Shown here: positions 1 to 64,000 of the stretch, in pieces
Position numbering within the stretch: the stretch's first letter is position 1
Layout of the letters: every line of letters starts with the position of its first letter
Virus record (IMG/VR): IMGVR_UViG_3300031857_000007
Length of the DNA stretch: 64,000 nt
Reading direction: 5' to 3' (one strand)
DNA from: a virus
Taxonomy: Duplodnaviria > Caudoviricetes
Program-made: the position numbers and the translations under genes
Notes under the pieces: generated by a model
Seen by the model: only the letters and a program-made list of their open reading frames with translations
The model's database searches: none
What the model was told of the DNA's origin: nothing

Positions 1-24
1 CTTGAATTTTACTGTGAGAGTCAT
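1..24 (-). CDS. 5' end of an ORF running off the window (MTLTVKFK...)
   Basis: ATG at 24 just downstream of the sigma70-like promoter at 47-75. Confidence 0.4.
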
Positions 25-46
25 TGTTTTGAATGTTGACCTTAGT

Positions 47-75
47 ATTATAAGGGTTTGACTTGGACAAGTCAA
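47..75 (-). promoter_or_regulatory. sigma70-type promoter TTGACT-N17-TATAAT
   Basis: Minus strand reads ttgact tgtccaagtcaaaccct tataat. Confidence 0.8.
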
Positions 76-100
76 GGTGGACAGTACTGATTCTGTCCTA

Positions 101-173
101 TGCTCCTTGCGTGGATCGAACACGCCTCAGGCGAATTATGAGTTCGCTGCATTCACCAGATTGCTAAAGGAGC
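101..173 (-). tRNA. trnI(CAU): tRNA with CAU anticodon, probably Ile2 (lysidine type); Met not excluded
   Basis: GCTCCTT/AAGGAGC acceptor, GCGAA-CTCATAA-TTCGC anticodon arm, GCGTG-TTCGATC-CACGC T arm; CTCATAA loop resembles Ile2 tRNAs. Confidence 0.8.
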
Positions 174-176
174 AAG

Positions 177-248
177 TAGGACTGGAGAGAATTGAACTCT
201 CTTCACACCGTTATAAGCAGTGGGCCTTAACCAATAGGCGACAGTCCC
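177..248 (-). tRNA. trnI(UAU): tRNA-Ile(UAU)
   Basis: GGGACTG/CAGTCCT acceptor, CACTG-CTTATAA-CGGTG anticodon arm, TTCAATT T loop. Confidence 0.85.
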
Positions 249-287
249 TTGAAACCAGATCTATAGTAGCGGATCTGGAACGATTCG

Positions 288-518
288 TCAAGACCCTTCT
301 TCATGGTCTGTGTGGAGACGTATCAGTTCATCATCCACAGTTGATTCTATTGCGTACTTTATGGTTTCGTTGTAAGGAACTATCACTGCACTATTGCTCC
401 CATCTCGGATAATAAATGATTCGCCATTTTCAACTCTATTCATTAGATTTTCAAAATCTAATTGAAATTCTTCGACTGTAAATGATTGAAGTTCGTTTAG
501 TTCTTGATACATTTTCAT
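288..518 (-). CDS. Phd/YefM-like (antitoxin-fold) small acidic protein
   Basis: FTVEEFQLDFENLMNRVENGESFIIRDGSNSAVIVP fits the Phd/YefM pattern; start trimmed because the longer ORF overlaps tRNA-Pro. Confidence 0.65.
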   Translation of the reverse strand: MKMYQELNELQSFTVEEFQLDFENLMNRVENGESFIIRDGSNSAVIVPYNETIKYAIESTVDDELIRLHTDHEEGS

Positions 519-535
519 AAAGTAATTTTTATGAG

Positions 536-609
536 TCGGAATGATAGGATTCGAACCTACGGCCACTCGCTCCCAAAGCGAGTGCTCTACCAAACTGAGC
601 TACATTCCG
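536..609 (-). tRNA. trnP(UGG): tRNA-Pro(UGG) copy 1
   Basis: CGGAATG/CATTCCG acceptor, CTCGC-TTTGGGA-GCGAG anticodon arm. Confidence 0.92.
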
Positions 610-726
610 TTATTTGTTTCTATGTATAAACATAATACCAGCAAAAGGAACGACTGTCAACCCCATTCCACATAGAAAAAGAAAAAATGGGTTTGAAGCA
701 AGTGATTCTACAACATGAAAAATCAT
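610..726 (-). CDS. 38-aa hydrophobic protein (MIFHVVESLASNPFFLFLCGMGLTVVPFAGIMFIHRNK)
   Basis: Translated by hand; ATGA overlap with upstream stop; one TM-like stretch. Confidence 0.55.
   Translation of the reverse strand: MIFHVVESLASNPFFLFLCGMGLTVVPFAGIMFIHRNK
632..660 (-). promoter_or_regulatory. sigma70-type promoter TTGACA-N17-TATTAT ahead of tRNA-Pro
   Basis: ttgaca gtcgttccttttgctgg tattat. Confidence 0.7.
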
Positions 727-923
727 CTTCCCCTCCAGTTCTTGTACTCATAATACAAGTATTGATCAACTTCGTCAAGTCCCGATAAAGGAGCATTCAC
801 TTCCCAATTAGACCACTCAATGCAAAATTGTCTAATGTCATGATTATGTATAATCCCATGCCCATACATTCGTACAAAAGCAGACATTGCAAAGTTATAC
901 CTTTGTTTATTGTGGATATGCAT
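723..923 (-). CDS. hypothetical protein
   Basis: 66-aa ORF in a tightly coupled run of ORFs. Confidence 0.6.
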   Translation of the reverse strand: MHIHNKQRYNFAMSAFVRMYGHGIIHNHDIRQFCIEWSNWEVNAPLSGLDEVDQYLYYEYKNWRGR

Positions 924-999
924 TATGAAGTCCCCAATTAATAAAAATTGTTATGAGACTAAAAATAAAAACTGCATTGAAAATTGCTGTAGTACTCAT
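907..999 (-). CDS. 30-aa hydrophobic protein (MSTTAIFNAVFIFSLITIFINWGLHNAYPQ)
   Basis: Hand translation; TAATG coupling to upstream stop. Confidence 0.5.
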   Translation of the reverse strand: MSTTAIFNAVFIFSLITIFINWGLHNAYPQ

Positions 1000-1121
1000 T
1001 ACATTCCCCCGTTTCTAAAACCTACAATGTAACCAATAATTAATCCACACATGAAAGCGACAAACAAATAAAGAATATGAGACACAAACTCAATAAATAT
1101 AATCCAATCTGTCGTCGTCAT
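999..1121 (-). CDS. 40-aa hydrophobic protein (MTTTDWIIFIEFVSHILYLFVAFMCGLIIGYIVGFRNGGM)
   Basis: Hand translation; fills gap; TM-like. Confidence 0.5.
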   Translation of the reverse strand: MTTTDWIIFIEFVSHILYLFVAFMCGLIIGYIVGFRNGGM

Positions 1122-1404
1122 CGTCGTCGTCCTCATAAGTAGATGGTTCCTCGAAGAGTTCATTCATTTTTTGTTGCAAAACTCTTTGCTGTAGTTCTTG
1201 AAAATCTTCGTCCGTAAACTTAATCACAAGTAAAGGATCTCCTACTTTAACGTTGTTTAATTCTGGGTGTTTTACTTTAGGACTTTTTGAGTATCCATAA
1301 TGAGCATTCATAATCATCCATCCCTGAACAACCATAGATAAAGCAATCACAACAAGAACAAACCACGGTACTAAAAATATTATTGGAGAGTAATGTTGAG
1401 CCAT
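1090..1404 (-). CDS. membrane-anchored hypothetical protein with acidic C-terminus
   Basis: N-terminal hydrophobic helix, poly-Asp tail. Confidence 0.65.
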   Translation of the reverse strand: MAQHYSPIIFLVPWFVLVVIALSMVVQGWMIMNAHYGYSKSPKVKHPELNNVKVGDPLLVIKFTDEDFQELQQRVLQQKMNELFEEPSTYEDDDDDDDRLDYIY

Positions 1405-1583
1405 GGAAATACTGGCGGAATTACTCCAATGAGTCGAAGAAGACCTTCAGCAAAAAGAGCAAGAACAACCCAACCAACACACATTGAAATAATCGAAGCA
1501 TTACGATTGTGTCTTCGTATGGCATCATCAATCATCTCCTGCACTTCAGTTCTTGTAATAAATTCCTCTTGTTCATGCATCAT
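1380..1583 (-). CDS. small membrane hypothetical protein
   Basis: 67 aa with C-terminal hydrophobic segment. Confidence 0.65.
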   Translation of the reverse strand: MMHEQEEFITRTEVQEMIDDAIRRHNRNASIISMCVGWVVLALFAEGLLRLIGVIPPVFPWLNITLQ

Positions 1584-1729
1584 TTCTCGTCTCCAAAAAA
1601 TTTGGCGAGAGGATCTCTTCTAGTTTTAACAATTTCAACTGCTCTTTTGTAGAACATATTATCGGTGTTACCAGAAGTTTCAAAGGTTTCTTTGATCTTC
1701 ACCCAATTATTATAGGTGTGCTGATCCAT
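1580..1729 (-). CDS. 49-aa hypothetical protein (MDQHTYNNWVKIKETFETSGNTDNMFYKRAVEIVKTRRDPLAKFFGDEK)
   Basis: Hand translation; ATGA overlap with next ORF. Confidence 0.6.
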   Translation of the reverse strand: MDQHTYNNWVKIKETFETSGNTDNMFYKRAVEIVKTRRDPLAKFFGDEK

Positions 1730-1841
1730 AGGTTTATCCCGTGATACTAATATATACTAATCACAGGAATTTCAACGTCAACGAATTGTGTTCAATACGT
1801 AACACTCATTAAGCAATTATTAAATTTGTAACTTATCTAAA

Positions 1842-1926
1842 CGGAAAGGGTGGGATTCGAACCCACGGAAGCTTTCACTTCGCCAGTTTTCAAGACTGGA
1901 GCCTTCAACCACTCGACCACCTTTCC
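1842..1926 (-). tRNA. trnS(UGA): tRNA-Ser(UGA)
   Basis: CCAGT-CTTGAAA-ACTGG anticodon arm, long variable arm, G73. Confidence 0.92.
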
Positions 1927-1938
1927 AATATTAAGTCC

Positions 1939-2190
1939 TTAACGGACTTCAAAATCAAGTCGTCTTACTTTACGTTGACGACGTGCTTCTTGCCAAGCAA
2001 TATCTTGAGAAGACAGCACATTCTTTTGTTGATTTTCTTTTAAAGAGTTTAACATAACAATTCTAGATAAGTCAAGTGCTGAAATCTTATCCCCACGAAT
2101 AGTTGCCATATTAGGACAACCGCAAGTCACTGTTTTTGATTGCTGTCCTGTCAATTCTCTATTACAATCTTTACATCTTATTGAAATCAT
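1939..2190 (-). CDS. small Cys-containing hypothetical protein (CxxC...CxC, possible Zn ribbon)
   Basis: RCKDC...TCGCPN motifs. Confidence 0.7.
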   Translation of the reverse strand: MISIRCKDCNRELTGQQSKTVTCGCPNMATIRGDKISALDLSRIVMLNSLKENQQKNVLSSQDIAWQEARRQRKVRRLDFEVR

Positions 2191-2205
2191 TGTTCTTCAT
2201 CCTTA

Positions 2206-2640
2206 TCACTGTAAATGTGATCTTAGCATCCATACAAACTTGCCATGAGATTCCATTAAGTCTTGAACCAGATTAGCAGTTGCATATTGCTTTTGTGTTT
2301 CTGATTCTTCAGAAATCTCTGCCATTAATTCACAAAACTTGGTGTTATTATCAAGAAGTTCTTGAAGCATTTCTTTCGCTCCAGTTGAACTTGCTGCTTC
2401 TTTAATCTGAGTTACCTCAAGCATTCTTGAAAGAGAACTCAATGGTTTTACATTTAAGTATCTCATATGTTCTGAGAGACGATCAATCTCTTCAAACATA
2501 GTTTCATACTGACCACCAAAGAGTTGATGAAGTTGAGTAAAGTCTTCTCCAACTACATTCCAGTGAAATGCCCAAGTTTTGTGAAACAAAACAAAAAGTG
2601 ATGACTGAGCATCACTTAAGAGTTTAAACAGTTTTTCCAT
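2206..2640 (-). CDS. dps: Dps / ferritin-like DNA protection protein
   Basis: HWNVVGEDFTQLHQLFGGQY...IDRLSEH ferroxidase-type motif; start trimmed to MEKLF because the longer ORF runs into tRNA-Val. Confidence 0.88.
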   Translation of the reverse strand: MEKLFKLLSDAQSSLFVLFHKTWAFHWNVVGEDFTQLHQLFGGQYETMFEEIDRLSEHMRYLNVKPLSSLSRMLEVTQIKEAASSTGAKEMLQELLDNNTKFCELMAEISEESETQKQYATANLVQDLMESHGKFVWMLRSHLQ

Positions 2641-2668
2641 TATACTCTTTTTGTATTTATTTATCAAG

Positions 2669-2740
2669 TGGGAAATATCGGATTCGAACCAATGACTTAC
2701 TGCTTGTAAGGCAGCCACTCTACCGCTGAGTTAATCTCCC
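2669..2740 (-). tRNA. trnV(UAC): tRNA-Val(UAC)
   Basis: CTGC-CTTACAA-GCAG anticodon arm, GGGAGAT/ATTTCCC acceptor. Confidence 0.9.
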
Positions 2741-2743
2741 GTG

Positions 2744-2815
2744 TCCTCTGTCTAGGAATCGAACCTAGTTTCCAAGTGCGTTGTCCGCCTGTCCTTACCA
2801 ATAGACTACCAGAGG
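2744..2815 (-). ncRNA. 72-nt tRNA-like element with intact D/T arms and a non-pairing anticodon arm
   Basis: CCTCTG/CAGAGG acceptor, GTCT-ATTGGTA-AGGAC D arm, CTAGG-TTCGATT-CCTAG T arm; anticodon region GGCGGACAACGCACTTG cannot form a canonical 5-bp stem with U33. Confidence 0.6.
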
Positions 2816-3125
2816 TTGTGGTAGGTGTTGAGGACTTTACCTATGTCCCCACTCTTGACATTCACCCAAGCACCAGCAATAAGCATAGACCTGAGGAGAG
2901 GTTTTGGCACCTACGGAACGGTGATGAGTGCCCATCACCAGCGGAAGACACTTTCCGCAATTTTCACTGCATTAGAGGGCAGTGAATAAGAGGTTTCCAG
3001 TAGCCGTTCTTATCTCCCATAAGGAAGATGTAGGTATCGAACCTACAAAGGACAGTCCCTAACGGAACTGCTGGGAATTCCACTCAGAACCAATATGAAA
3101 GAATCGGACATTTCCAATCCTTTCA
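2816..3125 (-). ncRNA. candidate ~300-nt structured RNA containing a permuted tRNA-like module
   Basis: At least six hairpins plus T arm GTAGG-TTCGATA-CCTAC stacked on ATCTTCC-TTAT-GGGAGAT; no credible ORF. Confidence 0.55.
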
Positions 3126-3126
3126 A

Positions 3127-3198
3127 CTCCCCCACCTCGATTCGAACGAGGAACCTTAGAGTTAACAGCTCTCTGCTCTGCCGTTGAGCTATAGGGGA
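3127..3198 (-). tRNA. trnN(GUU): tRNA-Asn(GUU)
   Basis: CTGTTAA loop, TCCCCTA/TGGGGGA acceptor, G73. Confidence 0.9.
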
Positions 3199-3218
3199 AT
3201 AAGAACCCGAAGGTTCAG

Positions 3219-3290
3219 AGCGGAGTATCGGAATCGAACCGACGACATCTAACTTGGAAGGATAGCGTTCTACCGCTGAACTAACTCCGC
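3219..3290 (-). tRNA. trnG(UCC): tRNA-Gly(UCC)
   Basis: CTTCCAA loop, GCGGAGT/ACTCCGC acceptor, U73. Confidence 0.92.
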
Positions 3291-3300
3291 TTATAAGACA

Positions 3301-3329
3301 ATCATAAACTATTTTAGTTTGATTGTCAA
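3301..3329 (-). promoter_or_regulatory. sigma70-type promoter TTGACA-N17-TATGAT inside an inverted repeat
   Basis: ttgaca atcaaactaaaatagtt tatgat. Confidence 0.7.
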
Positions 3330-3330
3330 G

Positions 3331-3412
3331 TGTCGATGAAAGGACTTGAACCTTCACAGATTAATCTACTGGAACCTAAACCCAGCGCGTCTACCAATTC
3401 CGCCACATCGAC
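3331..3412 (-). tRNA. trnL(UAG): tRNA-Leu(UAG)
   Basis: CTGGG-TTTAGGT-TCCAG anticodon arm, long variable arm. Confidence 0.9.
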
Positions 3413-3476
3413 TTGATGGAGTAAGCGTAATATACCTCATAAGGATATAACAGAGGCTTACCCTCTATCACTTTAT

Positions 3477-3505
3477 ATAGTAACAGACTCATAAGAATCT
3501 GTCAA
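3477..3505 (-). promoter_or_regulatory. sigma70-type promoter TTGACA-N17-TACTAT inside an inverted repeat
   Basis: ttgaca gattcttatgagtctgt tactat. Confidence 0.7.
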
Positions 3506-3506
3506 G

Positions 3507-3580
3507 CGTCCTTTGAGAGATTCGAACTCCCGACACATAGGTTCGTAGCCTACTGCTCTTTTCCACTGAGCTAAAAGGAC
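3507..3580 (-). tRNA. trnR(ACG): tRNA-Arg(ACG)
   Basis: GTAGG-CTACGAA-CCTAT anticodon arm. Confidence 0.9.
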
Positions 3581-3584
3581 AAGG

Positions 3585-3655
3585 CGAAGGATGAGGGATT
3601 TGAACCCCCACTAATGGTTTTGGAGACCATCGTGCTACCATTACACCAATCCAAC
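3585..3655 (-). tRNA. trnW(CCA): tRNA-Trp(CCA) with two U-U mismatches in the acceptor stem
   Basis: ATGGT-CTCCAAA-ACCAT anticodon arm; acceptor GTTGGAT/ATCCTTC. Confidence 0.75.
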
Positions 3656-3729
3656 TGGCTGAGAAACTAGGACTCGAACCTAGATAAACTCCTTCAAAGG
3701 GAGGTGTCCTACCATTAGACGATTTCTCA
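3656..3729 (-). tRNA. trnQ(UUG): tRNA-Gln(UUG), the only one with encoded CCA
   Basis: CTTTGAA loop, U1-A72 TGAGAAA/TTTCTCA acceptor, G73 CCA. Confidence 0.9.
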
Positions 3730-3801
3730 AGCCCAATGTCAGACTCGAACTGACGACCTACTCATTACTAGTGAGTTGCTCTACCACTGAGCTAATCGGG
3801 C
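3730..3801 (-). tRNA. trnT(AGU): tRNA-Thr(AGU), A34 anticodon
   Basis: ACTCA-CTAGTAA-TGAGT anticodon arm, GCCCGAT/ATTGGGC acceptor. Confidence 0.85.
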
Positions 3802-3803
3802 GG

Positions 3804-3874
3804 GGTGACGTATGGGAATTGAACCCATCTAGGTGGTTCCACAAACCACTGCCTTACCACTAGGCTAACGTCAC
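3804..3874 (-). tRNA. trnH(GUG): tRNA-His(GUG)
   Basis: GTGGT-TTGTGGA-ACCAC anticodon arm, C73; G-1 not encoded. Confidence 0.9.
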
Positions 3875-3875
3875 A

Positions 3876-3947
3876 AGGCAGTGGGTAGAATTGAACTACC
3901 GACATAGAGGGTATGAATCTCTTGTTCTACCACTGAACTACACTGCC
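3876..3947 (-). tRNA. trnM(CAU): tRNA-Met(CAU), elongator-like
   Basis: TTCATAC loop, paired G1-C72, no GGG/CCC initiator stem. Confidence 0.8.
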
Positions 3948-3951
3948 AAAG

Positions 3952-4033
3952 TGGACGCTGACCTGCTGGTTACTCTTTCTGAAGAGGGAGGCGTCAGTCT
4001 TTTATATCCTAGCAAGCACCTTGCTGGAGTCCA
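3952..4033 (-). ncRNA. candidate 82-nt three-way-junction RNA between tRNA-Ser(GGA) and tRNA-Met
   Basis: TGGAC/GTCCA closing stem, AGCAAG-GTG-CTTGCT hairpin, CTGAC/GTCAG stem with CTCTT-CAGA-AAGAG tip. Confidence 0.5.
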
Positions 4034-4034
4034 A

Positions 4035-4119
4035 CGGAGAGTAGAGGATTCGAACCTCTGGTGCTGTTACACACAAGACCTTTCCAAGATCTCACCATAA
4101 ACCACTCGGACAACTCTCC
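4035..4119 (-). tRNA. trnS(GGA): tRNA-Ser(GGA)
   Basis: TTGGAAA loop, long variable arm, G73. Confidence 0.9.
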
Positions 4120-4121
4120 AA

Positions 4122-4210
4122 CGGAAGTGGTTGGATTCGAACCAACGGATGCCTATAAAGACATCGGCGGTTTAGCAAACCGCTGCTTTAGACCTCTCAG
4201 CCACACTTCC
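4122..4210 (-). tRNA. trnS(GCU): tRNA-Ser(GCU)
   Basis: GCGGT-TTGCTAA-ACCGC anticodon arm, long variable arm. Confidence 0.92.
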
Positions 4211-4223
4211 ATATCGTAGGTTT

Positions 4224-4307
4224 ATTATTCAGAAGGATTTGAACCTTCATTGCCGTCTCCCAAAACGCAAGTGCTATGACGGAGTGTTACCGTTACACTA
4301 TGAACAA
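4224..4307 (-). ncRNA. tRNA-like element with a 20-nt anticodon loop and G3-U70
   Basis: TTGTTCA/TGAATAA acceptor, GTGT-AACGGT-AACAC D arm, CCGTC/GACGG anticodon stem around ATAGCACTTGCGTTTTGGGA, GAAGG-TTCAAAT-CCTTC T arm. Confidence 0.7.
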
Positions 4308-4309
4308 TA

Positions 4310-4521
4310 TCCTTACGTTGCTTACTCCTTAACTCTACTCATTGAATCTACTTGTTGGACCTAATCGTTGGAATACTCACTGCGTTCAACTTATTACCCT
4401 GCCTCGCCTTGAACGAGTCTGGTTTCTATAGCCTTTGCGTTTGTTAGTAATAAGCATACTGACAGGTTTCTTTTACCTTTCAGTTTTCCGTTCAACCCAA
4501 CTTTGGAATAAAGTTTGGGCA
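4310..4521 (-). ncRNA. candidate ~210-nt structured spacer RNA
   Basis: Several stems incl. CTTATTAC/GTAATAAG enclosing CTCG-TTCAAGG-CGAG; duplicated GTTGAACG. Confidence 0.4.
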
Positions 4522-4523
4522 AG

Positions 4524-4595
4524 TGGAACCGACAAGATTTGAACTTGTGACCGCTCGGTTATCAGCCGAGTGCTCTACCACTGAGCTACGATTCC
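4524..4595 (-). tRNA. trnI(GAU): tRNA-Ile(GAU)
   Basis: CTCGG-CTGATAA-CCGAG anticodon arm. Confidence 0.93.
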
Positions 4596-4599
4596 AGAG

Positions 4600-4673
4600 A
4601 GGGAACAATCGGATTTGAACCGATAACACCATGATCTTCAATCATGTGCTCTACCAATTGGAGCTATGTTCCC
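4600..4673 (-). tRNA. trnF(GAA): tRNA-Phe(GAA)
   Basis: CATGA-TTGAAGA-TCATG anticodon arm. Confidence 0.9.
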
Positions 4674-4677
4674 AAGG

Positions 4678-4751
4678 TCCAGATGGAGGGATTCGAACCC
4701 CCGACCCCCTGTTCCCAAAACAGGTGCGCTACCAAACTGCGCTACATCTGG
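4678..4751 (-). tRNA. trnP(UGG): tRNA-Pro(UGG) copy 2 (divergent from copy 1)
   Basis: CCTGT-TTTGGGA-ACAGG anticodon arm, CCAGATG/CATCTGG acceptor. Confidence 0.9.
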
Positions 4752-4754
4752 ATA

Positions 4755-4826
4755 TAGTCCTAACGGGATTTGAACCCGTGTCTTCACTGTGAAAGAGTGA
4801 TGTCCTCACCACTAGACGATAGGACC
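4755..4826 (-). tRNA. trnE(UUC): tRNA-Glu(UUC)
   Basis: TCACT-CTTTCAC-AGTGA anticodon arm. Confidence 0.92.
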
Positions 4827-4830
4827 AGAT

Positions 4831-5002
4831 GGGAGGGGTATCCCACACGAAGTTACTTACGGATTACGCTTCGTAGCCTTATGAATCCTGCCATCATCCG
4901 ATGGTGGTTAGAAATCCCTCCCCAATTCCAGTTATTACTACGACATTCTTCTGCAAACTGGCAACCTCTGAAGAATGCGTGGGAGTTAGAATACTGACTC
5001 CC
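4831..5002 (-). ncRNA. candidate ~170-nt RNA with two H-type pseudoknots between tRNA-Asp and tRNA-Glu
   Basis: CATTCTTC/GAAGAATG crossed by CCAGTT/AACTGG; GGATT/AATCC crossed by ACGAAG/CTTCGT inside GGGAGGG/CCCTCCC. Confidence 0.5.
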
Positions 5003-5004
5003 AA

Positions 5005-5078
5005 CGACCCATACGGGATTCGAACCCGTGATCTCCACCGTGACAGGGTGGCGTGATAAGCCGCTACACTAATGGGTC
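5005..5078 (-). tRNA. trnD(GUC): tRNA-Asp(GUC)
   Basis: CCACC-CTGTCAC-GGTGG anticodon arm. Confidence 0.92.
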
Positions 5079-5082
5079 AAGG

Positions 5083-5164
5083 TGGGAGGAGCAGGATTCG
5101 AACCTGCGAAGGCAGAGCCGTCTGATTTACAGTCAGATTCCTTTAACCACTCGGAAATCCTCCC
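5083..5164 (-). tRNA. trnY(GUA): tRNA-Tyr(GUA)
   Basis: TCTGA-CTGTAAA-TCAGA anticodon arm, long variable arm. Confidence 0.93.
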
Positions 5165-5168
5165 ACGA

Positions 5169-5241
5169 TGGGTCTGGTCGGGATCGAACCGACGACTTAC
5201 AGGTTAAAAGCCCGCTACTCTACCAACTGAGTTACAGACCC
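5169..5241 (-). tRNA. trnK(UUU): tRNA-Lys(UUU)
   Basis: CTTTTAA loop, GGGTCTG/CAGACCC acceptor. Confidence 0.92.
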
Positions 5242-5370
5242 AAATAATGTGGAAAATATTCAGTTGTCGATGTTCGGTGTGGTCTCTCTCGACCACTTGA
5301 TTAGAATACCACCGTTTGGTCTCTGGGGGGAGATTGGTGGACACTTAGGAAACCGTCACTGGTAACAAAC

Positions 5371-5404
5371 AAAAAAGGGGAGGAAACTTTTGGTTTCTCT
5401 CCCC
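5371..5404 (-). terminator. intrinsic terminator
   Basis: GGGGAGAGAAAC/GTTTCCTCCCC hairpin followed by T run. Confidence 0.7.
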
Positions 5405-5429
5405 TGTCTTTGCTTTTATGGATTACATC

Positions 5430-5531
5430 TTACATATGTCTTTCCATATCCGCAAACAGAGGAGTACCCTCAATATGCCAATAGCGCATATCAAGATTAC
5501 TAAACTGTTTGGTGGGCATTGGATAAGACAT
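5430..5531 (-). CDS. 33-aa hypothetical protein (MSYPMPTKQFSNLDMRYWHIEGTPLFADMERHM)
   Basis: Hand translation; bracketed by TATAAATA promoter and terminator. Confidence 0.55.
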   Translation of the reverse strand: MSYPMPTKQFSNLDMRYWHIEGTPLFADMERHM

Positions 5532-5552
5532 TGTTTTCGACCTAAGTGTGTT

Positions 5553-5583
5553 TATTTATAAGACTTTTTTGTTAAAAAGTCAA
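5553..5583 (-). promoter_or_regulatory. overlapping sigma70-type (TTGACT-N17-TATAAA) and T4 late (TATAAATA) promoter
   Basis: ttgact ttttaacaaaaaagtct tataaata. Confidence 0.7.
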
Positions 5584-5655
5584 CAGGCTCACCAGGAATC
5601 GAACCTGGGACAACCGCTTAGAAGGCGGTGGTTATATCCGCTTAACTATGAGCCC
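5584..5655 (-). tRNA. trnR(UCU): tRNA-Arg(UCU)
   Basis: ACCGC-CTTCTAA-GCGGT anticodon arm. Confidence 0.92.
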
Positions 5656-5661
5656 AAGAGG

Positions 5662-5732
5662 CCTCCCTGTTTGTGCATCGATGAGAGGCATGGGAGGGAC
5701 AGGACTTACACAGAGTTTGGACCCCTGTTGCC
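5662..5732 (-). ncRNA. candidate ~71-nt double-pseudoknot leader RNA
   Basis: GGCA/TGCC, ACAGG/CCTGT, CCTCCC/GGGAGG and TGTGTA/TGCACA pairings, the last two crossing. Confidence 0.5.
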
Positions 5733-5741
5733 TATGAGAAT

Positions 5742-5770
5742 ATTGTACTACTGTTTGGGGCAGGTGTCAA
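5742..5770 (-). promoter_or_regulatory. sigma70-type promoter TTGACA-N17-TACAAT at the head of the tRNA array
   Basis: ttgaca cctgccccaaacagtag tacaat. Confidence 0.8.
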
Positions 5771-6146
5771 CCCATGGAGCACAGAGTCTCATTTCGCCAC
5801 CAAGTAATCTTTGAGCCTCAGAGTTATCTGGAGCTTTCTCAATCAACCGTGGCAAAGGTACTCTAGGTGGTTCTGAGTCTCTTGTCAAGCGTTCGTACTC
5901 TCTGATTGCTTTATCAATATCACGTTCAACTCTTCTCTCCACCACACCAGGATCTTGGAGAAGAACCTCATTGATTATGGTCTGTGGGAACAGAGTCCTC
6001 TGTACCTCGTCTAGAAGGTCCCAGAGGCGCTCCTGAGGCACTCCTGAGCATTGGGAGAGGGTTGCTACGATACCACTGAGTATGACGCTTATAAGGATTA
6101 TCTGCTTCTTATCTGGTTTCTTCTTTCCGAAGTTAAAATTAAACAT
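5748..6146 (-). CDS. membrane-anchored / possible lipoprotein hypothetical protein
   Basis: Basic N-terminus, hydrophobic helix ending ATLSQC. Confidence 0.7.
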   Translation of the reverse strand: MFNFNFGKKKPDKKQIILISVILSGIVATLSQCSGVPQERLWDLLDEVQRTLFPQTIINEVLLQDPGVVERRVERDIDKAIREYERLTRDSEPPRVPLPRLIEKAPDNSEAQRLLGGEMRLCAPWVDTCPKQ

Positions 6147-6195
6147 AAAAAAAGAGGAGTAGCAACCGCTCTCCTCTATTTATTATTCTATTTTA

Positions 6196-6849
6196 TCAAA
6201 CCTCTACCGTGATCAGTTTGGAAGCATACTGATGAGCATACGAAGTGCGGGCACCATGAATGCCCCAACCAATCCAACTATACGCATAGTTCATGTAACG
6301 GTCGATAGACTTACCAGGAGTTTTCATCCTGTCTTCGATACGTTGCCATTGAACCTCAGTCGTTAGATAACGAAGTTGCGTGTGAAGTTCTGATGGAGAA
6401 CCACCATACTTCTTAGCAAAATCACCCAATCCATAATAACGGTTGGCAGATGTCCATTGGATCAGTCCATAACCGCCGTAGCAGCTATGCCAACTGGTCC
6501 TACTACCACCTTCGCAGATATTAGGCACGAACATAGATTCTTGCTTAATATTGCCCAGGATAGTAGCAAGGGCGTTTCTGTCTCTAATACCACGATCCTG
6601 GAAGTATGCCAGGGTAGCATTCTCATGTTCATTACACCCTTTACAAATTAGCCTTTTCTCTTTTGGCATTGGTGTTGGTGCAACCTCTAGGATTGCTGTC
6701 TTCTCAGGTTCAAACTCTTTAATAATTGAATAAGGTTTCTCCACTGGCGGAGGGGGACCTTGCAGTTTATAACTAGAGAATGGCAGTGTTGCCGTATTGG
6801 TTGTAACCATCGCCACTAGAGGAACGGCTACAGTAAAGAAGTTTAGCAT
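6196..6849 (-). CDS. phage-tail-type lysozyme domain protein (cell wall hydrolase) with N-terminal signal-like segment
   Basis: ALATILGNIKQES ... GYGLIQWT ... QLRYL motifs of phage tail lysozyme family. Confidence 0.75.
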   Translation of the reverse strand: MLNFFTVAVPLVAMVTTNTATLPFSSYKLQGPPPPVEKPYSIIKEFEPEKTAILEVAPTPMPKEKRLICKGCNEHENATLAYFQDRGIRDRNALATILGNIKQESMFVPNICEGGSRTSWHSCYGGYGLIQWTSANRYYGLGDFAKKYGGSPSELHTQLRYLTTEVQWQRIEDRMKTPGKSIDRYMNYAYSWIGWGIHGARTSYAHQYASKLITVEV

Positions 6850-6942
6850 TAAAATTAATTGAACTCTACATCCGTATAGAGAAAGGGGTAGACCTTTTTC
6901 TCAAAAGGCAATCTCCACGGCTCTAAATCAACTCAAAGTCTC
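6850..6942 (-). promoter_or_regulatory. structured 5' leader of the lysozyme gene (candidate cis-regulatory RNA)
   Basis: Follows TATAAT at 6943-6948; competing hairpins CCTTTT-GAGA-AAAAGG, GAGAAA/TTTCTC, CTCTATAC-GGAT-GTAGAG. Confidence 0.45.
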
Positions 6943-7001
6943 ATTATAAAAAAACCCACCTTAAGTGGGTTTAAACATTATAAGTTTTTATTTAGGATTA
7001 G

Positions 7002-7175
7002 TCAAGATTGCGGTTCTATGGAAATAATTTCCAATTCACTTTCATCCGGATCAATCCATTCGTAAAATTCTGCAAGAATAGCGCGAGCGTCATCTATAGA
7101 AACATTTTTATCTGCAGCACGATCAAGAGACCACTCCCGAACATGAGCCACAATATCTTCAGTCGTCGCGTTCAT
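7002..7175 (-). CDS. 57-aa hypothetical protein
   Basis: MNATTEDIVAHVREW...; start trimmed to avoid long overlap. Confidence 0.65.
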   Translation of the reverse strand: MNATTEDIVAHVREWSLDRAADKNVSIDDARAILAEFYEWIDPDESELEIISIEPQS

Positions 7176-7602
7176 AATAATCTTTTCGGAAGTATCTATT
7201 AAGTATGTTGGAATTGTAGTACCTCGGGGTTCCGTCGTCAAGTCCTTCTGTAAGGACATTGTTGAAGAAGAGTTGTCTTGTTTCTTCAAAGTTTGTTTTG
7301 CCCTTTGTTTTATGTAATGATAAAATAGTGCGCGTAAAATTCTCCCTACCATATTTTTCTATATCTTCTTTGAGTTCTGGACATGATCCGTAATATTTTT
7401 TCCAATCAGACTCTGATTTAACCTTTCTAGATTTTCCCTTCGGTGTGCGGAAACTCCAGAAATATTTTCTACCAATATAATCCCTACCAGTTTTAGTGCA
7501 ATGTATATGATATACAAAACCAAAATAATCCTGTATATCACTTGAACCAAATACTTTTCCATTGTAGGTCCAAGGATTTTCATAGTCAATATCTATACTC
7601 AT
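7159..7602 (-). CDS. GIY-YIG family endonuclease (EndoII/Seg-like)
   Basis: GFVY-x10-YIG, YYGS, and YN.N motifs. Confidence 0.8.
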   Translation of the reverse strand: MSIDIDYENPWTYNGKVFGSSDIQDYFGFVYHIHCTKTGRDYIGRKYFWSFRTPKGKSRKVKSESDWKKYYGSCPELKEDIEKYGRENFTRTILSLHKTKGKTNFEETRQLFFNNVLTEGLDDGTPRYYNSNILNRYFRKDYYERDD

Positions 7603-7741
7603 CAATAATATCAAGAACTTCGTTCAGATATTTATTAGCAAGTCCTTTGGCGTCCCAACTTGGTTGATCTTTATATAGTCTGTCTTTTAACTTTAATACA
7701 CGAACTTTTATTTCGTCTTTAGTTAGTTGATTTTTAGGCAT
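7586..7741 (-). CDS. 51-aa hypothetical protein (MPKNQLTKDEIKVRVLKLK...VLDIIDEYRY)
   Basis: Hand translation; fills gap. Confidence 0.6.
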   Translation of the reverse strand: MPKNQLTKDEIKVRVLKLKDRLYKDQPSWDAKGLANKYLNEVLDIIDEYRY

Positions 7742-7778
7742 AAAAAAGAGGAGATTAATCTCCTCTATCTATAATTAA

Positions 7779-7928
7779 TTAGTCATTTGCACCTAACCAT
7801 TCTTTACAATAATCATAATCTCCAAACATAAATTCATCACATTCTGCTGCCTCCTTATAAGCATTCAGAATTTCTTGCTCACACCACTCATCATAATTGG
7901 AATCCTGCGAAAGTATTTTTGGTAACAT
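7779..7928 (-). CDS. 49-aa acidic Cys-containing protein overlapping the nrdB 3' end (MLPKILSQDSNYDEWCEQE...CKEWLGAND)
   Basis: Hand translation. Confidence 0.55.
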   Translation of the reverse strand: MLPKILSQDSNYDEWCEQEILNAYKEAAECDEFMFGDYDYCKEWLGAND

Positions 7929-9081
7929 CTTGTTTAATACCTCCTACAACGTAGGATTCGACTTCTGTTTCTTGTGGAGCAACTTGAAGACCTTTAGAAG
8001 AGATCCAATGTTGCGTCCAAGGGAGAGGGTTATTGTTTGCTGGGATATCATATTGTGGTTTTAGACCAATCGCCTTTAGTCTACGATTTGCAACCCATTC
8101 AACATACTGTTGTAACAACTTGTCATTAAGTCCAATCATACTTCCGTCTTTGAACAGATAATCTGCCCATTTCTTTTCCTCACTTACAGCACGATCAAAC
8201 ATTGCATAAGTCCACTCTTCTTCTTCCTTCATGATCTGCTTCATTTCAGGATCATCACCATCACGCCACTTATTCAGAATATTCTGAGTGATTGCTAGGT
8301 GTTGATTTTCGTCTCTTGCGATAAGACTAATAATTTTAGCGGATCCTTCCATAAGCTTAAGTTCACCAAAGGCGAAACTACAAGCAAAACTAACATAGAA
8401 GCGAATACCTTCAAGAATGTTAACGTTTGCGACTGCTCTATACAGTTTTCGTTTAACATCATTAACGGTTTCCTTTGCGTATGAAACTCCTTCAAGATTA
8501 TGCATCCATGCATCGGATACACCATATTGTTGTGCAGACTGAATAAAGTCGTCATAAGACTCTGTAACGCTCTTAGCACGTTCTAGAATACGTTCATCGC
8601 CAATAATAGTGTCAAACACTTCAGAAGGATCCGAATAAACATTTTTAATGATGTAAGTATAAGAACGACTATGGATCATCTCCATAAATCCCCATACCTC
8701 CATACATGCCTCAAGTTCTGGCAAAGAACAATAAGGAATGAATGCCATACCAGGACCACGACCCTGAACAGAATCTAGCATGATCTGATACTTCAAATTA
8801 GAAGTATAGATATGCTTTTGTTCTGGACGAAGAGTTTGATAATCTCCTCTATCTTTTTGGAGGGAGACCTCCTCAGGTCTCCAGAAGTATCCAAGTTGTT
8901 GAGTTGTTAACCTATCAAAAATTGGATATTTGTAAGAATCATATCTTTGAATCCCAAGAGGTTTTCCAAAAAACATTGGTTGTTTTTTAGTATCAACTTG
9001 TTCGGTATTAAAAACCGTCATTCCTTTAATATTCGTTTGTTGTTCCTCTACGGAAGAAATTTTAAACTGCACAGGATTCAC
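7891..9081 (-). CDS. nrdB: ribonucleotide reductase class Ia beta subunit
   Basis: FWRPEEV, EMIHSRSY, EGIRFY, DENQH di-iron/radical motifs; QETEVESY C-terminus. Confidence 0.97.
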   Translation of the reverse strand: MNPVQFKISSVEEQQTNIKGMTVFNTEQVDTKKQPMFFGKPLGIQRYDSYKYPIFDRLTTQQLGYFWRPEEVSLQKDRGDYQTLRPEQKHIYTSNLKYQIMLDSVQGRGPGMAFIPYCSLPELEACMEVWGFMEMIHSRSYTYIIKNVYSDPSEVFDTIIGDERILERAKSVTESYDDFIQSAQQYGVSDAWMHNLEGVSYAKETVNDVKRKLYRAVANVNILEGIRFYVSFACSFAFGELKLMEGSAKIISLIARDENQHLAITQNILNKWRDGDDPEMKQIMKEEEEWTYAMFDRAVSEEKKWADYLFKDGSMIGLNDKLLQQYVEWVANRRLKAIGLKPQYDIPANNNPLPWTQHWISSKGLQVAPQETEVESYVVGGIKQDVTKNTFAGFQL

Positions 9082-11359
9082 ACTCTCCCTCCTCTACTGA
9101 ACTTAACTCGCTTAGCAAATCTTCAAGATTGGGTTTTTCTTCTACGACTTCATCAGTCTTAATATCATAAGTGTTTTGGTAGTAAGAAGTCTTCCACCCG
9201 TACTTGTATGTAGTCAAAAAGTCATTTGCCATTACAGAAGTAGGAACTTCATTGTTGGCATAATTTTCTGGATTATACGACCAGTTTCCAGAAATCGCTT
9301 GATCGAAGAATTTTTGCATAACTGCAACAATATTAATATAACCACGATTGCTAGGCATATTCCAAAGAATCGTATAATTGTTCTTAAGTGTGTGGTATTG
9401 CGGAACAATTTGCTTGAGCGGACCTTTCTTCGATTTCTTAATGGACAAGTAATCTCTAGGTGGTTCGATTCCATTGGTTGCGTTTGACACAACGGAACTG
9501 CTCTCCGATGGCATCTGTGCGGACAATGTTGAGTGCCTGAGACCATATTCCAAGATAGACGCTCTAAGAGATTCCCAGTCATGCTGATAAGAAATGGATG
9601 AAATTTCGTCTACGTCTTTTTTATAAGTATCAATTGGAAGAATGCCATCAGCATACTTAGTACGTCCAAAGTATTCGCAGTATCCCTTTTCTTTAGCAAG
9701 TTGATTGGAAGATTTCAACAGATAATACTGAAATGACTCAGAAAGTCCGTGAACTGCATCCCATGCCTCTTGCGAATCATAGTTATATCCAAGTTTTGCC
9801 AAATAGTGGGCAAGACCAATATAACCAATACCAAGCGAACGACGGGCCTTGGTGGCGATTTCTGCAGCTTCTACGGGGTATTTTTGATAATCAATCAACT
9901 CGTCTAAACCACGAACAGAAAGATCACAAAGTTCCTCAAGTTCTTCATCAGACTTTACCTTACCAACATTAATTGCAGAGAGAATGCAAAGTGCAATTTC
10001 TCCACTTGTATCATCAATATGTTGAATAGGATCTGTAGGTAGAGTAATCTCTTGACAAAGATTACTCATATTAACTTTATCTTTAAATGAGGAATGAGAA
10101 TTACAATGGTCAATGTTCATGATATAGACACGACCCGTTTCCGCACGTTCTTTGAGAAGGTTGAGAATGAGTTCTTGTGCCTTAACAGTTTTTTTCTTAA
10201 TGGTCGGATCTTTTTCATATGAAACATAGAGATCGTCAAACTCAGGGAATCCAAAGCTATCATAAAGTCCAGGGACATCATGTGGGGAGAAAAGCGTAAT
10301 CTCAGCATCCTGAATGAACCTCTCATAGAAGAGTTTGCTGATTTGAATACTGTAGTCAAGTTTGCGAACACGATTATCCTCCGTACCTTTATTATTCTTT
10401 AGTACAAGAATATCTTCTATTTCTTGGTGCCAGATTGGGAAGTGTACTGTCGCGGATCCACCTCGTATGCCATTTTGCGTGCAGCATCGGACAGTCGCTT
10501 CAAACTTCTTGAGAAATGGTACAACACCTGTATGTTGAACTTCTCCACCTCTGATTTTACTGTTGATCCCACGGATGCGACCAGCGTTGATACCGATCCC
10601 CGCCCTCTGTGCAACGTATCGGCCAATAGCCATATCAGAACTAAAGATACTATCGAGGGTGTCATCAACGTCAACAAGGACACAGCTAGCAAATTGTCTA
10701 AGCGGAGTTCGCACTCCCGCCATGATTGGTGTTGGGATGTTGATTTTGTGTTTGGAGATTGCGTCATAATATCTCTTTACATATGACATACGGGTTTCTT
10801 TTGGATACTCTGCAAAAATTGTCAGAGCAATCATCATGTACATAAACTGTGGGGTTTCATATACGCCGCCACTACTTCTATCTTGCACGAGGTACTTATC
10901 AACGACCTGACGTAAACCTGCATAAGTGAAGAGATAGTCACGGTCATGATCAATAAAACTATCAGCTCGTACAATCTCTTCTTGAGAGTATTTGTTAAAA
11001 ATGTCACTATCATAAACCTCTGCATTTACGCAGTTATAGATATGCTGCTCCAATGAAGGGAGTTCCTTCATTTTTCCATAAAGTTGTTTGCGAACTGCAA
11101 AAAGAAGAAGACGGGCAGCAACATATTGATAATTTGGGTGATCCAAATCAATAAGATCACTAGCACTACGAATCAGAATTTCCTGAATCTCTGCCGTGGT
11201 AATTCCGTCATAAAATTGAATGCCAGAGGTCATCTCAACTTGACTAGCAGAGACGCCTGCAAGACCCTTACATGCCTCTTCAACCATTAAATGCATCTTG
11301 TCTAGGTCAAGAGACTCAATTCGCCCATCACGCTTTTTTACTTTGGTTCCGTTGCTCAT
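9062..11359 (-). CDS. nrdA: ribonucleotide reductase class Ia alpha subunit
   Basis: ATP-cone, PTPIMAG, SCVL, SNLCQEI, MPSESSS, C-terminal CESC. Confidence 0.97.
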   Translation of the reverse strand: MSNGTKVKKRDGRIESLDLDKMHLMVEEACKGLAGVSASQVEMTSGIQFYDGITTAEIQEILIRSASDLIDLDHPNYQYVAARLLLFAVRKQLYGKMKELPSLEQHIYNCVNAEVYDSDIFNKYSQEEIVRADSFIDHDRDYLFTYAGLRQVVDKYLVQDRSSGGVYETPQFMYMMIALTIFAEYPKETRMSYVKRYYDAISKHKINIPTPIMAGVRTPLRQFASCVLVDVDDTLDSIFSSDMAIGRYVAQRAGIGINAGRIRGINSKIRGGEVQHTGVVPFLKKFEATVRCCTQNGIRGGSATVHFPIWHQEIEDILVLKNNKGTEDNRVRKLDYSIQISKLFYERFIQDAEITLFSPHDVPGLYDSFGFPEFDDLYVSYEKDPTIKKKTVKAQELILNLLKERAETGRVYIMNIDHCNSHSSFKDKVNMSNLCQEITLPTDPIQHIDDTSGEIALCILSAINVGKVKSDEELEELCDLSVRGLDELIDYQKYPVEAAEIATKARRSLGIGYIGLAHYLAKLGYNYDSQEAWDAVHGLSESFQYYLLKSSNQLAKEKGYCEYFGRTKYADGILPIDTYKKDVDEISSISYQHDWESLRASILEYGLRHSTLSAQMPSESSSVVSNATNGIEPPRDYLSIKKSKKGPLKQIVPQYHTLKNNYTILWNMPSNRGYINIVAVMQKFFDQAISGNWSYNPENYANNEVPTSVMANDFLTTYKYGWKTSYYQNTYDIKTDEVVEEKPNLEDLLSELSSVEEGECESCAV

Positions 11360-12324
11360 ATTTTCTTCCAAGTAGTAAATTTTAGTTTTGCTTCTAATCC
11401 AGAATAAGTATTTAATTCTATCATAGACTGCACATTCAGTCCAGATAGCACCATATCATTAATATCCTTTTCGTTTACGATAGAAGGCCAGATTACAACT
11501 CTTTCTCCATTGTTGATGTGTTGTTCGATTCTACGGTGGATTTCTGCATTACGTGGTTCGTTATCATAGATCCACACACAATTGTCAATGCCCCACTTAC
11601 CAACATCACCGTCTGCACCGCAAAGAGCAATTGAGTTTGGTACGAAAGTTGAGTCGAATGGACCTTCCGTGATGTAGACAGTTTGATCCTTTTTGATTTC
11701 ATCGAGACCATAAATTTTTGGTGCGTCATCGTCAAGCATTATAGTGATGTATTTAACTTTACTGGGACCAATCGATCTTCCTTGAAATCCGACTAAGTTA
11801 TTTTGATAAAACAAAGAAATTATAATCCTTGGTTCATCTTTATCCGTATTGTCGAATGTGTGGCGAAGAGAATTAGTCCACTCTTTAAATTTTTCGGTGT
11901 AATAATAGTTATCTGGATTTATTTTTCTACTTTCCAAATATCTTTTTGCTATTAGATTTTGCGAAGCTTTTGGCAAATCTAATTTTGGTCTAAATTTTGG
12001 AGTTTCAAATTTAAACTCTGGTTCACTTACAGTGAAATTTTTTCCAGTATGTCCTTCTTTAAATTTTTCAAAAGTATATTGTTTGTAAATTGCAGAATCT
12101 ATTTGCTTTAGAAAATTATTAAAGGATATGTTTATCCCACAATTATGACATTTATAGTTTGTATTATTTTTTACTTGATATAGATACCCTCTTGCTTTAT
12201 TCTTATTTTTTTGCGAATCTCCACAAATTGGACAACGAAAATTGTAGAGATTAGGTTTTACTCTTTTAAACTTTTGAAATCTAGAAGAAATCAAATTGAT
12301 GTATTTAACATCAACAAAATCCAT
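11356..12324 (-). CDS. gp61: DNA primase (T4 gp61-like)
   Basis: CPICGDS...CHNCG zinc domain, EGPFD and YDNE TOPRIM motifs. Confidence 0.95.
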   Translation of the reverse strand: MDFVDVKYINLISSRFQKFKRVKPNLYNFRCPICGDSQKNKNKARGYLYQVKNNTNYKCHNCGINISFNNFLKQIDSAIYKQYTFEKFKEGHTGKNFTVSEPEFKFETPKFRPKLDLPKASQNLIAKRYLESRKINPDNYYYTEKFKEWTNSLRHTFDNTDKDEPRIIISLFYQNNLVGFQGRSIGPSKVKYITIMLDDDAPKIYGLDEIKKDQTVYITEGPFDSTFVPNSIALCGADGDVGKWGIDNCVWIYDNEPRNAEIHRRIEQHINNGERVVIWPSIVNEKDINDMVLSGLNVQSMIELNTYSGLEAKLKFTTWKKI

Positions 12325-12361
12325 AACCAATCCCTGTGAGTCAGTCTATTCTACCAGAATA

Positions 12362-12466
12362 TCAAATCTTGTCAACACACAAAACGGTTATAAGTCCGGT
12401 CCATTTTATAACCGAATTTGTTATTTTTTGGATCGCATAAATTGTTGTTTTGTTTTTAGTCTTCAT
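12362..12466 (-). CDS. 34-aa hypothetical protein (MKTKNKTTIYAIQKITNSVIKWTGLITVLCVDKI)
   Basis: Hand translation; low support. Confidence 0.35.
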   Translation of the reverse strand: MKTKNKTTIYAIQKITNSVIKWTGLITVLCVDKI

Positions 12467-12489
12467 GGCAACTTGTGCCAATTCTAAGA

Positions 12490-12837
12490 CTATTTATTCC
12501 TAACTTTTTCTGTCAAAGAATTTATTGAGACAGATATAAAATCTGTTACAACTGGAAAAAATAATAAAGAAAGAGCTACAACTCCTGCTACCATCCACCT
12601 AAATTTTGAAAGTTCATCAACCTTTACTTCCAATTTTCCAATCTTTTCATTTGTGTCTTCGTCACTTCTAACACAGTTGAAGATTCTTTCGTCATGAACA
12701 GCAAGCATTTTACAGATATTTTGATTAGTTTCACTCAAAGTTTGAATGGCAGCATCTACACGCTCTACCATTTCTTCGTGTATCTTTACTCTTTCTTCAA
12801 GAACAGCAACTTTAATCTTTGAGTCTTGGCCGAACAT
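12490..12837 (-). CDS. coiled-coil protein with C-terminal TM helix
   Basis: Heptad-rich, hydrophobic RWMVAGVVALSLLFF. Confidence 0.75.
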   Translation of the reverse strand: MFGQDSKIKVAVLEERVKIHEEMVERVDAAIQTLSETNQNICKMLAVHDERIFNCVRSDEDTNEKIGKLEVKVDELSKFRWMVAGVVALSLLFFPVVTDFISVSINSLTEKVRNK

Positions 12838-12841
12838 TGTT

Positions 12842-13063
12842 TTACTGCGATGGTTTCTTTTTCATCCAGCGTTTGCGGGATCCCACTCCTAAAGACGCAT
12901 ATTTCTTTCTTCTTGTTAATCCCATTACAGGATCGAAACCAGCTTTAATTTTTGGATCACCTGAACCCGTATATCCACCATTTCCAACTGCCATCATTTC
13001 CTCTTTCAAGTTTTTATAGTTACGAAATGCTTCAATAATTTTATCCAATTTACTGTTTTCCAT
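12842..13063 (-). CDS. hypothetical protein
   Basis: 73-aa ORF in operon. Confidence 0.7.
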   Translation of the reverse strand: MENSKLDKIIEAFRNYKNLKEEMMAVGNGGYTGSGDPKIKAGFDPVMGLTRRKKYASLGVGSRKRWMKKKPSQ

Positions 13064-13436
13064 TATAGACCTTTCGAAGTTCGGATAAACAATTTATATC
13101 AACTTGAACATCATGAATAAAACATTTAGGATATTCTGGCAATTTATTTAAAAAAATAATAAAAGTTTTCATCACTGACCACAATTCTTTTTCTATTTTA
13201 TAGAATAACATAGGAGTAGCAGCATCACCAAAAATATTATATAAAATAATAAAATGATTCAAAAGCAAATGAGTTTTTAATTCACCACTATTCTTATATC
13301 TTTTAAGAAGACGTTTGATGTACTTAAAGTGATTTAAGTCTCTATCAAAGTCTTCTTTTGTTACTGCTTGCGGATTTTCATAATTTTTAATCGCAAATAA
13401 AAGAAAATTTTCTTCGTTCAGTTCATTAAAAATCAT
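13050..13436 (-). CDS. conserved T4-like phage hypothetical protein
   Basis: FxELNEENFLLFAIKNYENP...HLLLNHFIILYNIFG. Confidence 0.8.
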   Translation of the reverse strand: MIFNELNEENFLLFAIKNYENPQAVTKEDFDRDLNHFKYIKRLLKRYKNSGELKTHLLLNHFIILYNIFGDAATPMLFYKIEKELWSVMKTFIIFLNKLPEYPKCFIHDVQVDINCLSELRKVYNGKQ

Positions 13437-13442
13437 ATTCTA

Positions 13443-14195
13443 TTAGAATGGTGGATATGTTGGAGAATTTCCTGTTGTTATTCCAGACATAGCAACAAGA
13501 ACCTCAGATTTAACTCTGATATTACCTTCAGAATCTCTATATGTAGTAACTCCAACCCAACCTGCATGAGTTAGTTTGAAACTAGTTGCGCGAGCAGCTT
13601 CTACTCCAGCGTCTTCAATACCAATAACAGAAGTTTCATGACCACCCGTTACTCTAGAGAAAGTAACTGTTGCGCCGGTTGCAATTCCCGAAGCAATGGT
13701 GGAAGCAAGAGAAACGCTAGTTGCTCCAACAGTTGTTACAACTTTAGAGATTGCGCCACTAGTAAAGGTGTCTCCTGCAAGTACTCCAGTCAAAGAGTTT
13801 ACAAAAACAACGTTAGTTCCAATTCCAGCATTTGTTGTAGCAGCAGAAACAAGAACTGTAATTGTTTCTGTAGAAGATCCAGTAGACTGATTTAAGTGAC
13901 TATCAAGAACTGCAAATTTTGGAGATTCGCTGATTTCAAACTGAACTCCAGATATCGCATCTCCACTCAACCCGGCAGTTGATGCGATTGAGAGTACGGT
14001 TGTACTTGCAATTCCAACGATTACAGCATCGCCATAATTAACACCAAAAGCAGTGCCAAATCTAATCACATCTCCAGTTGCAGCAGCACCTACCTGCCCA
14101 AAAGTTGTTCCACTACCAGTTACAGTAAGGGTTGCATAATCAAGAGATACTGTTCCACCAGAACCTTTAGCATCATTATTTCCCCAGAGTGCCAT
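13443..14195 (-). CDS. putative virion structural protein (Gly/Thr/Ser rich)
   Basis: MALWG start, THAGWV motif, late promoter upstream. Confidence 0.7.
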   Translation of the reverse strand: MALWGNNDAKGSGGTVSLDYATLTVTGSGTTFGQVGAAATGDVIRFGTAFGVNYGDAVIVGIASTTVLSIASTAGLSGDAISGVQFEISESPKFAVLDSHLNQSTGSSTETITVLVSAATTNAGIGTNVVFVNSLTGVLAGDTFTSGAISKVVTTVGATSVSLASTIASGIATGATVTFSRVTGGHETSVIGIEDAGVEAARATSFKLTHAGWVGVTTYRDSEGNIRVKSEVLVAMSGITTGNSPTYPPF

Positions 14196-14229
14196 GTTCT
14201 TTCTTCCGTAAAAGTTATTTGCTATAAGA

Positions 14230-14237
14230 TATTTATA
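14230..14237 (-). promoter_or_regulatory. T4-type late promoter TATAAATA
   Basis: Exact consensus ~35 nt upstream of ATG. Confidence 0.75.
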
Positions 14238-14250
14238 AAAAAGGGAGACG

Positions 14251-14415
14251 TTACTTTTGGTCTCCCTTGCGTAAAACTACTTTTAAAAAGTGAGTTATTA
14301 AATCGAGTAATCCATTTTCTTCAAATCTTTTTGTTTTTGCTAACCACTCAGAAGCAGTTAGCAGAAGACCTAGGACTATGGTTACTCCCCAGTTAGTTAC
14401 AAAACATGTAATCAT
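14251..14415 (-). CDS. 54-aa membrane protein (MITCFVTNWGVTIVLGLLLTASEWLAK...)
   Basis: Hand translation; ATGA overlap. Confidence 0.6.
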   Translation of the reverse strand: MITCFVTNWGVTIVLGLLLTASEWLAKTKRFEENGLLDLITHFLKVVLRKGDQK

Positions 14416-14585
14416 GCTTGTGGTGTAAAGAGTTTATCTTTTACCAGGTCATAAACTACATTATCAATACTATTATCTGTACTATCAACATACTTTTTAA
14501 GTAGGTCGAGAACAAGATTTTTAACTGCTGGATGTGTTGCAATTTGAATTAGAAGTGGTTTTACCACTGCTACTACTGCGCCCAT
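14412..14585 (-). CDS. small hypothetical protein
   Basis: GGAGG SD before MGAVV. Confidence 0.7.
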   Translation of the reverse strand: MGAVVAVVKPLLIQIATHPAVKNLVLDLLKKYVDSTDNSIDNVVYDLVKDKLFTPQA

Positions 14586-14625
14586 GATTACCTCCATAAG
14601 AAGAGTATCCTGGGCTATTTAGCAA

Positions 14626-16110
14626 TCAATCTCTTGCAGAATAATAAGGTTCTCTTGCTTTGGTTTCTTGTTTTTCTTTTGAAGTTAGTCCATGCTTCAT
14701 AACTCTAGAAACTTGTTGTTTTGCTCTTCTGTTACGAGTTTCTGATTCAGTTTCCTTAGCACCCTTCACCTTAGGTTCTTGACGAGAACCAGGATAATTT
14801 TTTTTATGTTCTTTCTCTGCTTTATGTTGTAGGTCGGTGATACCAGCTTTAAGTCTAGTTTCTTTACCCTTTTGGGCAGCAGCAAAAGACTTCTGTGCAG
14901 ATACAGATCTTTCTTGCTTGTTCTGCGATAAAACAACTCCTCTCTTAGCAGCAGCTGTTGCTTCTGTTACTGGGTTTTGGTCCGTCTCAGAATTTTTCTT
15001 CTTTGCTAAAGATTGTTTTCTCAACTGAGCTATTTGCATATCCAATTGAGTTTTTTGTCTCTGCTTTTGAAGTTCTTGAGGACTGAGCGAAATTTGATCG
15101 GTTACACCTTCAGCAACTTCCTTTGCTCTAGCAGTTGCAGTTGCATACATTACATCCTTTGCTCTACCTCCATAACGAGATTTAAATCCAGATAGATTTT
15201 TCTTCATAGATTTAACAATCTCTTCTCTTTTCTTTTTTTCTGCGGCAGTCAAAGTTTTTTCATCCAATTCTTCAATTTCTTTAAATTCTAACAAATTTCC
15301 ACCATTCTCCTCAACAAAAGAATTGAGTTGCTCACTATTTAAGGTTGGATTAATTTTTATAGTATTGGAAACTTCTTTTTCTTTTATCATTACATCATCA
15401 CTTTTCTTTGTACTAGTATTTTTAGATTTTTCTAGTACTTCAATCAAATCCATTCTCCAATTAGAGAAACCTTCTTTTACTGAAGATTTTTTACTAATTG
15501 CTGCACCACGAACTTTTCTGCGGTTTAAAAGATACTTATCGGTCTTATCATGATCACCATCATTGTCAATGTCCTTATCTTCTTTACCAACAGGATCAAG
15601 TCCTTTGCCAGATTTTGTTTTCTTTGTATATTCTCCTCTCTCAGATTCACCCTCATATGGTTTCCCATACTGAGTCATTTCCACAGAAGAAATATTTGGA
15701 TTAGATCTCAACTGATTAATTTTCTCTCTTGTTGCATATCTAACATATGTTTTTCCACTACTCTTGTCAGTTACCCTAACTTTAAATTTTTGGTCGCCAG
15801 ACTCTTCTTTAACTGAAACAGCGCCTGAAGAAGAAATTCCAAGTTTTTCTTTAACTGCATTCTTTTCTGGTCCAGGCATACTAGTATTTCCCATATACTG
15901 AGTATATGCTTGATCTACCTTTAGACCTTCTCTTCTAGCTCTATATCGAATATCATACACAGCCTGCCTTACTCTTTTGGCAGAGGATTCTTCATCGTCC
16001 TTTCCCTTTTCTACCTTAGGAGCAGAAGACGAATTATTTTTTCCTAGTTGTGGTTTTAACACCTCAGTCGCATATACTAGAGAGATGTCGTTAAGAGGAT
16101 TTAAAGACAT
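14626..16110 (-). CDS. large Lys/Glu-rich hypothetical protein with DxDxDGD loop
   Basis: 494-aa ORF; DKDIDNDGDHDKTD. Confidence 0.8.
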   Translation of the reverse strand: MSLNPLNDISLVYATEVLKPQLGKNNSSSAPKVEKGKDDEESSAKRVRQAVYDIRYRARREGLKVDQAYTQYMGNTSMPGPEKNAVKEKLGISSSGAVSVKEESGDQKFKVRVTDKSSGKTYVRYATREKINQLRSNPNISSVEMTQYGKPYEGESERGEYTKKTKSGKGLDPVGKEDKDIDNDGDHDKTDKYLLNRRKVRGAAISKKSSVKEGFSNWRMDLIEVLEKSKNTSTKKSDDVMIKEKEVSNTIKINPTLNSEQLNSFVEENGGNLLEFKEIEELDEKTLTAAEKKKREEIVKSMKKNLSGFKSRYGGRAKDVMYATATARAKEVAEGVTDQISLSPQELQKQRQKTQLDMQIAQLRKQSLAKKKNSETDQNPVTEATAAAKRGVVLSQNKQERSVSAQKSFAAAQKGKETRLKAGITDLQHKAEKEHKKNYPGSRQEPKVKGAKETESETRNRRAKQQVSRVMKHGLTSKEKQETKAREPYYSARD

Positions 16111-16119
16111 TTTACAATT

Positions 16120-17352
16120 TTACTTTTTTACTTTATTAGTATTTATGAAATCAAGAAACGCTCTGCCTCCTGATTGCAAATTTTGTTTTCCCAAAGAAGA
16201 TCCCTTTGCTTGTTTTGAGGCATATTTTAAATACCCACCAGTTCCAATAAGAGTATTTGGTTTTCCTGGTTCTCTATAAATTCTATCAACATTCTTTTCA
16301 GAATATTCCATCACATCCTTAATCCACGACTTAAACATAACATTATCTTCAGTTACACATATAAGGTAATTAGTTCCTCTTCTAATTATTCTACCAACAA
16401 GACCGGTATTTAAATTTTCTACAAACTGACCAACATTAAAAATGTTGTTGGATATATAATTTTCTCTTAGAGTTGTCCAATCAAACTTAGGAGCAATTTG
16501 CCAAAGTCTCCAACCTTCAGAAATCTTCATAGATTTTCTAAGTGTATTGTAAAGTTGCTTGGCGTCTTTATCATCAAAAGTTTTTGGAACTCCAGATCTA
16601 AATGTTGCAAAATCACCCTCTGCTGCTGCCTTTCTAAGTTTAGATGCAGACATTCCCTCTACGCCTTCAGCATCAGGATCTCTAGCTCCAGCAGAAACAA
16701 CATTTATCTCACCAAAATCATACAACTTTCCATTATATTGATTTGCTAATTTATCAAATTCTGCTTGACGATCAGATCCAACAACAATATTAACTGAAGA
16801 ATATCCATCAGCATGAGCTTGCTTTAGCACATCAAATATAGTTTTTGAATTTGAATCATTAACAATTCTTTCTCCATGCTTTGGATACATTTTACGCATG
16901 ATTGAAATTTTAGTATCCGGATCCAATGGATTCTTTTTGGCGTCATTAGATCTAGATGGGTAAATTTTGTATTCCCCTTTATCGGCTACTTTTTCTACTG
17001 CGTCTAAAAGTTTTTCGTGCCCAATAGTAGGAGGATTAAAACGACCAAATGCTATAGTTAAAACTCCCTTATCTTTCTTTGGAGGTTCCTCTGTTGGTAC
17101 TTCTTGTGGTTGCTGTACTTGTGTTGCTGCAACTTGTTGATTTGCTTGAGTTCTTATCTGAGGTCCGTCTTTTTGCCCTATTCTCTGGTCTTTATTATAA
17201 AATTTTAATTTACCACCCTCAGTCTTAGCGACAAATTCTCCATTTTTATCATACCAACCACCATGACCATCTCCGGTTAATCCAAGACGAGTCGCTTGCA
17301 TAACAGCAAGAGATTTACTTGCTTCAGATAAAAATCGTGAAAAACTTTTCAT
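16120..17352 (-). CDS. cytidylyltransferase-family (HxGH) nucleotidyltransferase
   Basis: FGRFNPPTIGHEKL, VGSDR, MSASKLR motifs. Confidence 0.85.
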   Translation of the reverse strand: MKSFSRFLSEASKSLAVMQATRLGLTGDGHGGWYDKNGEFVAKTEGGKLKFYNKDQRIGQKDGPQIRTQANQQVAATQVQQPQEVPTEEPPKKDKGVLTIAFGRFNPPTIGHEKLLDAVEKVADKGEYKIYPSRSNDAKKNPLDPDTKISIMRKMYPKHGERIVNDSNSKTIFDVLKQAHADGYSSVNIVVGSDRQAEFDKLANQYNGKLYDFGEINVVSAGARDPDAEGVEGMSASKLRKAAAEGDFATFRSGVPKTFDDKDAKQLYNTLRKSMKISEGWRLWQIAPKFDWTTLRENYISNNIFNVGQFVENLNTGLVGRIIRRGTNYLICVTEDNVMFKSWIKDVMEYSEKNVDRIYREPGKPNTLIGTGGYLKYASKQAKGSSLGKQNLQSGGRAFLDFINTNKVKK

Positions 17353-17378
17353 ATTTTATGTTGATATAATTATATTTA

Positions 17379-19049
17379 TTATTTCCAGCGATCTGGTCCA
17401 AAAGTTTTTTTCGCTGCTTCTTTTTTATAAAGATTTGCAAAACTATTCTGCTTAACTGACATAAAAACTTGAAATTGAGGTTCTCCAGTAAGTGCTCCCT
17501 TATATCTAACTTCAAGCATAACAACACTTATGGGAGATCCCGGTTTCCCTATCAACATTTCATAGAATAATTTAGCAGCAGTTGCAGCAGGTTCAAATGC
17601 ATGAAATTTATCAGTTTGCTTTACAATTCTATATTCGGTTGCATCTGGATCAGAAAAAATCTTTCTAAAAATTTCTGATGTGAGTCTTCCTTCTTTTTCT
17701 AATGGCGGTTTAACTTCAAATATTTTTCCATTTTTGTAATCGCCTTCACCAGTTATTAGACTGAAATGAAATGCAGTATCTGATAGATATGTGTCTAGGT
17801 TTATTTTAAAAATAGTATCTAAAAAATCTGCGAAGAATTCTTTATTATTGTCAAAGTTTTTAATAAAGACTCTATCCATTTCTTCAAAATAAATGTTAGG
17901 GTTAGATATATATTTTCCTTGACCCCTTAACATTTCACTCTTTTCTTTTTGATCCGTAAATTCAGTATTACATGCTTTCAAAACTTCTTTTATTGGCATC
18001 TTAACAATATCTTTTCCTTTATATGAAGTATTGCCAACTTTAACTTTCAAAGCACCTCTAAAAAAATTTAATTTGGCATCTTCTATTTTTTTATGTTCGG
18101 ATTGTGGAATACTTTTTGTCAGAAATCCTTTAGCGCCATAAGCTGGTTTATTCAATAGAGTTGGTTCTGGTTCACCAATACCTCTTTTTTTCAAACTCAA
18201 TCCCCAATAATGAGTCGCTTCATTTTTTCCTTTAGTTTGAAATTTAACTATAATATCAGAAGAATTATAGTTTTGAATTGTTTTTGGTCCAACACTGAAT
18301 TTTTTAATTTCTTGAGCCCATTTAGTTCCTGTTTGCCAGACCTCTTTGACTTCAGCATTTCCAATTTGTTCTATGACATAGTTTGAAACTGATACAGCCT
18401 TTGCAAGATTAACTAAATCTGGTTCAGTTTTATCAGAATCAGTATAAAAACCATTCAATCCTGCAGCACCTACTATTTTGTTTGCAGATTTATATAAATT
18501 GTTTACTATTTCAGTGTATTCTTCTACGGCATTTTTTTTAGTATTAATTGTAGTATAGTCAACATTTATCTTTTCTCTTATCAAAATAGCCGTCATCAAT
18601 TCGTGAGGATCTTCTCTAGATCCACCAGATCCATTTGACATTCCCTTTGATTGAAGAAGAATTGTTATTGCTGCTCTATTCTTTCCTTCTTCTGTTGCCT
18701 TTATAATGTAAGATTTAATTCCTGTCCCAGCAACAACTTCTTCAGTATATGAAAATGTATATGCAACTTTTGGTGGTATCAATTCTATAATTTTTTCTTC
18801 TAATTCAGATTGCCTATTTTCTATATGAGATTTAAATTTACCTCTCAACCAGTCTCTTTCTTTTTTAGATCTAATTCTTGGTCTAAGAATTACAGTAGTC
18901 TGACTTTTTGCGAAAAGCATGTCTTTGGAATTATCATTCCAGTCATCAATTTCCCTATCCCCTCCCCTAACAGATATTGATGAGAAAAAATTCCCAAGGT
19001 CACCAAAGACTTGGGAGGAATTTTTAATAATTATTTCTGCGGCAGACAT
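17379..19049 (-). CDS. 556-aa hypothetical protein, possible PD-(D/E)xK-like nuclease
   Basis: DPHE upstream, SSDIIVK...WGLSLKK motif. Confidence 0.6.
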   Translation of the reverse strand: MSAAEIIIKNSSQVFGDLGNFFSSISVRGGDREIDDWNDNSKDMLFAKSQTTVILRPRIRSKKERDWLRGKFKSHIENRQSELEEKIIELIPPKVAYTFSYTEEVVAGTGIKSYIIKATEEGKNRAAITILLQSKGMSNGSGGSREDPHELMTAILIREKINVDYTTINTKKNAVEEYTEIVNNLYKSANKIVGAAGLNGFYTDSDKTEPDLVNLAKAVSVSNYVIEQIGNAEVKEVWQTGTKWAQEIKKFSVGPKTIQNYNSSDIIVKFQTKGKNEATHYWGLSLKKRGIGEPEPTLLNKPAYGAKGFLTKSIPQSEHKKIEDAKLNFFRGALKVKVGNTSYKGKDIVKMPIKEVLKACNTEFTDQKEKSEMLRGQGKYISNPNIYFEEMDRVFIKNFDNNKEFFADFLDTIFKINLDTYLSDTAFHFSLITGEGDYKNGKIFEVKPPLEKEGRLTSEIFRKIFSDPDATEYRIVKQTDKFHAFEPAATAAKLFYEMLIGKPGSPISVVMLEVRYKGALTGEPQFQVFMSVKQNSFANLYKKEAAKKTFGPDRWK

Positions 19050-19078
19050 TTATTATTACTTTTTCAAGTATTTAGAAA

Positions 19079-19151
19079 TGGAGAATAGGGGACTCGAACC
19101 CCTCACCCCCGCCGTGCAAAAGCGGTGCTCTACCAAATGAGCTAATTCCCC
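19079..19151 (-). tRNA. trnA(UGC): tRNA-Ala(UGC), solitary
   Basis: TTTGCAC loop, GGGGAAT/ATTCTCC acceptor with G3-U70, A73. Confidence 0.93.
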
Positions 19152-19161
19152 AAGTTCAGAT

Positions 19162-19198
19162 ATTATAAACCCCCTTAACTAAAAAGTCAAGGGGGTTA
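19162..19198 (-). promoter_or_regulatory. sigma70-type promoter TTGACT-N17-TATAAT embedded in a hairpin
   Basis: aaccccc-ttgact-tttt-agttaa-gggggtt-tataat. Confidence 0.8.
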
Positions 19199-19220
19199 AA
19201 ACAACCTTCTGATTTATTTA

Positions 19221-20717
19221 TCAGAGACCCTTAGCATGTCTAGTTTTACCACTCTCATCAGTCCAGGTTTCCCTTTCTTTTCTTGGAGTGACATAACCTA
19301 CACCAGGAACAGCACCAGTCTTACCTTGTGCTCTTGCCTCATTTCTTGCTGCTGCTCTTTGTGCTGCTCTCTTACGATTCTTCTCATAATTTGTCATTGC
19401 TTCATCAAGCCATGCCTCAAATGATTCCTTAGCAATCTCACCCATTGCCTTTTGCTTACGAAGTTTCTTAGGATTCTTGGTTACTGAACCCTCTCCATAT
19501 TTGGTTTCTAAATCAAAAGCACGCTCAGACCTTCTTTCTGTTCTCTCATCGGCGTCCATCTTACCTCTAGTACTAAAAGGTCTAGAAGATTTCTTGCCTC
19601 CAGAAAGACCTCTAGAAAGCATATCCTGTCTTTTCGTTTGCTTTTCTGCTGCCTTTACTTTTCTAGTTTTTTCACCCTTTTGTGAATACTCACTTGCAGG
19701 TTTGTTTCTTCTATCATTAGCCAATTTACCCATTGCTTCTTTTGCTTTGGGGGTTTGGCCATAAGAACCTTCTGCTTCATCTAAATAGATATCAAGCATT
19801 TCATCCCAAGTATAATCGGAAAGATCATATCCCTCATCCACAAGTTCATTTACCCAAAGTTCAAATTCTTCCTTAGCAAATTCGCCCATTGCTTTTTGCT
19901 TACGGAGTTTCTTAGCACTCTTGGTTACGCCACCAGGACCCTGTGAAGGATAATCGTGATCTTGACGAGTACCTACACCATGAGCAGAACCTGCTCTTGC
20001 TCTTTCTCTATCATCAGAAGTTAGTCCCTTTCTTGGAGAATCATAAGAAGAAGTTCTATTTGCAGGATTAGTTCTTCTTAGCATCTTCTTGAGGAAAGGC
20101 TTTCTCTTTGCAGACATTTTAGTTTGTTTTGCTGCACTATATGCCTTTGGTGTTGCACCATATGAACCCTCTGCTTCATCAAGTTCAAACTCTTCACCAA
20201 GAATAATATTAATTGCTTCTTCATCAATCAGGTTAGCCATCATCCACTCTGCTTCTTCTAGAGTTTCTGCATATCCTTCAACATAAAGAAACTCAAGAAC
20301 TGTCTCAAAGATATCAAACTCTTCTCTATTAAGTTGCTTTTTCTCAGCAGGAGTCAGAGCACCTCTTTGCGCTCCTCTTGCTGCTTGCTTTTCTTTTACT
20401 GCAGGATCGTTTGACTTATGTGCATATCCATGAAGACCAGGAGATGATGAAGTTGTCTTACGGAAATCACCTCTTTGCTTTCTAGCAAGGTCTTGTCTTG
20501 CCTTTGCTTTCTTAGCATCACCGAATGTTGATTTCTTTTCAAGTGCAGATGCTCTATCAGCAGCCTCACCACCACCAGTTGACTTAGCAATCTTGTTACG
20601 AATTGCAGTCTCATCATAACCACGCTTCGCCATTGCTGTTGCTTCATCAATATCTTCTTGGGAAGCATACACTTCTGAATATGCTTCGATCAATCCGAGT
20701 AGTTCTTTAGGATCCAT
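19221..20717 (-). CDS. 498-aa modular, internally repeated hypothetical (late) protein
   Basis: TATAAATA at 20740-20747; repeats DEAEGSYG.TPKA and VTK..KKLRKQKAMGE.AKE. Confidence 0.8.
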   Translation of the reverse strand: MDPKELLGLIEAYSEVYASQEDIDEATAMAKRGYDETAIRNKIAKSTGGGEAADRASALEKKSTFGDAKKAKARQDLARKQRGDFRKTTSSSPGLHGYAHKSNDPAVKEKQAARGAQRGALTPAEKKQLNREEFDIFETVLEFLYVEGYAETLEEAEWMMANLIDEEAINIILGEEFELDEAEGSYGATPKAYSAAKQTKMSAKRKPFLKKMLRRTNPANRTSSYDSPRKGLTSDDRERARAGSAHGVGTRQDHDYPSQGPGGVTKSAKKLRKQKAMGEFAKEEFELWVNELVDEGYDLSDYTWDEMLDIYLDEAEGSYGQTPKAKEAMGKLANDRRNKPASEYSQKGEKTRKVKAAEKQTKRQDMLSRGLSGGKKSSRPFSTRGKMDADERTERRSERAFDLETKYGEGSVTKNPKKLRKQKAMGEIAKESFEAWLDEAMTNYEKNRKRAAQRAAARNEARAQGKTGAVPGVGYVTPRKERETWTDESGKTRHAKGL

Positions 20718-20780
20718 TTTTTACAAATACTTTTTTAGTTATTTATAAAAATAGTCAAAAAGACTTCAAGCATGGTTTAA

Positions 20781-20963
20781 TCAAAGAGTGTGCTTTTCAA
20801 TCTCCTTGTCAAGTTGCACGATTACAGATCGAATATCAGCAACACGAGGGGGAATACTAACTTCATCATAAGTATATCCTTTCTGAGCATCAAATAAGAC
20901 TTGACGAACTGCCGCAGCAGTCCGAACATCGATTGAAATAGTTACGCTAGTTTCTTTAGTCAT
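20781..20963 (-). CDS. hypothetical protein
   Basis: 60-aa ORF coupled to mazG. Confidence 0.7.
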   Translation of the reverse strand: MTKETSVTISIDVRTAAAVRQVLFDAQKGYTYDEVSIPPRVADIRSVIVQLDKEIEKHTL

Positions 20964-21379
20964 AGATCTCCCTCCACACGATTTTCAGAACGATAAACAT
21001 CAAAAGCACCTTCAGGATAACGAGCACTCAGTTTTTCAAAATTCATTTGAAGAATTTCTTCAAAATTAGTATCAAGCGCCATAAATGCCTGAGACAGATA
21101 CCAACAAATATCACCAAGTTCTCGCTTAAGATGAAATGTTGCTTCCTGGTTATATGGTTTACCTTGAAGGAACACTTTTTTCACAACTTCAGTAAATTCA
21201 CCAGCTTCGGCACTAATACCAAGAGCAGCGGTCAAAAGACGAGGAACATCTACATCATTTTCGACTTCAAGTTCAGTAAAACGAGCAAGAAGATCTGCAT
21301 AGTTAGTACTTGCGGCACTTGTGGTTTGGCGGACAAATTCAATATATTTGTTTGTATCAATAACTTTATTTTCTGTCAT
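20960..21379 (-). CDS. mazG: MazG-like nucleotide pyrophosphohydrolase
   Basis: EAGEFTEVVKK...ELGDICWY...NFEKLSARYP. Confidence 0.9.
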   Translation of the reverse strand: MTENKVIDTNKYIEFVRQTTSAASTNYADLLARFTELEVENDVDVPRLLTAALGISAEAGEFTEVVKKVFLQGKPYNQEATFHLKRELGDICWYLSQAFMALDTNFEEILQMNFEKLSARYPEGAFDVYRSENRVEGDL

Positions 21380-21423
21380 AGTAGATTTTCTATTTTAATA
21401 AAAGTGAATCATTTTTGTAATCC

Positions 21424-21452
21424 CCATTTTAGTATAGGAGGATTTAAGTCAA
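21424..21452 (-). promoter_or_regulatory. sigma70-type promoter TTGACA-N17-TATACT
   Basis: ttgaca attgacttaaatcctcc tatact. Confidence 0.65.
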
Positions 21453-21455
21453 TTG

Positions 21456-22055
21456 TCAATGTATGGAAAAGGTAAAAATACAGGTAAACCTCATGATTCC
21501 AGGAGGTGGCCATTTTATTGTGTGATAGTACTTCCCATTGAAACAAATTATTTTTCCTTTTTGTGCGGATATTTCATGTTTTATCGTGAACCTTTCAGAG
21601 ATTTCATATGCAGTTTTTTCACCGTCATACTGCTGATCAAATATAATTGTAGATCCATTGTATTTTGATACTTGAGGTATATCATTAAGATACATTATTA
21701 AGTTCATGTGTTCATATTCATGATCAACATGAGGATCTCCCATTACAGAAAGATCATGATTTGTTGTTAAATTTATTGACGATCTATAAATTTGATCTAC
21801 TTTTAAATTATGCTTATTGCAAAATTGAAGAAAAATTGCATAAAATGGATAAAAGTAGTTTGAATTTATACTTGGATCTTCTGTTTTTGGATTATACCTA
21901 GGAATTAGAGTATGTCCCAAAAATGGATATTTTTCTAATGCTGAAGATTGATTTATATACCAAGGAAAATTTTCATTACTAATAATATTATCAAGTTCTT
22001 CTTGATTGGAAGGACCAATAAAATTTTCATCAATAATAATATCAAAATTATTCAT
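21456..22055 (-). CDS. 2OG-Fe(II) oxygenase superfamily protein
   Basis: HxD (PHVD), IMYLND, FNGKYYH, distal R. Confidence 0.85.
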   Translation of the reverse strand: MNNFDIIIDENFIGPSNQEELDNIISNENFPWYINQSSALEKYPFLGHTLIPRYNPKTEDPSINSNYFYPFYAIFLQFCNKHNLKVDQIYRSSINLTTNHDLSVMGDPHVDHEYEHMNLIMYLNDIPQVSKYNGSTIIFDQQYDGEKTAYEISERFTIKHEISAQKGKIICFNGKYYHTIKWPPPGIMRFTCIFTFSIH

Positions 22056-23443
22056 TCAAACTTAAATCCGTCAAATTGTTTTTTATATTTTTTTGTCTCG
22101 GAATTTTCCCTATAATCTTCGTCACCATAATTCTTAGAATCTATAATGTCATTTTGAGCAGATTGTTCACAATCATATAGACGCATTTTTGCCCTATCAA
22201 TACCAATCACAAAACGTTTGTAAATTGTAGGGTCATTATAACGATTCTTGAGTTGTTTTACAAGAATCTGTCCCAACTCTTCCAACTCTTCAGTGCTAAT
22301 AAGGGCAAACATAAGATCAGCAGTAGCAGGGAGACCAAAGGACTCAGAAGTATCAGTAAGTTCAACATCGCTACTACCATAACCGCTACGAGTGGTTTGA
22401 GTAGCAGATACGATTGGTACGTTGAATTCAACTGCAAGTCCTCGCAATTCTTCAGCAATTGCCTTGACAAATGTATAAGAATTGATGTTGCTATTTCCGC
22501 GATACCTGCTGGAAGAACAAATATTAAGGTAATCAATGAAAATAATATCAGGTCTAAATGACTTCTTAAGTGCAAGTTCATTAAGAAGCGACTTGAAATG
22601 TCCAGCATGTGCGGAGGCAGTTGGGTATTCTTTAATTATAAGAGTACCTTGAGTTTTCTTTGCAAGACTTGTAACCTTATTCTCAAACATTTGCTTAGGA
22701 AGATCGGCAATGTCTTGGATATTAACATTCAAGAGGTTTGCGTCAATTCTTTCAGCAATGCGTTCTTCTGCCATTTCCAACGTAATGTACAAAACGTTCC
22801 GTCCTTGGAGCAAGACGGAGCTAGCCACATGGCACATGAATAGAGATTTCCCGACACCCGTACCAGCAAGAGCGATGTTAAGAGTTTTGTTAGGGAGACC
22901 ACCTTTCGTGATTTTATTAAAGTATTCAAGATCAAATTCAATTTTATCCTCCTTTTTGTGGTATGCTTCATATCTTTGTTCATAATCTTGCAAATAATCA
23001 TGTCCGATATGCGTATCGAAACTTACAGCAAGAGCATCAGAAAGAATAGAAGGGATACTATCACGATTCTTCTTTTCATCTTTACCATCAGCAATATGAA
23101 TCGACTCCATAAGTGCCAAGTAAATGGCACGATCACGACACCACTTTTCGGTAGTATCGATTAACCAATTAAACTCAGCAGGAACGTCCTCTAAAGAAGA
23201 AATCAAATGAATGATTTCTTTAAAAGAAGAATCATTAATGTCTTGACGTTTCTCTACCTCGATACAAAGAACTTCTTTGGTTGCTAATTGATTATACTCC
23301 TGAATAAAAGAAAGTATTTCCTCAAAAACAATTTTTTGATTAGGATCTTCAAAATATTCAGATTTTAGAAATGGTATTACTTTTCTGGTATATTCTTCAT
23401 TGTGTAACAGGTTTCTAAGAATTAGAAACTCAACTTTCTCCAT
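22052..23443 (-). CDS. gp41: replicative DNA helicase (T4 gp41-like)
   Basis: AGTGVGKS Walker [19 protein letters not shown]. Confidence 0.97.
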
Positions 23444-24437
23444 AACTGAATTCCTTACGTGCGATTTCGTCCAATTGTTGCATTACTTCTTCAGTAAAAT
23501 ATTCTTCAGGATTAGCAAGAATCTGCTTTGCATAGATCTTTTTACCATCCATCTCATAGCGTCCTGCTACATTCTTCCAGAGTCCACCAATCTCACCAAG
23601 TTCCAAAAGACCATAGTAACGATCAAGACCGCGCTCATCATAATACAAACGGACTTCAACATCTTTATTCTCCTTACTCAAACGCGATTTAGCAGTCTTA
23701 GCTTTGATAATATTTCCGACCACTTCCGTTCCATCCTTTTCTTTCTTTTTGCTGAGATAAATGATCGTACTTGCTGCGTATTTGAGTCCAGAACCTCCTC
23801 CCATTTCTTTAGTTGGTACGTAAGCTCCGATGACATCGTATGTATGATTTGTGACAATGAGCGGGACATTTGCTTGACCTAGTTTGAGTGTGAGCATTCG
23901 GAATGCACCTTTGACCAGTTGTGATTTAGTCATATCACGAACTTGTTTATCATTGAGTGCATCAGTGATTTCTTTCTCAGTAGAAAGCATACCTAAAGAG
24001 TCTAGCACAAACATACAAGGTTTGCGTTCACCTTCAGGTTTTTTTAAGTAAAGATCTACTGCCTTTAATGCCTTACCACGAAACTCTTCAATAGTAACAA
24101 CATTAACAACCACGAGACGAGAAGTATCAATTCCACGGGATTCTACTAGAGATTTAGTGATAGCAGCCTCAGTGTCAAAGTAGAGACAGTAACCATCGGG
24201 ATGAGTATCAAGAAAATTCTTAACCACGGCGAGAGAGAAAAAAGTCTTTCCAGTAGAAGACTCTCCAGCAATAGCAGTAATCTTATTCCCAGATACACCA
24301 CCAAATATGCTACCTGAAACCAGTGCATTAAAAATGTATGAACCCGTATCAACATAACTCTCAGTTTCATCAATGTCAGAGGCAAGTTGTGTATACTCAC
24401 CACCAATTTCTTTTACAATATCTTTAAGAAAGTCCAT
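23430..24437 (-). CDS. uvsX: RecA-like recombinase
   Basis: [23 protein letters not shown]. Confidence 0.96.
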
Positions 24438-24439
24438 AA

Positions 24440-24565
24440 TTACTTTTTCTCATAGTTTTTTTTATTTAATTTATAAGACCACAATTTACCATAAAGTTGA
24501 GGATATCTATTTTTTAAAACCTCAACAATGATCTCAAATTCTTTTTCTGTAATAGGCAATTCCAT
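24440..24565 (-). CDS. 41-aa hypothetical protein ([41 protein letters not shown])
   Basis: Hand translation; TGATG coupling to gp43. Confidence 0.55.
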
Positions 24566-27060
24566 CAAGTAAAAAATGCATCTAGGTTTGTAGTCTTTTC
24601 TATTCTCCAACCAATAGAATCTAAAATATTTTTTAGTGGTTCTAAAAAAGCCTTTTCAAATTGTAGTTCATAATCAATGTATCTGTCAAGATTCAACTCT
24701 TTAGGAAACTCTTGGATAAAAGAAATTACATTTTCATGAATACTATTTGGTTTTTTTAGATATATAAATTTAATTTTTTCTCCATTTTGAATTAAAGAAT
24801 ACTTATTTGATAATTTATTCTGTTTAATATAATAGTTGAATAGTAATGCTCCACGAACATGGATTGGAGTTCCTTTCAAATATATTGTCGAAGAAGAAAA
24901 ATATTTTTGAACGTCTGAAACAGAACGAGGGAATGAAATTTCTTCAGGAGAGAGTTTTTTGAACTTAGTCTTACATTCACTAATAAAATCTATAACATTA
25001 TCTTCTGTGCCACTCATCATTAGTTTAAGTGCATCTTTAATCATTTTACGACAAGGTGCTGGAGTTGAAGATTTGATTGCTTCAATTCCCATGATTTTTA
25101 GTTTAGGTTCTTCATATCGAACTCCCTCACTATCCCACACATTAAGAATGTATCGTTTCTTAGCAGTCCAAATTCCACGATCAGCAATATTCTCTCGTTT
25201 CATCTGCATTTTTTGGTCATAGGCATTCACATAGTCGGCCAATTCTTGGTATGAATTTTCAATATACTTTTCAAGTTCCAATGAAGCGACCTTATCAAGG
25301 AACGAAACAATGCTTTCAGTAGTTTTCTCTCTTCCCTTGAATACAGTTTCAACCAAAGGACCCATATTAAGATAAATGGAATCAGTATCTGAAGCAATAA
25401 CATAATCCTCACCTTCAGTTTTTAAAATTCTGTTTAAATATGAATTCATTTTACCTTCAATCCAACGGATTGAGACCTGTCCACTAAGAGTAATTGCTTC
25501 TGCATTCTCAAGTTTATAGTAACGAAAGTACTGATTTCCAATGGCCCCATAGGCAGAGTTAAGTGAAATTTTCTTTGCCATTTGGATATTATTAAACCTT
25601 GCAATTTCCTTCTCTAATTGTTTAGTAGGATTCTTTTCATACTCCTTTTTTGCCTGGATCATTTTTTTCTTATAGATAACTCGGTCTCCATACATTTTTT
25701 CCATTAACTCTGGAAGAAATCCCCGAATATCCTTCCTATACATTGCACCATTTGCACATACCGCATAGTCCTTATACATCTCAAAATTTATAGACTGATT
25801 GAGAATCTTATCGACCGAAACTGTGGGATGCCTTTCATCCATAATTGTTTCTGGTGAAATATTATATTGCATAATCAAGTGTGGATACAGTGAGTTAAGG
25901 TCAAAGTTCACAACCCAATCATACTTACCTGGAATTGGTTCCTTCACATATGCTCCAGCATACTTTTCATTCTTCTGAGATTTATTCTTTGGTGGAATAA
26001 CAATATTGCGCTTCTTGAGATAATTGTAAATAATGTTATCCCACATACGAACTTGGTAGAAAACGTCCGCAAAATTTACTTTAGCATCATATGCCATAGT
26101 AATAGCAAGTTCAATCAACTTCATTTTATCTTCAAGTTGATCAACAAGTTCTACGTCCCGAATATTATACTCAATAAACTTTTGCCAATCTTTAGTATAA
26201 AAATCTTTAAAGGTATCATATTCAGAGTGATCAAGTTTTTTTACTCCCAATTCAACTTCTGTAATATAATCCAATCTATAAGATTCCTGAGCCTTATAAG
26301 TAAACTTTTTATAAAGATCTAGATAGTCCAATTGAGTAACGCCACCAACATCAAAGTTGGTGTGCTTTCTTCCATTAATATAAACTTCCCCCTCAGTAAC
26401 TAATCCCCAAGGAGACAGTCTTTTCATCAACTTTTCACCAAGAACTCTATTAATTCTCTTGGCAATATAAGGAATATCATATAGTTGAATATTCCAACCA
26501 GTAATTACTTCGGGAGTAAATTCAATCCAGTAATTAATAAATGAATTCAATAAGTTATACTCAGAATCACAATAATTATAAGTAACATCTTTTCTTTTAT
26601 TTGAAAAAGGTTTTACACCCCAAGTAATAATATGTTTACTAGAATAATCCTGAATTGTGATAGAAAGTATTTCTTCAGAGCAGGATTCTACGTCAGGGAA
26701 TCCTTCTTCAGAAGCAACCTCAATATCAAGAGTAATTAATTTTATTTTGTTAATATCAAACTTTATTTCATCTTCTGGGTACTTGTCAGAAATATACTGA
26801 TAGATATACCTATCATTACCATATATCTTAAAACCTTCTACTCCATCATATTTACTATAAAATTCTCTACAATCTTTTACTGTCCCTGGTTTAATTGGGT
26901 CTACAGAATCACCTTCTAAAGTTTGATATTTCGACTCCTTTTTTGTAGGAACATATAGAGTTGGATTAAATTTATCCCTTATCATAAAATTGTTTCCATT
27001 TTCGTATCCACGAACAAGAAACTGATCGCCAATCAATTGAACATTAGTATAGAATCTCAT
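24565..27060 (-). CDS. gp43: family B DNA polymerase (T4 gp43-like)
   Basis: DIE exo, FDLNSLYP, KISLNSAYG, SDTDS, KKRY; no intein-sized insert. Confidence 0.98.
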   Translation of the reverse strand: MRFYTNVQLIGDQFLVRGYENGNNFMIRDKFNPTLYVPTKKESKYQTLEGDSVDPIKPGTVKDCREFYSKYDGVEGFKIYGNDRYIYQYISDKYPEDEIKFDINKIKLITLDIEVASEEGFPDVESCSEEILSITIQDYSSKHIITWGVKPFSNKRKDVTYNYCDSEYNLLNSFINYWIEFTPEVITGWNIQLYDIPYIAKRINRVLGEKLMKRLSPWGLVTEGEVYINGRKHTNFDVGGVTQLDYLDLYKKFTYKAQESYRLDYITEVELGVKKLDHSEYDTFKDFYTKDWQKFIEYNIRDVELVDQLEDKMKLIELAITMAYDAKVNFADVFYQVRMWDNIIYNYLKKRNIVIPPKNKSQKNEKYAGAYVKEPIPGKYDWVVNFDLNSLYPHLIMQYNISPETIMDERHPTVSVDKILNQSINFEMYKDYAVCANGAMYRKDIRGFLPELMEKMYGDRVIYKKKMIQAKKEYEKNPTKQLEKEIARFNNIQMAKKISLNSAYGAIGNQYFRYYKLENAEAITLSGQVSIRWIEGKMNSYLNRILKTEGEDYVIASDTDSIYLNMGPLVETVFKGREKTTESIVSFLDKVASLELEKYIENSYQELADYVNAYDQKMQMKRENIADRGIWTAKKRYILNVWDSEGVRYEEPKLKIMGIEAIKSSTPAPCRKMIKDALKLMMSGTEDNVIDFISECKTKFKKLSPEEISFPRSVSDVQKYFSSSTIYLKGTPIHVRGALLFNYYIKQNKLSNKYSLIQNGEKIKFIYLKKPNSIHENVISFIQEFPKELNLDRYIDYELQFEKAFLEPLKNILDSIGWRIEKTTNLDAFFT

Positions 27061-27104
27061 TTATCGAAATAGTGTAGAGGGATTGATTTATAAAGGTACC
27101 AATA

Positions 27105-27365
27105 TTACTTAAACATGCCCAAATACAATTCTTTTATTTTTTGATTTGGTATCATCAAAGTAATAATTTTATCAGAATGTATTTTAAATGATTGTTGAGT
27201 GGAATATTCTATTAACCAGGGTTGTATTGTTTTATCTGGCATTATTTGGTAAGGATCTTTAAGTAAACAATCTGGTTCTCCAAGTTCTGTCGATAGTTCC
27301 TCAATTTGAGCAATTAGCGTTGTGCCATTAGCAAGCAACAAAGCAAAAATATTAGATTCATCCAT
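27105..27365 (-). CDS. hypothetical protein
   Basis: Conserved position upstream of gp43. Confidence 0.7.
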   Translation of the reverse strand: MDESNIFALLLANGTTLIAQIEELSTELGEPDCLLKDPYQIMPDKTIQPWLIEYSTQQSFKIHSDKIITLMIPNQKIKELYLGMFK

Positions 27366-27663
27366 TTCTAATAACATCCTTTTCGTACATTTCTGTTAGT
27401 TTATCAATTGGATCTAAAATAGTAATGACAGAATCCAAAGAAACTGGAATTTTATCATTTTTACTCAGAGGTATCCAAGAGGATAATTTAATTTCCAATG
27501 AAGAATTTGTTTCTGCTGAGGTTGGTTTTTTAATACCAATCAAACAAGGTTTAATAAAAAAATATCCAACAACTCTTTGATTTCCTTCATCCCCAAGAAC
27601 CATTTCTTGAATGTCGGATATAATCTGTTCTCCAGATTTCATTAATGCAATTTTTATAGACAT
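27358..27663 (-). CDS. hypothetical protein
   Basis: MSIKIALMKSGEQIISD...; start trimmed. Confidence 0.7.
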   Translation of the reverse strand: MSIKIALMKSGEQIISDIQEMVLGDEGNQRVVGYFFIKPCLIGIKKPTSAETNSSLEIKLSSWIPLSKNDKIPVSLDSVITILDPIDKLTEMYEKDVIRNG

Positions 27664-27761
27664 TTTGTTCTCATTACCCCTGATTATTTTAGCAAGAAAA
27701 AAGGGGGAAGTCAACTGGATTTTGCCAGTCGTTCCCCTGCGCCGACGATATTCAATTCTAT

Positions 27762-27920
27762 TTATTCCCCTCCATCACCACCATCACCACCAGCACTTGA
27801 ACGACTTCTTACTGGAACTGCCTTTTCTTTTGGAATTTGTTTTGATCTTCCTCCAGAATAGACAGTGTGTGGAACCGCGTTCTTATACGCAATTGTTTTG
27901 AATTCGTCGAATGATTTCAT
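27762..27920 (-). CDS. 52-aa hypothetical protein (MKSFDEFKTIAYK...GGDGGDGGE)
   Basis: Hand translation; late-like CTAAATA upstream. Confidence 0.55.
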   Translation of the reverse strand: MKSFDEFKTIAYKNAVPHTVYSGGRSKQIPKEKAVPVRSRSSAGGDGGDGGE

Positions 27921-27933
27921 TTTTTATTTTTAT

Positions 27934-28368
27934 TTAGAGGTAATCTTTCCTCCTGTGATGCTCAGGAACAATCCTACCAAGAGTGATTGTCAGAAGACCA
28001 TCCTCAAAATCAACTGATCTAACTTCCGTATCATCGGAAAGTGTCCATGCTCTTTTAAAACTCCGTTGAGCCAAACCTTTGTGAAGATAATTGGACTCCG
28101 TTTCTTTATCCTCCTTCTGACCTTCTACAAAGAGTTTTCCGTCTTGCGTATAAACATATACCTCCTTCTTTTTAAATCCTGCAAGAGCAAGTTCTAGTCG
28201 GGATTCTACATTATTTACCTGAACTAAGTTATATGGAGGATAGTTAGTGGTAGTTTCATGGAGATGGAAAATGCGATCAAAATATTCATCCATTCCAATA
28301 CTATACTTGTTAATTCTTTCCATTAATGCAGGAAGATCCGCAGCAGTATAACGTGCAAGGTTAGTCAT
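27934..28368 (-). CDS. hsp20: small heat shock protein Hsp20/IbpA family
   Basis: YPPYN, ELALAGF, GLAQRSF, DGLLTI. Confidence 0.95.
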   Translation of the reverse strand: MTNLARYTAADLPALMERINKYSIGMDEYFDRIFHLHETTTNYPPYNLVQVNNVESRLELALAGFKKKEVYVYTQDGKLFVEGQKEDKETESNYLHKGLAQRSFKRAWTLSDDTEVRSVDFEDGLLTITLGRIVPEHHRRKDYL

Positions 28369-28528
28369 TATGGTAGCTCCTTTTTAAAGCGAGTTTGTGT
28401 TGTGTGGACCCTTTCGGCATCCATTACTAATTATACAAGAAACGAAAAAAAGAGGTATCGGTAAAACCGAACCTCTTTTTAGGGTGTTCCGACTTTTGTA
28501 GAGACCGCACGAAAGGTCTCAGTCTTAT

Positions 28529-28975
28529 TTATTCTGCTTCTACAGATTTTGCCTTTTTACCAATATTATATTTTTGCTCAAGAATCCAATCACCCTTATC
28601 CTTATAGGAAAGTACTTTGATTTGATTGAGTGGTGCAATATCAATTACAGAGTCTGGTTTTACTACCGTAATAAGTCCCCAATCAGCAAGAAGTCTTACA
28701 ATTCTATTACGTCTTTGAATATCATTAACAGTAAGGTTTGCGTGCTTTCCGTCAAGAGCAAAAAGTTCTTTGAAGTGAACAATATAATATCTACCTTGCT
28801 TATGAAGAATGTGGCAAGATTGGTAAAGTTTTTTCTCCTTTCTCGATGCAACTCCGATACGTGTCAAAGTTTCACGAACTTTCAAAAAATCATCAGGTTC
28901 ATTAAGAATAACCTCAACCATTTGATCCTGAGACCAATGAACTTCAGGTTCTACTGTATTTGTTGCAGTAGTCAT
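28529..28975 (-). CDS. regA: translational repressor RegA
   Basis: FLKVRETLTRIG...CHILHKQGRYYIVHFKELF. Confidence 0.95.
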   Translation of the reverse strand: MTTATNTVEPEVHWSQDQMVEVILNEPDDFLKVRETLTRIGVASRKEKKLYQSCHILHKQGRYYIVHFKELFALDGKHANLTVNDIQRRNRIVRLLADWGLITVVKPDSVIDIAPLNQIKVLSYKDKGDWILEQKYNIGKKAKSVEAE

Positions 28976-29340
28976 TTTTTTCCTCCAATATCAAGTCTTT
29001 GTTTAATAAAAGCAATTTGTTCTTTCGATAAGATTTTTAGAGCTTGCAATGCTTTTTCATTACTATATCCATAGTAACTTTTAATACATTCTAAGTCTGT
29101 AACTTTATCTTTTCGGAGCCAGGGAGAAAATCTCTTCTTTTTCCTAAGACTATTTAGATAAAATGAATATTGCATGTCTTTATCTAAGCGACAATTAATA
29201 TTCATCTCATTTGCATACATGATGCAATCAATATGTCCAGACAAACATTTATTGACAATATATGGAGGATACTCACCAATATCTTCTGACAAATCCTCTT
29301 TCGTAAAATTTACCGAATTCAACCAGTCCTTCAATTCCAT
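28972..29340 (-). CDS. gp62: clamp loader small subunit
   Basis: Position and YYGYSNEKA motif. Confidence 0.9.
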   Translation of the reverse strand: MELKDWLNSVNFTKEDLSEDIGEYPPYIVNKCLSGHIDCIMYANEMNINCRLDKDMQYSFYLNSLRKKKRFSPWLRKDKVTDLECIKSYYGYSNEKALQALKILSKEQIAFIKQRLDIGGKK

Positions 29341-30179
29341 AACAAATCTTTATTATAATTAAACAACAAAAGTTCTTTTCTTTCTTTTTGCTCTCTCATA
29401 TATTCACCAACAGAACGCATTGTGTAAGTCAAATCAAACTCACCCGTCTTCCATTTCTTGTTCTTGAATCGATCTTTAACCAGTTGATCGGAGTTATAAC
29501 TTATTAGTTGATGCATATAACAAGCGTCACAATCAGCAGCAAACTTATCGTGATCAAATCCTTTGTGCATTGATCCCTTACGCCCATAGAGATTATCCTT
29601 AATATCATAAGGAGGATCAAGATACATAAAAGCACCCATGTTTCCATCCATCAGATAATCATAGGAGTAATTAGTTATACGCCAGTTTGCAATCAACGCA
29701 GAATACGCAGGCAACTTTTCGATCCCCCGCAAACTGAAGTTGGAATTGGACGCTTGCTGAGAAAATGATGAACTCTCTGTGAGACCACTGAAACTGCACT
29801 TATTGACAACATAGAAAGCCACAGCACGGTCAATGCTAGGCAAACTTTGGTCATTAACATGCTCCTTTGATTTGAGAAACAATTCTTTCGCTAAATCTGG
29901 AGTGTTGTAAGCAAGTTTACAATCCACCAGTTCATTTTTCAAATCATTTCCAAACATCTGGAGTTGCTGCCAGAAGTTTACAAGAGGTTCATATAAATCA
30001 TTTACCCAAATATTTAACCCAGGATACTTCTTTGTGATATAAATCGCAACACTTCCCCCACCAAGAAACGGTTCACGAAACTCTTCATAGTTGCGAAGAT
30101 CTGGAAAATAAGGTCCCATCTTTTCACAAGCACGAGATTTACCTCCAGGATAACGTAAAGGAGTTTTGAGAGATTTCAT
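29331..30179 (-). CDS. dam: DNA adenine methyltransferase (Dam/D12 class)
   Basis: YPGGKS, EPFLGGG, YLDPPY. Confidence 0.92.
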   Translation of the reverse strand: MKSLKTPLRYPGGKSRACEKMGPYFPDLRNYEEFREPFLGGGSVAIYITKKYPGLNIWVNDLYEPLVNFWQQLQMFGNDLKNELVDCKLAYNTPDLAKELFLKSKEHVNDQSLPSIDRAVAFYVVNKCSFSGLTESSSFSQQASNSNFSLRGIEKLPAYSALIANWRITNYSYDYLMDGNMGAFMYLDPPYDIKDNLYGRKGSMHKGFDHDKFAADCDACYMHQLISYNSDQLVKDRFKNKKWKTGEFDLTYTMRSVGEYMREQKERKELLLFNYNKDLLWN

Positions 30180-31126
30180 TTGAATTCACACTCCACCATG
30201 ATTTCAGTAAGGGCAGCAAGAAGATTTATTTCCTGATCAGCCACGAATGCACATTGGTATTGATACTTAGCAATAACAAGAACAGCAGCGGGAATAGATT
30301 GGGGTAGAAGGTGATCAAAAGCGGCGTCATAAACCCTGCGAAGTAGATGAGAAGCGTCGTTGTCCAAGTTGCTGACCACCCACTTTCGGACTTCAGTAAA
30401 GTTTTTAGTTTTGAGATTTTTAACAAGTTCATTTACAGATACGTCAGAGAAAGAGGCAAGAATACCAGAGTCAATTTTGCCACCAGTAGAATATCTTTGG
30501 ATTTCATTTAGAACACGTCGAAAATCGGGAAAGTGTTTCGATACGAGTTCTGCAACGACTTTTTGATCATACTCAATCTTTTCTTGATCCAAGATCGTTT
30601 GGAGACGTTGGAAGAAACTTCCTGCGAGTTGGACCCTTTGCTTTCCTTTGATTGTGAAATCAATGACTGCACATCGGGAGTGGAGGGGTTCAATGATTTT
30701 ATTTTTGTAGTTACAGGTGAAGATGAATCGGCAGTTGTTATAAAATGCCTCAATATTCGCCCGTAGTAAGAGTTGTACGTCGTTGCCTGTGTTATCAGCC
30801 TCATCGATGATGATGACTTTATGTTTAGAAGATCCTGTAAGTGAGACGGTCGAAGCGAAGTTCTTCGCTTGGTTCCGTACAGTATCCAGGAAACGCCCTT
30901 CGTCGGATCCGTTGATAACATAATAGTCTGCTCCCAGTTCATTGCACAATGCTTTTGCAATGGTAGTTTTACCAATACCAGGAGGTCCTGCGAGAAGGAG
31001 ATTTGGAATCTCACCTTTCTCTACAAACTCCTTAAATGTTTTTTTAGTATCATCAGGAAGAATACAATCCTCAATCACTTGAGGGCGGTATTTCTCCACA
31101 AAAAGAAATTCACTTGTCACAATCAA
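30176..31126 (-). CDS. gp44: clamp loader large subunit (non-ATG start)
   Basis: EKYRP, GPPGIGKT, IIDEAD, SRC. Confidence 0.95.
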   Translation of the reverse strand: MIVTSEFLFVEKYRPQVIEDCILPDDTKKTFKEFVEKGEIPNLLLAGPPGIGKTTIAKALCNELGADYYVINGSDEGRFLDTVRNQAKNFASTVSLTGSSKHKVIIIDEADNTGNDVQLLLRANIEAFYNNCRFIFTCNYKNKIIEPLHSRCAVIDFTIKGKQRVQLAGSFFQRLQTILDQEKIEYDQKVVAELVSKHFPDFRRVLNEIQRYSTGGKIDSGILASFSDVSVNELVKNLKTKNFTEVRKWVVSNLDNDASHLLRRVYDAAFDHLLPQSIPAAVLVIAKYQYQCAFVADQEINLLAALTEIMVECEFK

Positions 31127-31274
31127 ACCTTACCCCTTTTTTCCAACAATAGACAATATAATCAGACAAAGAATATCTATTATCTTTTAGATATTCTTTG
31201 AGATCTAAAAAATCAGATTCGTCTTTCTGTTTTATAGATATGCTAGTTATTAAATTAGATTTTTGCCTGTACAT
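31110..31274 (-). CDS. 54-aa protein, possible ribbon-helix-helix
   Basis: MYRQKSNLITSISIKQKDESDFLDLKEYLKDNRYSLSDYIVYCWKKGVRFDCDK by hand translation. Confidence 0.5.
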   Translation of the reverse strand: MYRQKSNLITSISIKQKDESDFLDLKEYLKDNRYSLSDYIVYCWKKGVRFDCDK

Positions 31275-31283
31275 AATAATGAA

Positions 31284-31949
31284 TTATCCAAATGTTGAAT
31301 CTGGCTCAAGTGCAATATAATACGTTACATCAAATCCAGTATTCTTAAATCGCGACAAAAGTTTACTTGAGATGACCACCTCATAGTTACCAGGGATAAT
31401 CTTGATGTTTTCTACCTTGAAGTTGAAAGTGAATACTTCATCAGTTTCACCAACAACCACAGAGAAGTCGTTAGAAGTATCGTTCTTCTTATCACGAACA
31501 ACCAGTTTCACCACACCTGCTTCACCAACCACAGACAAGTCAGGAAGTTGATAAACAGCAGCAGCTTTAAGCAGTTTATCAAGTTCTTTGGTATCAAGCA
31601 AGAAACAAACGTCTTCGCTTGGCAACGAAATAGATTTATCTGGTGGGGTAACAATTACGTTAGGATCTGCAAAGAAATATTTTGATCGTGTTTTACCTTC
31701 CTTAATGACAACATATCCATCATTCTGGAAATCAAGTTCTGCATTCTGGTGCAGATTAAGTCCGTTCAGAAACTGGTTCAAATCATAGATACCAAAATCT
31801 TTGGGGAGTTCTTCTTCAATTGTTGCTTCCGCAAGAATGTTCTTCATCACCGAAATTGTGCGAAGATTGTTTCCTTCCTTAAACAGAATGGACTGATTGA
31901 TAGAAGAGAAGTTCTTGAGGAGGGTAAGAGTTTTATCAGAGAGTTTCAT
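31284..31949 (-). CDS. gp45: sliding clamp
   Basis: MKLS..TL.LLKNFSSINQSI; YYIALE. Confidence 0.95.
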   Translation of the reverse strand: MKLSDKTLTLLKNFSSINQSILFKEGNNLRTISVMKNILAEATIEEELPKDFGIYDLNQFLNGLNLHQNAELDFQNDGYVVIKEGKTRSKYFFADPNVIVTPPDKSISLPSEDVCFLLDTKELDKLLKAAAVYQLPDLSVVGEAGVVKLVVRDKKNDTSNDFSVVVGETDEVFTFNFKVENIKIIPGNYEVVISSKLLSRFKNTGFDVTYYIALEPDSTFG

Positions 31950-31954
31950 AATAA

Positions 31955-32464
31955 TCAGCGAGTAAATTCAGTAAAACCATTATCTTTACGAGTGTAGTGC
32001 CCATCGAAATGGAGAAGAAGCATAGCGTAATGAATGACTTTCATCAAATCGCGCTTATTACGTCCATCCTTATCACCATAACGACTGCCATACTTAAGGA
32101 TATTTGCTTGACAAAAATGTGTTGCCAGATCCTTCGCTGCCATCAGGTCGATAGTTTGCGTATTCTTATACGCTTCATTATGTCCACAATAATGACTACC
32201 ATACGTGCTAGTCACATAATCCTGAATATCTTTCAGAATTTTATCCTCATTATATTTCCAAAGGTGGTTTTTAGTTTCGCTCATGTTCACAGGATTTTTT
32301 GTTAGATTAAGCATTCCAGTCTCTTCATTTAGAGACATAGTAAATTGATTATAGGGAAGATTACGATCCCTATCATAATATTCTGGAGTGTGTTCTACCA
32401 TCTCGGGATTAGAAGTTTTTGCATGATTAATTCCAAAGTTATTGGAATAAGGATACTCGTCCAT
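31955..32464 (-). CDS. conserved phage protein (DUF3310-like C-terminal part)
   Basis: HY...NILKYGSRYGDKDG...DLMKVIHY. Confidence 0.75.
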   Translation of the reverse strand: MDEYPYSNNFGINHAKTSNPEMVEHTPEYYDRDRNLPYNQFTMSLNEETGMLNLTKNPVNMSETKNHLWKYNEDKILKDIQDYVTSTYGSHYCGHNEAYKNTQTIDLMAAKDLATHFCQANILKYGSRYGDKDGRNKRDLMKVIHYAMLLLHFDGHYTRKDNGFTEFTR

Positions 32465-32504
32465 AATAAAAAGGGGAAGTCATAATTAACCTTCCCCAAT
32501 TATA

Positions 32505-33626
32505 TCAGAAAGAGGTAGGTTGGTCAACGTATTCTACAGTCAGTTCGGGACTAGTAGAAGGCATTTGGAAGTCGGCATCCACTTTATCGTAAAGTTCAAG
32601 GAATGCTTGCTTGGTTTCGTCGTCAAATCGGTTCACACACACTTGGATTGCCTTTGCTTTGTCAGCAAAAATACTGTAAGCGCGAATGATATGCACAAGG
32701 CGGCGAGTGCTAATGATTTCCTCAATACCACCGTCATAGAAGGTCTTACGAATAATGTCTGCCCAGTCCACCAGGCGCTTGCAGAAGTCACGATCCTCCA
32801 CGCCAAGGTCCAGAGCGACACCCTCAAGGATCTTCTGCTCAGTTGCTGGAGAAGGATAGGACTGCTCAAAGGTCACAGGGAACCGCTCAAGGAATGCTTC
32901 GTTGAGGACATTGGTTCCGATAAAGCGTCCGTCATCACTACCCTTTCCCTTAGTGTTAGCAGTAGCAACCACATTGAAACCAGCAGAAGGACTGACATAT
33001 TTACCAATCTTTTTAAGGAATACACCTTTACCTTCAAGTACAGATTGAAGACAAAGGATTTTGTTAGAGGCAAGGTCAATTTCGTCAAGAAGGAGAATTG
33101 CTCCTCGCTCTAGTGCTTCAATCACTGGACCATTATGCCACACAGTCTCGCCGTTGACGAGACGGAACCCACCAATCAGGTCATCCTCATCAGTTTCAAT
33201 AGTAATGTTTACACGGATCAGTTCACGTTTCAGTTGAGCACAAACTTGCTCAACACTGAACGTTTTACCGTTACCCGAAAGACCCGTAATGAACGTAGGA
33301 TAAAAAAGACGGGACTGAATAATTTTTTTAATATCGTTAAAATTACCAAACTTGACGAAGGTATCATCTTTAGTAGGAATAAGACTCTGTTCTACAGTAG
33401 GGAGGACGGCAGGAGCTTGATAAGAACGTTCGATTTCTTCCACTTTTTGTTGGGTTACTTCAAGATTCCATTTACCACGAGAAGTTTTAAAATTATCAAT
33501 TTTCTTAGTTACAGTCTGATAGTTTGCATCATTCATATTACACCAAGCACGAATATCTGCACTAGTAACATTATTTCCATAAAGTGCTTGGAGAGAAGTG
33601 CGAATGTAATCAGAGGAAAGAGACAT
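32505..33626 (-). CDS. cobS: CobS-like / MoxR-type AAA+ ATPase
   Basis: GLSGNGKT, LLDEID, ATANTKG, LNEAFLERF. Confidence 0.9.
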   Translation of the reverse strand: MSLSSDYIRTSLQALYGNNVTSADIRAWCNMNDANYQTVTKKIDNFKTSRGKWNLEVTQQKVEEIERSYQAPAVLPTVEQSLIPTKDDTFVKFGNFNDIKKIIQSRLFYPTFITGLSGNGKTFSVEQVCAQLKRELIRVNITIETDEDDLIGGFRLVNGETVWHNGPVIEALERGAILLLDEIDLASNKILCLQSVLEGKGVFLKKIGKYVSPSAGFNVVATANTKGKGSDDGRFIGTNVLNEAFLERFPVTFEQSYPSPATEQKILEGVALDLGVEDRDFCKRLVDWADIIRKTFYDGGIEEIISTRRLVHIIRAYSIFADKAKAIQVCVNRFDDETKQAFLELYDKVDADFQMPSTSPELTVEYVDQPTSF

Positions 33627-33690
33627 TGATTTGTTTTGTTTTGACTCTGTTATTATAGGGCAAAAAGGGGGGATCTAAACCCCCCAGTGG

Positions 33691-33876
33691 TCAGTTCGCC
33701 AACTGGTTCCTCAGTTGATCCAAGTACTCCTGTGTAGCAATTCTCCCAACATATCCTGGATAATACTTTTTAACCAATGCGGGAATGCCCATAGCAGTTA
33801 TGCTACTAGAGCATTTAACCCACACTTCTTTAGTATCGTATTTTAATACGTGTTCAAATGGAAATTTTTGTTTCAT
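33691..33876 (-). CDS. hypothetical protein
   Basis: 61-aa ORF with ATGA overlap. Confidence 0.7.
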   Translation of the reverse strand: MKQKFPFEHVLKYDTKEVWVKCSSSITAMGIPALVKKYYPGYVGRIATQEYLDQLRNQLAN

Positions 33877-36062
33877 GCCACCAAAGAAATAAATTCACCA
33901 AGAACTTTCTTATTTAGTTTTTTGGTCTTAAAAGATTTAACAAAAGCAGATTTGATTTGAGATTTTGTAGCAGATTCTGCAACTTCAAATTCACTATCTT
34001 GAGATAGTGCATTTGCAGAGATTCCAAAGTAAGCATCATATCCAGAATTTGTAATAGTAAAACTCTTCAGTTTCTTCCAGTCATTCTGGATTTTTTCATA
34101 TTGCTTATCCAGTTGAGAGTGATAAAGACTAATAAAACGATTAGCAGAACCAGCTCCAAGAACCCGAATACCAATAAAATTAGTAGAGGAAAACTTATCC
34201 TTTAAATTTTTGAGAAGAGTATCAGTAAAAGTATGGTACCCATAATCAATTTGATATGTAGTTCCAAGCTTACGATCTCGAAGAAAAGTGCTATGGGGAT
34301 TTACATACCCACTACCAAGATAAGGAGTTTTTTCCCAATCACGCTTTACTTCTCTATGATAAGTAAGTTGATTTGCCTCACCATCAGTCAGGACAATGCA
34401 CTGAACTTTTTGCAGTTTATTTTCCTTCTGAAACTTAGGGAGAATTTGGTGAAGAGAAATCAATGCCTCATTCAATGGAGTGCCAGAAAGACACATGCGA
34501 TTGGGATAAGTATAATGAGAATGATATTGCCGTGCGAAACAATATGCAAGACGCCAAATATTGAGAAGTTGGTGCTCCATTTCTTTACCAGAAACTTTGC
34601 TAGTAAGAATATTCATCATAGAAAAAGTTTCATCTACGATTAAGAGACTTTCTTTCTTTTCATAATGAGGAGTTCTATCAGCTGCAACATAACGATCTTT
34701 CTCGTAATCATACTCACCACGACGCCATTCATTAGTGAAAGCATACACTTCAAAGGGAATGGAAACTTTCTTACAGAACCAAACAAGATTGAAGAGTTGC
34801 TTGCAAGTATCAAGCATTACTTCTGCCATAGAACCACTCCAATCCAATACAAATACCAGACCATGATTCTTTCCATCGGGAATCACAGAAACTTTTTTGA
34901 ACAAGTCTTCATTGTATTTGTAAGTGTGGAGACGAGCAGTATCGAGAACACCAGTGCGAGCAGTTGATGCGCGAGCATACTGATCTGCTGCCTTACGGCA
35001 CTCAAACTCTTTTACAAGATAATTGACTTCCTTTTGAGCGGAAGATTTGAACTTGCGAAACTCAATATCAGATTCATTATAAAGATTTGTTGGAATAATT
35101 TTTTTCTCAACAGCCCACTCATTGTGGAGTTTTTGCTGGTGATTAAATGAATTATCAATATCCTTATGAACCTCAGAATTTTTACCAATAACAGTATCCA
35201 GATTGAGTTGAGGAACTTCTACATAAGTATTCTCATATACATCATTTCCAACAAGATCACGAATTTTTTCTTCCAATGAATCTGCAGTACGAACTTCTGG
35301 TTCACTTTCTTCACCAGAAGATTTTACTTGAGTTTGGTCTCCCTGAGCAGTTCCACCGTAGGACCCATCATCCTGTTTAGGTTGTGAGTTATCACTCTCC
35401 CCATCTTGCTCAGAAGAAGAGTCATTAGTTTCTACAATCTCATTGGAAGGAGACTGGGAATTTCCTTGCTGCTCATGAGAATCAAAGTCAGCAACTTTTT
35501 GCTGCTGTTCTTTTTCTTTTTTACAATAATTATAAAGTGTCTCTGCAGCAATCAGAACATCAGCAAAAGTTTCTGTATCGGCAATTAGATTGATAATCTC
35601 AGTCTCTTCACCACGTTCAATTGGCACATACGTATAGTTGCCAATTTTGAACCACAAGTTCACACGATCTGCAAGATTGAACTTGGAAATATCTTCTTCT
35701 TTGATCTGGAAGAAATCCTCATCATTTAGTTCTTTATATCCATTGTAGAAGGTCTTTGCAAGTCCAGCATACTTGCGCTTCATTAGTTTCTCAATGCGAG
35801 CATCCTCAACAACATTGACAAACTGCTGAGGGACTTTCACTTTCTCCAACCAGTCTTCATCTGGAGTAAAAAGAGCATGTCCAACTTCATGTCCCACTAG
35901 AAGGTCATACACAAGACCACTTGCTTTCTCCCACAAGGGAAGAGTCAGAACACGAGTATGAACATTGAAGCAAGCAGTAGAAACTTTTTTGTGCTCAACT
36001 ACTAGATCTTCAGTAGCAAGTAGTTTTGCAAGTTGAGACTTGATTTCGTGGCGAACAGGCAT
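33873..36062 (-). CDS. CobT-like protein: HExxH metallopeptidase-like N-terminus plus vWA domain
   Basis: HEVGH, NVVEDARIE, DWSGS MIDAS, GTPL, LTDG. Confidence 0.88.
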   Translation of the reverse strand: MPVRHEIKSQLAKLLATEDLVVEHKKVSTACFNVHTRVLTLPLWEKASGLVYDLLVGHEVGHALFTPDEDWLEKVKVPQQFVNVVEDARIEKLMKRKYAGLAKTFYNGYKELNDEDFFQIKEEDISKFNLADRVNLWFKIGNYTYVPIERGEETEIINLIADTETFADVLIAAETLYNYCKKEKEQQQKVADFDSHEQQGNSQSPSNEIVETNDSSSEQDGESDNSQPKQDDGSYGGTAQGDQTQVKSSGEESEPEVRTADSLEEKIRDLVGNDVYENTYVEVPQLNLDTVIGKNSEVHKDIDNSFNHQQKLHNEWAVEKKIIPTNLYNESDIEFRKFKSSAQKEVNYLVKEFECRKAADQYARASTARTGVLDTARLHTYKYNEDLFKKVSVIPDGKNHGLVFVLDWSGSMAEVMLDTCKQLFNLVWFCKKVSIPFEVYAFTNEWRRGEYDYEKDRYVAADRTPHYEKKESLLIVDETFSMMNILTSKVSGKEMEHQLLNIWRLAYCFARQYHSHYTYPNRMCLSGTPLNEALISLHQILPKFQKENKLQKVQCIVLTDGEANQLTYHREVKRDWEKTPYLGSGYVNPHSTFLRDRKLGTTYQIDYGYHTFTDTLLKNLKDKFSSTNFIGIRVLGAGSANRFISLYHSQLDKQYEKIQNDWKKLKSFTITNSGYDAYFGISANALSQDSEFEVAESATKSQIKSAFVKSFKTKKLNKKVLGEFISLVA

Positions 36063-36231
36063 CAGTTTTGTTTCGTATGGACCTACAATAAAACGAAAGG
36101 TCGCCTTTTGGGCGACCCATGTGACGCTTTTTGAACTGGGCGAGTCGTGCTTTCGCTTGCCTCAGTGCTTGCGGTTTAAGTTTTCGTTTCTGTTCTTTCT
36201 TGGAGTGATGCTGCCAATTTGGAGTGTTCAT
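36010..36231 (-). CDS. basic hypothetical protein
   Basis: MNTPNWQHHSKKEQKRKLKPQALRQ. Confidence 0.55.
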   Translation of the reverse strand: MNTPNWQHHSKKEQKRKLKPQALRQAKARLAQFKKRHMGRPKGDLSFYCRSIRNKTDACSPRNQVSTCKTTCY

Positions 36232-37020
36232 TTAAGTAACAGGCCAGTCTATGACCTGACGAATCTGCTGATTGTAGGACCATACCGATTTTAGCATACT
36301 GGCGTCAAGACCGACCGATTCCATTTGAATTATGAGGGAATTAAGATCTTTAGGAAAACAGGTTCCTCCAAAACCTCTATCTCCGTCAATACCAGGAACC
36401 TTAGAATGAGATTTACCTATCCTACTATCGGAAATAACACCACCACAAACAACGTCATAATTCATACCATGCTTTTCACAAAAATCATACATTTTATTAA
36501 AATATGCCACTTTAAGCGACAAAAAGGTATTAGAAAAATACTTAATAGATTCACTTTCGTCGGAAGTTGTTATGATACTTGGAATATGTGGAAATAGACT
36601 TTCAAATAATTTTACAAAATTTTCACACAATTCTTTTTTGCCCCCAACAATATTTCTTTCGGAATTTTTAAAATCTTCTACAGCATTTCTTGCAGTTAAA
36701 AATTCTGGATTATGGATAACATTATATTTTTGCGAATATTTTTTAGTTGTTCCAACAGGAACTGTAGATTTTACAATAAATGTACTCTCAATATTTTTTG
36801 GTAGGCAATTAAAAAAATTATCTAATATTGAAAGATCACACTCTCCCGTAGATTTCATAGGAGTTGGCAAACAAACAAAAATAAAATTTTGCTCTAAAAC
36901 TTCATCAAGAGTGTTTGGGGATTTGCGAATATCAATATCGTATACTTTACAGGAAACTTTATCCTTCAAATTTTGATATACTGCGTTACCAACAAACCCA
37001 TTTCCAATAATTCCGATCAT
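36232..37020 (-). CDS. UDP-glucose/GDP-mannose dehydrogenase family protein (short form)
   Basis: GIIGNGFVG, FVCLPTP, KSTVPVG, NPEFL, GFGGTCFPKD. Confidence 0.88.
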   Translation of the reverse strand: MIGIIGNGFVGNAVYQNLKDKVSCKVYDIDIRKSPNTLDEVLEQNFIFVCLPTPMKSTGECDLSILDNFFNCLPKNIESTFIVKSTVPVGTTKKYSQKYNVIHNPEFLTARNAVEDFKNSERNIVGGKKELCENFVKLFESLFPHIPSIITTSDESESIKYFSNTFLSLKVAYFNKMYDFCEKHGMNYDVVCGGVISDSRIGKSHSKVPGIDGDRGFGGTCFPKDLNSLIIQMESVGLDASMLKSVWSYNQQIRQVIDWPVT

Positions 37021-38729
37021 ACAACCATCCTACTAAATCCTTTAATTTTCTCAAACTTTATTACACTTTCAAATTTGTCCTCAAGTCCTGTCTTGTGAGA
37101 AATAACAAAAATATTTGCGTCTTTAATAACGTAACGAATAATCTTAAGGAACTCCTCAGTCCCAAATCCATCAAGTGAAGAATCAAAAACCTCATCCATA
37201 ATCAGAAGATTTGTATTAACAGAATTCTTCATTCTTGCAACTTCTCTCCATGTGAAAAGAAGTGCTAGGTCAATTCTCATTTTTTCTCCTTCACTAAAAG
37301 AAGCATATGAGAAATCTTCATGAATAGGAGACTGAACGGTTTCGTTAAATTCCTCATCAAGAGTAAAGTTAATATAAAAGTCCATCATTTGCAAATAGCG
37401 ATTAACTTGCTGATTGATGAGTGGCAAATACTTCTTAATGATTTTGGATTTTACTCCACCGTCTTTAAGTAGACTATACGAAAAATCGTAATAGTTAATT
37501 GCGTCTTTTTTAGAAGAGAGTTCGTCGTATGTAGTTTTTAAATTGTCTTTGAAGGATTCTAACTTCTCATGTTCAGAATTTCTGTTTGCAAGGTTCTCGG
37601 TAAGAACTTGAATTTCTTGTTCAAGATTTCTGATTTGCTTTCGCAATCCATTAATCTTAATATTGTTTTGAGAAATGCCATTCGTTAAGTTTAAAATCTC
37701 CTTCGATAGAGTATTAAATTGACGCTCTCTCTCTTCTTCCTCTTTAATTGCCTCCTCTAGTTCTTTATAACCAGATTGCAACTCTTTTGCTTTATCTTGA
37801 GCGTCCTTAATTCTATTTATTCTGAAGGTCTCCTCAATAGACTGTGTACAAGTAGGGCATACCGTATTTTCGGTGAAGAACTTATGCTCTTTAGTAATAG
37901 TAGATACTTTTTGCGATATCTTACCTTTTAGATTTCCCAACTTACGGAGTTTATCTGTAGCACCTACATAATCTTCAAGTTCTTTTTGTAGAGTACACAA
38001 TCCATCTTCTACTACAGCATTATCGACCATATAAACACCAACTTCCCTATCAAGATTGGCAATCTTCTCTTTATTAGCGTTTATATTGGCATTACCACGA
38101 TTTTCCAACTCTTCAATAAAGTCTTCTTGCATTTTAACTTTATCATTAAGAGATTCTTTTTTAAGTTCAAGAGTTTTAATTTCTTCCTTAATAGATCGGA
38201 TCTTTTCTTTAATCACAAGATTCATAGAAGAAAAAATCTTAATATCTAAAAGATCCTCAATCACTTCACGGCGGTGAGATGCTGGAAGTTGCATAAAGGG
38301 AACAAAAGTACTTGACCCCAAAATAACAATTTGGGTAAAGGACTTGTAGTTCATTTTAAGAACATTTTGCTCCAACCACTTCTGCTGATCCAAAGCAGCG
38401 GCAGATTGATCCAGCAAAAGGTCGTCTCTATAAACTTCAAAAATATTTGGTTTGATTCCTCTTACAACTTTCCAAGAAATATTTCCAATATCAAACTCAA
38501 CCTCTACTCTACAATCTTTATCATTTGTAGAATTGATAAGTTGTGGTTTATTAATTTTGCGAAATGGTTTTCCAAACAAAGAAAAAGTAAGTGCATCAAG
38601 AACGGTGCTTTTTCCTGCTCCATTAGATCCAATTATTAAATTTGTTGAGTTTTTGGTAAAATCAATTTTGGTAAATTGATTTCCTGTACTCAAAAAATTC
38701 TGCCACTTGATAGTTTTAAAAATAATCAT
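37017..38729 (-). CDS. gp46: Rad50/SbcC-like recombination nuclease ATPase
   Basis: GSNGAGKS, CPTC hook, FSEGE, IMDEVFD. Confidence 0.97.
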   Translation of the reverse strand: MIIFKTIKWQNFLSTGNQFTKIDFTKNSTNLIIGSNGAGKSTVLDALTFSLFGKPFRKINKPQLINSTNDKDCRVEVEFDIGNISWKVVRGIKPNIFEVYRDDLLLDQSAAALDQQKWLEQNVLKMNYKSFTQIVILGSSTFVPFMQLPASHRREVIEDLLDIKIFSSMNLVIKEKIRSIKEEIKTLELKKESLNDKVKMQEDFIEELENRGNANINANKEKIANLDREVGVYMVDNAVVEDGLCTLQKELEDYVGATDKLRKLGNLKGKISQKVSTITKEHKFFTENTVCPTCTQSIEETFRINRIKDAQDKAKELQSGYKELEEAIKEEEERERQFNTLSKEILNLTNGISQNNIKINGLRKQIRNLEQEIQVLTENLANRNSEHEKLESFKDNLKTTYDELSSKKDAINYYDFSYSLLKDGGVKSKIIKKYLPLINQQVNRYLQMMDFYINFTLDEEFNETVQSPIHEDFSYASFSEGEKMRIDLALLFTWREVARMKNSVNTNLLIMDEVFDSSLDGFGTEEFLKIIRYVIKDANIFVISHKTGLEDKFESVIKFEKIKGFSRMVV

Positions 38730-39001
38730 TTAATTTCTGGAGGAATCACAATATCATTTGGAGTAATAATCGTATAATGACAATCATTCATTTCACATGT
38801 TTTTATTATTAGTTCGTCATCAACTTCAATAACATGCATTTCTGGATAATCTTTTTGTTCCAACATAATAGCATATCTAACGGCATCGTCTTCTTCTTCA
38901 AAGAGATATAGAACATGATCTCCATTCTCATTAGATACAGAATAAGCGCCTTCAGATTCTTTGCCGTTAACAGTTAATATATACATATCATACCATTTCA
39001 C
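38726..39001 (-). CDS. conserved hypothetical protein between gp47 and gp46
   Basis: LYLFEEEDDAVRY. Confidence 0.75.
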   Translation of the reverse strand: MKWYDMYILTVNGKESEGAYSVSNENGDHVLYLFEEEDDAVRYAIMLEQKDYPEMHVIEVDDELIIKTCEMNDCHYTIITPNDIVIPPEIK

Positions 39002-40028
39002 ATGCCTCTTGATATATTTCTTGTATCATTTGTTTAATTACAAATTTATCAAGAGAAATTTCTGCCTCCTCAATATATCTATTCAATATAGTAATAGTAT
39101 CTTCACTTTCAGTTATTTCAAACTCCTGTGGATCTTGTATATCAAAATTTTCAATTACTTTAAGTTCTGCAATATTGGAGGCATATAATTTGTCAATGAA
39201 CTTTTCAAACTTTTTAGTATTTGATTTTTTTCTAACTATTACCTTTACAATTTTATTTTCATATTCACGACTATCAAACGTTTGATAGTCGTTATCCTCA
39301 TAATATATGTTATAAAATAACCGGAAAGGATTATTGATTGGTTCGTGTGTTATTGTTTCTGTGTCAAAAATATGAAATCCTCTTGTATCTCCAACATCAG
39401 TCCAAAACATTTCGTAAGGATTTCCTAGATAGAAGACTGTTCCATTATCCGATCTAGTGTGATAGTGTCCCGAGTAGACACTCTGGAACTTACCAAATAG
39501 TTTGCTCTCCAAACCGTGCTCCATTGTGATTTGTCGATTAACTCTAAATCCTTGGAGTTCAAGGTGCCCCATCGCACACGGGCAAGTTGTCTTTTGAATA
39601 AGTTTGAGAGTGCGTTCTTCATTTTCTTGATTAATCCATGGTATAAAAAGTGTAGGCAACTGACCCAACATTACTTCAGTTGGTTCAGAATAAACGGTTA
39701 CGTTATCATATTCACGCAGAAGAAGATCGACCGCATTTACCTGATTTGTGTTCTTGTAATATGCAGTATGGTTTCCTACGATTGTATGAACTTTTACCCC
39801 CATTTCTTGTAGACGGTCGTAGTAATTATTCTTAGCCCAAGATAAAGCGGAGAAATCGATTCCTTTACGACTATCAAAAGTATCTCCCATATCTACAACA
39901 GTGGTAATCCCTTGCTCTTCGAGTGTAGGGAAAAATACATCATTGTAGAACTTTAAGAAATAATCATGAAAGAGTTTGGAATTCTTTCGTGCTCCAAAGT
40001 GTTGGTCTGTAATAATTGCTACTTTCAT
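38988..40028 (-). CDS. gp47: Mre11/SbcD-like recombination nuclease
   Basis: DQHFG, GDTFD, GNH, GHYH. Confidence 0.96.
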   Translation of the reverse strand: MKVAIITDQHFGARKNSKLFHDYFLKFYNDVFFPTLEEQGITTVVDMGDTFDSRKGIDFSALSWAKNNYYDRLQEMGVKVHTIVGNHTAYYKNTNQVNAVDLLLREYDNVTVYSEPTEVMLGQLPTLFIPWINQENEERTLKLIQKTTCPCAMGHLELQGFRVNRQITMEHGLESKLFGKFQSVYSGHYHTRSDNGTVFYLGNPYEMFWTDVGDTRGFHIFDTETITHEPINNPFRLFYNIYYEDNDYQTFDSREYENKIVKVIVRKKSNTKKFEKFIDKLYASNIAELKVIENFDIQDPQEFEITESEDTITILNRYIEEAEISLDKFVIKQMIQEIYQEACEMV

Positions 40029-40523
40029 TCAATAACGAAGTTTGGAGTGTACAGCGTCTTTGATAGAATTATAATCGCTATAGTTGGATCCGTCAATAGT
40101 GTTGTCTTCGAATACTTCCGAATATCCTGTTCTTTCTAAAATTTTATTTTTAATTTCTAATTGACGCTTTTCTCTTTGGATTCTACGCAGGAAAGCAAAA
40201 TGAATAATTTGCGTGAAATATGCAAAGGGATTTTGTGATTTCTCTGGATTAAAGTTATGAATATACTGAACACAATTTTCAATGCCGTCACAAATCATGT
40301 CGTCTTTAAACATATAATTTACAAAATTTGGTTTAAAAGACAAGTGTGTTGCAATTTTCAAAAAGCATTCACCAAGATAATTGCTAATTCTTGGTTTTGG
40401 CAATCCTTTTAATTCTGCTATGGCAACCTTTTCTCGGTGCTCAATAAGGGCTGCCAAAAACTCTTTATTATTGACATAATGCTCAGACCTTTTTCTTTTT
40501 GTCATTACAGTCGTCGTTATCAT
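40029..40523 (-). CDS. gp55: late-transcription sigma factor
   Basis: HYVNNKEF, NPFAYFTQI. Confidence 0.95.
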   Translation of the reverse strand: MITTTVMTKRKRSEHYVNNKEFLAALIEHREKVAIAELKGLPKPRISNYLGECFLKIATHLSFKPNFVNYMFKDDMICDGIENCVQYIHNFNPEKSQNPFAYFTQIIHFAFLRRIQREKRQLEIKNKILERTGYSEVFEDNTIDGSNYSDYNSIKDAVHSKLRY

Positions 40524-40549
40524 TAGTTTTTCTCATTAATTATGTAGAT

Positions 40550-40601
40550 ATTATAACATTTAGAAAAATGCTTGACAAGACCCCCGTAAACTGGATATAA
40601 T
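40550..40601. promoter_or_regulatory. back-to-back sigma70-type promoters: minus TTGTCA-N17-TATAAT (gp55) and plus TTGACA-N18-TATAAT (antisense)
   Basis: Shared TTGACA/TTGTCA core at 40571-40578. Confidence 0.65.
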
Positions 40602-40629
40602 AACCTTTGTCTGGGTTAATAAGTTAATA

Positions 40630-41031
40630 TTAGCTATTTCTATAAAGCTTCTCTAATATTTCTTTAGCATCATTAACACTAGAAATATATCCCATTTTTT
40701 TGCTAATATTTGTTTTCCTATCTTTTTTAGACGATCCGTTTTGAGATTCTCTTACATAGGATTGGTACATTATTATTATTTCAATATCTGAAGATTCGGA
40801 TATTGTTAGAACATCATCAAAGTTGATAATATACATATCTTCTTTACTTGTTTTAATCCATGGTTCTACTTTATATCCACCAAATCCAAATCTTGTTGTA
40901 ACTTCTGTAATTACAATCGGATTTGATAGGATCAGTAGAGTTCTATCTTCCTCTTCACTTGCAGCAACTTTTGCGAATATTTCTTCCCCAGACTTTAATT
41001 TAATTGTTGCATAAAAATCTTCTTCTATCAT
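40630..41031 (-). CDS. conserved hypothetical protein
   Basis: FYATIKLKSGEEIFAKV. Confidence 0.75.
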   Translation of the reverse strand: MIEEDFYATIKLKSGEEIFAKVAASEEEDRTLLILSNPIVITEVTTRFGFGGYKVEPWIKTSKEDMYIINFDDVLTISESSDIEIIIMYQSYVRESQNGSSKKDRKTNISKKMGYISSVNDAKEILEKLYRNS

Positions 41032-42500
41032 TTCTTTAATTGAATTGTAATTATTTCATAATTAAAATTTTCTTCATTATAAATTTTAATTCTTTCAATC
41101 ATATGATTTAGAGTATAGTTTTTTCTGGAATTAACTGTACAATCATCTGATATGTCGTATAAAAAAGCTTTTGTCTTATCTTTTCCTTTTCTAAGAACTC
41201 TTCCAATTGATTGGAGATTTCTTATTCTTGATTTGCTTGGTGAAGCAAAGATAACATTATGCAAATTTCGAATGTTAATTCCGGTAGAAAAAGTTCCGTA
41301 AGAAGCAACAATAATTGCATTATTTTCTCTTTCAGTAATTTCTCGAACCAATTCTCTTTCTTCAGCATCAACTCCACCATGTACAAAAAATACCTTACGG
41401 GTATCTTTCTTATTGCTATTTATTAAATTGAATAGTGGTTCTCCATGTGTAGAAACCCTACTATAAAGAACCAAAGTGTTTCCTTTTAAATCTAGAGCTA
41501 AATTTGATATGAATTTATTTCTTTGCTCATGACCGATTAGATATTGAATCTCATCTTCATAGGTCTCGAATTTTTGTGGTGGATGTTTTAATACAATACA
41601 GCGAATATCTAATTGAGAAAGATGTCCCTGCTTCATCAACTCGTCAGTTCTTGTTACCTTATATGAAGGACCAAATAATCCCTCTAGAACCCATTTATGA
41701 GTTTGTGTTCCGTCTAAAGTTCCAGTAAATCCAAAACGATACTTTGCGTGATGCAATTTAGTCATAATTTCAATTAGAGATTTGCTCTTGAATAGATGAG
41801 CTTCATCTCCTATAATTACGCTATAGTCTTCGAAAAATGAACGATCCAGTTTATAAACAGATTGCCAAGTAGTAATTGTTACTGGGTATTCGTTAGTTTT
41901 TTCTCTACCAGAATAAATACGGTGACAGTATGACTCAGCATCCCAACCATAATCTAAAAAATCCTTGTACATTTGCTCTACAAGAGATGTCGTTGGAACA
42001 ACTAGAAGAATTTTTTGCTTTTTTTCCACATAGTATCTTACAAGCGAATAAATCATTAGTGATTTACCGCTGGCAGTGGGACTTATCAATAATTTTCTAT
42101 TATGCCTTAGAGCATCATATACTCCCTCAATTTGATATTGCCTCGGAGAATGGGCACAAATAGATTTCATGTAATCTTTAACGCCTTCAAAAGATATGCC
42201 ATCATTGACTTCAAATGGCTGTCCATAAAATTTGTTATCTTCAAATTTGTAAGTATATCCGTATTGCTCACAAAAATTTACAATCTTATCCAAGAGTCCA
42301 ACATAAATTTGTTTGGTCCTCATATCGAATAGATGTATTTCTCCATTCCAATTTCTTTTCCTATATTGAGGCATGAATTTTGCAGACTCTACCTGAAAAG
42401 TGAATCGGTCTCTTAATTCATACTCAATATGTGGTTCTGTTTTTATCTTAAGAAAAACTTCGTTCGATTTTGAAATAACTAGATTTGCTGAATCAACCAT
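41028..42500 (-). CDS. uvsW: SF2 helicase UvsW
   Basis: PTASGKS, DEAH, TGT, QSIGRVLR. Confidence 0.96.
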   Translation of the reverse strand: MVDSANLVISKSNEVFLKIKTEPHIEYELRDRFTFQVESAKFMPQYRKRNWNGEIHLFDMRTKQIYVGLLDKIVNFCEQYGYTYKFEDNKFYGQPFEVNDGISFEGVKDYMKSICAHSPRQYQIEGVYDALRHNRKLLISPTASGKSLMIYSLVRYYVEKKQKILLVVPTTSLVEQMYKDFLDYGWDAESYCHRIYSGREKTNEYPVTITTWQSVYKLDRSFFEDYSVIIGDEAHLFKSKSLIEIMTKLHHAKYRFGFTGTLDGTQTHKWVLEGLFGPSYKVTRTDELMKQGHLSQLDIRCIVLKHPPQKFETYEDEIQYLIGHEQRNKFISNLALDLKGNTLVLYSRVSTHGEPLFNLINSNKKDTRKVFFVHGGVDAEERELVREITERENNAIIVASYGTFSTGINIRNLHNVIFASPSKSRIRNLQSIGRVLRKGKDKTKAFLYDISDDCTVNSRKNYTLNHMIERIKIYNEENFNYEIITIQLKK

Positions 42501-42933
42501 ATCCTGCCTGGAACTTTATAAATTCAATGGCATTCTTTATTTGATAAGTTCTATTTTGAATAACTTTAAGAATGCTCTCAATATAATTTAGGAGAGTTTC
42601 GTAGTACTCAATTTTCATGGCGACATTGGATAATTTTTCGTCAGAATCTAGATAACCCTGAAGCGTTTCTTTATCGCGAATTTTTTTGGGAAAGGGATTT
42701 TCTATGTAAATTTCTGGATCTGCCTTTCCTGTGAAGTATTCATACCTTTCATGGCGAATTCTTTTTTTCTGTTGCTCAGCTCTCTTTTTCAGTAAATTTA
42801 TATTATTGTATAAATCAAAATATTTTGCATGAAGAATTGGGATATTTAAAGATTCTGTATGCAAATTATCAATGTCTATTTTGGAATCTTTTTCCCACAT
42901 AGACTGAATTGTTTCAAGATCAAGACTCGCCAT
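42493..42933 (-). CDS. uvsY: recombination mediator UvsY
   Basis: Position; IQNRTYQIKNAIEF. Confidence 0.9.
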   Translation of the reverse strand: MASLDLETIQSMWEKDSKIDIDNLHTESLNIPILHAKYFDLYNNINLLKKRAEQQKKRIRHERYEYFTGKADPEIYIENPFPKKIRDKETLQGYLDSDEKLSNVAMKIEYYETLLNYIESILKVIQNRTYQIKNAIEFIKFQAGYG

Positions 42934-43492
42934 AATACAATTTATTTCCAGATAAATCGGTTATATTGTAAATAGTATACTTGAAAGATACCTCTGCTGT
43001 AAAGTATTGAATATCAGTGTCAGTAGAATCAAATTGCAATGTTGATAGATCGTAGGGAAATAAATCAAAAAATTTTAATTTGAAATTTGGATTCATTTTA
43101 CTCGTCAAAACTTGTAGAGTTCCATCTGAGTATAAATTCAACTGACTTTTATTTGGCTGCTCCAAATTTCTATTGCTTTTTTGCAAATCATATATTTCTT
43201 CCAAACTTTCAGGATATCCTAGACCTCTTATCCAATTATAAATCTCCATATAATTTTCTAAGTTTTCATCTACAAGAAATCTTATAGTGAGATCTTCGAA
43301 TTGAATTTTATCGCCAGGTGTATCAATGTCTTTTAGGTATGAAGGTTGATTTGCAATCCCTAAAGTTATTCTTGGTATATTTGCTGAATTGCAAAAAAAT
43401 GCAACTTTCGGCGCTCTATTTAATGTAAATTTAAATCCTACAGGAGATAGAAAATTTCTATTTTCTATCTGATTATTAGATATGTTTGCCAT
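42920..43492 (-). CDS. gp3: tail completion / tube terminator protein
   Basis: NFLSPVGFKF, VDENLENYMEIYNWI; position after gp23. Confidence 0.85.
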   Translation of the reverse strand: MANISNNQIENRNFLSPVGFKFTLNRAPKVAFFCNSANIPRITLGIANQPSYLKDIDTPGDKIQFEDLTIRFLVDENLENYMEIYNWIRGLGYPESLEEIYDLQKSNRNLEQPNKSQLNLYSDGTLQVLTSKMNPNFKLKFFDLFPYDLSTLQFDSTDTDIQYFTAEVSFKYTIYNITDLSGNKLYYGES

Positions 43493-43512
43493 TTTTTCTA
43501 ATTATTTAGAAT

Positions 43513-43537
43513 AAAAAAGGGGGTCTTAGGACCCCCT
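43513..43537 (-). terminator. intrinsic terminator after gp23
   Basis: AGGGGGTC-CTAA-GACCCCCT followed by T run. Confidence 0.85.
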
Positions 43538-43557
43538 GGAATTTTATGTGAAATGGA

Positions 43558-44979
43558 TCACATAAGGTTCTTAACAGCAACTCTACGATAGTAGCGGTTT
43601 GCGTTAAGGTTAAGAGCGCCAAGACCCTGATTGGTTCCTTCTGCGAATGGGTTAGCAACAAGACCATAACGGGTCTTAAAGCCAATCTTAGGCTGGAAGG
43701 AGTTCTCACCAACGGCACGAACCATTTGGAGAGGAACATATGGGCAATAGAAGAGTCCAGCGTCATAAGGTGAAGAACCCTTATAACCAACAACATAATA
43801 CTGGTTGCCTGGGGTAGCATTACCTGAGGTCAGGTTAGCAGCATATGGGTCAATATAGACACGGAATTTGCCCATCAGAGTACCAGCAAAGGTGTTGCCG
43901 GTTTCATCAACGTTGAGGTTAGCGTTGAGTGCAGGGGTGTAGTCAAGAACACCAGCCATGGTCAGTGCTGAAGCAACGTCAGCAGAGCACATGATGATGT
44001 TGCCCTTTCCGCGACGAGTTCTTTGTGCAATTGCGTTTGCATCACGCTCGATTTGGAACAGAAGACCCTTGAACTTCTCAACAGACCAACGACCGTTTGA
44101 ATCAACGTCTAGGTCGAAGATACCTGGGGTTGCAACGTTCTGAACAGCACCTTGCTCAGCAACCTTGTAGATGGTACGAATGACTTCACGGTTGATCTCA
44201 GCAAGAATCTCAGTTGAGAGAATGTTTGCGAGTTCAGCCTCAGCATTCAGACCATGGATTGCCTTAAGGTCTTGAGCGAGTTCTAGTGAGTACTCAGCTT
44301 TCAGAGCGCGTGACTTTGCAGTAACAGTGACTTTCTCGATCGAGAATGCCATCTGGTTGAAAGCATCTGCACCAGTGCCGTCAAGATTCTCAGCAGAATC
44401 TGTACGGAGACCTTGACCTACGTTATATGGTGAAGGGTTAGTGGTTGCAGTTCCAACTGGGTTCAGAAGGGCAGGATTGCTACCACTCTGTGCAGTTGTA
44501 CCGAAACCAACAGCACCGTCACTAAATCCAGCAGCGTCATCGCGTCCAGCTGGTTGACCAGAGAATGCTGAATCAACTTCGTTGAAGAATGTTTCGGTTC
44601 CGCTCTGATTGGTGTAGCGGGAACGCATTGCGAAGATAAGTCCAGTAGGACCGCTCATTGGTTGAACGCCTGCGAGGTCATAAGCGACCAGGTTAGGCAT
44701 TGAACGACGAATGAGTGAAATTAGAACAGGATCAAAACCTGCAGTAGGACCTGCAGCAGTAGCTGAACCAGTAAATCCACCATTGCCTACAGCATTGGTT
44801 GGTGCTTCAGTTAGGAATGAACCTGCGGTTTCGAAAGCAGATTGCTCGCGAAGGAATTTTTCTTGGTTTTCGAGCAGGACAGCGGTTACAGCTCTACGAT
44901 GTGAATCTTTGATTGCGTCAAGACCCTGATAATCGAGAAGTGGTGCCCACTTTTCCTGCAGATGCTCGGATTGGAACAT
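43558..44979 (-). CDS. gp23: major capsid protein
   Basis: KWAPLLD, LIRRSMPNL, VQPMSGPTGLIFAMRSRY, FQPKIGFKTRYG. Confidence 0.98.
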   Translation of the reverse strand: MFQSEHLQEKWAPLLDYQGLDAIKDSHRRAVTAVLLENQEKFLREQSAFETAGSFLTEAPTNAVGNGGFTGSATAAGPTAGFDPVLISLIRRSMPNLVAYDLAGVQPMSGPTGLIFAMRSRYTNQSGTETFFNEVDSAFSGQPAGRDDAAGFSDGAVGFGTTAQSGSNPALLNPVGTATTNPSPYNVGQGLRTDSAENLDGTGADAFNQMAFSIEKVTVTAKSRALKAEYSLELAQDLKAIHGLNAEAELANILSTEILAEINREVIRTIYKVAEQGAVQNVATPGIFDLDVDSNGRWSVEKFKGLLFQIERDANAIAQRTRRGKGNIIMCSADVASALTMAGVLDYTPALNANLNVDETGNTFAGTLMGKFRVYIDPYAANLTSGNATPGNQYYVVGYKGSSPYDAGLFYCPYVPLQMVRAVGENSFQPKIGFKTRYGLVANPFAEGTNQGLGALNLNANRYYRRVAVKNLM

Positions 44980-45024
44980 TTGCGTTTACCTTGTGTGATT
45001 GTTTACGTTTGATTAATATTAAAT

Positions 45025-46167
45025 TCAGTTTTTGGCGAATGCTGAAATAGTCTTCAGGTATGAAGCCATTGTTCCAGACATTGATTCTGGAGCAGAGTCT
45101 ACTCCCTCAGAGAGAGTTTCAGATTTTGCCTTTGGAGTTCTATTTGTTGGGAAATATGATTCCCTCAGTGTCTCCAGCTTGTCACGATATTCTTCTTCAC
45201 TTTCAAACTCAACACTTTCGGCAAGTGAAGCGAGCTTGTCTTTCTGAGTGTCTGCTAGACCATCAGCGACCTGTTCAAAGATTCCATCAGCAACCGACTC
45301 TGCGAGACGCTTGTTGAGTGAAACGTTTTTCTCAATCTGCTCGTTGAGTTTTGTTTCCATTTCATCAAGTTTTTCTACCATGCTCTCTAGCACATCATAT
45401 TTATCTTCAGGGATTGATACATAATGATCTTCAAAAAGACCCTTCATTCCTTGTAGGAATGATTCGGTCATTTCGGTCTTAAGACCGTTTTCAACTGCAA
45501 GCGCATTTTCTTGCATCCATTCATCGGCAACATACTCAAGATATGAATCTACACGCTCAGAAAGTGTAGATTTAATTTCTTCAACTTCTTCTGCAAGTGC
45601 ATCTGCATACTGCTCTTCCATTGCCTCTTGAATTTGAGAAACCTTGGAGCGAAGAGCAGCCTCGAAAATGGTACGTGCCTTCTCTTGGAACTCTTCAGAT
45701 AGTTCTTCACCTTCTAAAAGAGCATTGACATCTTCTTCGATGTCATACTCTTCTTTCATTTCGTCTTCATCTTCGTCTTCTTCTTCTTTTTTGCCTTTCT
45801 TCTTTCCGTCCTCTTCTTCTTCTTTTTCTTCTTCCTCAGCGGCTTCTAAGAGTTCTTCGTCTTCATCATACTCAAACTCTTCGTCCTCTTTCATTCCCTT
45901 CATTGCCTCAGCAGGCTTAGCACCCTTATTTACAACATCCTTAACTTGCTTAAGGGTTGCTCCGGGGGTTTTTAATTTCGCTGAATCATCATCTGGACGA
46001 TAGTTTGAAGGATCTGGTCCGCCAAGATCTTCCCATCCTGTAGTTTGTCCAGGGGGAATATTTCCTGACAAATGTGGCATTGCGTCCGCTGCTTTGGCAT
46101 TGGCATTTACAGCGGTTTTGGATTGCTTTGTGCCTACTTCCATTTCTTGTAAATCTCCACGAGACAT
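45025..46167 (-). CDS. gp22: prohead core / scaffolding protein
   Basis: Acidic linker, KARTIFEAA, YLEYVADEW. Confidence 0.93.
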   Translation of the reverse strand: MSRGDLQEMEVGTKQSKTAVNANAKAADAMPHLSGNIPPGQTTGWEDLGGPDPSNYRPDDDSAKLKTPGATLKQVKDVVNKGAKPAEAMKGMKEDEEFEYDEDEELLEAAEEEEKEEEEDGKKKGKKEEEDEDEDEMKEEYDIEEDVNALLEGEELSEEFQEKARTIFEAALRSKVSQIQEAMEEQYADALAEEVEEIKSTLSERVDSYLEYVADEWMQENALAVENGLKTEMTESFLQGMKGLFEDHYVSIPEDKYDVLESMVEKLDEMETKLNEQIEKNVSLNKRLAESVADGIFEQVADGLADTQKDKLASLAESVEFESEEEYRDKLETLRESYFPTNRTPKAKSETLSEGVDSAPESMSGTMASYLKTISAFAKN

Positions 46168-46207
46168 TTGAACTCTCCGATTAACCTTTAGTAATTTAAT
46201 CTATATT

Positions 46208-46215
46208 TATTTATA
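46208..46215 (-). promoter_or_regulatory. T4-type late promoter TATAAATA
   Basis: Exact consensus upstream of gp22. Confidence 0.75.
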
Positions 46216-46225
46216 AATTAAGAAA

Positions 46226-46879
46226 TTACAATGAATTTAAAAAATCATTAAATAACTTAATTTTATTTTCCTGTAAACGTCTTTGGTCTACAAGAGTGTT
46301 AATTCTGCGTTTTGTATTCTCTGCAGACCTCTCCCTAAGCATTCCACCATCCCAAATCCACTCTTTTCCTTCCATAATTCCTTGAACAAAGGCATCGGGG
46401 GCAGAAGGATCCGCTACAATATCAGCAGCGGTCGCAAGCATAAAATCTTCACCGACTTCAGTATAACCTTCGTTATTTGGTTTTACTGAACCAATACCAC
46501 GAGAAGAAACGCCAAGAGTTACTCCTTCTTTGAGTAATGATTCTGCAATCTTACCCATTGGAGTGGAAAGAATCTGTGCTTTACCAATGAAATTATTTCC
46601 TTCACGTTGAAGCGAAACAATCTTGTGAGAAACACGATCAAGATTTACAGTTGGTCCGTCTGGGTGACCAAGTTCTCCAAGAGCACGACCTTTATTCACA
46701 TACTGCTCAGTGTAACGCTTTACCTCTCTTTCCATAACAGGTAGACGATACATTCTACCATTTCTGTTTACTACTTCAGTTTGAAGGAAAGGACCTTGAA
46801 TGTAAAGTGTCTTTTTACCATTAACTGTTTCTGTAAGAACTTCTACCTGTTCGATTTCTTCGGTGATTAGTTTCATCAT
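46226..46879 (-). CDS. gp21: prohead protease
   Basis: NRNGRMY, ALGELGHP, GVSSRG, DIVADPS. Confidence 0.96.
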   Translation of the reverse strand: MMKLITEEIEQVEVLTETVNGKKTLYIQGPFLQTEVVNRNGRMYRLPVMEREVKRYTEQYVNKGRALGELGHPDGPTVNLDRVSHKIVSLQREGNNFIGKAQILSTPMGKIAESLLKEGVTLGVSSRGIGSVKPNNEGYTEVGEDFMLATAADIVADPSAPDAFVQGIMEGKEWIWDGGMLRERSAENTKRRINTLVDQRRLQENKIKLFNDFLNSL

Positions 46880-47421
46880 GCTTGTCCTGAAATTTGTACT
46901 TGTTGTGCGTATAATGTACCAGCACCACCTTCTGTTCTTGCAGCCAATCTATATGACAATGATACAGTTGCATCTGGTGAAGTAAATGCCGTTAATATGC
47001 CACTAGAGTTATAATTTACAGTAAACCTTCTCTGATAATATCCATCAACACTAGAAGATGTATTCACAGAAATAACTTCGGCATGAGTAAAGTTATGATA
47101 TTGTGATCCAGAAAGAGTTACAAAATCGCCAACACCAAAAGGTGCTTGGGTACCTTCCGGACAATCAATAATTGTTGTAGTTCCAGTAGTTACACCAACA
47201 ACTCTATTCGATGCTTTTGTAATTGCTAAAGTTGATGAAGATCCTGCTGGGATATAATAGTCTGAAGTTGTAGCTGATGGATTTGTTCCTATTGCAACAA
47301 ATGCCCCTGCAGTTACGGCAACAACTCTTACCACATTTGTTTGTGCAGTAAAAGAAGTTGTCATTGATGATGCTGCACCAGTTGTTAATGAAATTCCCGC
47401 ACCTATTGGTCTATGAGCCAT
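46876..47421 (-). CDS. hypothetical (likely virion) protein
   Basis: 181-aa Thr/Ser-rich ORF between gp20 and gp21. Confidence 0.75.
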   Translation of the reverse strand: MAHRPIGAGISLTTGAASSMTTSFTAQTNVVRVVAVTAGAFVAIGTNPSATTSDYYIPAGSSSTLAITKASNRVVGVTTGTTTIIDCPEGTQAPFGVGDFVTLSGSQYHNFTHAEVISVNTSSSVDGYYQRRFTVNYNSSGILTAFTSPDATVSLSYRLAARTEGGAGTLYAQQVQISGQA

Positions 47422-47477
47422 TATTTTTATAATACATTTTTAGTTATTTATTATTTGATCAAATTAAGATAAAATAT

Positions 47478-47654
47478 CTATTGATCTTCTGAGGTTTCAT
47501 TATTCGAATCATTAAATCCAAACAATGAATTGGAAATTGATGGGCGTATAGCTTCTATTTTTTCTGTTGATTTTGCAAATAACAGATCTTTAATTTTATC
47601 GCTAATTTGAGATGGTGATTCATCCGCAGCAATCATGTCAAGAAGTTCTTCCAT
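47478..47654 (-). CDS. 58-aa hypothetical protein (MEELLDMIAADESPSQISDKIKDLLFAKS...)
   Basis: Hand translation; TATAAATA at 47679-47686. Confidence 0.7.
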   Translation of the reverse strand: MEELLDMIAADESPSQISDKIKDLLFAKSTEKIEAIRPSISNSLFGFNDSNNETSEDQ

Positions 47655-47691
47655 TTTAATTAAATTTGAAATTTTTTATATTTATATTTGA

Positions 47692-49380
47692 TTAGATCTT
47701 TCCACCTTTAGGTGGTTCCATTCCTTTATCAGATACTTCAACTTGAGCAGCATCTGCGTTCAAATCTGGTTCCATAACTGGTTCTCCTAGATTTGCATCC
47801 ATGCCTTGATCCATTGGCATTCCTGTAGCGGGATCTACGGGTGCATTTGGATCCGGAATTATTCCTGATTCGATTTCTTTTTGGATAATTTTATCTTCTT
47901 CAATAATTTCCAAATCAGTTTGTCTAAGAATTTTTCTTCTTACATAATCTTGTGAGAAATATTTTCCGACATATGGTTCTGCTGTAGCAACCAAATTCAA
48001 TCTTTCCGTAAGTAGTTCTGCATCCTTTAATTCAGAGAAATGATTGTCATATAGGAAATTGTATTGAATATGCTCACCCATTTTATCCCAATCGCTTGGA
48101 GTAATAATATTCTTTAATATTAATTGAGTTTTGAGCATATCATTGAACAAATAAGAGAATCTCTTTCTCAATCTCGCTACAAATTTTGTAAATTTGAGTT
48201 CATCTCTTAATATTTCAGAAGAACGTCCCAAATTAAATCCACTTTCTCCACCAATTCTTGTTGGGGGAACGTTCAATGAACGATATAATTTTTCTTGGAA
48301 ATACTTAATGTCAGTAATTTCTCCAAGATTTTGTCCACCTGGAAGTGTAGTAATTTCAGTTCCTCTACCACCTTCACGACGAGGAAGCCAAAAATCTTCA
48401 AGCATACTCACAAATTTCTTATCATCTCTGATTTCTCCAGTGGAAGCATCATATACCAGTTTATTACGATATCTCATCATAACGTCACGGAGGTATTGCT
48501 CTGCTTTTACTTTTGGTAGATTGCCAACGTCAATATAAAAAATACGACGTTCTGGTGCGCGTGACAAACGGTAGATAACTAACGAATCTTCAATCATTCT
48601 TAACTGATTGAGAGATTTGATTGCCTTGTGAAGATATGAAAGTGTTGATCCTTTATTTCTATCAACCAATCCAGAAGTGCAGTATGCAATGGAATCTCTA
48701 GAAAATTTGATTCCACCAATGCCACCAAGGCTAGATGGATTGTTGGCAGGATAGTTCATTTTTGGATTATAAATGAAATATTCCTGAATTTCTGGGAATT
48801 CATAATCCATTGGATCATCGACGTTCACATTTGCAAGTCGATATAATTTTTTATCTTCTTCTTTTTTCTTTTGTTGCCTTACATATCGCATTTTCATTGC
48901 GTCTATGTATCTAAGTTCTTGAATTCCTGCCTGAGGATTTTTTAAATCAATTACTTTGTGGTAGTAAAGTCTTCCATCGATGTACCAATTTCTATAAATC
49001 TCATGAGATTTCCTATCAAAATCCAATAATTCTAGTATATACTTAAACTCTTCTCTTATTTTTTTCTTGATTCCATCACTTGCATTGAGATTTGAAAGTT
49101 CAATCTCTACAGGAGAATCATTTGAATCTGAGACTATAGCCTCATTTACTATATCTTCAATGGCACTATCACACTCTGGGTGAAGTGCCATTTCTCGATA
49201 TCTTTTTATCAAATCAAATTCAGTTCTATAAACACCTTCAATATCTACATAAGATCCAAAAAAACCAGAACTTAAATAATGATCAACTTCGTCCTCGTTA
49301 TTTGGTGGAACGGGGGACAAAGTTGAAGGTGTTAAATTATTAGAGCTATCTTCAATAGAAAAACCGAATAACTTCGACAT
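47692..49380 (-). CDS. gp20: portal vertex protein
   Basis: YREMALHPE, NQLRMIEDSLVIYRLSRAPERRIFYIDVG, EDFWLPRR. Confidence 0.98.
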   Translation of the reverse strand: MSKLFGFSIEDSSNNLTPSTLSPVPPNNEDEVDHYLSSGFFGSYVDIEGVYRTEFDLIKRYREMALHPECDSAIEDIVNEAIVSDSNDSPVEIELSNLNASDGIKKKIREEFKYILELLDFDRKSHEIYRNWYIDGRLYYHKVIDLKNPQAGIQELRYIDAMKMRYVRQQKKKEEDKKLYRLANVNVDDPMDYEFPEIQEYFIYNPKMNYPANNPSSLGGIGGIKFSRDSIAYCTSGLVDRNKGSTLSYLHKAIKSLNQLRMIEDSLVIYRLSRAPERRIFYIDVGNLPKVKAEQYLRDVMMRYRNKLVYDASTGEIRDDKKFVSMLEDFWLPRREGGRGTEITTLPGGQNLGEITDIKYFQEKLYRSLNVPPTRIGGESGFNLGRSSEILRDELKFTKFVARLRKRFSYLFNDMLKTQLILKNIITPSDWDKMGEHIQYNFLYDNHFSELKDAELLTERLNLVATAEPYVGKYFSQDYVRRKILRQTDLEIIEEDKIIQKEIESGIIPDPNAPVDPATGMPMDQGMDANLGEPVMEPDLNADAAQVEVSDKGMEPPKGGKI

Positions 49381-49416
49381 AATTAAATATTAAACCCTAC
49401 AGACTTGTACTATTTA

Positions 49417-50037
49417 TCAGGCACCACTACCCGCTTTTTCTGGGTAGAAGTATTGTACTTGGAACTCTACTGTGAATTCTTCAATAGTATCTGTGGAATC
49501 ATATGAGAGATCAATTTGAGAAACATTTGTTGGGAAAATGTCTACAAACTTGTACTGTGCAAGAATGTTTGCATTTCCGCCAGCAGATGCATTTGAAGGT
49601 CCTTCTTTTGTAACAGCTCCTCTTCCAAGCTGATAGACAGTTGCTTGACCCATATAGTCATTAGGATTTGTTAATCCAGTATGATTTGAATATTGGGCAA
49701 CACTTTGCATCCAAGATTCAAATGATCTTCTATGGGAAAAGTTTTCGTCATTGATAATAGTTACTGTCCAAGTATCAAATGTACGATCACCTGCAACTTT
49801 TAGGATTCTACCTCTAAAAGGTACATCGATAGGTGCTACATTAGAAGCTGGTAAAGCCGCTGCTTTACACAAAAATCTAAAATTATTTGCGTCAAACCCA
49901 CCAGATCCATCACCCTGAATGTTTGTTGGTAGAGAGTTTGGAAATGCTACTTGAACTTCGAATAAGTTAGGGCGGGCACCGCCACCAATCAGTGCCCCCT
50001 TCATTGCTGAGATTCCTCTTGCTGGGATAGTTGCCAT
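49417..50037 (-). CDS. gp19: tail tube protein
   Basis: GGARPNLF, AGDRTFDTW, IFPT. Confidence 0.95.
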   Translation of the reverse strand: MATIPARGISAMKGALIGGGARPNLFEVQVAFPNSLPTNIQGDGSGGFDANNFRFLCKAAALPASNVAPIDVPFRGRILKVAGDRTFDTWTVTIINDENFSHRRSFESWMQSVAQYSNHTGLTNPNDYMGQATVYQLGRGAVTKEGPSNASAGGNANILAQYKFVDIFPTNVSQIDLSYDSTDTIEEFTVEFQVQYFYPEKAGSGA

Positions 50038-50073
50038 TTTACTTTCCTCCTTTGTGGTTAATTAAAGTTTAAA

Positions 50074-52260
50074 TCAAACCCTACCAGCAACTTCTTCAAA
50101 GCTGACACCAGTACGAGTAGCTACGAATGTCAATGTTACATAATTAATTGATTTGGTTGGCTTCAGGAATATATCTGCTCTAAATTCATTGTTATCAATA
50201 ACATCAGGAGTATTATTAGTTTCATCGCAGATAACCAAGAAGTCATAAAGACCTCTCTTTGCTTGAATATCACGTAAATATGGCTCAATGATATTGACAA
50301 AGTTTGCTCTAGTAATTTGATCGTTTAATTCAAACAACTGTGCTTGAGCAGCTCTTTCCAGTGCTTGTTCGATTGTGAGGAATAAACGACGAACGTTAAT
50401 TCTATCGAATGCAGAAGCATATGCAAGACCAGTTTTATCACCAAATAGAAGTGTTCCCACTCCTGGTTGAGTTACAATGGAGTTAACTCTTGCAGTATAG
50501 AGTTGATCTCTTTGTGATTTTGAAGGATTGTATGCAAGCTTGATTGCATTATTAAGAATTCCTCTTTGCTGTCCTGCAGGAGAGAACCAAGGATATGCAA
50601 CAATATTTGTTCTCATCATTAAACCAGCAATGTCAGCATTGCATGGTATGTATCTGAATAGATTGTTGAATCTGTCATAAGTATACTTATATCCACTGTC
50701 AAATACAGCATATGATGAAGAACTCAATGAACTAAAGAAATTAATGATATTATTTGTTTGTGTAGTTGTATTTGTCAAATCTACAACATTTGCTCTGTGT
50801 GGAGAAATGACTGCCATGCAATCTTTTCTCAATTCGGCAATTGCAATCAGTTTGTTTGCTTTTGCTTGAGACTCGAATTCTGAATCTAATCCAGGACCAC
50901 AAATTAGATAATCTACTGCAACTTGATCTTTATTTGAGAAAAGATCGTATGCGGTTGAAAGATCTCCTAGAGTTGTCTTAAGACCATTCAATGATGAATA
51001 ATCTTTACCGCCAATTAGAGTGTATGTTTTATTTCCAATTGCACTGAAAACAACTCCTTGTGCATTTGAACCCCAAAGACCTTGATTTGTGGTATATGGA
51101 GTAAATCCACTATAGAATCCAGTAGCTACTGGATTTGTTCCGTGGTATGCATCGTATGCGGAAGACGGATTTTTTCCAGCATAAACATAAGAAGAGAATC
51201 CGGCAAGATAATTCTTATACCAAATTTTTTGTGGGGAATTTACTTGCGAGACCGAATCAGCAGCTTTTGAAAGTCCAATATGCTTCTCTAGAATATTTCC
51301 TCTAACTCCAGTTATTGCTCCAGAATCGTCAACGACAACGATATGCATCGCGTCATTTTTTCCATTTCTTTCGAGAGAATAGTTATTTGATACTGGTTTT
51401 GGTGCAATAGAGGACCAATATACAGTACTATTTGTCAATCCAAGAGTTTGGTTATCGTACCAATCAGCAATTGAAGTTGCTGTGGATGATCCTGTAGTTA
51501 TTCCTGAATTATTGACAAAAGTAAGAGTGTCATTTGCTTCAAATGCAGACAGAGAATTTCCTCTGCTGTAGTTAATTAAAGATTCTGTACCTGCAGAAGA
51601 AACTCTAGAAACGATTTTTATATCGATAGTACTTGAACCATTGACGGCATCTGTACTTACACCAGTAATAATTGCTTTTAAATATCCATTAAATGACGAG
51701 GTTGATCCCGCACCAGCAACAATTGCATTGGTTATTGCAGTGGTAACACCATATCCAACAATAGCACCCAATGCTCCGGGATTTGTTGTTGCAATTCCGA
51801 TAGTTTGGTCTGCTTTGTCGTCAATAAAACAAACTTTTAAATCGTTCGCCCAAGTTCCAGCATTCTTAGAAGAAAATGTATATCCTACAGCATCTGAAGA
51901 GTGATTTGTGTTGTAGTCGTCAAAATTCTTTATATTTAAAGTAGTGGAATATGCAGAACCAACACCAGCATTTGCACAATTTAGTGTTGCACCATTAGTT
52001 CTAACTACTTTTAGAACACCACCATAAGAAAGATATGTAGAAGCACTCATCCAATATTCATATTGAGCATCTGTTGTCTTTGGTTTTCCAAAAACATTTA
52101 CTAACTCTTGCTCTGTGCTGATATCAATAGGTTGTTCTACTGGACCTTGAACGAAAGGACCCGCAATAGCTCCGATGTTATCTAAAACATTATCAGCTCT
52201 CCCAACTGTTAAATCAACTTCCCTCGTAAGTACACCGGGAGATAATTGAGGAGTCGCCAT
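50074..52260 (-). CDS. gp18: contractile tail sheath protein
   Basis: SPGV..REVD, PWFSPAG, RINVRRLF, IFLKPTKSINYV. Confidence 0.97.
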   Translation of the reverse strand: MATPQLSPGVLTREVDLTVGRADNVLDNIGAIAGPFVQGPVEQPIDISTEQELVNVFGKPKTTDAQYEYWMSASTYLSYGGVLKVVRTNGATLNCANAGVGSAYSTTLNIKNFDDYNTNHSSDAVGYTFSSKNAGTWANDLKVCFIDDKADQTIGIATTNPGALGAIVGYGVTTAITNAIVAGAGSTSSFNGYLKAIITGVSTDAVNGSSTIDIKIVSRVSSAGTESLINYSRGNSLSAFEANDTLTFVNNSGITTGSSTATSIADWYDNQTLGLTNSTVYWSSIAPKPVSNNYSLERNGKNDAMHIVVVDDSGAITGVRGNILEKHIGLSKAADSVSQVNSPQKIWYKNYLAGFSSYVYAGKNPSSAYDAYHGTNPVATGFYSGFTPYTTNQGLWGSNAQGVVFSAIGNKTYTLIGGKDYSSLNGLKTTLGDLSTAYDLFSNKDQVAVDYLICGPGLDSEFESQAKANKLIAIAELRKDCMAVISPHRANVVDLTNTTTQTNNIINFFSSLSSSSYAVFDSGYKYTYDRFNNLFRYIPCNADIAGLMMRTNIVAYPWFSPAGQQRGILNNAIKLAYNPSKSQRDQLYTARVNSIVTQPGVGTLLFGDKTGLAYASAFDRINVRRLFLTIEQALERAAQAQLFELNDQITRANFVNIIEPYLRDIQAKRGLYDFLVICDETNNTPDVIDNNEFRADIFLKPTKSINYVTLTFVATRTGVSFEEVAGRV

Positions 52261-52344
52261 GTTTTTCTCCGTAAAATCTCAGTTTATCTACAAAATATTT
52301 ATTAAAAAGATACTTTACAAGGAAGAAAACGTGACGTGAACTAC

Positions 52345-52575
52345 TTACCAATCTGGATATTCATAAGTATCTGGAGAATATTTTTTCTTTTTAGAACTTA
52401 TAACCCTTTTAATTGAACATTCCTTGCATTCATAAGAATATGAAGATACCACAGGACCTTTATCTTTTCTTGTTCTGTAAAAATTTTCTATTAAATTTTT
52501 TATCTCTCCACATGTTCTGCATTTTCTATCAGTAAGCAATAAGTGACCTAATCTAATTTGCTTATCTAAATCCAT
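52345..52575 (-). CDS. small Zn-finger-like protein
   Basis: CRTC...CKEC. Confidence 0.7.
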   Translation of the reverse strand: MDLDKQIRLGHLLLTDRKCRTCGEIKNLIENFYRTRKDKGPVVSSYSYECKECSIKRVISSKKKKYSPDTYEYPDW

Positions 52576-54218
52576 TATAGGTATTCCCACATATAAGATC
52601 TATCTCCATATTCATCAGTAAACCATCTATCGCCATCAACATCAACAAAACTTTCAGAATCTATTCCAGTAGAAACAAATCCAAATGGTGCCATATCTTG
52701 TTCTATTTGGTTTTTTTGTTCTTCGTAAAGCCTTTTTCGAACATCTTGATCTGTCAATTCTTTGAAATAGTCTTGTAAAACTAACCATGCATATATGACT
52801 AAACACATTGCCAAGTCGTCATTACATCCTTCCTCAGCTTCAAATGAATTATGTTTTTGAATAAAAGTTGTTAACTCGCTAATAATATCATAATCTTTTA
52901 TTAGTAGTTTATCTTCTTCTATAAGAGTCTTAAGATTTAAACAACCAACTTTTTTTACAGTCTTAGACATTTTGACTCCAAGTTGAGTCTTTTTACCGGA
53001 AAATCCTTGACCAACAATTTGACCAGCTCTTCCCCTCATGGAGCACATGAGAACATTTTGATATTCTAAATCATAGTTTAAAATTGAAGCTACTTGATCA
53101 CCAACGTCATTAACTTCACACAATATAAATGCCTTATTATAATTCTTGGCAATTTCATGTATAATGCTAGGAAATAACATTGGCTTTATTTCGTTGTTTT
53201 TATATTTTGCAACTACTTTATGCGGAAATGTTGTAATGTCAACGACAACGAAAGCGGAATAATCATTACCAACTCCTCTGGCAACGTCAACCGTTATCAA
53301 GTATTCATGATCTTCAATAACATCTTCGTATATATCTAAACCTGCACTTTTTGTAATAGCACTCTCATAAACCATATTTCTAAGTTTACTTGGTGCGATT
53401 AGAGTATCGACAGATCCTAGAAATTCGCATTCAAATTCAACTTTAAATTGTTGTTCTGAAGTGTTAGCAATTGTTTGTTGCTTCCATTTTTCATCCCTTC
53501 CGGGTACCTCAGACCAATGAACGTCGGTAGGAATGTATTCATTTTTCTTTCTTTCTGCATCATGCCAAATTTTATAAAAATGATTCATCCCGTGAGGGGT
53601 AGAAACAATAATTACTTTAGTATTCTTACCAGAAGAAATAGTAGGATAAACTGAACTGAAAAACTGATCAGCAATATGATTGGGAATAAAAGCAAATTCG
53701 TCGAGGAAGATAATGTTATATGATCCACCACGAACTGCGGATGCTGATGTAGAAGCAGCAATAATTTTTGATCCATTTTCTAACTCCAAAGACGCTTTGT
53801 TCCATGTCATAACACCCTGTTGTAACCACTTTGGGAGGTTCTCGTAAGCGGTCTGAAGGCGGTCTAAGAGATCTTTTGCGGTAGATGCCTTGTTAGCAAG
53901 TATTGCAATGTTAACGTTGTCATTGAAGATCGCATAATAAAGTAAATAAGATACAACAATCGTCGATTTTCCTGACTGACGAGGTAGTTTACATACATTA
54001 AATCTATAGTTGTGAAACCTCTCAATCATATTTTCTTGGAATGGATATGGCCTAAAGGGCTGCAATCCATGATCCAAAGTTACAATTTGAATATAATTCT
54101 TAGCAAAATATAATGGATCATTCTGACATCTAGCAAATTCTAAAACCTGATCTTCAGTAAATTCGACAATAGTATTTGCTTTTTTTAAAAGCGGATTGCC
54201 AAGATAATGTTCAGCCAT
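52575..54218 (-). CDS. gp17: terminase large subunit
   Basis: PRQSGKS, FLDEFAF, STPHG, DVARG, NDD. Confidence 0.97.
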   Translation of the reverse strand: MAEHYLGNPLLKKANTIVEFTEDQVLEFARCQNDPLYFAKNYIQIVTLDHGLQPFRPYPFQENMIERFHNYRFNVCKLPRQSGKSTIVVSYLLYYAIFNDNVNIAILANKASTAKDLLDRLQTAYENLPKWLQQGVMTWNKASLELENGSKIIAASTSASAVRGGSYNIIFLDEFAFIPNHIADQFFSSVYPTISSGKNTKVIIVSTPHGMNHFYKIWHDAERKKNEYIPTDVHWSEVPGRDEKWKQQTIANTSEQQFKVEFECEFLGSVDTLIAPSKLRNMVYESAITKSAGLDIYEDVIEDHEYLITVDVARGVGNDYSAFVVVDITTFPHKVVAKYKNNEIKPMLFPSIIHEIAKNYNKAFILCEVNDVGDQVASILNYDLEYQNVLMCSMRGRAGQIVGQGFSGKKTQLGVKMSKTVKKVGCLNLKTLIEEDKLLIKDYDIISELTTFIQKHNSFEAEEGCNDDLAMCLVIYAWLVLQDYFKELTDQDVRKRLYEEQKNQIEQDMAPFGFVSTGIDSESFVDVDGDRWFTDEYGDRSYMWEYL

Positions 54219-54233
54219 AATAAAACCTATTTT

Positions 54234-55982
54234 TTAATTACAATTCCAACGTCTTAATGCTTTATTGATTCTTGAATCTGGATCTCTTGAAGTTTCTGCA
54301 GAAGTTAATTTTGACTTCATACCCTTCATTCTGCGGCAAAAAGACTTACGACGATCAGCTCTTTTTCCTGTGGGATTTTTTTCAGTTACTGCAGTTTGTA
54401 ACTTTGAACCTGGATTTTCTTTGCGATATGCATTGACTGCTTTTTGACTTAAACCGTCAGTTTTATCTTTACGGTTGACTGATTGCCAATCTTCTCCAAG
54501 TTCAACTTCTTCCCCCATAGGTTTTACATAATTTTTATTTGGACCTAATTTTGCATAACTTGCCCCATTTGGTGCAATTGTTTGTATTAGGGGTTGATTT
54601 GAAGAGATTTCAGAAACCGAATAATAAAGTATAGAAGAACCCGGATATATCTTTTGAAGCTCGATATTTATTTCTTTTCTCGTTGGTAATTTTATTTGTG
54701 GAAAAAATATTTTTATAGAATAATATTTTCCTCTCCAAGTAAGAGTAACTTCAACAACATTTCCTGATTGTGGTGCCAATCTTGTAGCTTCCTCTAATTT
54801 ATTTTCATCGGAAACAATAGGATCTGGAGTTATTAAATCTATAATCTCAGCAAATGTATTTCCATCAGCATCTTCAATTGTTACGTTTTCTTTTTTGACG
54901 CATTTATTATATTTTTTGCCAAATAGTTTTTGAGTTCCTTTCTTTTCATATCCAGACCAACATTTCATTTCATCGAGTATTTTATTTACCAGTGTTTGTT
55001 CTTCCATTTCTCCGCTGGCAACATAATCTGCTGCAGTATCAATATAATCTGCTGCTTTTGTAATCTTGGACTGTACCCATGCTTCAAGATTTCCTTCACC
55101 TTTTCCCACTTTTGCATTTAGTCTCTTTGCTGCATTCATAAGTGTTTCAAGTTCTGATCTAACCATTGAATATTCTTCATCTTTAACAGAAACTTTGTCC
55201 CATGCTTTTTCTCCATAAGAGCATTCGGATCTTGTTTCTCTTTTATTGCACAGAGGACAATATCTTTCTTCTTCTTGCATGGTTTCTTCCGATTTAGTTC
55301 CCCAGTTTGAAGCGCCAACTTTACGACATTTGACAAGTGCTCCAGATGCATATGCACTTGGCCAAACGTCATAACGTGACTTTACTTTATGATAACAAGC
55401 ATCCTTTTTGCCACTACCTTTGCTTGGTTTATCTTTTACTTCTTGTAAGTTCATTTCTTCGGTTTTGACATTGGTTGGTTTAGATCCGCCAGTTTTTTCT
55501 GGCTGATTAGGATCTAGTCTATTCTTTCTTCTTCTTGCTGCTTCTTCTTCATCCTTAGAAAGTGCTCTTTTCATTTTAGAACTACCACACTTTGGTGTAG
55601 AAGTTTGTCCTGGTTGACGAGCGCATGGTTTTCCTGCCCATTTTCCACCAAGTTGAACCCACCCACTTTTTCCATCTGAAGATTTTGATTTATTAAACCA
55701 ATCATGAAGACCATCATCACCGGATTTAGTTTCTTCTTTTACATCTTTAAACTTTTTGTGGTGTTTCTTGGCATCCGCTTCCATTTTTTTCAAACGAGTG
55801 TAATAATCTGGAATTTCATCAAGATGTTGCAAAGCAATATCTCTTGCAAGATCATGGTCTTTTGTATGCTCATGCTCAATAGGCTCTCCCATTTTCAATT
55901 GCTTTTCTATAAAACTTACATCTAACCGATGTTTCTTAGCAATCTGTTCAACTGTTTTATGGGACTTTAATTTAGTAGGCAT
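54234..55982 (-). CDS. multi-module late (probably virion) protein
   Basis: TATAAATA at 56004-56011; modules ALQHLDEIPDYYTRL, KDACYHKVKSRY..WPSAYAS, SFCRRMKG. Confidence 0.8.
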   Translation of the reverse strand: MPTKLKSHKTVEQIAKKHRLDVSFIEKQLKMGEPIEHEHTKDHDLARDIALQHLDEIPDYYTRLKKMEADAKKHHKKFKDVKEETKSGDDGLHDWFNKSKSSDGKSGWVQLGGKWAGKPCARQPGQTSTPKCGSSKMKRALSKDEEEAARRRKNRLDPNQPEKTGGSKPTNVKTEEMNLQEVKDKPSKGSGKKDACYHKVKSRYDVWPSAYASGALVKCRKVGASNWGTKSEETMQEEERYCPLCNKRETRSECSYGEKAWDKVSVKDEEYSMVRSELETLMNAAKRLNAKVGKGEGNLEAWVQSKITKAADYIDTAADYVASGEMEEQTLVNKILDEMKCWSGYEKKGTQKLFGKKYNKCVKKENVTIEDADGNTFAEIIDLITPDPIVSDENKLEEATRLAPQSGNVVEVTLTWRGKYYSIKIFFPQIKLPTRKEINIELQKIYPGSSILYYSVSEISSNQPLIQTIAPNGASYAKLGPNKNYVKPMGEEVELGEDWQSVNRKDKTDGLSQKAVNAYRKENPGSKLQTAVTEKNPTGKRADRRKSFCRRMKGMKSKLTSAETSRDPDSRINKALRRWNCN

Positions 55983-56023
55983 TTAAACAAAATCGACCAT
56001 TATTATTTATAGATAGATCTTAC

Positions 56024-56836
56024 TTAACGCCAAAATTCATATCCTTTATATTTGCTTAAAATATATGGAGATAAAATAGATTTTGGATCTACTGACTTTT
56101 TTTCTAATTTTTTTCTAACATCATGTAAACCTTCTATGCCGTAAATCAAATCATTTGGTTTATTTTTTTGACGTATATTATTAAAGTCATGTTTAAAGTA
56201 TTCTAATCCCAAAAAATCATATACACCTTTTATAGTAGATTCTGGATCGCTAGTTAAATCGTTGTATTCTATCAAATGAAATTTATTTTTATTTTCCGGA
56301 AGCAAAGATTGACTCAAAGAAAATAATTCTTGATCCATTGGATTTTTTGGAGACATTAAAAAATCACATCTAACATCATCTACCGGTCTATAAAAAAACA
56401 TTTCTGCTTTAGAAATGTCTCTGTCAATTACTGATTGTAAACTTGGATTTTTGTGTACTAAACTAATGAAAGAAGATAAGATTTCTAATATATCCCTTAC
56501 TGGACATAAAATTTTCACATCTTCAGTAATAAACCTTTCAATCATTTGCAAATTAAAAGGTGTTCCCCAAGATCTTTGCTTATCAATAATATATTTTTTG
56601 TCAATATGAGAATAATAATTTTCTATAATAGAGGAACATACCTTTTTATATCCTAAAAAATTTTCATCGGCAGCATATTGCTCAGAAGATTCGAATGTTT
56701 TGTGAGTATTAAACATTAAATCACAAACAGGAGAGTCATTGCTCGCATAAATGTTTGGATTCTGATTTAAAATTGCAGCAAGAAGTGTTGATCCACTCCT
56801 TGGCAATCCTGCCATAAAAAAATAAGTTTTCTTCAT
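56024..56836 (-). CDS. sulfotransferase-family protein
   Basis: GLPRSGST PAPS loop, VRD..EILSS, IEYNDL. Confidence 0.88.
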   Translation of the reverse strand: MKKTYFFMAGLPRSGSTLLAAILNQNPNIYASNDSPVCDLMFNTHKTFESSEQYAADENFLGYKKVCSSIIENYYSHIDKKYIIDKQRSWGTPFNLQMIERFITEDVKILCPVRDILEILSSFISLVHKNPSLQSVIDRDISKAEMFFYRPVDDVRCDFLMSPKNPMDQELFSLSQSLLPENKNKFHLIEYNDLTSDPESTIKGVYDFLGLEYFKHDFNNIRQKNKPNDLIYGIEGLHDVRKKLEKKSVDPKSILSPYILSKYKGYEFWR

Positions 56837-56862
56837 AATTTCAATAATATAGAAATTGTAGT

Positions 56863-57081
56863 TTATTTTTTAGAATTTTCTTGAGTATTAGTTGCTTCCT
56901 TTGCATCTCCAGAGCCAGAGGTATCTTGAACAAGCATACTCAAAACGTCTCTAGATCCTAAAAGACGTACAAACCTTTCTTTTAGTGAAGATAGTTTCTG
57001 CTCTTCTAAAGTGATTTCTTTTTGAAGTTCTTCTAGTTGTTGTTGAACAGTATCAAAAAGTTGTTGATGATTTTGTTCCAT
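56863..57081 (-). CDS. small coiled-coil protein
   Basis: 72-aa ORF. Confidence 0.65.
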   Translation of the reverse strand: MEQNHQQLFDTVQQQLEELQKEITLEEQKLSSLKERFVRLLGSRDVLSMLVQDTSGSGDAKEATNTQENSKK

Positions 57082-57127
57082 GTCGTTTACCTATTAATTA
57101 ATAATAATTAAAATTCAATACTATTTA

Positions 57128-57562
57128 TCAGTCTTCTATAGCATCCTTATAATATTCTGTAGTTTTCAGGTGATTATATGCCTGGGTTAAAATAGAATCG
57201 GGACTATCCGGATCTATGAAGAATAAAACCTTAAAGTCTTTGCCAGACGTTGCAAATTGACAATCAACGTTCACTTCAGTTGGTGAAGTTGCCAAGGCTC
57301 CTATTGGTTTTTTTCCATCAGTTCTTGCTTGCTTTGAAGAATAAACCTCAATTGCAATTCTTCCAATGTATCCAGATTTCCAATAAACAAATTGAGATTC
57401 ATCCGTATCGTCTCTAACACTCAGACCACTTGGTTGGGTGGGATCTGGTGGTGGTAAAATATCACTAAGTCTTTTTTCTGTGGCAACATTTACTATAATA
57501 TGATATGCATCATTTACAACAAGTCCACTTCCAGGAATTTCAAAGTCTCTAATCAATGCCAT
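57128..57562 (-). CDS. hypothetical protein, possible tail-fibre assembly/accessory
   Basis: Directly downstream of fibre gene. Confidence 0.65.
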   Translation of the reverse strand: MALIRDFEIPGSGLVVNDAYHIIVNVATEKRLSDILPPPDPTQPSGLSVRDDTDESQFVYWKSGYIGRIAIEVYSSKQARTDGKKPIGALATSPTEVNVDCQFATSGKDFKVLFFIDPDSPDSILTQAYNHLKTTEYYKDAIED

Positions 57563-57566
57563 TTTA

Positions 57567-60014
57567 TTATTCTCCTAGTTTGCTTTTTAAAATTTCAATT
57601 TCTTCCTTCAATGTATTTATTATTTCAGTCTGTTCTTTAAATGCTTCTATGAATAGACCTGCAAAGTTTCCATAAGAAACGCCATATTCGTCAATATCTT
57701 TTGCATGAGTTACTACTTCGGGAAGAACCATTTCAACTTCTTGTGCAATAACTCCAATTTGACGTGTTTTTGTTTCATCGTCGATTTTATTATAAAATAC
57801 ACCTCTTAATTTGGATATAGTGTCTAATGCATTATCAACAGTAACTATATTTTCTTTCTTTCTTACATCAGAATATGCAACAATATTTGCTGTTGAATAA
57901 ATTCCTTTATCTACATATAATCCATATGAAGATGAAGTTGTGGAAGTATTGATTCCCATACAAACATTGGATAGGAGGTAATATGCATACCATCTCCCAC
58001 TTCCTTCTCTATACCAACCACCATTTCCACCACTATCCCACATATCAGCAACGCCACCATGGCTATACCAAATACCGGTATATCCATTCCTATTTCCGTC
58101 AACTCTCCATGCGGCATAACTACTACCAGTGTTGGGATAAATGTGAGCACTATTGGTATCCGAATAAAATCCAGTAGTATTGGTATACAACCAATTATAC
58201 TTGTACATGTAGTTTGAACCCCCATTAATTTGGAAGACCAAAGTATCATCATTATAATCTCTCTTAAACCTTATGCCATCATATCCAGAGTTTGCTGCCA
58301 TAGTAACTCCAGTATGATACTGGACTATGAGATCTGGATATGGATATGACCATCCACCAGTTTCTTGGAATCCAAGACTATATGGATATGAAGATCTTGT
58401 CCACCCACTGTTACCACCAGGCACATAAGGTGTTATTGGCCCAGTATTGACAATTTGATAATTTTGAAGTTGAAGTTCTCTTGTATAAAGAGTTTTGTAA
58501 ATTTCTGCTGATGATGTTGTTGTTCTGTAAGACCAGTTACCGGCAGAATCTAATAAACCAAAACCACTAGTGTCATGATAGACATAACCATAAATTGTGC
58601 TTCCATATCCAGCTCTAAATCTAATACCACCAGTAGTACTGCTACTAGTTGCGCTGTTCCAATAATTTGCAGAATCTGAATACCAATGAAGGGCAGTTGC
58701 TTGATTATATAATCCTTCACCTGAATCATTATTTCGGAACCAACCATTATTATAAATGTCATTACCAGTTCCACTTGATGCTGCAATAGCGTATGATGTA
58801 TAATTTGAAGAATCTAGGACAGCTCTCCAAGATTGCCAAGTTCCATTATTTTTTCCTCGTATTGCAATTTGACCAGTTCTATAGTCTCCATAAATTTGAT
58901 GAATCCAGTTCGAACTATATGCCTGTGAGTATAGTGCTCCATCAGTTTGGCTGTATAGTGAAATATTGGTATTGACGTAAGCAAGACCATTATTTGTTAC
59001 ACTATCTGCTGCTACTGGATTTGAACTGTTAGAATTTGTAAATCCAGATAAGTTGGAAGCAGTTGTTGCAGTTGTTGAGTTTCCACTTAAAGTAGCTGTA
59101 ATTGTTCCTGCACTAAAATTCCCAGATCCATCACGCTGAACAACAAAATTTGCAGTATTTGCACTAGTTGCATTGATACCAATAGTAACTGCTGACGAAT
59201 TATTATATGAAGTTCCAGTTAATGGTGAAGATATTGTTAAAGTATTTGCTAGCGGCCTTTGCCATACTCCAGAATCATTCCAAAGTAGTAAATCACTAGC
59301 AACGTTCCAAGATGAAGTTCCATTATTTGACGCATACCATTTTACGCCACTACCTGGACTTAATGCAAATAATTGGTTATCATTATCTCCGGAAGGAGCA
59401 GATTGTACCCAAGAACCATCCTGATAATAAGTATTGGAGCTTAAATATATTTCTCCATTCCAAGCAAGAACTCCAAATGAAGATTGTGATGGCTTTTTAA
59501 TTAAAAGTTGAGAATCATTATCTCCAACAGTACCATTAACAACTAATGGTGAAGATCCCAAAGCAGTTCCGTTACCAGCAACTAAAACTGCAGCAGTAGT
59601 TATTCCTGAAGAGTTTATGTTGGAAAATACACCATTTGTACTTGATAAGTTTGAAATGGTGGTTATTCCAGAAGTAAATAAACTATTACCCAAAACATGA
59701 AGTTTTGAGGTTGCTCTAGTGTGACCTATTGCTACATTCGAACTATATGCACCAAGACTTACATTTCCATTTGCATTTACATCAATACTGGGAATACCGG
59801 AAACATCATTTACAGAAAAAATGCTTCCTGCGGTAAGGTTGTTACTTATAGAAAATAATTGACCAGCAGATCCTTCAAAACTTAAAGTTCCGTATGAATC
59901 GTCTAAGACTTTAAGAGAAATTGTAGTATTGCCAAATCCAGTAAAATCAATTTCTGGTTGAGCAGATTGATTTTTATTCGGAGTTATGACTATATTTTTA
60001 TCAGAATTAGCCAT
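57567..60014 (-). CDS. tail fibre with C-terminal intramolecular chaperone (peptidase S74-like)
   Basis: SDVRKKENI...IGVIAQEV...PEVV...VSYG. Confidence 0.88.
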   Translation of the reverse strand: MANSDKNIVITPNKNQSAQPEIDFTGFGNTTISLKVLDDSYGTLSFEGSAGQLFSISNNLTAGSIFSVNDVSGIPSIDVNANGNVSLGAYSSNVAIGHTRATSKLHVLGNSLFTSGITTISNLSSTNGVFSNINSSGITTAAVLVAGNGTALGSSPLVVNGTVGDNDSQLLIKKPSQSSFGVLAWNGEIYLSSNTYYQDGSWVQSAPSGDNDNQLFALSPGSGVKWYASNNGTSSWNVASDLLLWNDSGVWQRPLANTLTISSPLTGTSYNNSSAVTIGINATSANTANFVVQRDGSGNFSAGTITATLSGNSTTATTASNLSGFTNSNSSNPVAADSVTNNGLAYVNTNISLYSQTDGALYSQAYSSNWIHQIYGDYRTGQIAIRGKNNGTWQSWRAVLDSSNYTSYAIAASSGTGNDIYNNGWFRNNDSGEGLYNQATALHWYSDSANYWNSATSSSTTGGIRFRAGYGSTIYGYVYHDTSGFGLLDSAGNWSYRTTTSSAEIYKTLYTRELQLQNYQIVNTGPITPYVPGGNSGWTRSSYPYSLGFQETGGWSYPYPDLIVQYHTGVTMAANSGYDGIRFKRDYNDDTLVFQINGGSNYMYKYNWLYTNTTGFYSDTNSAHIYPNTGSSYAAWRVDGNRNGYTGIWYSHGGVADMWDSGGNGGWYREGSGRWYAYYLLSNVCMGINTSTTSSSYGLYVDKGIYSTANIVAYSDVRKKENIVTVDNALDTISKLRGVFYNKIDDETKTRQIGVIAQEVEMVLPEVVTHAKDIDEYGVSYGNFAGLFIEAFKEQTEIINTLKEEIEILKSKLGE

Positions 60015-60063
60015 TTTTTAATACTTTCCTAAATTTATTTATGGATTGTGTTTGATGCTGGAA

Positions 60064-63000
60064 TTAATATTCAACTATTAGTCTTTCAACGTCTTTTCTT
60101 TCACCATAAACAACAAAGAAATATTCAATTGGACCATTTTCTTTTGAAAATACGTAAACTTTATTGTTATCAATCTTTAAGACTCTTGGAGTCGGACTGT
60201 TACCGATTGGGGTTAAAGATACTGTTATACTATCGTCATGTACAAGTTCTGTCCAATAATCTGGAAGTTCAATCACGGTTTCTGTTGATTTTCCTCTTAC
60301 ATATACTCCGTTTTCTGGACCTTCAAGAGATCCATAACGTAGAGTCATTCCCTCTTTAGTTGGGTGTGGAATTACGAAAGATTTTGTGGTTGCATTTAAT
60401 GCTCCAGTGATTGTTAGACCACTAGATTGCCATGTTCCCCAATTTCCACTTGCACCAAAATAAAGATTGCTGGTTCTTCTATATCCAAAGTACAAGCTTC
60501 CAGTTCCACCCAAAGCACCTGCATTAATCTCATTAGAGAATAGAGAAACGCCACCGGAAGCATTAACTTCAAAAGCTCTATCTGTTGAAGGAACAGTTAT
60601 CGATGCTGCCACACTAAATGCACCAGCACCAGTCAAAGTTGCTGCTAAAGTAGTGCCACCATACCACTTAAATTGTTCAGAAGTTGTTGGAACAGAATTC
60701 CACAATGTGGATCCTTCAATACCCAATGCATAATCTACTGCAGAAGCTGCAATATTGTTATAAAGAACGATCTTAGTGCCGGCACTTCTTGTTGTAAATG
60801 CAGGAGCAGCAACACCAGTTGTACCAAAGTTTATCCAATTGTTTGTTGCTCCACTAAATGTTAACTGAGCAGAACTGGTTGATCCAGAACCATTTAAAGT
60901 TAAACCAGATGCTGTAACAGATCCAGCACTAAAGTTGCCCGAACCGTCTCTTCTAACAATTCTATTTGCAGTATTTGCAGTATCAGTAACATACCCCTCT
61001 AACTGAGAAGCATTTAGGTTAGTAACCTGTGTTGTTGAGCTAACAACTAGTGGAGCAGTTCCTGTGGAAACTGTAGACACAAACTGAGATGCTGTTGATA
61101 TGCCAGAATAATTTGAGTTTGTTCCACTAACTGCAGTTATTATACCAACGTTGGCATATGCATTATTTGTATAAACATTGGTAAAGTTTCCATTAGTAAA
61201 TGTTGCTCCAACACCAGTAGCATTTCCTGATAAAGTTGCAGTTACTGTTCTTGCAGCAAAATCTCCATTAGAGTCTCTTCTAACAATTCTATTTGCTGTA
61301 TTTGCAGTATCTGTCACGTATCCTTCAAGATATGAAGCATTCAGATTTGTAACTTGTGTAGTTGAAGTTACTGTAAGTGGAGCAGTTCCCGATGCTATAT
61401 TAGAAATTAATCTTGTACCTTCAACAGTTCCAGTTATCGTGAGATTGCTGGAATTGTCTAGTGTCATTGCTACGGAACCACCAGATCCTGGATCATTCTG
61501 ACTATCACTATGCGATCCGCCACGATGCCAAGAGAATCTAGAAGCAGATCTAAAGTATAATGTACTGCTTTGTACACCCAATCCATAATCGGTGCTCCAA
61601 AGATTAAGCATCTGTCTAGTGGCAGATCCAAACGACAATGATGCAGGATTAGATATGGTAACGTTGTCAGTAAATGCTCCTGTAGTTCCAGTGATATCAG
61701 CAGCAACTAATCCTCCAGTTGCATTTCTTAGTGCAATAGTATTTGAAGTTGCTGATGCCGAAGAAGAATACCCATTAAGATATTGTGTATTTAAATTTGT
61801 AACCTGTGTTGTTGAGCTAACAACTAATGGGGCAGTTCCAGTAGAAACTGTGGAATGTATAGTTGTTGCTGATATTGAACCACCAATAGAAACGTTTCCA
61901 GAAGAATCTAATGTAAGTCTGTTTGTTCCAACAGAGTTTCTTGCAATTAAGTTGCTAGTAAACTGTAAGTATAGGTTATTTGAAGAATACTGAATTTTTG
62001 CTGCCTTTTCACCTGTCCAAGTTCCTGATGTAAATATAATATCTTTGTTTGCAGGAACTGCAAAAGACGCAGTTACGGTTCCACCAATTGAAGGATTCGT
62101 TGTTAATTCATATGCAGAACCATTTCCAACAAGAATTGCGCCGTCTGATGGAAGAGCTGATAATCCAGTTCCACCCTTTGTGATAGGAATATTTCCAACT
62201 AAATTGTTCGTGTCGAGATAATATGATCCAGATTGTCCACCTAAAGTTGCAGCATCAACATCACCCGTTGCAGAATTTTTAATAGAAACTTGTCCGTCGT
62301 CACCTATACTGAAAGTTGAAGTTTTAAACTTAGATACACCAAGAGTTGAGAAACTATCTAGAGTTTGCTCTACTCTGTTTAGTTTCAAATTTAAATCTCC
62401 ATAGTGTGTTGTAACTCCAGAAGCGGATTCAAAACTAGAACCAACAATGGTTACTGGTTCGGTCGTTGCAATTCCTACGGATTTTACTACTTTTCTGTAA
62501 CTAGAGTCTCCGGACAAGAATGTATCTGAGTTTGCACTTCCACTACCCAATCTTGTTGGTGAGATTGTACCACTGGTTATGTTTGCAGCGTCAATACTAC
62601 CCGATGCCAGAATACTCCAGTTATTTGGATCAGCAGAAGAAGTATTTACGGTTGACTCATATGCAACATTTTGTTTTGTGAATGTTACAAATCCAGAAGA
62701 AGGAACTGCAGTAATATTAACTGGATTATAAAGAAGTCCATTAATCGATACTAAAGATGCTGCTTGTGTTGTATGTAGTGTAAATGAGTTGGTTGTTGCA
62801 GATCCGACAAAGTAGAAACTATTTGTATTGATTCCTGTTGGGGTTGCACCACTAGCTCTTACTGCATCACCAACACTAAACCCATGATTTACAAATACTA
62901 TCTGATCAGTATCAACATTGACTCCTCTTCTCGTTAGGGAATGAGTTCCTGTTCCGCTAGTAGCTAGGTCTTTCTTAGTAGAAAGTGCATAAGTTGTATA

Positions 63001-63999
63001 AAGTTCAACAGAACTGATTCCAACCTTTTTGACATAATATGTCGTACCATTAATCAGATCTCCTAAAAGATTTCCACCTCCTGTAGAATAAACAACTGGA
63101 TCTCCATCGGCAAAACTTGTAACACCAACAATAATCCTGTCATTTGCAAAGTCTATATCGCCACCAGTAGAAAAATCGGTTGGATCAAATGTCACTGAAT
63201 AATTTGCTGCTACAGTAGTTGCTATACCAACAGCATCTCTATCTTCAATATAATCTGTAATTAAATTCGAACCTGGGAATTTCTGATTATTTGTTAACTT
63301 CAAATAAAGTCTAGTTTCTACAGTATTGACAGAAACTGTAAAATCAGATCCACCACTTCTACCACCAATTAAAACCGGATTATTTACAGTTAGACTATCT
63401 CCCTGAACATATCCTCTTCCACCATAATCAATATCGACACTTGTGACAGTTCCTCCACCACCAACTGTAATCGTCGCTCTTGCACTTGTTCCAATTCCAG
63501 TAATACTATTCAGTGTTACGCCAGTATAAATTCCTGGATTTGTATATCCAGATCCTCCAACCAAACTGGTTGTTGTTAACAACACACCTTTAACAAGTCC
63601 AGTTGTTCCATATCCAACCGAAGTTGGTGTGGTAACAATACCAATGGCACCACCCGCAGATGTTGTACTCGTAACTATATCTCCATTTTGGAAGTTATAA
63701 TTTCTTGTGTTGTTATTTAAAATTAAATACTGACCATATACGTCGGATATGAGAACATATCCACTATCGGGTTCAATTACAGTATCACCATTTGCCAAAT
63801 TAATTGCTGGAATTTGATCAACTAAAGTAGTTCTTCCGCCAGAAACATTTGCCCTATAGTAGTTAACAACCTTAGGTGGTATAAGATCCGGATTAATTTG
63901 ACCAATAGAATTTAGTTGAACAATAGAACTTGGGACAGCATTAGTTGAAACTGACTTATCGATAAAGTCGCCAAGTCTATTGTTCAGGAAAGAACGAAC
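60064..63999 (-). CDS. long tail fibre-like protein, 5' end beyond the window
   Basis: Frame is open from 63999 (VRSFLNNRLGDF...) through the listed 1244 aa; Gly/Ser/Thr rich; internal repeats; C-terminal KSFVIPHP...LEGPE domain. Confidence 0.85.
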   Translation of the reverse strand, partial: VRSFLNNRLGDFIDKSVSTNAVPSSIVQLNSIGQINPDLIPPKVVNYYRANVSGGRTTLVDQIPAINLANGDTVIEPDSGYVLISDVYGQYLILNNNTRNYNFQNGDIVTSTTSAGGAIGIVTTPTSVGYGTTGLVKGVLLTTTSLVGGSGYTNPGIYTGVTLNSITGIGTSARATITVGGGGTVTSVDIDYGGRGYVQGDSLTVNNPVLIGGRSGGSDFTVSVNTVETRLYLKLTNNQKFPGSNLITDYIEDRDAVGIATTVAANYSVTFDPTDFSTGGDIDFANDRIIVGVTSFADGDPVVYSTGGGNLLGDLINGTTYYVKKVGISSVELYTTYALSTKKDLATSGTGTHSLTRRGVNVDTDQIVFVNHGFSVGDAVRASGATPTGINTNSFYFVGSATTNSFTLHTTQAASLVSINGLLYNPVNITAVPSSGFVTFTKQNVAYESTVNTSSADPNNWSILASGSIDAANITSGTISPTRLGSGSANSDTFLSGDSSYRKVVKSVGIATTEPVTIVGSSFESASGVTTHYGDLNLKLNRVEQTLDSFSTLGVSKFKTSTFSIGDDGQVSIKNSATGDVDAATLGGQSGSYYLDTNNLVGNIPITKGGTGLSALPSDGAILVGNGSAYELTTNPSIGGTVTASFAVPANKDIIFTSGTWTGEKAAKIQYSSNNLYLQFTSNLIARNSVGTNRLTLDSSGNVSIGGSISATTIHSTVSTGTAPLVVSSTTQVTNLNTQYLNGYSSSASATSNTIALRNATGGLVAADITGTTGAFTDNVTISNPASLSFGSATRQMLNLWSTDYGLGVQSSTLYFRSASRFSWHRGGSHSDSQNDPGSGGSVAMTLDNSSNLTITGTVEGTRLISNIASGTAPLTVTSTTQVTNLNASYLEGYVTDTANTANRIVRRDSNGDFAARTVTATLSGNATGVGATFTNGNFTNVYTNNAYANVGIITAVSGTNSNYSGISTASQFVSTVSTGTAPLVVSSTTQVTNLNASQLEGYVTDTANTANRIVRRDGSGNFSAGSVTASGLTLNGSGSTSSAQLTFSGATNNWINFGTTGVAAPAFTTRSAGTKIVLYNNIAASAVDYALGIEGSTLWNSVPTTSEQFKWYGGTTLAATLTGAGAFSVAASITVPSTDRAFEVNASGGVSLFSNEINAGALGGTGSLYFGYRRTSNLYFGASGNWGTWQSSGLTITGALNATTKSFVIPHPTKEGMTLRYGSLEGPENGVYVRGKSTETVIELPDYWTELVHDDSITVSLTPIGNSPTPRVLKIDNNKVYVFSKENGPIEYFFVVYGERKDVERLIVEY
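60940..61860 (-). repeat. intragenic repeats in tail fibre
   Basis: (S)GTAPL.V.STTQVTNLN three times, YLEGYVTDTANTANRIVRRD-like unit twice. Confidence 0.8.
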
Positions 64000-64000
64000 T

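Follow-up and report, generated by a model that had tools for sequence, protein, structure and literature searches.

The question raised by this locus is what fills the long spacers that interrupt an otherwise tightly packed phage tRNA array. The window (the whole stretch of DNA analysed, 64,000 nucleotides of the IMG/VR record IMGVR_UViG_3300031857_000007) carries on its minus strand the tRNA array of a T4-like freshwater cyanophage, a cyanomyovirus of the S-PM2 type, and the nearest cultured phages to this virus are S-PM2 and S-CREM1. With ARAGORN and Rfam, 25–26 tRNAs were found on the minus strand of the window, mostly with 0–3 nt between neighbours, and CCA is encoded in none of their genes. 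The first tRNA of the array is tRNA-Arg(UCU) (5583–5656; ARAGORN/Rfam calls), and a leader promoter, TTGACA-17-TACAAT, scoring 11/12 in a consensus scan, was found at 5742–5770, within the end of ORF 5748–6146; its −10 box is kept as TACAAT or TATGAT in the leaders of relatives. The make-up of the array varies greatly among relatives, and S-PM2 itself has the identical tRNA order with spacers of 0–2 nt and without the long ones. All the features described below lie on the minus strand.

Conserved folds in the long spacers

Seven long spacers had been placed by an earlier note at 2744–2815, 2816–3125, 3952–4033, 4224–4307, 4310–4521, 4831–5002 and 5662–5732, and all were found there, each starting or stopping 0–12 nt from a tRNA end. 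As also claimed, none has a credible ORF; the sole candidate (42 aa, 4394–4522) changes mostly non-synonymously in relatives. The claim that the spacers are structured held, with a qualification: single-sequence folding was significant for 2816–3125 only (z = −4.7, with z values of −0.6 to −1.9 for the other named spacers), so that the evidence for structure is comparative, and positive for several spacers. Compensatory changes in homologues back the RNA at 2744–2815 (S1; 10 of 20 pairs in 29 distinct versions) and modules C and D of the second spacer (8 of 23 and 7 of 24 pairs, respectively), with scores that none of 500 shuffles reached in any of the three, as well as the abiF leader hairpin and parts of 4310–4521 and 4831–5002. 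Module B, S3, the core of S6 and most of S5 give no covariation because they are too conserved. Three of the seven spacers match Rfam (two tRNA, one abiF), so known families do not account for them all. Read by sequence comparison, the long spacers are conserved structured RNA modules and not junk, and B, C, D, S3, S5 and S6 can be regarded as new conserved RNAs. RNA libraries of four studies yielded contigs over S1, B, S3, the small ORF described below and part of S6; these contigs reveal neither RNA ends nor strand and may reflect DNA carry-over.

The spacer 2816–3125 is made up of modules A–D. Module A (3093–3125) is a 13-bp hairpin immediately 3′ of tRNA-Asn, which it directly follows in 18 of 18 copies; it scores as terminator-like, with a weak U tail. 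Module B (2990–3092) is an RNA of four hairpins that includes a mimic of the tRNA T arm (GGUUCGAUACC), very conserved in 10 versions, with compensatory changes in 3 pairs, and it is spanned by a 243-nt RNA-library contig, which is weak evidence. Module C (2916–2989), also present in the cultured phage S-SRM01, consists of three hairpins with conserved loops, followed in different genomes by tRNA-Val, -Thr, -Met or -Leu, and module D (2816–2915) is a three-way junction with the closing stem GUAGGUG/CACCUAC. S3 (3948–4033) is an 86-nt junction RNA ending at tRNA-Met, which it adjoins in 4 of 5 scored copies; it is highly conserved in 13 further variants, with one compensatory pair (CUCU/AGAG to CGCU/AGCG). 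S5 (4308–4522; 215 nt), which precedes the tRNA look-alike S4, is non-coding, with copies in 6 contigs that are 93–95% identical. Within it lies an invariant segment, CAAACGCAAAGGCUAUA (about 4429–4445), whose surrounding helix covaries in the distant L344, a contig in which both partners of 5 of 10 pairs differ; the segment is complementary to the S4 loop. S6 (4828–5003), located between tRNA-Asp and tRNA-Glu, was found in 24 IMG/VR contigs. Its first hairpin is variable; its second, whose loop GCCAGU can pair with a downstream AACUGG, covaries on inspection of the alignment rows, the helix not being called by RNAalifold. Its junction domain of about 95 nt (4831–4922) is nearly invariant and closed by GGGGAGGG/CCCCUCCC, a stem with a double compensatory change in contig L338.

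In more than 100 IMG/VR contigs, pieces of 2816–3125 and the remaining spacers are found apart from one another and in different arrangements, and the modular cassettes recur in differing combinations in dozens of uncultured relatives. The proposal that the spacers are ribozymes, or pieces of one fragmented and reassembling large RNA, would suit the closed multi-helix junctions of several modules and the complementarity between the S5 segment and the S4 loop, but no partial Rfam match to ribozyme, RNase P, tmRNA, 6S or intron families was obtained at E ≤ 5, and modules found singly and in varied combinations, independently of one another, are something that a split RNA would not tolerate. Both parts of this proposal were abandoned as hardly credible.

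Three more gaps were noticed in the array, at 3413–3505, 3291–3329 and 5243–5582. The first contains a promoter (TTGACA-17-TACTAT with TG) and a structured leader of tRNA-Leu(UAG) (z = −3.9; 49 loci), and the second also carries a promoter; with that of the array leader, the consensus scan placed promoters at 5770, 3505 and 3329. The third gap comprises a conserved leader, S9a (5243–5362; 31 copies), ending at tRNA-Lys, and a small protein gene inside the array (5377–5582), read from the sequence as a TTGACT-17-TATAAA promoter, a 33-codon ORF (5430–5531) and an intrinsic terminator. The reading frame is uninterrupted in 27 variants, whose indels are in frame and whose core, LDCRYWHIEG..PLFA, is conserved.

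tRNA shapes that cannot decode

The term tRNA mimics proved apt for S1 (2744–2815; 32.2 bits) and S4 (4224–4307; 45.4 bits, with a 20-nt insert at the loop), both of which pass the Rfam tRNA threshold and neither of which can decode, since neither has a 7-nt anticodon loop. S1 has intact acceptor, D and T arms, but in place of the anticodon arm it carries a short stem of 4 bp, with an A bulged out, capped by the 5-nt loop GAYAA. As read from the sequence, the D and T arms of S1 resemble those of tRNA-Gln, and its ARAGORN label differs by genome (Leu, His or “???”). S1 is also found in S-PM2, S-CREM1, S-RIM8, S-RIM32, DSL-LC03 and S-SZBM1. In S4, which was not called by ARAGORN, a 20-nt loop (4258–4277) replaces the anticodon loop; its acceptor, anticodon-position and T stems covary.

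Look-alikes and spacers might be decaying tRNA genes or recombination scars of a fast-shuffling array, with no selected function, as the very different arrays of relatives, the tRNA-Gln-like arms of S1 and the inconsistent ARAGORN identities would allow. Decay would not, however, keep the 19-nt loop of S4 identical on four different scaffolds or other loops invariant over 29–46 distinct versions, nor would it sustain, by compensatory changes, all four pairs of the S1 mini-stem and the S4, C and D stems; such a reading is very improbable and already largely refuted by covariation.

Decoys for anticodon nucleases had also been suggested, against which the lack of anticodon loops in S1 and S4 argues; a decoy role is plausible for one module, the abiF RNA, and would be directed against the AbiF HEPN toxin. 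The earlier interpretation as a whole was borne out in part, for structured modules and tRNA mimics, and found no support for ribozymes or a fragmented RNA.

An orphan abiF RNA before tRNA-Arg(UCU)

The abiF RNA motif (Rfam RF03085) was found at 5661–5697, 4 nt upstream of tRNA-Arg(UCU), at full length (1–37) and scoring 48 bits where the gathering score is 37, retaining the conserved loop and bulge letters of the family. This RNA, also named AbiFr or RCd22, is the antitoxin of the AbiF (Abi_2) HEPN type III system, a role that has been published (bioRxiv 10.1101/2025.04.15.648962; PMC12737573; PMC13064643), and the phage copy shares its 37-nt hairpin, loop and 3′ bulge. Whereas bacterial copies are promoter–hairpin–U-tract units, the phage copy has a tRNA 4 nt downstream in place of the U-tract terminator, an extra conserved hairpin in front, and no abiF gene after it in the window and eight related records. 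This leader hairpin 1 (5700–5734), with the invariant loop GGUCCAAAC, shows compensatory changes in 6 of 10 pairs across 46 aligned distinct versions, and hairpin 1 and abiF together (5657–5736) in 10 of 21 pairs, the abiF stems covarying. Hairpin 1 was present at 60 of 113 viral abiF loci and at none of 118 bacterial ones.

The motif stands 3–9 nt upstream of a same-strand tRNA in 67 of 117 viral matches, as against 1 of 123 in bacterial genomes, a viral count that overstates independence because 52 of the 67 copies come from one phage lineage; the other 15 do not belong to the hairpin-1 lineage, and some of them are in contigs of 47–51% GC with only 1–2 tRNAs. In the cultured S-CREM1, 4 nt separate the motif from the tRNA-Gly downstream; a 2023 publication already credited this phage with an abiF sRNA, with neither the tRNA junction nor a role noted (PMC9964418). 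With an AbiF profile, the toxin was found at 57 of 120 bacterial loci compared with 1 of 197 viral loci; no AbiF/Abi_2 ORF was found with it in the window, and no Pfam Abi_2 match exists in the eight related phage records, which include four rated complete. The abiF RNA is patchy among close relatives, as accessory cargo is, and is dispensable, since the two closest complete relatives with S4–S6 lack it.

A precedent is pseudo-ToxI of phage PhiTE, an RNA mimic of the ToxI antitoxin that neutralises ToxIN, as shown genetically (PMC3475682). The phage abiF RNA is likewise a type III antitoxin RNA carried by a phage without its toxin, which would be expected to neutralise in the same way; unlike it, pseudo-ToxI belongs to the ToxIN family and has tandem 36-nt repeats. 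The phage abiF RNA is likely a decoy antidote against a presumed host or prophage AbiF. It is rather unlikely that the hairpin is instead the partner of an unrecognised phage HEPN or Cas13-like protein, or a protein-binding or processing site of the leader. The phage form always comes with the second conserved hairpin (hairpin 1), missing in bacteria, and is hence not a simple copy, and many proteins of these phage genomes have no family; set against this are the failure to find Abi_2 in the window or the eight related records, the conserved letters with a score above the curated threshold, and the orphan tRNA-adjacent copies that lack hairpin 1 in unrelated viral contigs.

Proposed release from the array and known parallels

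Every module stops a few nucleotides short of a tRNA or look-alike 5′ end, even where the neighbouring tRNA differs. Module D is directly followed by S1 in 15 of 16 copies, S6 by tRNA-Glu in 24 of 25, S9a by tRNA-Lys in 30 of 31, the abiF leader by a tRNA in 59 of 69, module C by one of its four tRNAs in 13 of 17 and S5 by an S4-type look-alike in 5 of 6. For a single module, abutment says little, because any insert in a dense array falls near a tRNA; the conserved 3′ ends flush with tRNA or look-alike 5′ ends fit the tRNA-punctuated release that had been suggested. As the modules abut tRNAs and no CCA is encoded, the sequence is best read as pointing to their release through cuts by RNase P and an RNase Z-type enzyme, although RNase P could be impeded, and not aided, by stable helices that stop 2–5 nt short of a tRNA.

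A few sigma-70-type promoters would give polycistronic array transcripts, in which each long spacer would contribute one or more self-contained RNA modules. Each would start, usually with a stable hairpin, just past the discriminator base of the tRNA before it, and would stop 2–5 nt (at most 12) short of where the next tRNA, or non-decoding tRNA shape, begins. As the tRNA genes lack CCA, the host enzymes that mature the tRNAs, an RNase Z-type activity at the 3′ end and RNase P at the 5′ end, would also free the modules with defined ends. S1 and S4 would most likely serve as RNase P handles, possibly as partners, for the RNAs before them (D–S1 and S5–S4).

The modules could alternatively be cis-acting leaders and trailers of tRNAs (promoters, processing enhancers, 3′-end protection hairpins or attenuators) that adjust the output of tRNA, functionless once excised, in keeping with the promoters in three gaps, the position of module A and of the first hairpins of S5 and S6 immediately after tRNA 3′ ends, and the downstream tRNA or look-alike always attached to each module. 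This is doubtful, as relatives such as S-PM2 have the same tRNAs at 0–2 nt, so that the modules are not required for tRNA maturation; one module may precede different tRNAs (four identities for C, ten or more for abiF); the covarying stems and conserved loops indicate specific recognition; and the abiF module is a known trans-acting antitoxin RNA.

The release of trans-acting RNAs from the array, here preferred, has parallels of several kinds. RNase P/RNase Z marks free non-tRNA RNAs in mitochondrial tRNA punctuation, MALAT1–mascRNA and the tRNA-like/pre-miRNA units of the herpesvirus MHV68, the mascRNA and MHV68 elements being non-decoding tRNA shapes; those systems are eukaryotic or organellar, whereas such processing is proposed here for a phage array. 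In phage T4, RNAC and RNAD lie within the tRNA gene cluster and are matured together with the tRNAs. These species 1 and 2 stable RNAs, whose function has been called unknown (PMC9697503), are by description likewise small RNAs of a T4-type phage, but the cyanophage set is larger and modular, and it includes a recognisable antitoxin RNA as well as tRNA shapes that do not decode. Structured RNAs near phage tRNAs are further known as manA, wcaG and GOLLD (PMC2864571), and those of the window similarly lodge in a phage tRNA island, although the Rfam search gave no match of its modules to these models. In S-CREM1, a manA RNA sits flush between tRNA-Leu and tRNA-Asn; the window modules show no similarity to it on alignment, and the manA and abiF tRNA junctions of S-CREM1 are an independent parallel.

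During infection, the toxin-less abiF RNA would, by analogy, most likely keep a presumed host or prophage AbiF abortive-infection toxin off. The working guess for B, C, D, S3, S5 and S6 is that they are more trans-acting accessory RNAs, given their patchy distribution, usual for host-takeover or counter-defence cargo. With a probability of roughly 0.6, judged from sequence evidence, the tRNA array of this cyanophage would also be the source of a variable repertoire of small structured RNAs, including the abiF decoy.

The tRNA array and its exchangeable spacers

The window originates from a T4-like cyanomyovirus, and the metagenome runs containing its DNA were mostly labelled freshwater or lake. 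The nearest cultured phages were found to be S-PM2 and S-CREM1, with ~80-84% identity confined to tRNAs. ARAGORN predicted 25 tRNA genes on the minus strand, from 5656 to 100, in agreement with Rfam; their spacing is mostly 0-3 nt, none of the array tRNAs encodes CCA, and promoters are sparse (5770, 3505, 3329 and one for a small ORF). S-PM2 shares the tRNA gene order, with 0-2 nt at the sites of the long spacers of the window, which are therefore insertions relative to S-PM2. Seven such spacers had been described in an earlier note as structured RNAs that tRNA punctuation may release, namely S1 (2744-2815), the four-module stretch 2816-3125 (A, 3093-3125; B, 2990-3092; C, 2916-2989; D, 2816-2915), S3 (3948-4033), S4 (4224-4307), S5 (4308-4522), S6 (4828-5003) and the abiF leader (5657-5736). 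Their coordinates were borne out and none contains a credible ORF, so the observation is confirmed; its interpretation was supported in part. A coding function of S5 was rejected, its 42-aa ORF changing non-synonymously. Other features of the region include a ferritin-like gene (2206-2718, minus strand) directly after tRNA-Val, with its own strong promoter (2667-2639). Within the array (5377-5582, minus strand), a gene of 33 codons is served by a dedicated promoter and terminator; its frame stays uninterrupted in 27 variants of 32-33 aa, in which LDCRYWHIEG..PLFA..RHM is conserved, and the S-PM2 counterpart of this region carries an annotated ORF on the opposite strand. At 19079-19151 (minus strand), amid large ORFs and well away from the array, there is a solitary tRNA (Rfam 63 bits).

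Homologues were collected from 80 IMG/VR loci via an array-adjacent protein and from ~170 more via motif scans. The arrays of the relatives vary widely in spacer length and tRNA content, and the spacers of the window behave as cassettes, modules A (a hairpin), B, C and D being found singly or recombined elsewhere. S1 was present at >50 loci, S6 in 24 contigs and S3 in 22, and S5 and S4 occurred together in 12 viral and seven metagenome contigs; an exact S5 20-mer gave no match in IMG/VR. A divergent S5-S4 unit was located on a 455-kb phage contig (L344/L371) at L344:4607-5012, after one of three tRNA-Asn copies, in an array where Pro and Leu tRNAs are also repeated. Cassette shuffling may be aided by a GIY-YIG SegE-type homing-endonuclease ORF (7159-7614, minus strand; E = 6.6e-54), which is located ~1.5 kb upstream of the array and adjoins the gene for the small subunit of ribonucleotide reductase.

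When compared with Rfam, three of the seven spacers matched known families (S1 and S4 as tRNA, and abiF) and the other four had no match even at E <= 5. Ribozymes and pieces of a single fragmented RNA, both raised in the earlier note, were not upheld, as no partial match to an Rfam ribozyme, RNase P, tmRNA, 6S or intron family was obtained at E <= 5 and the modules occur singly and in varied combinations. The manA RNA (RF01745) was rejected for lack of a match at E <= 10 in 2735-3130 and at E <= 5 in 1-7000, the same search scoring 96.6 bits in S-CREM1; 2816-3125 also gave no alignment to the S-CREM1 manA. A Y RNA acting with Ro was rejected as well: matches to YrlA (RF02553) were sub-threshold (24 vs 69 bits) and fell on true tRNAs, and a TROVE gene was detected in none of five related records, of which three are complete. 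No tmRNA was called, permuted forms included.

Conserved structures and non-decoding tRNA shapes

Single-sequence folding was significant for 2816-3125 alone (z = -4.7), the other spacers giving z values of -0.6 to -1.9, and the case for structure must therefore rest on relatives. In their homologues, examined for covariation as the earlier note had proposed, compensatory changes were seen in S1, C, D, the abiF leader, S4, S5 and S6. The S1 cloverleaf is kept in 29 distinct versions, with 10 of 20 pairs compensatory; its covariation score was matched by none of 500 shuffles and collapsed in slid controls. Module C folds into three hairpins whose loops are conserved, with compensatory changes in 8 of 23 pairs, and module D into a three-way junction, with such changes in 7 of 24. 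The abiF leader showed compensatory changes in 10 of 21 pairs across 46 versions, with the loop of its upstream hairpin, GGUCCAAAC, invariant. In S4, compensatory differences among scaffold types affect the acceptor, anticodon-position and T stems, and L344, a distant contig, shows two-sided changes in half of the S5 main helix (5/10 pairs). The closing stem of S6 carries one double compensatory change around a nearly invariant 95-nt core, and its second hairpin covaries on a by-eye reading of the alignment rows, the helix not being predicted by RNAalifold. In modules B and S3, conservation is too high for covariation to be informative. Neutral decay, by which the spacers and tRNA look-alikes would be mere remnants, was rejected because it is excluded by the covariation. 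Modules C, D, S3, S5-S4 and S6 are candidate new RNA families with clear predicted structures, some of them testable in cultured phages.

The tRNA mimics anticipated in the earlier note found a counterpart in S1 and S4, which scored 32.2 and 45.4 bits, respectively, against the tRNA gathering score of 29 bits (RF00005) without an anticodon loop, the arms of both covarying. At the anticodon position, S1 has a 4-bp stem, in which all four pairs covary, a bulged A and a 5-nt loop, GAYAA, kept in 29 versions; it thus lacks both the 7-nt anticodon loop and U33. S4 presents a 20-nt loop at the same position. The canonical 5-bp anticodon stem with a 7-nt loop, U33 and purine 37 was absent from S1 and S4, and relatives of S1 are labelled Leu(caa), His(atg) or '???' by ARAGORN. 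As read from the sequences, S1 and S4 would be unable to decode: the defining tRNA feature failed, yet both are clearly maintained. Unannotated S1-type elements were also found in S-PM2 (between tRNA-Thr and tRNA-Ala, at about 155092-155188 of its record), S-CREM1, S-RIM8, S-RIM32, DSL-LC03 and S-SZBM1; module C has a counterpart in another cultured phage, S-SRM01.

The S4 loop, CAUAGCACUUGCGUUUUGG, was identical in all the tRNA-like copies found (12 viral and 7 metagenomic), which represent four scaffolds. Similarly, the S5 segment CAAACGCAAAGGCUAUA was unchanged even in L344, whose remaining S5 is roughly half identical, and the 15-nt core of this segment, AAACGCAAAGGCUAU, lay 131-166 nt upstream in 7/7 metagenome copies. 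The loop and the segment are complementary over 5 bp, a 2x2 mismatch and 8 bp. The resulting duplex (-16.8 kcal/mol) was equalled by 8% of shuffles and is retained purely as a conservation argument, because its energy is not significant alone; covariation is lacking because neither side varies. The joint conservation suggests that the two elements may engage in a loop-loop pairing or bind a shared ligand. A similar complementarity between the loops of D and S1 was rejected, involving 4 nt only and showing no covariation in the alignments inspected (A3 and A6).

Abutment to tRNAs and the orphan abiF RNA

Abutment was scored for every module copy at all viral loci, with a downstream neighbour accepted at <= 12 nt. 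Module D was followed by S1 in 15/16 copies, the S6 core by tRNA-Glu in 24/25, S9a (5243-5362) by tRNA-Lys in 30/31, S3 by tRNA-Met in 4/5 and S5 by an S4-type look-alike in 5/6. The abiF leader preceded a tRNA in 59 of 69 copies, and module C preceded tRNA-Val, -Thr, -Met or -Leu in 13 of 17 and D in two more; module A came directly after tRNA-Asn in all 18 copies. The abutment persists where the neighbouring tRNA differs. Non-tRNA RNAs lie flush between tRNA-type elements with CCA unencoded, the arrangement expected of tRNA-punctuated processing, in which the 5' end of a module would be made by an RNase Z-type cut and its 3' end by RNase P. Three observations (abutment despite a changed tRNA, no CCA, few promoters) fit the punctuation idea of the earlier note, and release itself is what we infer from them. 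The expression data consist of contigs from the RNA libraries of four studies, which cover S1, B, S3, the small ORF and a portion of S6; they carry neither end nor strand information, DNA carry-over is possible, and gaps in their cover have no meaning.

The abiF RNA motif (5661-5697; RF03085) scored 48.0 bits against a gathering score of 37, over the full length of the model (positions 1-37; E = 8.6e-6 for the whole window). It sits in the primary leader of the array, where a strong promoter is followed by hairpin 1 (5700-5734), the motif and, 4 nt on, tRNA-Arg(UCU). Across 46 phage versions the loop never varies, whereas two-sided changes occur in the outer-stem pairs 43:72, 44:71 and 45:70 and in the inner pair 47:63. 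Published work identifies abiF RNA as the antitoxin that counters AbiF (Abi_2), a HEPN RNase, in a type III toxin-antitoxin and abortive-infection system, and proposes that Cas13 descends from AbiF (bioRxiv 10.1101/2025.04.15.648962; PMC12737573; PMC13064643). No toxin gene was found 3' of the abiF RNA of the window, where tRNA-Arg lies instead. A jackhmmer profile seeded on the bacterial control locus L104 (Pfam Abi_2, E = 8.6e-56) matched 57/120 motif-bearing bacterial loci, among the matches listed, vs 1/197 viral loci; in the window, all 64 kb of it, the profile detected nothing AbiF-like, and Pfam Abi_2 was absent from eight related phage records. The sole viral locus with both the motif and an AbiF-like ORF (L246, IMG/VR, 5375 nt; profile E = 2.9e-96) is a canonical AbiF system on a viral contig.

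A loop-based abiF pattern gave 117 viral matches, 67 of which had a same-strand tRNA 3-9 nt after the motif, covering ten tRNA identities besides the look-alike; in bacteria this was seen in 1/123 of the matches listed, a denominator slightly inflated because it includes chance coding matches in Veillonella. In the latter (L083, L088 and L114) the pattern falls inside the nicotinate phosphoribosyltransferase gene. Since 52 of the 67 tRNA-adjacent copies share the hairpin-1 lineage, they are not independent; among the remaining 15, some lie on contigs that have a GC content of 47-51% and bear just one or two tRNAs. Bacterial copies are plain promoter-hairpin-U-tract units, and in the phage version the tRNA replaces the terminator. 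The distribution is patchy, the RNA being present in the genome of one relative (L051) and missing from the two closest complete relatives. At L205/L210 (IMG/VR), a cyanophage-type abiF leader is followed after 87 nt by an SLH/OprB porin gene in place of a tRNA. No cyanobacteria occurred among the at least 120 motif-bearing bacterial loci listed, and no cyanobacterial AbiF data were found in the literature searched. An abiF sRNA in S-CREM1 was listed in 2023, uninterpreted (PMC9964418). In our scan of S-CREM1, abiF lay 4 nt before tRNA-Gly and manA flush between tRNA-Leu and tRNA-Asn, the order of this RNA island (9745-10643, within locus L343; OP535465.1, 9300-11300) being wcaG, tRNA-Met, an unannotated S1-type element (locus 669-740), tRNA-Leu, manA, tRNA-Asn, abiF and tRNA-Gly. 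The phage abiF RNA is best read as a putative decoy antidote, in likeness to the pseudo-ToxI of PhiTE (PMC3475682).

Phage tRNA arrays as carriers of small RNAs

There are precedents for small RNAs in phage tRNA clusters (T4 RNAC and RNAD), for tRNA punctuation and for antitoxin-RNA mimicry. The literature searched does not describe a modular, covariation-supported RNA set in a phage tRNA array, non-decoding tRNA shapes as 3' partners of small RNAs, or the fusion of an orphan abiF RNA with a tRNA. A tentative reading, given a probability of about 0.3, is that tRNA arrays of cyanophages and some unrelated phages serve as platforms for swappable counter-defence or host-takeover RNAs freed by the tRNA-processing enzymes of the host. 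Of this set, the orphan AbiF antitoxin RNA would be the first to be identified, and S5-S4 would be a new kind of two-part RNA, in which the enlarged loop of S4 pairs with an internal loop of the ~215-nt upstream RNA, both loops being invariant. The non-decoding tRNA shapes in the well-studied phages S-PM2, S-RIM8 and S-CREM1 receive varying identities from gene finders, which matters for annotation and for phage tRNA counts. If the decoy reading is true, the abiF RNA would represent a second natural RNA-based escape from type III toxin-antitoxin defence and, because AbiF is the proposed Cas13 ancestor, a natural RNA inhibitor scaffold for this protein family. The usual explanations for phage tRNA genes are codon usage and the replacement of tRNAs destroyed by defence nucleases; this locus indicates that tRNA arrays also carry conserved non-tRNA RNAs, placed where RNase P and RNase Z could release them.

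What the first reader, a model, noticed from the sequence alone, without database searches (positions are those of the whole stretch)
2985..3082. Circularly permuted tRNA-like module with G3-U70 (YrlA- or permuted-tmRNA-like topology)
Seen: T arm GTAGG-TTCGATA-CCTAC (3046-3030) is followed directly by ATCTTCC-TTAT-GGGAGAT (3029-3012), a 7-bp acceptor-like stem closed by a 4-nt loop with a G-U at position 3-70, then a GG-containing D-like segment; upstream lies hairpin CAGTTCC-GTTA-GGGACTG. Established: bacterial YrlA Y RNAs and two-piece tmRNA precursors show this permuted order. Limits: no CCA, no Ro60/TROVE gene and no convincing tmRNA tag frame in the window. Inference: a new tRNA-mimic domain of a larger phage RNA.
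Basis: partly seen in the sequence, partly recalled or inferred. Interest (0 to 1): 0.7.

Follow-up and report, generated by a model that had tools for sequence, protein, structure and literature searches.

The report
Sealed, rearranged tRNA look-alike in cyanophage
Among the tRNA genes of this cyanobacterial virus lies a conserved 100-base RNA with tRNA arms in a rearranged order and its amino-acid end closed by a loop; it probably arose from the join between two tRNA genes, cannot decode, belongs to no catalogued RNA family, and what it binds is unknown.

Summary
At window 3091-2992 (minus strand) a closing stem encloses a 5-bp/7-nt hairpin, a 7-bp hairpin, a canonical T arm (3046-3030) and, with no spacer, a 7-bp loop-closed acceptor-like stem (3029-3012).

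I found this module in 110 loci from IMG/VR viral contigs and lake metagenomes, giving 56 distinct sequences. It was absent from 185,579 prokaryote genomes and from isolated phage records.

RNAalifold predicts the same five helices. The closing stem, second hairpin and T stem show compensatory changes. The acceptor-like stem is 99% paired but changes only through wobble intermediates.

G3-U70 is the least conserved of its seven pairs (U-G 51, U-A 4, C-G 1). The 18-nt core matches the tRNA-Ser(GCU)|tRNA-Ile(GAU) gene junction of related phages at 16 of 18 positions, so the G-U is probably a by-product of a chimeric origin.

The module is a self-contained cassette with at least five different 3' neighbours, and in some phages it has its own promoter. 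It is not a domain of one fixed larger RNA.

The YrlA and tmRNA membership tests fail. One divergent copy lies beside a Ro-like (DUF2828) gene, but two complete genomes that carry the module lack that gene.

Best reading: a non-decoding, sealed tRNA mimic of unknown partner. Earlier reports of this scan reached the same reading on other genomes.

The parts
3088..3091 (-). P1, 5' strand (GGUU) of the closing stem of the module
   Evidence: Pairs with 2995-2992. The outer pairs covary across homologues (G-C, C-G, U-A, A-U), and the stem extends to 7 bp in some phages.
3071..3087 (-). P2, anticodon-arm-like hairpin: 5-bp stem and 7-nt loop UGGAAUU
   Evidence: The stem is invariant in 55 of 56 distinct sequences; the window's own copy has an A.C mismatch. 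The loop has G at position 33 and U at position 37, so it is not a usable anticodon loop. The loop varies: UGCAAUU, UGAAAUU, UGGAACU.
3053..3070 (-). P3, variable-arm-like hairpin CAGUUCC-GUUA-GGGACUG
   Evidence: Three pairs show changes on both sides, and the loop sequence is free (GUUA, UUUA, GAUA, UUCG and others).
3047..3052 (-). Junction UCCUUU between P3 and the T arm
   Evidence: Nearly invariant in the 56 distinct sequences.
3030..3046 (-). P4, T arm GUAGG-UUCGAUA-CCUAC
   Evidence: Canonical 5-bp stem and 7-nt T loop. Two pairs are compensated in the divergent copy L134 (GCAGA/UCUGC).
3012..3029 (-). P5, acceptor-like 7-bp stem AUCUUCC/GGGAGAU closed by UUAU, contiguous with the T stem
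   Evidence: 99.0% of cells are paired. Five pairs vary on one side only and none on both. The loop is 3-5 nt and its sequence is free. The 18-mer matches the Ser(GCU)|Ile(GAU) junction at 16 of 18 positions.
2996..3011 (-). J5/1, D-region-like single strand AAGAACGGCUACUGGA
   Evidence: Highly conserved, including the first GG. AGAAC could instead pair with GUUCU (3090-3086) as a D-stem-like helix; that helix is 97.9% paired but the data do not decide between the two.
2992..2995 (-). P1, 3' strand (AACC)
   Evidence: Covaries with 3091-3088.

Best explanation
Window 3091-2992 (minus strand) encodes one copy of an uncatalogued, virus-specific small RNA family of T4-like cyanophages.

Shown: it is a self-contained module of about 100 nt. 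A short stem formed by its two ends encloses, in order:
- an anticodon-arm-like hairpin,
- a variable-arm-like hairpin,
- a canonical T arm,
- a 7-bp acceptor-like stem capped by a 3-5 nt loop,
- a GG-bearing D-like strand.

The acceptor-like stem pairs a 3' strand like that of tRNA-Ser(GCU) with a 5' strand like that of the next gene, tRNA-Ile(GAU).

Inferred origin: the module arose from the junction of two adjacent tRNA genes, keeping the 3' two-thirds of a long-variable-arm tRNA and the 5' third of its neighbour. It was then kept under selection for its fold.

Because the acceptor end is sealed and the anticodon-like loop breaks the U33 and purine-37 rules, it can neither be charged as it stands nor decode.

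Inferred function: it is transcribed with the tRNA operon, or from its own promoter, and accumulates as a stable RNA of about 100 nt. That RNA would present the acceptor/T-arm minihelix and elbow of a tRNA to a tRNA-recognising protein of host or phage, as a decoy or handle. The partner has not been identified.
For: Structure:
- RNAalifold recovers the five helices.
- Pair counts: 94.5% paired, 11 pairs with changes on both sides, 0 of 500 shuffles as high. The double changes lie in P1, P3 and the T stem.

Conservation:
- 110 loci and 56 distinct sequences from viral contigs and lake metagenomes.
- Mean pairwise identity is 92-95%, against 70-87% for true tRNAs of the same loci.
- Substitutions cluster in the P3 and P5 loops and at wobble-compatible stem positions.

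Autonomy:
- 3' neighbours are module E 22, the three-hairpin RNA 12, a tRNA mimic 10, module D 9 and tRNA-Val 2. 5' neighbours are a hairpin, an HNH endonuclease ORF or a promoter.
- A TTGACA-17-TAATAT promoter ends 7 nt before P1 in L182, L184 and L204. L103 and its relatives have a weaker TTGACA-17-TAACAT site 9 nt before P1.

Origin:
- The covariance model R1 hits only the Ser(GCU)|Ile(GAU) junction, in L009, L046, L110, L034, L058 and L080, at 25-32 bits.
- The 18-mer matches that junction at 16, 16 and 15 of 18 positions. The next best of 229 junctions scores 13, and the mode is 7-8.

Non-decoding:
- The P2 loop is UGGAAUU.
- Rfam tRNA gives no match, and ARAGORN calls it only occasionally, as a 90-nt 'tRNA-Phe' with a mispaired acceptor stem.

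Virus-specific: no match in 185,579 prokaryote genomes.
Against: - No expression, end-mapping or binding data exist; the function is inference.
- The conservation figure is biased upward, because homologues were found with patterns that fix 23 of 87 positions.
- High identity could also reflect recent horizontal spread by recombination around homing endonuclease genes rather than constraint.
- The acceptor-like stem has no fully compensatory change.
- The body of the module is no more similar to tRNA-Ser(GCU) than to other tRNAs (71% against 69%), so the junction origin rests mainly on 18 nt plus the long-variable-arm architecture.
- Re-permuting the sequence in silico gives an ARAGORN tRNA call in only 6 of 47 cases, so the D region is not tRNA-like enough for a strict 'permuted tRNA'.
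- The window's own copy has an A.C mismatch in P2 and folds slightly differently.
Confidence: 0.6

Rival explanations
1. A cis-acting element of the tRNA operon transcript. The acceptor/T-arm minihelix would recruit RNase P, RNase Z or exonuclease-blocking factors to punctuate or stabilise the neighbouring non-tRNA RNAs, and the module would have no role of its own in trans.
For: It always lies in or at the edge of tRNA arrays, next to other structured non-tRNA modules. A 7-bp acceptor stem on a T arm is the known RNase P determinant. The loop-closed 7-bp acceptor stem of M. smegmatis YrlA is cut by RNase P (Chen et al. 2014, PMC4201824).
Against: The same neighbouring modules occur without it: the three-hairpin RNA lies 36 nt, or only 1-2 nt, after tRNA-Asn in many phages. 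It can be the first element behind a promoter. Loops of only 3 nt in four of the 56 distinct sequences (L086, L186, L200/L219, L220) leave little room for cleavage. A mere processing signal would not need the conserved P2 stem and J5/1 sequence.
Confidence: 0.14
2. A functionless relic of a tRNA gene rearrangement that hitch-hikes through cyanophage tRNA arrays by recombination driven by homing endonucleases.
For: The junction-derived sequence. An HNH endonuclease ORF abuts it in L070, L084, L105 and L112. Its neighbours are shuffled. The window's copy carries a stem mismatch.
Against: It is more conserved than the true tRNAs of the same loci. Substitutions avoid stems or are pair-preserving, with compensatory changes in three helices. 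The closing stem P1, which is not inherited from a tRNA, covaries.
Confidence: 0.14
3. A Y-RNA-like (YrlA-like) RNA that works with a Ro-like RNA-binding protein.
For: The arm order V-T-AS-D enclosed by a terminal stem is the YrlA order (PMC4201824). The most divergent copy, L134, lies about 340 nt downstream of a DUF2828+DUF7788 gene. That gene is 42% identical to mycobacteriophage genes annotated 'Ro-like RNA binding protein'. Synechococcus phage B3 has the same gene beside its tRNA array.
Against: No DUF2828 or TROVE gene in two 100%-complete genomes that carry the module (G001, G003), and no DUF2828 homologue in this 64-kb window. No GNCGAAN0-1G Ro-binding motif in any of 56 sequences. No Rfam YrlA match. 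The R1 model does not match downstream of the gene in phage B3. P1 is only 4-7 bp.
Confidence: 0.07
4. Precursor of a two-piece, alanine-accepting RNA (tmRNA-like). RNase P would cut before G1 in the UUAU loop, the 3' end would be trimmed and given CCA, and AlaRS would charge it through G3-U70.
For: The order T arm, 3' strand, loop, 5' strand is that of permuted tmRNA genes. G3-U70 is present in the window and in 51 of 56 distinct sequences. None of the array's tRNA genes read here (Asn, Gly, Leu and the tRNA mimic at 2743-2815) is followed by an encoded CCA, so its absence is no objection. M. smegmatis YrlA shows such cleavage and CCA addition.
Against: G3-U70 is the least conserved pair of the stem: U-A in 4 distinct sequences and C-G in 1. 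L191 has two broken top pairs. The loop is 3-5 nt. P1 closes the module 16 nt after the 5' strand and the downstream neighbour varies, so there is no conserved tag frame or pseudoknot; all three frames hit stops early. ARAGORN, which covers permuted tmRNA, and the Rfam tmRNA families find nothing.
Confidence: 0.04

Closest known systems
YrlA (Y RNA-like A) of bacteria and mycobacteriophages (Chen et al. 2014, PMC4201824)
   Same: A non-decoding tRNA mimic. A stem made by the RNA's two ends encloses a variable-arm hairpin, a canonical T arm, a loop-closed acceptor stem and a D-like region, in that order. The acceptor stem is 7 bp, as in the M. smegmatis form that RNase P cuts.
   Different: No Ro-binding helix or GNCGAA motif. 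There is no adjacent or genome-wide Ro60/TROVE gene, and a DUF2828 gene in only one contig. It has an extra anticodon-arm-like hairpin, no D stem-loop and no Rfam match. It sits in phage tRNA arrays.
Two-piece (circularly permuted) tmRNA genes of alpha-proteobacteria, some beta-proteobacteria and some cyanobacteria (my own knowledge; Rfam alpha_, beta_ and cyano_tmRNA)
   Same: Gene order T arm, 3' acceptor strand, intervening loop, 5' acceptor strand. G3-U70 is present in most copies.
   Different: No tag reading frame, no pseudoknots and no long P2 helix. The intervening segment is only 3-5 nt. G3-U70 is not invariant. No model match.
Permuted tRNA genes of Cyanidioschyzon merolae and other algae (Soma et al. 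2007, cited in PMC4090602)
   Same: The 3' part of a tRNA lies upstream of a 5' part, as expected after loss of the outer parts of two tandem genes.
   Different: The algal genes yield ordinary decoding tRNAs through a circular intermediate and eukaryotic splicing enzymes. Here the two parts come from different tRNAs, the anticodon-like loop is unusable, and re-permutation does not give a recognisable tRNA.
Stable RNAs C and D (species 1 and 2) in the phage T4 tRNA gene cluster (my own knowledge)
   Same: Small stable non-tRNA RNAs encoded among phage tRNA genes and presumably released by tRNA-processing enzymes. Their function is unknown.
   Different: No sequence or structural relationship was tested or is evident.

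Membership tests
YrlA / bacterial Y RNA | Encoded beside, and bound by, a Ro60 (TROVE) orthologue | tested here: not met
   PF05731 and PF11443 are absent from the two 100%-complete genomes that carry the module and from two further large contigs (D. radiodurans rings as a positive control). tblastn with the L134 DUF2828 protein finds nothing in the 64-kb window. Only L134 has a DUF2828 gene nearby. The rest of the window's genome could not be searched.
YrlA / bacterial Y RNA | Ro-binding terminal helix with the GNCGAAN0-1G motif | tested here: not met
   The regular expression found no match in any of the 56 sequences with flanks, nor in the window's 310-nt gap. P1 is 4-7 bp.
YrlA / bacterial Y RNA | tRNA-like domain with V arm, T arm, loop-closed acceptor stem and D arm, in that order | tested here: inconclusive
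   The V-like arm (P3), T arm (P4) and acceptor-like stem (P5) are present in that order. The D region is a conserved GG-bearing strand without a stem-loop of its own. There is an extra hairpin, P2.
YrlA / bacterial Y RNA | Match to the Rfam covariance model | tested here: not met
   cmscan of window 2740-3200 at E up to 10 lists no Y RNA or YrlA family, and none in L134 or phage B3.
Two-piece tmRNA | Permuted order: T arm, 3' acceptor strand, intervening segment, 5' acceptor strand | tested here: met
   Seen directly in the sequence, 3046-3012.
Two-piece tmRNA | Invariant G3-U70 alanine identity pair | tested here: not met
   U-G 51, U-A 4, C-G 1 among the 56 distinct sequences. It is the most variable pair of the stem.
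Two-piece tmRNA | Tag reading frame with resume codon, and pseudoknots, downstream of the 5' acceptor strand | tested here: not met
   P1 closes 16 nt after the strand. The 3' neighbour differs among phages. All three frames meet stops within 2-28 codons.
Two-piece tmRNA | Detection by ARAGORN or the Rfam tmRNA models | tested here: not met
   No tmRNA in the window. No tmRNA family at E up to 10.
Canonical tRNA (RF00005) | Acceptor stem made by free 5' and 3' ends; 7-nt anticodon loop with U33 and purine 37 | tested here: not met
   The acceptor stem is capped by a loop. The P2 loop UGGAAUU has G33 and U37. There is no RF00005 match; the only clan hit is tRNA-Sec at 14 bits, E 6.2. ARAGORN's 'tRNA-Phe(gaa)' of 90 nt in L070 and L084 has a mispaired acceptor stem.
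Circularly permuted tRNA gene | Re-joining the two parts restores a recognisable tRNA | tested here: not met
   ARAGORN calls only 6 of 47 in-silico re-permuted sequences, and in odd registers.

The most novel reading that the evidence does not exclude
The module is one RNA subunit of a phage tRNA-mimic ribonucleoprotein system. In some cyanophages (L134, and perhaps B3-like phages) it would work with a Ro-like DUF2828 protein. Alternatively, RNase P opens it in the capping loop and it receives CCA, giving a two-piece chargeable RNA, as happens to M. smegmatis YrlA. Either case would link the unexplained non-tRNA RNAs of phage tRNA clusters to Y-RNA-type RNA surveillance or to translation.
Probability: 0.1. 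Interest if true: 0.8.

Novelty: new variant of a known kind. Interest (0 to 1): 0.55.

Why it matters
Phage tRNA clusters have long been known to hold stable RNAs of unknown role, such as T4 RNAs C and D. This module is a clean, widespread and well-defined example. It has a plausible origin (a tRNA-tRNA gene junction) and a defined fold that can be probed, pulled down and deleted.

If it is a decoy or handle for a tRNA-recognising enzyme or defence nuclease, it would add a non-decoding class to the ways phages manipulate host tRNA biology.

It also matters for annotation. ARAGORN sometimes calls it a 90-nt tRNA-Phe, which would inflate phage tRNA counts.

Tried and rejected
- Rfam, whole window at gathering score and 2740-3200 at E up to 10: only weak chance hits in the module.
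- ARAGORN tmRNA search, which covers permuted forms: nothing.
- blastn of the module against 50,697 phage records: no match. The only match of the 310-nt gap, to phage S-SRM01, lies in the neighbouring three-hairpin RNA and not in the module.
- Pattern scan of 185,579 prokaryote genomes: nothing.
- Ro-like partner. The DUF2828 gene beside the L134 copy looked decisive. But it is absent from the window, from all other loci and from two complete genomes that carry the module, and TROVE is absent too. The protein has no sequence match among solved structures.
- Body homology to tRNA-Ser(GCU) or tRNA-Ile(GAU): not discriminating, 71% against 69% for other tRNAs. A first junction script with fixed acceptor offsets was unreliable and was replaced.
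- Alternative D-stem-like closing helix GUUCU/AGAAC: compatible (97.9% paired) but not separable from P1 and P2 with these data.
- In-silico re-permutation to a tRNA: mostly not recognised.
- The window's own whole genome is not held, so no genome-wide partner search was possible.

Full report
**Setting.** The window comes from a T4-like cyanomyovirus (Kyanoviridae). Its nrdA, nrdB and primase region is 75-78% identical to those of Synechococcus phages. The minus strand of 100-5656 carries 25 of the 26 tRNA genes that ARAGORN finds. The finding lies in a 310-nt gap (3125-2816) between tRNA-Asn(GUU) and a weak tRNA-like gene at 2815-2743. The gap has no credible ORF, matches no Rfam family and folds far better than shuffles (z = -4.7).

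**Observation.**
- T arm at 3046-3030.
- Contiguous 7-bp stem AUCUUCC/GGGAGAU capped by UUAU at 3029-3012, with a G-U at the third pair.
- Hairpin at 3070-3053.
- A GG-bearing strand at 3011-2996.

Two parts were missed: a closing stem (GGUU 3091-3088 with AACC 2995-2992) and a 5-bp/7-nt hairpin at 3087-3071. Together they form a closed module of 100 nt, which I call M1.

**The gap is a string of separate modules.** The only match to an isolated phage (S-SRM01, 89% over 73 nt) lies downstream of M1, in a three-hairpin element. A scan with that element's loop found it in about 65 viral contigs, almost always downstream of tRNA-Asn. The spacer between the two varies: 1-2 nt, 36 nt (one hairpin only), or 80-190 nt holding different inserts. 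M1 is one of those inserts.

**Homologues of M1.** Three pattern scans of IMG/VR and one of JGI metagenomes were placed so that the T arm, or the acceptor-like stem, or both were left free. They gave 110 loci and 56 distinct sequences. A covariance model built from the first 33 (R1) scored them at 95-143 bits and picked up two more divergent copies, L152 and L134. The same pattern found nothing in 185,579 prokaryote genomes. blastn found nothing in 50,697 phage records. The family is therefore, so far, known only from uncultured freshwater viral sequence.

**Structure.** RNAalifold on the 56 sequences returns the same five helices. Counting pairs on my structure:
- 94.5% of cells are standard pairs, against 39-52% after sliding partners.
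- 11 pairs have changes on both sides, and 0 of 500 shuffles reach that.
- The double changes are in P1 (6 pairs), P3 (3) and the T stem (2, both in L134: GCAGA/UCUGC).
- P2 never varies except for the window's own A.C mismatch.
- P5, the acceptor-like stem, is 99.0% paired. It changes only on one side, always through G-U intermediates apart from four mismatched cells in three sequences (L133, L191, L210).

The pair at the G3-U70 position is U-G in 51 distinct sequences, U-A in 4 and C-G in 1. That makes it the most variable of the seven pairs, which is not what an alanine identity element would show.

A second, D-stem-like helix (GUUCU with AGAAC) is 97.9% paired. It shares bases with P1 and P2 and cannot be separated from them here.

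**Origin.** At 25-32 bits, R1 also hit one other kind of place in six loci: the boundary between tRNA-Ser(GCU) and the next gene, tRNA-Ile(GAU). There the order is anticodon arm, long variable arm, T arm, AUCCUCC, GUAU, GGGAGAU, D arm.
- Among 229 distinct tRNA-tRNA junctions in all loci, M1's 18-mer matches this junction at 16, 16 and 15 of 18 positions. The next best is 13 and the mode is 7-8.
- Several phages have tRNA-Ser(GCU) ending in exactly AUCUUCC.

M1's 'acceptor stem' is therefore a cross-pairing of the Ser 3' strand with the Ile 5' strand. Ser has A3-U70 and Ile has G3-C70, so the chimera has G3-U70. This explains the wobble without any link to alanine.

The rest of M1 is no closer to tRNA-Ser(GCU) than to other tRNAs. 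Re-permuting M1 in silico rarely gives an ARAGORN tRNA. The origin is therefore likely but not proven, and the D region has diverged.

I reached this reading, before seeing that an earlier report of this scan says the same about another genome.

**Is it kept by selection?** In loci that hold both, M1 copies are 92-95% identical on average, and true tRNAs of one kind 70-87%. Removing the 23 positions fixed by my search pattern still leaves about 90%. Divergent copies would, however, have been missed. Variation is concentrated in the P3 and P5 loops, the outer P1 pairs and wobble-compatible stem positions. That pattern is what purifying selection on a fold leaves, not neutral decay.

**Autonomy.** Among 57 distinct contexts:
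- The 3' neighbour is module E (22), the three-hairpin RNA (12), the anticodon-less tRNA mimic (10), module D (9) or tRNA-Val (2).
- The 5' neighbour is usually a conserved hairpin that follows tRNA-Asn, but can be the end of an HNH endonuclease ORF or a promoter.
- In L182, L184 and L204 a TTGACA-17-TAATAT site ends 7 nt before P1. L103 and its relatives have a weaker TTGACA-17-TAACAT site 9 nt before P1.

In the window a TTGACA-17-TATGAT site at 3329-3301 precedes tRNA-Gly, tRNA-Asn and the gap. M1 is thus a cassette whose ends form P1, not a domain of one larger RNA.

**Known families.**
- *YrlA* (Chen et al. 2014, PMC4201824) has the same arm order inside a terminal stem. Its M. smegmatis form, the one with a 7-bp acceptor stem, is cut by RNase P and given CCA.
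- The defining YrlA features fail, however. There is no Rfam match. There is no GNCGAA motif in any of 56 sequences. Two complete and two partial phage genomes that carry M1 hold neither a TROVE nor a DUF2828 gene.
- The exception is L134. The most divergent copy lies about 340 nt downstream of a 512-aa DUF2828+DUF7788 protein. That protein is 42% identical to mycobacteriophage genes annotated 'Ro-like RNA binding protein' and 72% identical to one in Synechococcus phages B3 and B23. In B3 the gene also abuts the tRNA array, but R1 does not match there. I keep this as the basis of the novel case, not of the main reading.
- *Two-piece tmRNA* shares only the strand order. There is no tag frame, no pseudoknot and no model match. 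The loop is 3-5 nt and G3-U70 is variable.

**Mechanism.**
- *Shown:* a conserved, closed, tRNA-shaped fold with a sealed acceptor end and an unusable anticodon-like loop, carried as a cassette in phage tRNA operons.
- *Inferred:* it accumulates as a stable RNA of about 100 nt. It offers a tRNA minihelix and elbow to a tRNA-recognising protein, as a decoy or handle.
- The rivals are listed with their odds: a cis processing element, a selfish relic, a Y-RNA-like partner of a Ro-like protein, and a two-piece alanine acceptor.

**Verdict.** This is a new RNA family that works like the tRNA-like domain of YrlA but is not a member of that family. Earlier reports of this scan described the same module on other genomes.

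Noticed in passing
window 2987-2920 (-): A conserved three-hairpin RNA of about 70 nt lies directly 3' of the module. H1 is 2985-2964 with loop CCUCUAAU, H2 is 2958-2941 with loop AGUGUC, and H3 is 2939-2920 with loop GGCACU. It is found in about 65 viral contigs and in phage S-SRM01, almost always downstream of tRNA-Asn, and usually ends exactly where the next tRNA starts. In 43 distinct sequences 99.6% of cells are paired and 9 pairs change on both sides. The H2 and H3 loops are complementary over 6 nt, which suggests a kissing interaction. It matches no Rfam family.
   Followed up: partly
window 3125-3096 (-): A 13-bp hairpin follows tRNA-Asn directly. Its conserved central GGAAAUGU spans the 4-nt loop and the adjoining stem bases, and its stem covaries. 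It is present in most related arrays, whether or not the module follows.
   Followed up: partly
window 2914-2821 (-): A further module of about 95 nt is closed by GUAGGUG/CACCUAC. It recurs in other phages directly after the tRNA mimic module or after the three-hairpin RNA.
   Followed up: no
window 2815-2743 (-): ARAGORN calls this a 73-nt tRNA-Leu(CAA), but it lacks the long variable arm of a bacterial tRNA-Leu and scores only 32 bits on the Rfam tRNA model, with its anticodon arm unaligned. It is conserved in many related arrays.
   Followed up: no
window 5697-5661 (-): An Rfam abiF RNA match (48 bits, gathering score 37) lies directly beside tRNA-Arg(UCU), at the upstream end of the tRNA array.
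   Followed up: no
L134:1757-3295 (-) and L134:1000-1750; L223 (Synechococcus phage B3) 3037-5075: A DUF2828+DUF7788 'Ro-like' gene is followed by an array of non-tRNA RNAs. The array holds repeated hairpins of the form UAGRUGRU-UCAGC...AYCAYCUAG flanking a pseudo-tRNA with a long insert in the anticodon region. In L134, module E, a divergent copy of the tRNA mimic module and a third module follow. The hairpins could be binding sites for the protein.
   Followed up: partly
L134:843-1040 (-): An Rfam group I intron match (53.6 bits, gathering score 50) starts inside what looks like a tRNA gene in this viral contig.
   Followed up: no
L070:9024-9590 (-): A 188-aa HNH endonuclease ORF sits inside the tRNA array, and its last codons run into the 5' end of the tRNA mimic module. 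The same arrangement occurs in L084, L105 and L112. This is a likely driver of the module shuffling seen in these arrays.
   Followed up: partly
L070:8986-9075, L084:3501-3590: ARAGORN annotates the module as a 90-nt tRNA-Phe(GAA) with a largely unpaired acceptor stem. This false positive could inflate the tRNA counts of cyanophage genomes.
   Followed up: yes
window 3329-3301 (-): A near-consensus sigma-70-type promoter (TTGACA, 17 nt, TATGAT) lies between tRNA-Leu(UAG) and tRNA-Gly, so the array is probably more than one transcription unit. Similar sites lie at 5770-5742, 3505-3477 and 2667-2639.
   Followed up: no

Follow-up and report, generated by a model that had tools for sequence, protein, structure and literature searches.

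A tRNA-shaped RNA module with a long, leader-complementary loop in the tRNA arrays of T4-like cyanophages and jumbo phages

The stable RNAs C and D of phage T4 (species 1 and 2, encoded by rnaC and rnaD) are small non-tRNA RNAs located in the tRNA cluster, where they lie on the tRNA strand, abut tRNAs and are presumably freed by the tRNA-processing enzymes. In E. coli, the tRNA-operon spacer 3'ETS-leuZ acts as an RNA sponge, and an engineered "tRNA scaffold" displays RNA molecules in the anticodon arm. Here, we describe an RNA module that bears some resemblance to each of these systems. Like the T4 RNAs, with which only the context was compared, it is situated within a phage tRNA cluster, on the same strand and abutting tRNAs. 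Like 3'ETS-leuZ, it would derive from a tRNA transcript, and like the engineered scaffold, it would offer a stabilizing and processable tRNA body. To our knowledge, no description of RNAs C and D gives them a complete cloverleaf whose enlarged loop is paired to a leader.

A tRNA-shaped element is also present at the 3' side of the larger non-coding RNAs MALAT1-mascRNA, MEN-beta and the TMER RNAs of the gammaherpesviruses (PMC8457004, PMC4337559). They share with the module a tRNA-shaped 3' part and, as predicted for the module, ends that can be set by RNase P or RNase Z and pairing between leader and trailer. They differ in being eukaryotic or animal-virus systems with a reduced anticodon arm, and none is known to have a conserved long loop that is complementary to upstream RNA. 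In the way it would work, the module is most similar to the T4 RNAs and to these punctuation-type elements, and its architecture recalls tmRNA.

The window analyzed here, by which we mean the whole stretch of 64,000 nucleotides, comes from a virus of the Caudoviricetes (IMG/VR record IMGVR_UViG_3300031857_000007). Its NrdB protein is 84-86% identical to the NrdB proteins of T4-like Synechococcus myoviruses, and we therefore consider the phage to be a T4-like cyanophage. ARAGORN called a dense array of 25 tRNA genes on the minus strand at 100-5656 and a 26th gene, for tRNA-Ala, apart from it at 19078-19152 on the same strand. With default settings no call was made between the genes for tRNA-Ile(gat) at 4523-4595 and tRNA-Ser(gct) at 4121-4211. 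The module is located in this interval and, like the flanking tRNA-Ile gene, all of its parts are on the minus strand.

Both direct reading and the Rfam tRNA model (RF00005; 45.4 bits, gathering score 29, E-value 1e-8 on local search) confirmed the complete cloverleaf that had been noted in the original prediction, together with its 20-nt loop, G3-U70 pair and U discriminator. This tRNA-shaped domain of 84 nt covers positions 4224-4307. Its acceptor stem is built from a 5' strand at 4307-4301 and a 3' strand at 4231-4225, which form seven pairs including G3-U70, and the discriminator U is at 4224. The D arm (4298-4284) has a stem of 4 bp and a loop that contains GG, and the T arm (4248-4232) is canonical. 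The anticodon-type arm (4253-4282) has a 5-bp stem, formed by 4278-4282 with 4253-4257, which encloses a loop of 20 nt at 4258-4277, AUAGCACUUGCGUUUUGGGA, in the place of the anticodon loop. The Rfam model treats these 20 nt as an insert at the position of the 7-nt loop, and ARAGORN in intron mode reports a tRNA-Pro(tgg) with a 13-nt insert at 31/32. The tmRNA search of ARAGORN gave no call in the window or in the loci of the carriers described below.

Contigs from three DNA sequencing runs, which belong to three different studies, span positions 4124-4485 with zero differences; the long loop on which the original prediction was built is thus genuine and not an artefact of the assembly. A second strain, which is the more abundant one, carries differences at 17-27 positions in the leader and in the 5' half of the element. 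Both strains of the module (window positions 4260-4485, runs X2-X4) occur in the same freshwater metagenomes, where the contig depth of the strain with A3-U70 is about 1.6- to 3.7-fold above that of the window's strain with G3-U70. One contig of low depth from an RNA library (run X15) represents a variant and spans 4259-4544 with the loop uncut, which is weak evidence on transcription or splicing because DNA may be carried over into RNA libraries.

The domain is preceded by a leader of 215 nt (4308-4522), which separates it from tRNA-Ile(gat), and is followed by a trailer of 12 nt (4212-4223) with the sequence A-N-ACCUACGAUA. No Rfam family matched the leader at E<=10. In the 5' to 3' direction, the leader contains a partner segment, AAACGCAAAGGCUAU, at 4428-4442, which is complementary to loop positions 1-15, then an A-rich run (AAAAACC), a hairpin at 4401-4419 and, after it, the motif ACAGG. 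The leader accompanies the tRNA-shaped domain in every carrier.

Homologs of the module were not found in the arrays that are otherwise most similar to that of the window. When 80 syntenic IMG/VR loci, collected via the neighboring lysozyme gene, were searched by BLAST with the element and its leader, no match was obtained, and since the 80 most similar arrays have neither element nor leader we consider the arrays to be mosaic. Two exact-pattern scans, one for the stem with the loop and one for the T arm with the acceptor, were also without matches because the stems differ among relatives. A pattern derived from the leader identified 10 IMG/VR contigs, and the 18-mer of the loop retrieved more in IMG/VR and in metagenomes; 12 extra metagenome matches to the 18-mer look like chance. 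These carriers, here called clade A, have a tRNA-Ile(gat) gene as upstream neighbor in every case where the contig reaches that far, followed by a leader of about 215 nt, the element and the 12-nt trailer.

Searches with the invariant sequences placed the module on a 455-kb contig of a jumbo phage, L091 (also L093 and L117), which we refer to as clade B, and in a phage with tRNAs of the amber-suppressor type (L120, L122 and L124), which we refer to as clade C. In both, the partner and the loop are kept and the rest of the module is barely alignable. A gapped search of IMG/VR, in which the central 10 nt of the loop and of the partner were fixed at a spacing of 100-170 nt, added about ten more lineages on contigs of 25-490 kb, among them L134 on a contig of 33 kb. 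The carriers are T4-like cyanophages and several lineages of jumbo phages, and in all carriers examined the module is located within or beside dense tRNA arrays. One of them is the Agrobacterium phage Atu_ph07 (490,380 bp, MF403008.1; L161, G006), where the module, at about 331,037-331,205, corresponds to an unannotated gap between hypothetical genes that adjoins the tRNA region in the GenBank record. In the genome paper for this phage (PMC6102473), which lists 33 tRNAs predicted with tRNAscan-SE, neither tRNA-like nor non-coding RNAs are mentioned.

In four CheckV-complete genomes, a model of the leader core (R2) gave a single strong match each, and in the search for paralogs with this model the sole marginal extra match was to a coding sequence. 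Within the carrier loci, Rfam has no family other than tRNA over the module. A blastn search against the phage collection returned only fragments of tRNA-Ser, T arms and tRNA-Pro, with no T4 record over the leader or the loop, and the units of L143 and L138 had no match in the same collection. Neither Rfam 15 nor the full-text literature that was searched contains a description of the module, which is a well-defined and apparently undescribed RNA family with a single copy per genome.

The structure of the tRNA-shaped domain is, as judged from the pattern of substitutions, under selection. All 21 cloverleaf pairs are 100% paired in the 10 distinct variants of clade A, and nine of these pairs have changed on both sides, compared to 0-3 pairs in a control where the 3' partners were slid by 1-3 columns. 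Changes on both sides of the acceptor stem were seen in clade A at 2:71, 6:67 and 7:66, the D arm of L104 has been swapped to a GCUC/GAGC type, and a pair in the anticodon-type stem has changed from U-A to C-G in clade A. The fourth pair of the latter stem is U-A, C-G or G-C depending on the lineage. Such compensatory substitutions in all four stems exclude a decaying gene, which had been one of four explanations offered in the original prediction. The hairpin of the leader is likewise maintained, with four core pairs that are 100% paired in 13 variants and 17 cells in which both sides have changed; its loop has the consensus GGAAGRG in most other lineages and reads UUCAAGG in the window.

The loop is 18-24 nt long in every homolog found. 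A comparison of loop lengths had been suggested at the outset, and it turned out that the long loop is kept and that ordinary 7-nt loops do not occur among the homologs. Positions 1-18 are identical in about 19 carriers of clade A and in the 455-kb jumbo phage, the module of which can hardly be aligned to clade A elsewhere. In clade A only the last one or two nucleotides vary (GA, AG, A or G), giving loops of 19 or 20 nt. The loop core GCAYUUGCGU (4265-4274) is invariant across all lineages found, although the pattern of the gapped search itself prescribed the central 10 nt of loop and partner for the lineages that it returned. The 3' portion of the loop, in which the UGG lies, varies among homologs.

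The acceptor stem is less uniform. It is full in eight variants and irregular or absent in six of 14 lineages or variants (seven sequences). Of the eight with a full stem, four have G-U at 3:70 (the window, L136, L138 and L139), three have A-U (the types that make up most of clade A, represented by L081 and L104, and L133) and one has G-C (L132). Within clade A, the G-U pair is peculiar to the strain of the window. The discriminator is U or G, and A73 was never observed. Scores with the Rfam tRNA model range from 32 to 48 bits for the relatives L132, L136, L138 and L143; L120 has a partial match of 14.9 bits and L091 has none. What all lineages have in common is a D/T elbow, a 5-bp stem that closes a long loop, and complementarity between the loop and the leader. 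This leads us to interpret the cloverleaf as a scaffold that also serves as a handle for processing, and to see the functional core in the helix between loop and leader.

The partner segment is located about 150 nt upstream of the loop and is as invariant as the loop itself. Loop positions 1-15 and AAACGCAAAGGCUAU match at 13 of 15 positions by Watson-Crick pairing, with A.G and C.A mismatches in the middle of the duplex, and in most lineages (including L120, L122 and L124) a C to U change at loop position 7 adds a pair. The same degree of complementarity to the leader was attained by three of 3000 shuffled loops. For the duplex energy, 40-78 of 2000 controls were equal or better, which corresponds to a p-value of about 0.02-0.04 and is a weak statistic. 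None of the approximately 560 other distinct tRNA predictions in the collected loci exceeded 11 of 15 matches to the partner.

Further support comes from the ends of the helix. The pair between loop position 3 and partner position 13 (l3/p13) is A-U everywhere except in L132, where both sides have changed to give U-A, and l14/p2 is U-A, with A-U in L136 and G.U in L132. Both pairs, which lie outside the fixed cores of the search, are unbroken in 15 of 15 variants. The central 10 nt on either side of the helix are without variation, and in the lineages from the gapped search they were preset by the pattern; the covariation support is therefore confined to the ends, where it consists of two double substitutions plus two changes on one side only. 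For the two outermost loop positions, no consistent pairing with the leader was seen. RNAalifold picks the leader-loop helix in an alignment of the three clades, and partition functions place the helix and the anticodon stem close to each other in energy, with the favored state differing between members.

Our preferred explanation, to which we assign a probability of roughly two in three, is that the element is a non-decoding, tRNA-scaffolded domain of a composite phage RNA that is clamped or switched by pairing between leader and loop. According to this hypothesis, positions 4212-4522 would represent one composite non-coding RNA module of about 300 nt that is co-transcribed with the tRNA array. 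The 3' domain would be a scaffold in the shape of a tRNA, comprising a D/T elbow, a 5-bp anticodon-type stem and, in the lineage of the window, a full acceptor, and it would display a non-decoding loop of 18-24 nt in place of the anticodon loop. About 13 nt of this loop would pair with the module's own leader, forming 3 bp, a conserved A.G mismatch and another 8-10 bp. We infer that this pairing occurs in vivo, that it acts as a clamp or switch, and that the module is processed. In the lineages with an acceptor, RNase P, cutting at the 5' end of the cloverleaf, and the 3' processing enzymes would excise the module like a tRNA, after which the duplex could keep the leader and the tRNA-shaped piece together as a two-piece particle.

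The geometry of the proposed helix deserves consideration. Only 2-4 loop nucleotides are to spare on the 5' side of the paired stretch and 3-8 on the 3' side, and it would thus be hard to hold the full duplex and the closed 5-bp stem together. The duplex and the stem are therefore probably alternative states, as in a switch, or else they coexist in a strained, non-coaxial T-shaped pseudoknot that acts as a clamp. It can be argued against the helix that 13 bp in a loop closed by a stem of 5 bp is sterically awkward, and simple pairing does not explain why the A.G mismatch is conserved. Of the four explanations in the original prediction, the non-decoding mimic comes nearest to ours: the element is a real tRNA-shaped RNA under selection and, in its present form, is unable to decode.

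A rather improbable alternative is a trans-acting antisense RNA built on a tRNA scaffold. The loop, with a YUNR-type CUUG/UUUG turn followed by GCGUUU, would then seed the pairing with a host or phage RNA similar to the leader partner, and the copy in the leader would serve as a decoy, sponge or chaperone. An invariant 10-18-mer that can be single-stranded on a stable scaffold would suit such a role, the leader would be a near-perfect mimic of the target, and hosts as different as cyanobacteria and Agrobacterium would fit a target that is very conserved. The arrangement is indeed similar to antisense RNAs with recognition loops, which also have a conserved loop on a stable stem and a linear partner, but the module differs from antisense and sponge systems in having both partners on one transcript. 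Moreover, additional partner-like sites were found in the 64-kb window only at the level of a reversed-pattern control, and none above that control in two complete carrier genomes.

The exact 18-mer of the loop or its complement gave no more than eight scattered matches in 185,579 species genomes, none of them cyanobacterial, which is the level expected by chance. One of the eight is a contig in a Gammaproteobacteria MAG that is identical to the jumbo phage of clade B, and the others are chance-like. The contig from the MAG bin, L117 (JALOAT010000054.1), is identical to L091 over the tRNA array and the module, and is thus likely to be phage DNA in the bin.

We also regard it as unlikely that the module is a decoy or sponge for a protein that recognizes the shape of tRNAs, with the long loop as bait or block. 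Candidate proteins would be an anticodon nuclease or another tRNA-targeting defense system, a modification enzyme, RNase P or the CCA-adding enzyme. The conservation of the D/T elbow and the anticodon-type stem in all lineages speaks for this idea, as does the location of the module in the tRNA arrays of phages that invest heavily in tRNAs. A nuclease decoy had also been among the explanations in the original prediction. It leaves the invariant leader partner, the covarying flanks of the helix and the leader hairpin unexplained, however, and no associated protein gene was identified.

About equally doubtful is a further elaboration of the two-piece particle, in which the module, after cleavage by RNase P, would be a tmRNA-like or T-box-like RNP that engages the machinery for translation or tRNA maturation in the infected cell, with the G3-U70 versions perhaps being alanylated. 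The module has in common with tmRNAs, among them the permuted two-piece forms of cyanobacteria and alpha-proteobacteria, that a larger structured RNA is attached to a tRNA-like domain on the side to which the anticodon arm would point; the copy in the window has G3-U70, and a base-paired two-piece particle is conceivable after processing. Unlike tmRNAs, the module has a full D arm and an anticodon stem, G3-U70 is not conserved, A73 is absent, the gene order is unpermuted, and there is no conserved tag frame, since by inspection the frames differ between clades. If true, this would amount to a novel class of RNA machine, encoded by phages and mimicking tRNA, that is common to phages of cyanobacteria and alpha-proteobacteria.

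Very unlikely is the explanation that had been placed first in the original prediction, an intron-bearing or healable tRNA from which 11-17 nt are removed to give tRNA-Ala(AGC), or a tRNA for Pro or Gln as named by ARAGORN. The module resembles the intron-containing tRNAs of archaea and eukaryotes (with bulge-helix-bulge introns at 37/38) and the cyanobacterial tRNA-Leu and tRNA-fMet genes with group I introns in having extra nucleotides in the anticodon loop. The sequence U33-AGC-A37 is present at the 5' side of the loop in clades A-C, L132 has U-U-UGC-A-U, which is also of the Ala type, and four of the eight acceptor-bearing variants have G3-U70. But unlike in the known intron-bearing tRNAs, the extra nucleotides are invariant and complementary to the leader. 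The supposed intron carries the invariant core while the stems vary, which is the reverse of the expectation for an intron, and the would-be junctions and the residual loop differ between members. Because of these differences, ARAGORN in intron mode names members of the family as tRNAs for Pro, Gln, Ala, Trp, Ile or Thr.

Folds of the arm contain no bulge-helix-bulge (3-4-3) and only weak pairings of 2-3 bp inside the loop. A group I intron, as a ribozyme of about 200 nt or more with P1-P9, is far larger than the insert of 11-17 nt (13 nt in the window), and there was no Rfam match to group I introns at E<=10. Among the phage genomes, the CheckV-complete clade-A genome G001 is without a splicing endonuclease (EndA, PF01974), RtcB, Rnl1 and Rnl2, and the jumbo-phage genome G002 has RNA ligases and no splicing endonuclease. 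The uncut loop in the RNA-library contig of run X15 also argues, weakly, against removal of the insert. In five lineages, U33 is replaced by A, G or C, and a proper acceptor stem is missing from six lineages or variants.

The two alternative anticodons of the original prediction can both be derived as stated, by reading the loop as either A-U-AGC-A-A or U-U-UGG-G-A. The UGG is situated in the variable 3' part of the loop and is not supported as an anticodon. The AGC is conserved, but as bases that are paired with the leader: they are complementary to a GCU in the leader, and the UGC variant in L132 is accompanied by a compensating change there. The alanine identity fares no better, since 3:70 is A-U in the nearest relatives of the window, A-U or G-C in all four acceptor-bearing variants other than those with G-U, and the discriminator is never A73. 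The family as a whole thus lacks the marks of a decoding tRNA, having no 7-nt loop, no shared anticodon and no consistent acceptor or discriminator, and those of a substrate for AlaRS. With the acceptor absent or irregular in six of 14 cases and both 3:70 and the discriminator variable, the common function of the family cannot lie in aminoacylation. Both the U-NGC-A motif and the G3-U70 pair, which recurs, may have been retained from an ancestral tRNA-Ala gene.

That the element is a decaying tRNA pseudogene, was inserted recently or arose by misassembly can practically be dismissed, because the missing default ARAGORN call and the absence of the element from the 80 closest arrays found via the neighboring protein are outweighed by identical sequences in three independent data sets, compensatory changes in four stems and conservation across T4-like cyanophages and jumbo-phage lineages.

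Several other interpretations of individual features were considered and rejected. The 26 ordinary tRNAs of the window cover all amino acids but Cys, and the U73 and the GCA of the loop could be taken to indicate the missing tRNA-Cys. This is contradicted by L092, where the element occurs alongside a normal tRNA-Cys(gca), and by the location of the Cys gene in relatives: in L054, L074 and L092 tRNA-Cys(gca) is found between the genes for Thr and Gln, where the window has no gap. Conservation among members is lacking for a hammerhead-like CUGAUGA in the leader, for a mini-ORF with Shine-Dalgarno and AUG that starts in the variable loop, for a reading of the leader hairpin as a T-loop, for a tmRNA-type tag frame from the GCA in the partner and for an external-guide ACCA after the partner. 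An origin of the insert by tandem duplication of 13 nt is matched at only about 8 of 14 positions.

The non-tRNA contents of the tRNA arrays in large phages have mostly been ignored, and the composite module with its proposed clamped or switched loop is one such element, of which Rfam 15 covers only the tRNA-shaped part. It spans T4-like cyanophages and jumbo phages that infect at least one other host phylum. We hypothesize that a tRNA body has been reused as the scaffold for an invariant RNA-RNA pairing element, which is a concrete structural hypothesis, and since the carrier Atu_ph07 is cultured on A. tumefaciens C58, the module is open to ordinary experiments. Annotators should be aware that tRNA finders in intron mode will label the module as a different intron-bearing tRNA in each phage. 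As for its spread, the trailer of clade A is conserved irrespective of whether the next tRNA is for Ser, Met or another amino acid, and the mobile unit therefore appears to consist of tRNA-Ile, leader, element and trailer. In single-sequence folds of clade A, the trailer is predicted to pair with the last bases of the leader (CGUAAGG).

The arrays contain other features besides ordinary tRNA genes. An Rfam abiF RNA motif (RF03085; 48 bits, gathering score 37) is present in the window at 5661-5697 on the minus strand, directly 5' of the tRNA-Arg(tct) gene at the head of the tRNA array. A GIY-YIG homing endonuclease ORF of the SegE type (PF19835, E-value 7e-54) is located at 7159-7614 on the minus strand, between the tRNA array and nrdB, and an ORF for a ferritin-like protein at 2206-2718 is placed inside the array. 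The gene predicted to encode tRNA-Leu(caa), at 2743-2815 on the minus strand, scores only 32 bits with the Rfam model, and a similar gene in L029, L033, L035 and L036 has an anticodon loop of 8 nt and is reported by ARAGORN as tRNA-???(gaca); this could be a further tRNA of non-standard type in the arrays. For two related contigs of cyanophages (L048, 3866-4144, and L050, 11017-11295), ARAGORN in intron mode predicts a tRNA-Arg(tct) with an intervening sequence of 202 nt at position 38, which could be a group I intron. Finally, the phage of clade C has tRNAs with a CUA anticodon, labeled "Pyl" by ARAGORN, at 435-508 and 12366-12441 in L120 and at 2680-2755 in L124, which suggests amber suppression or recoding.
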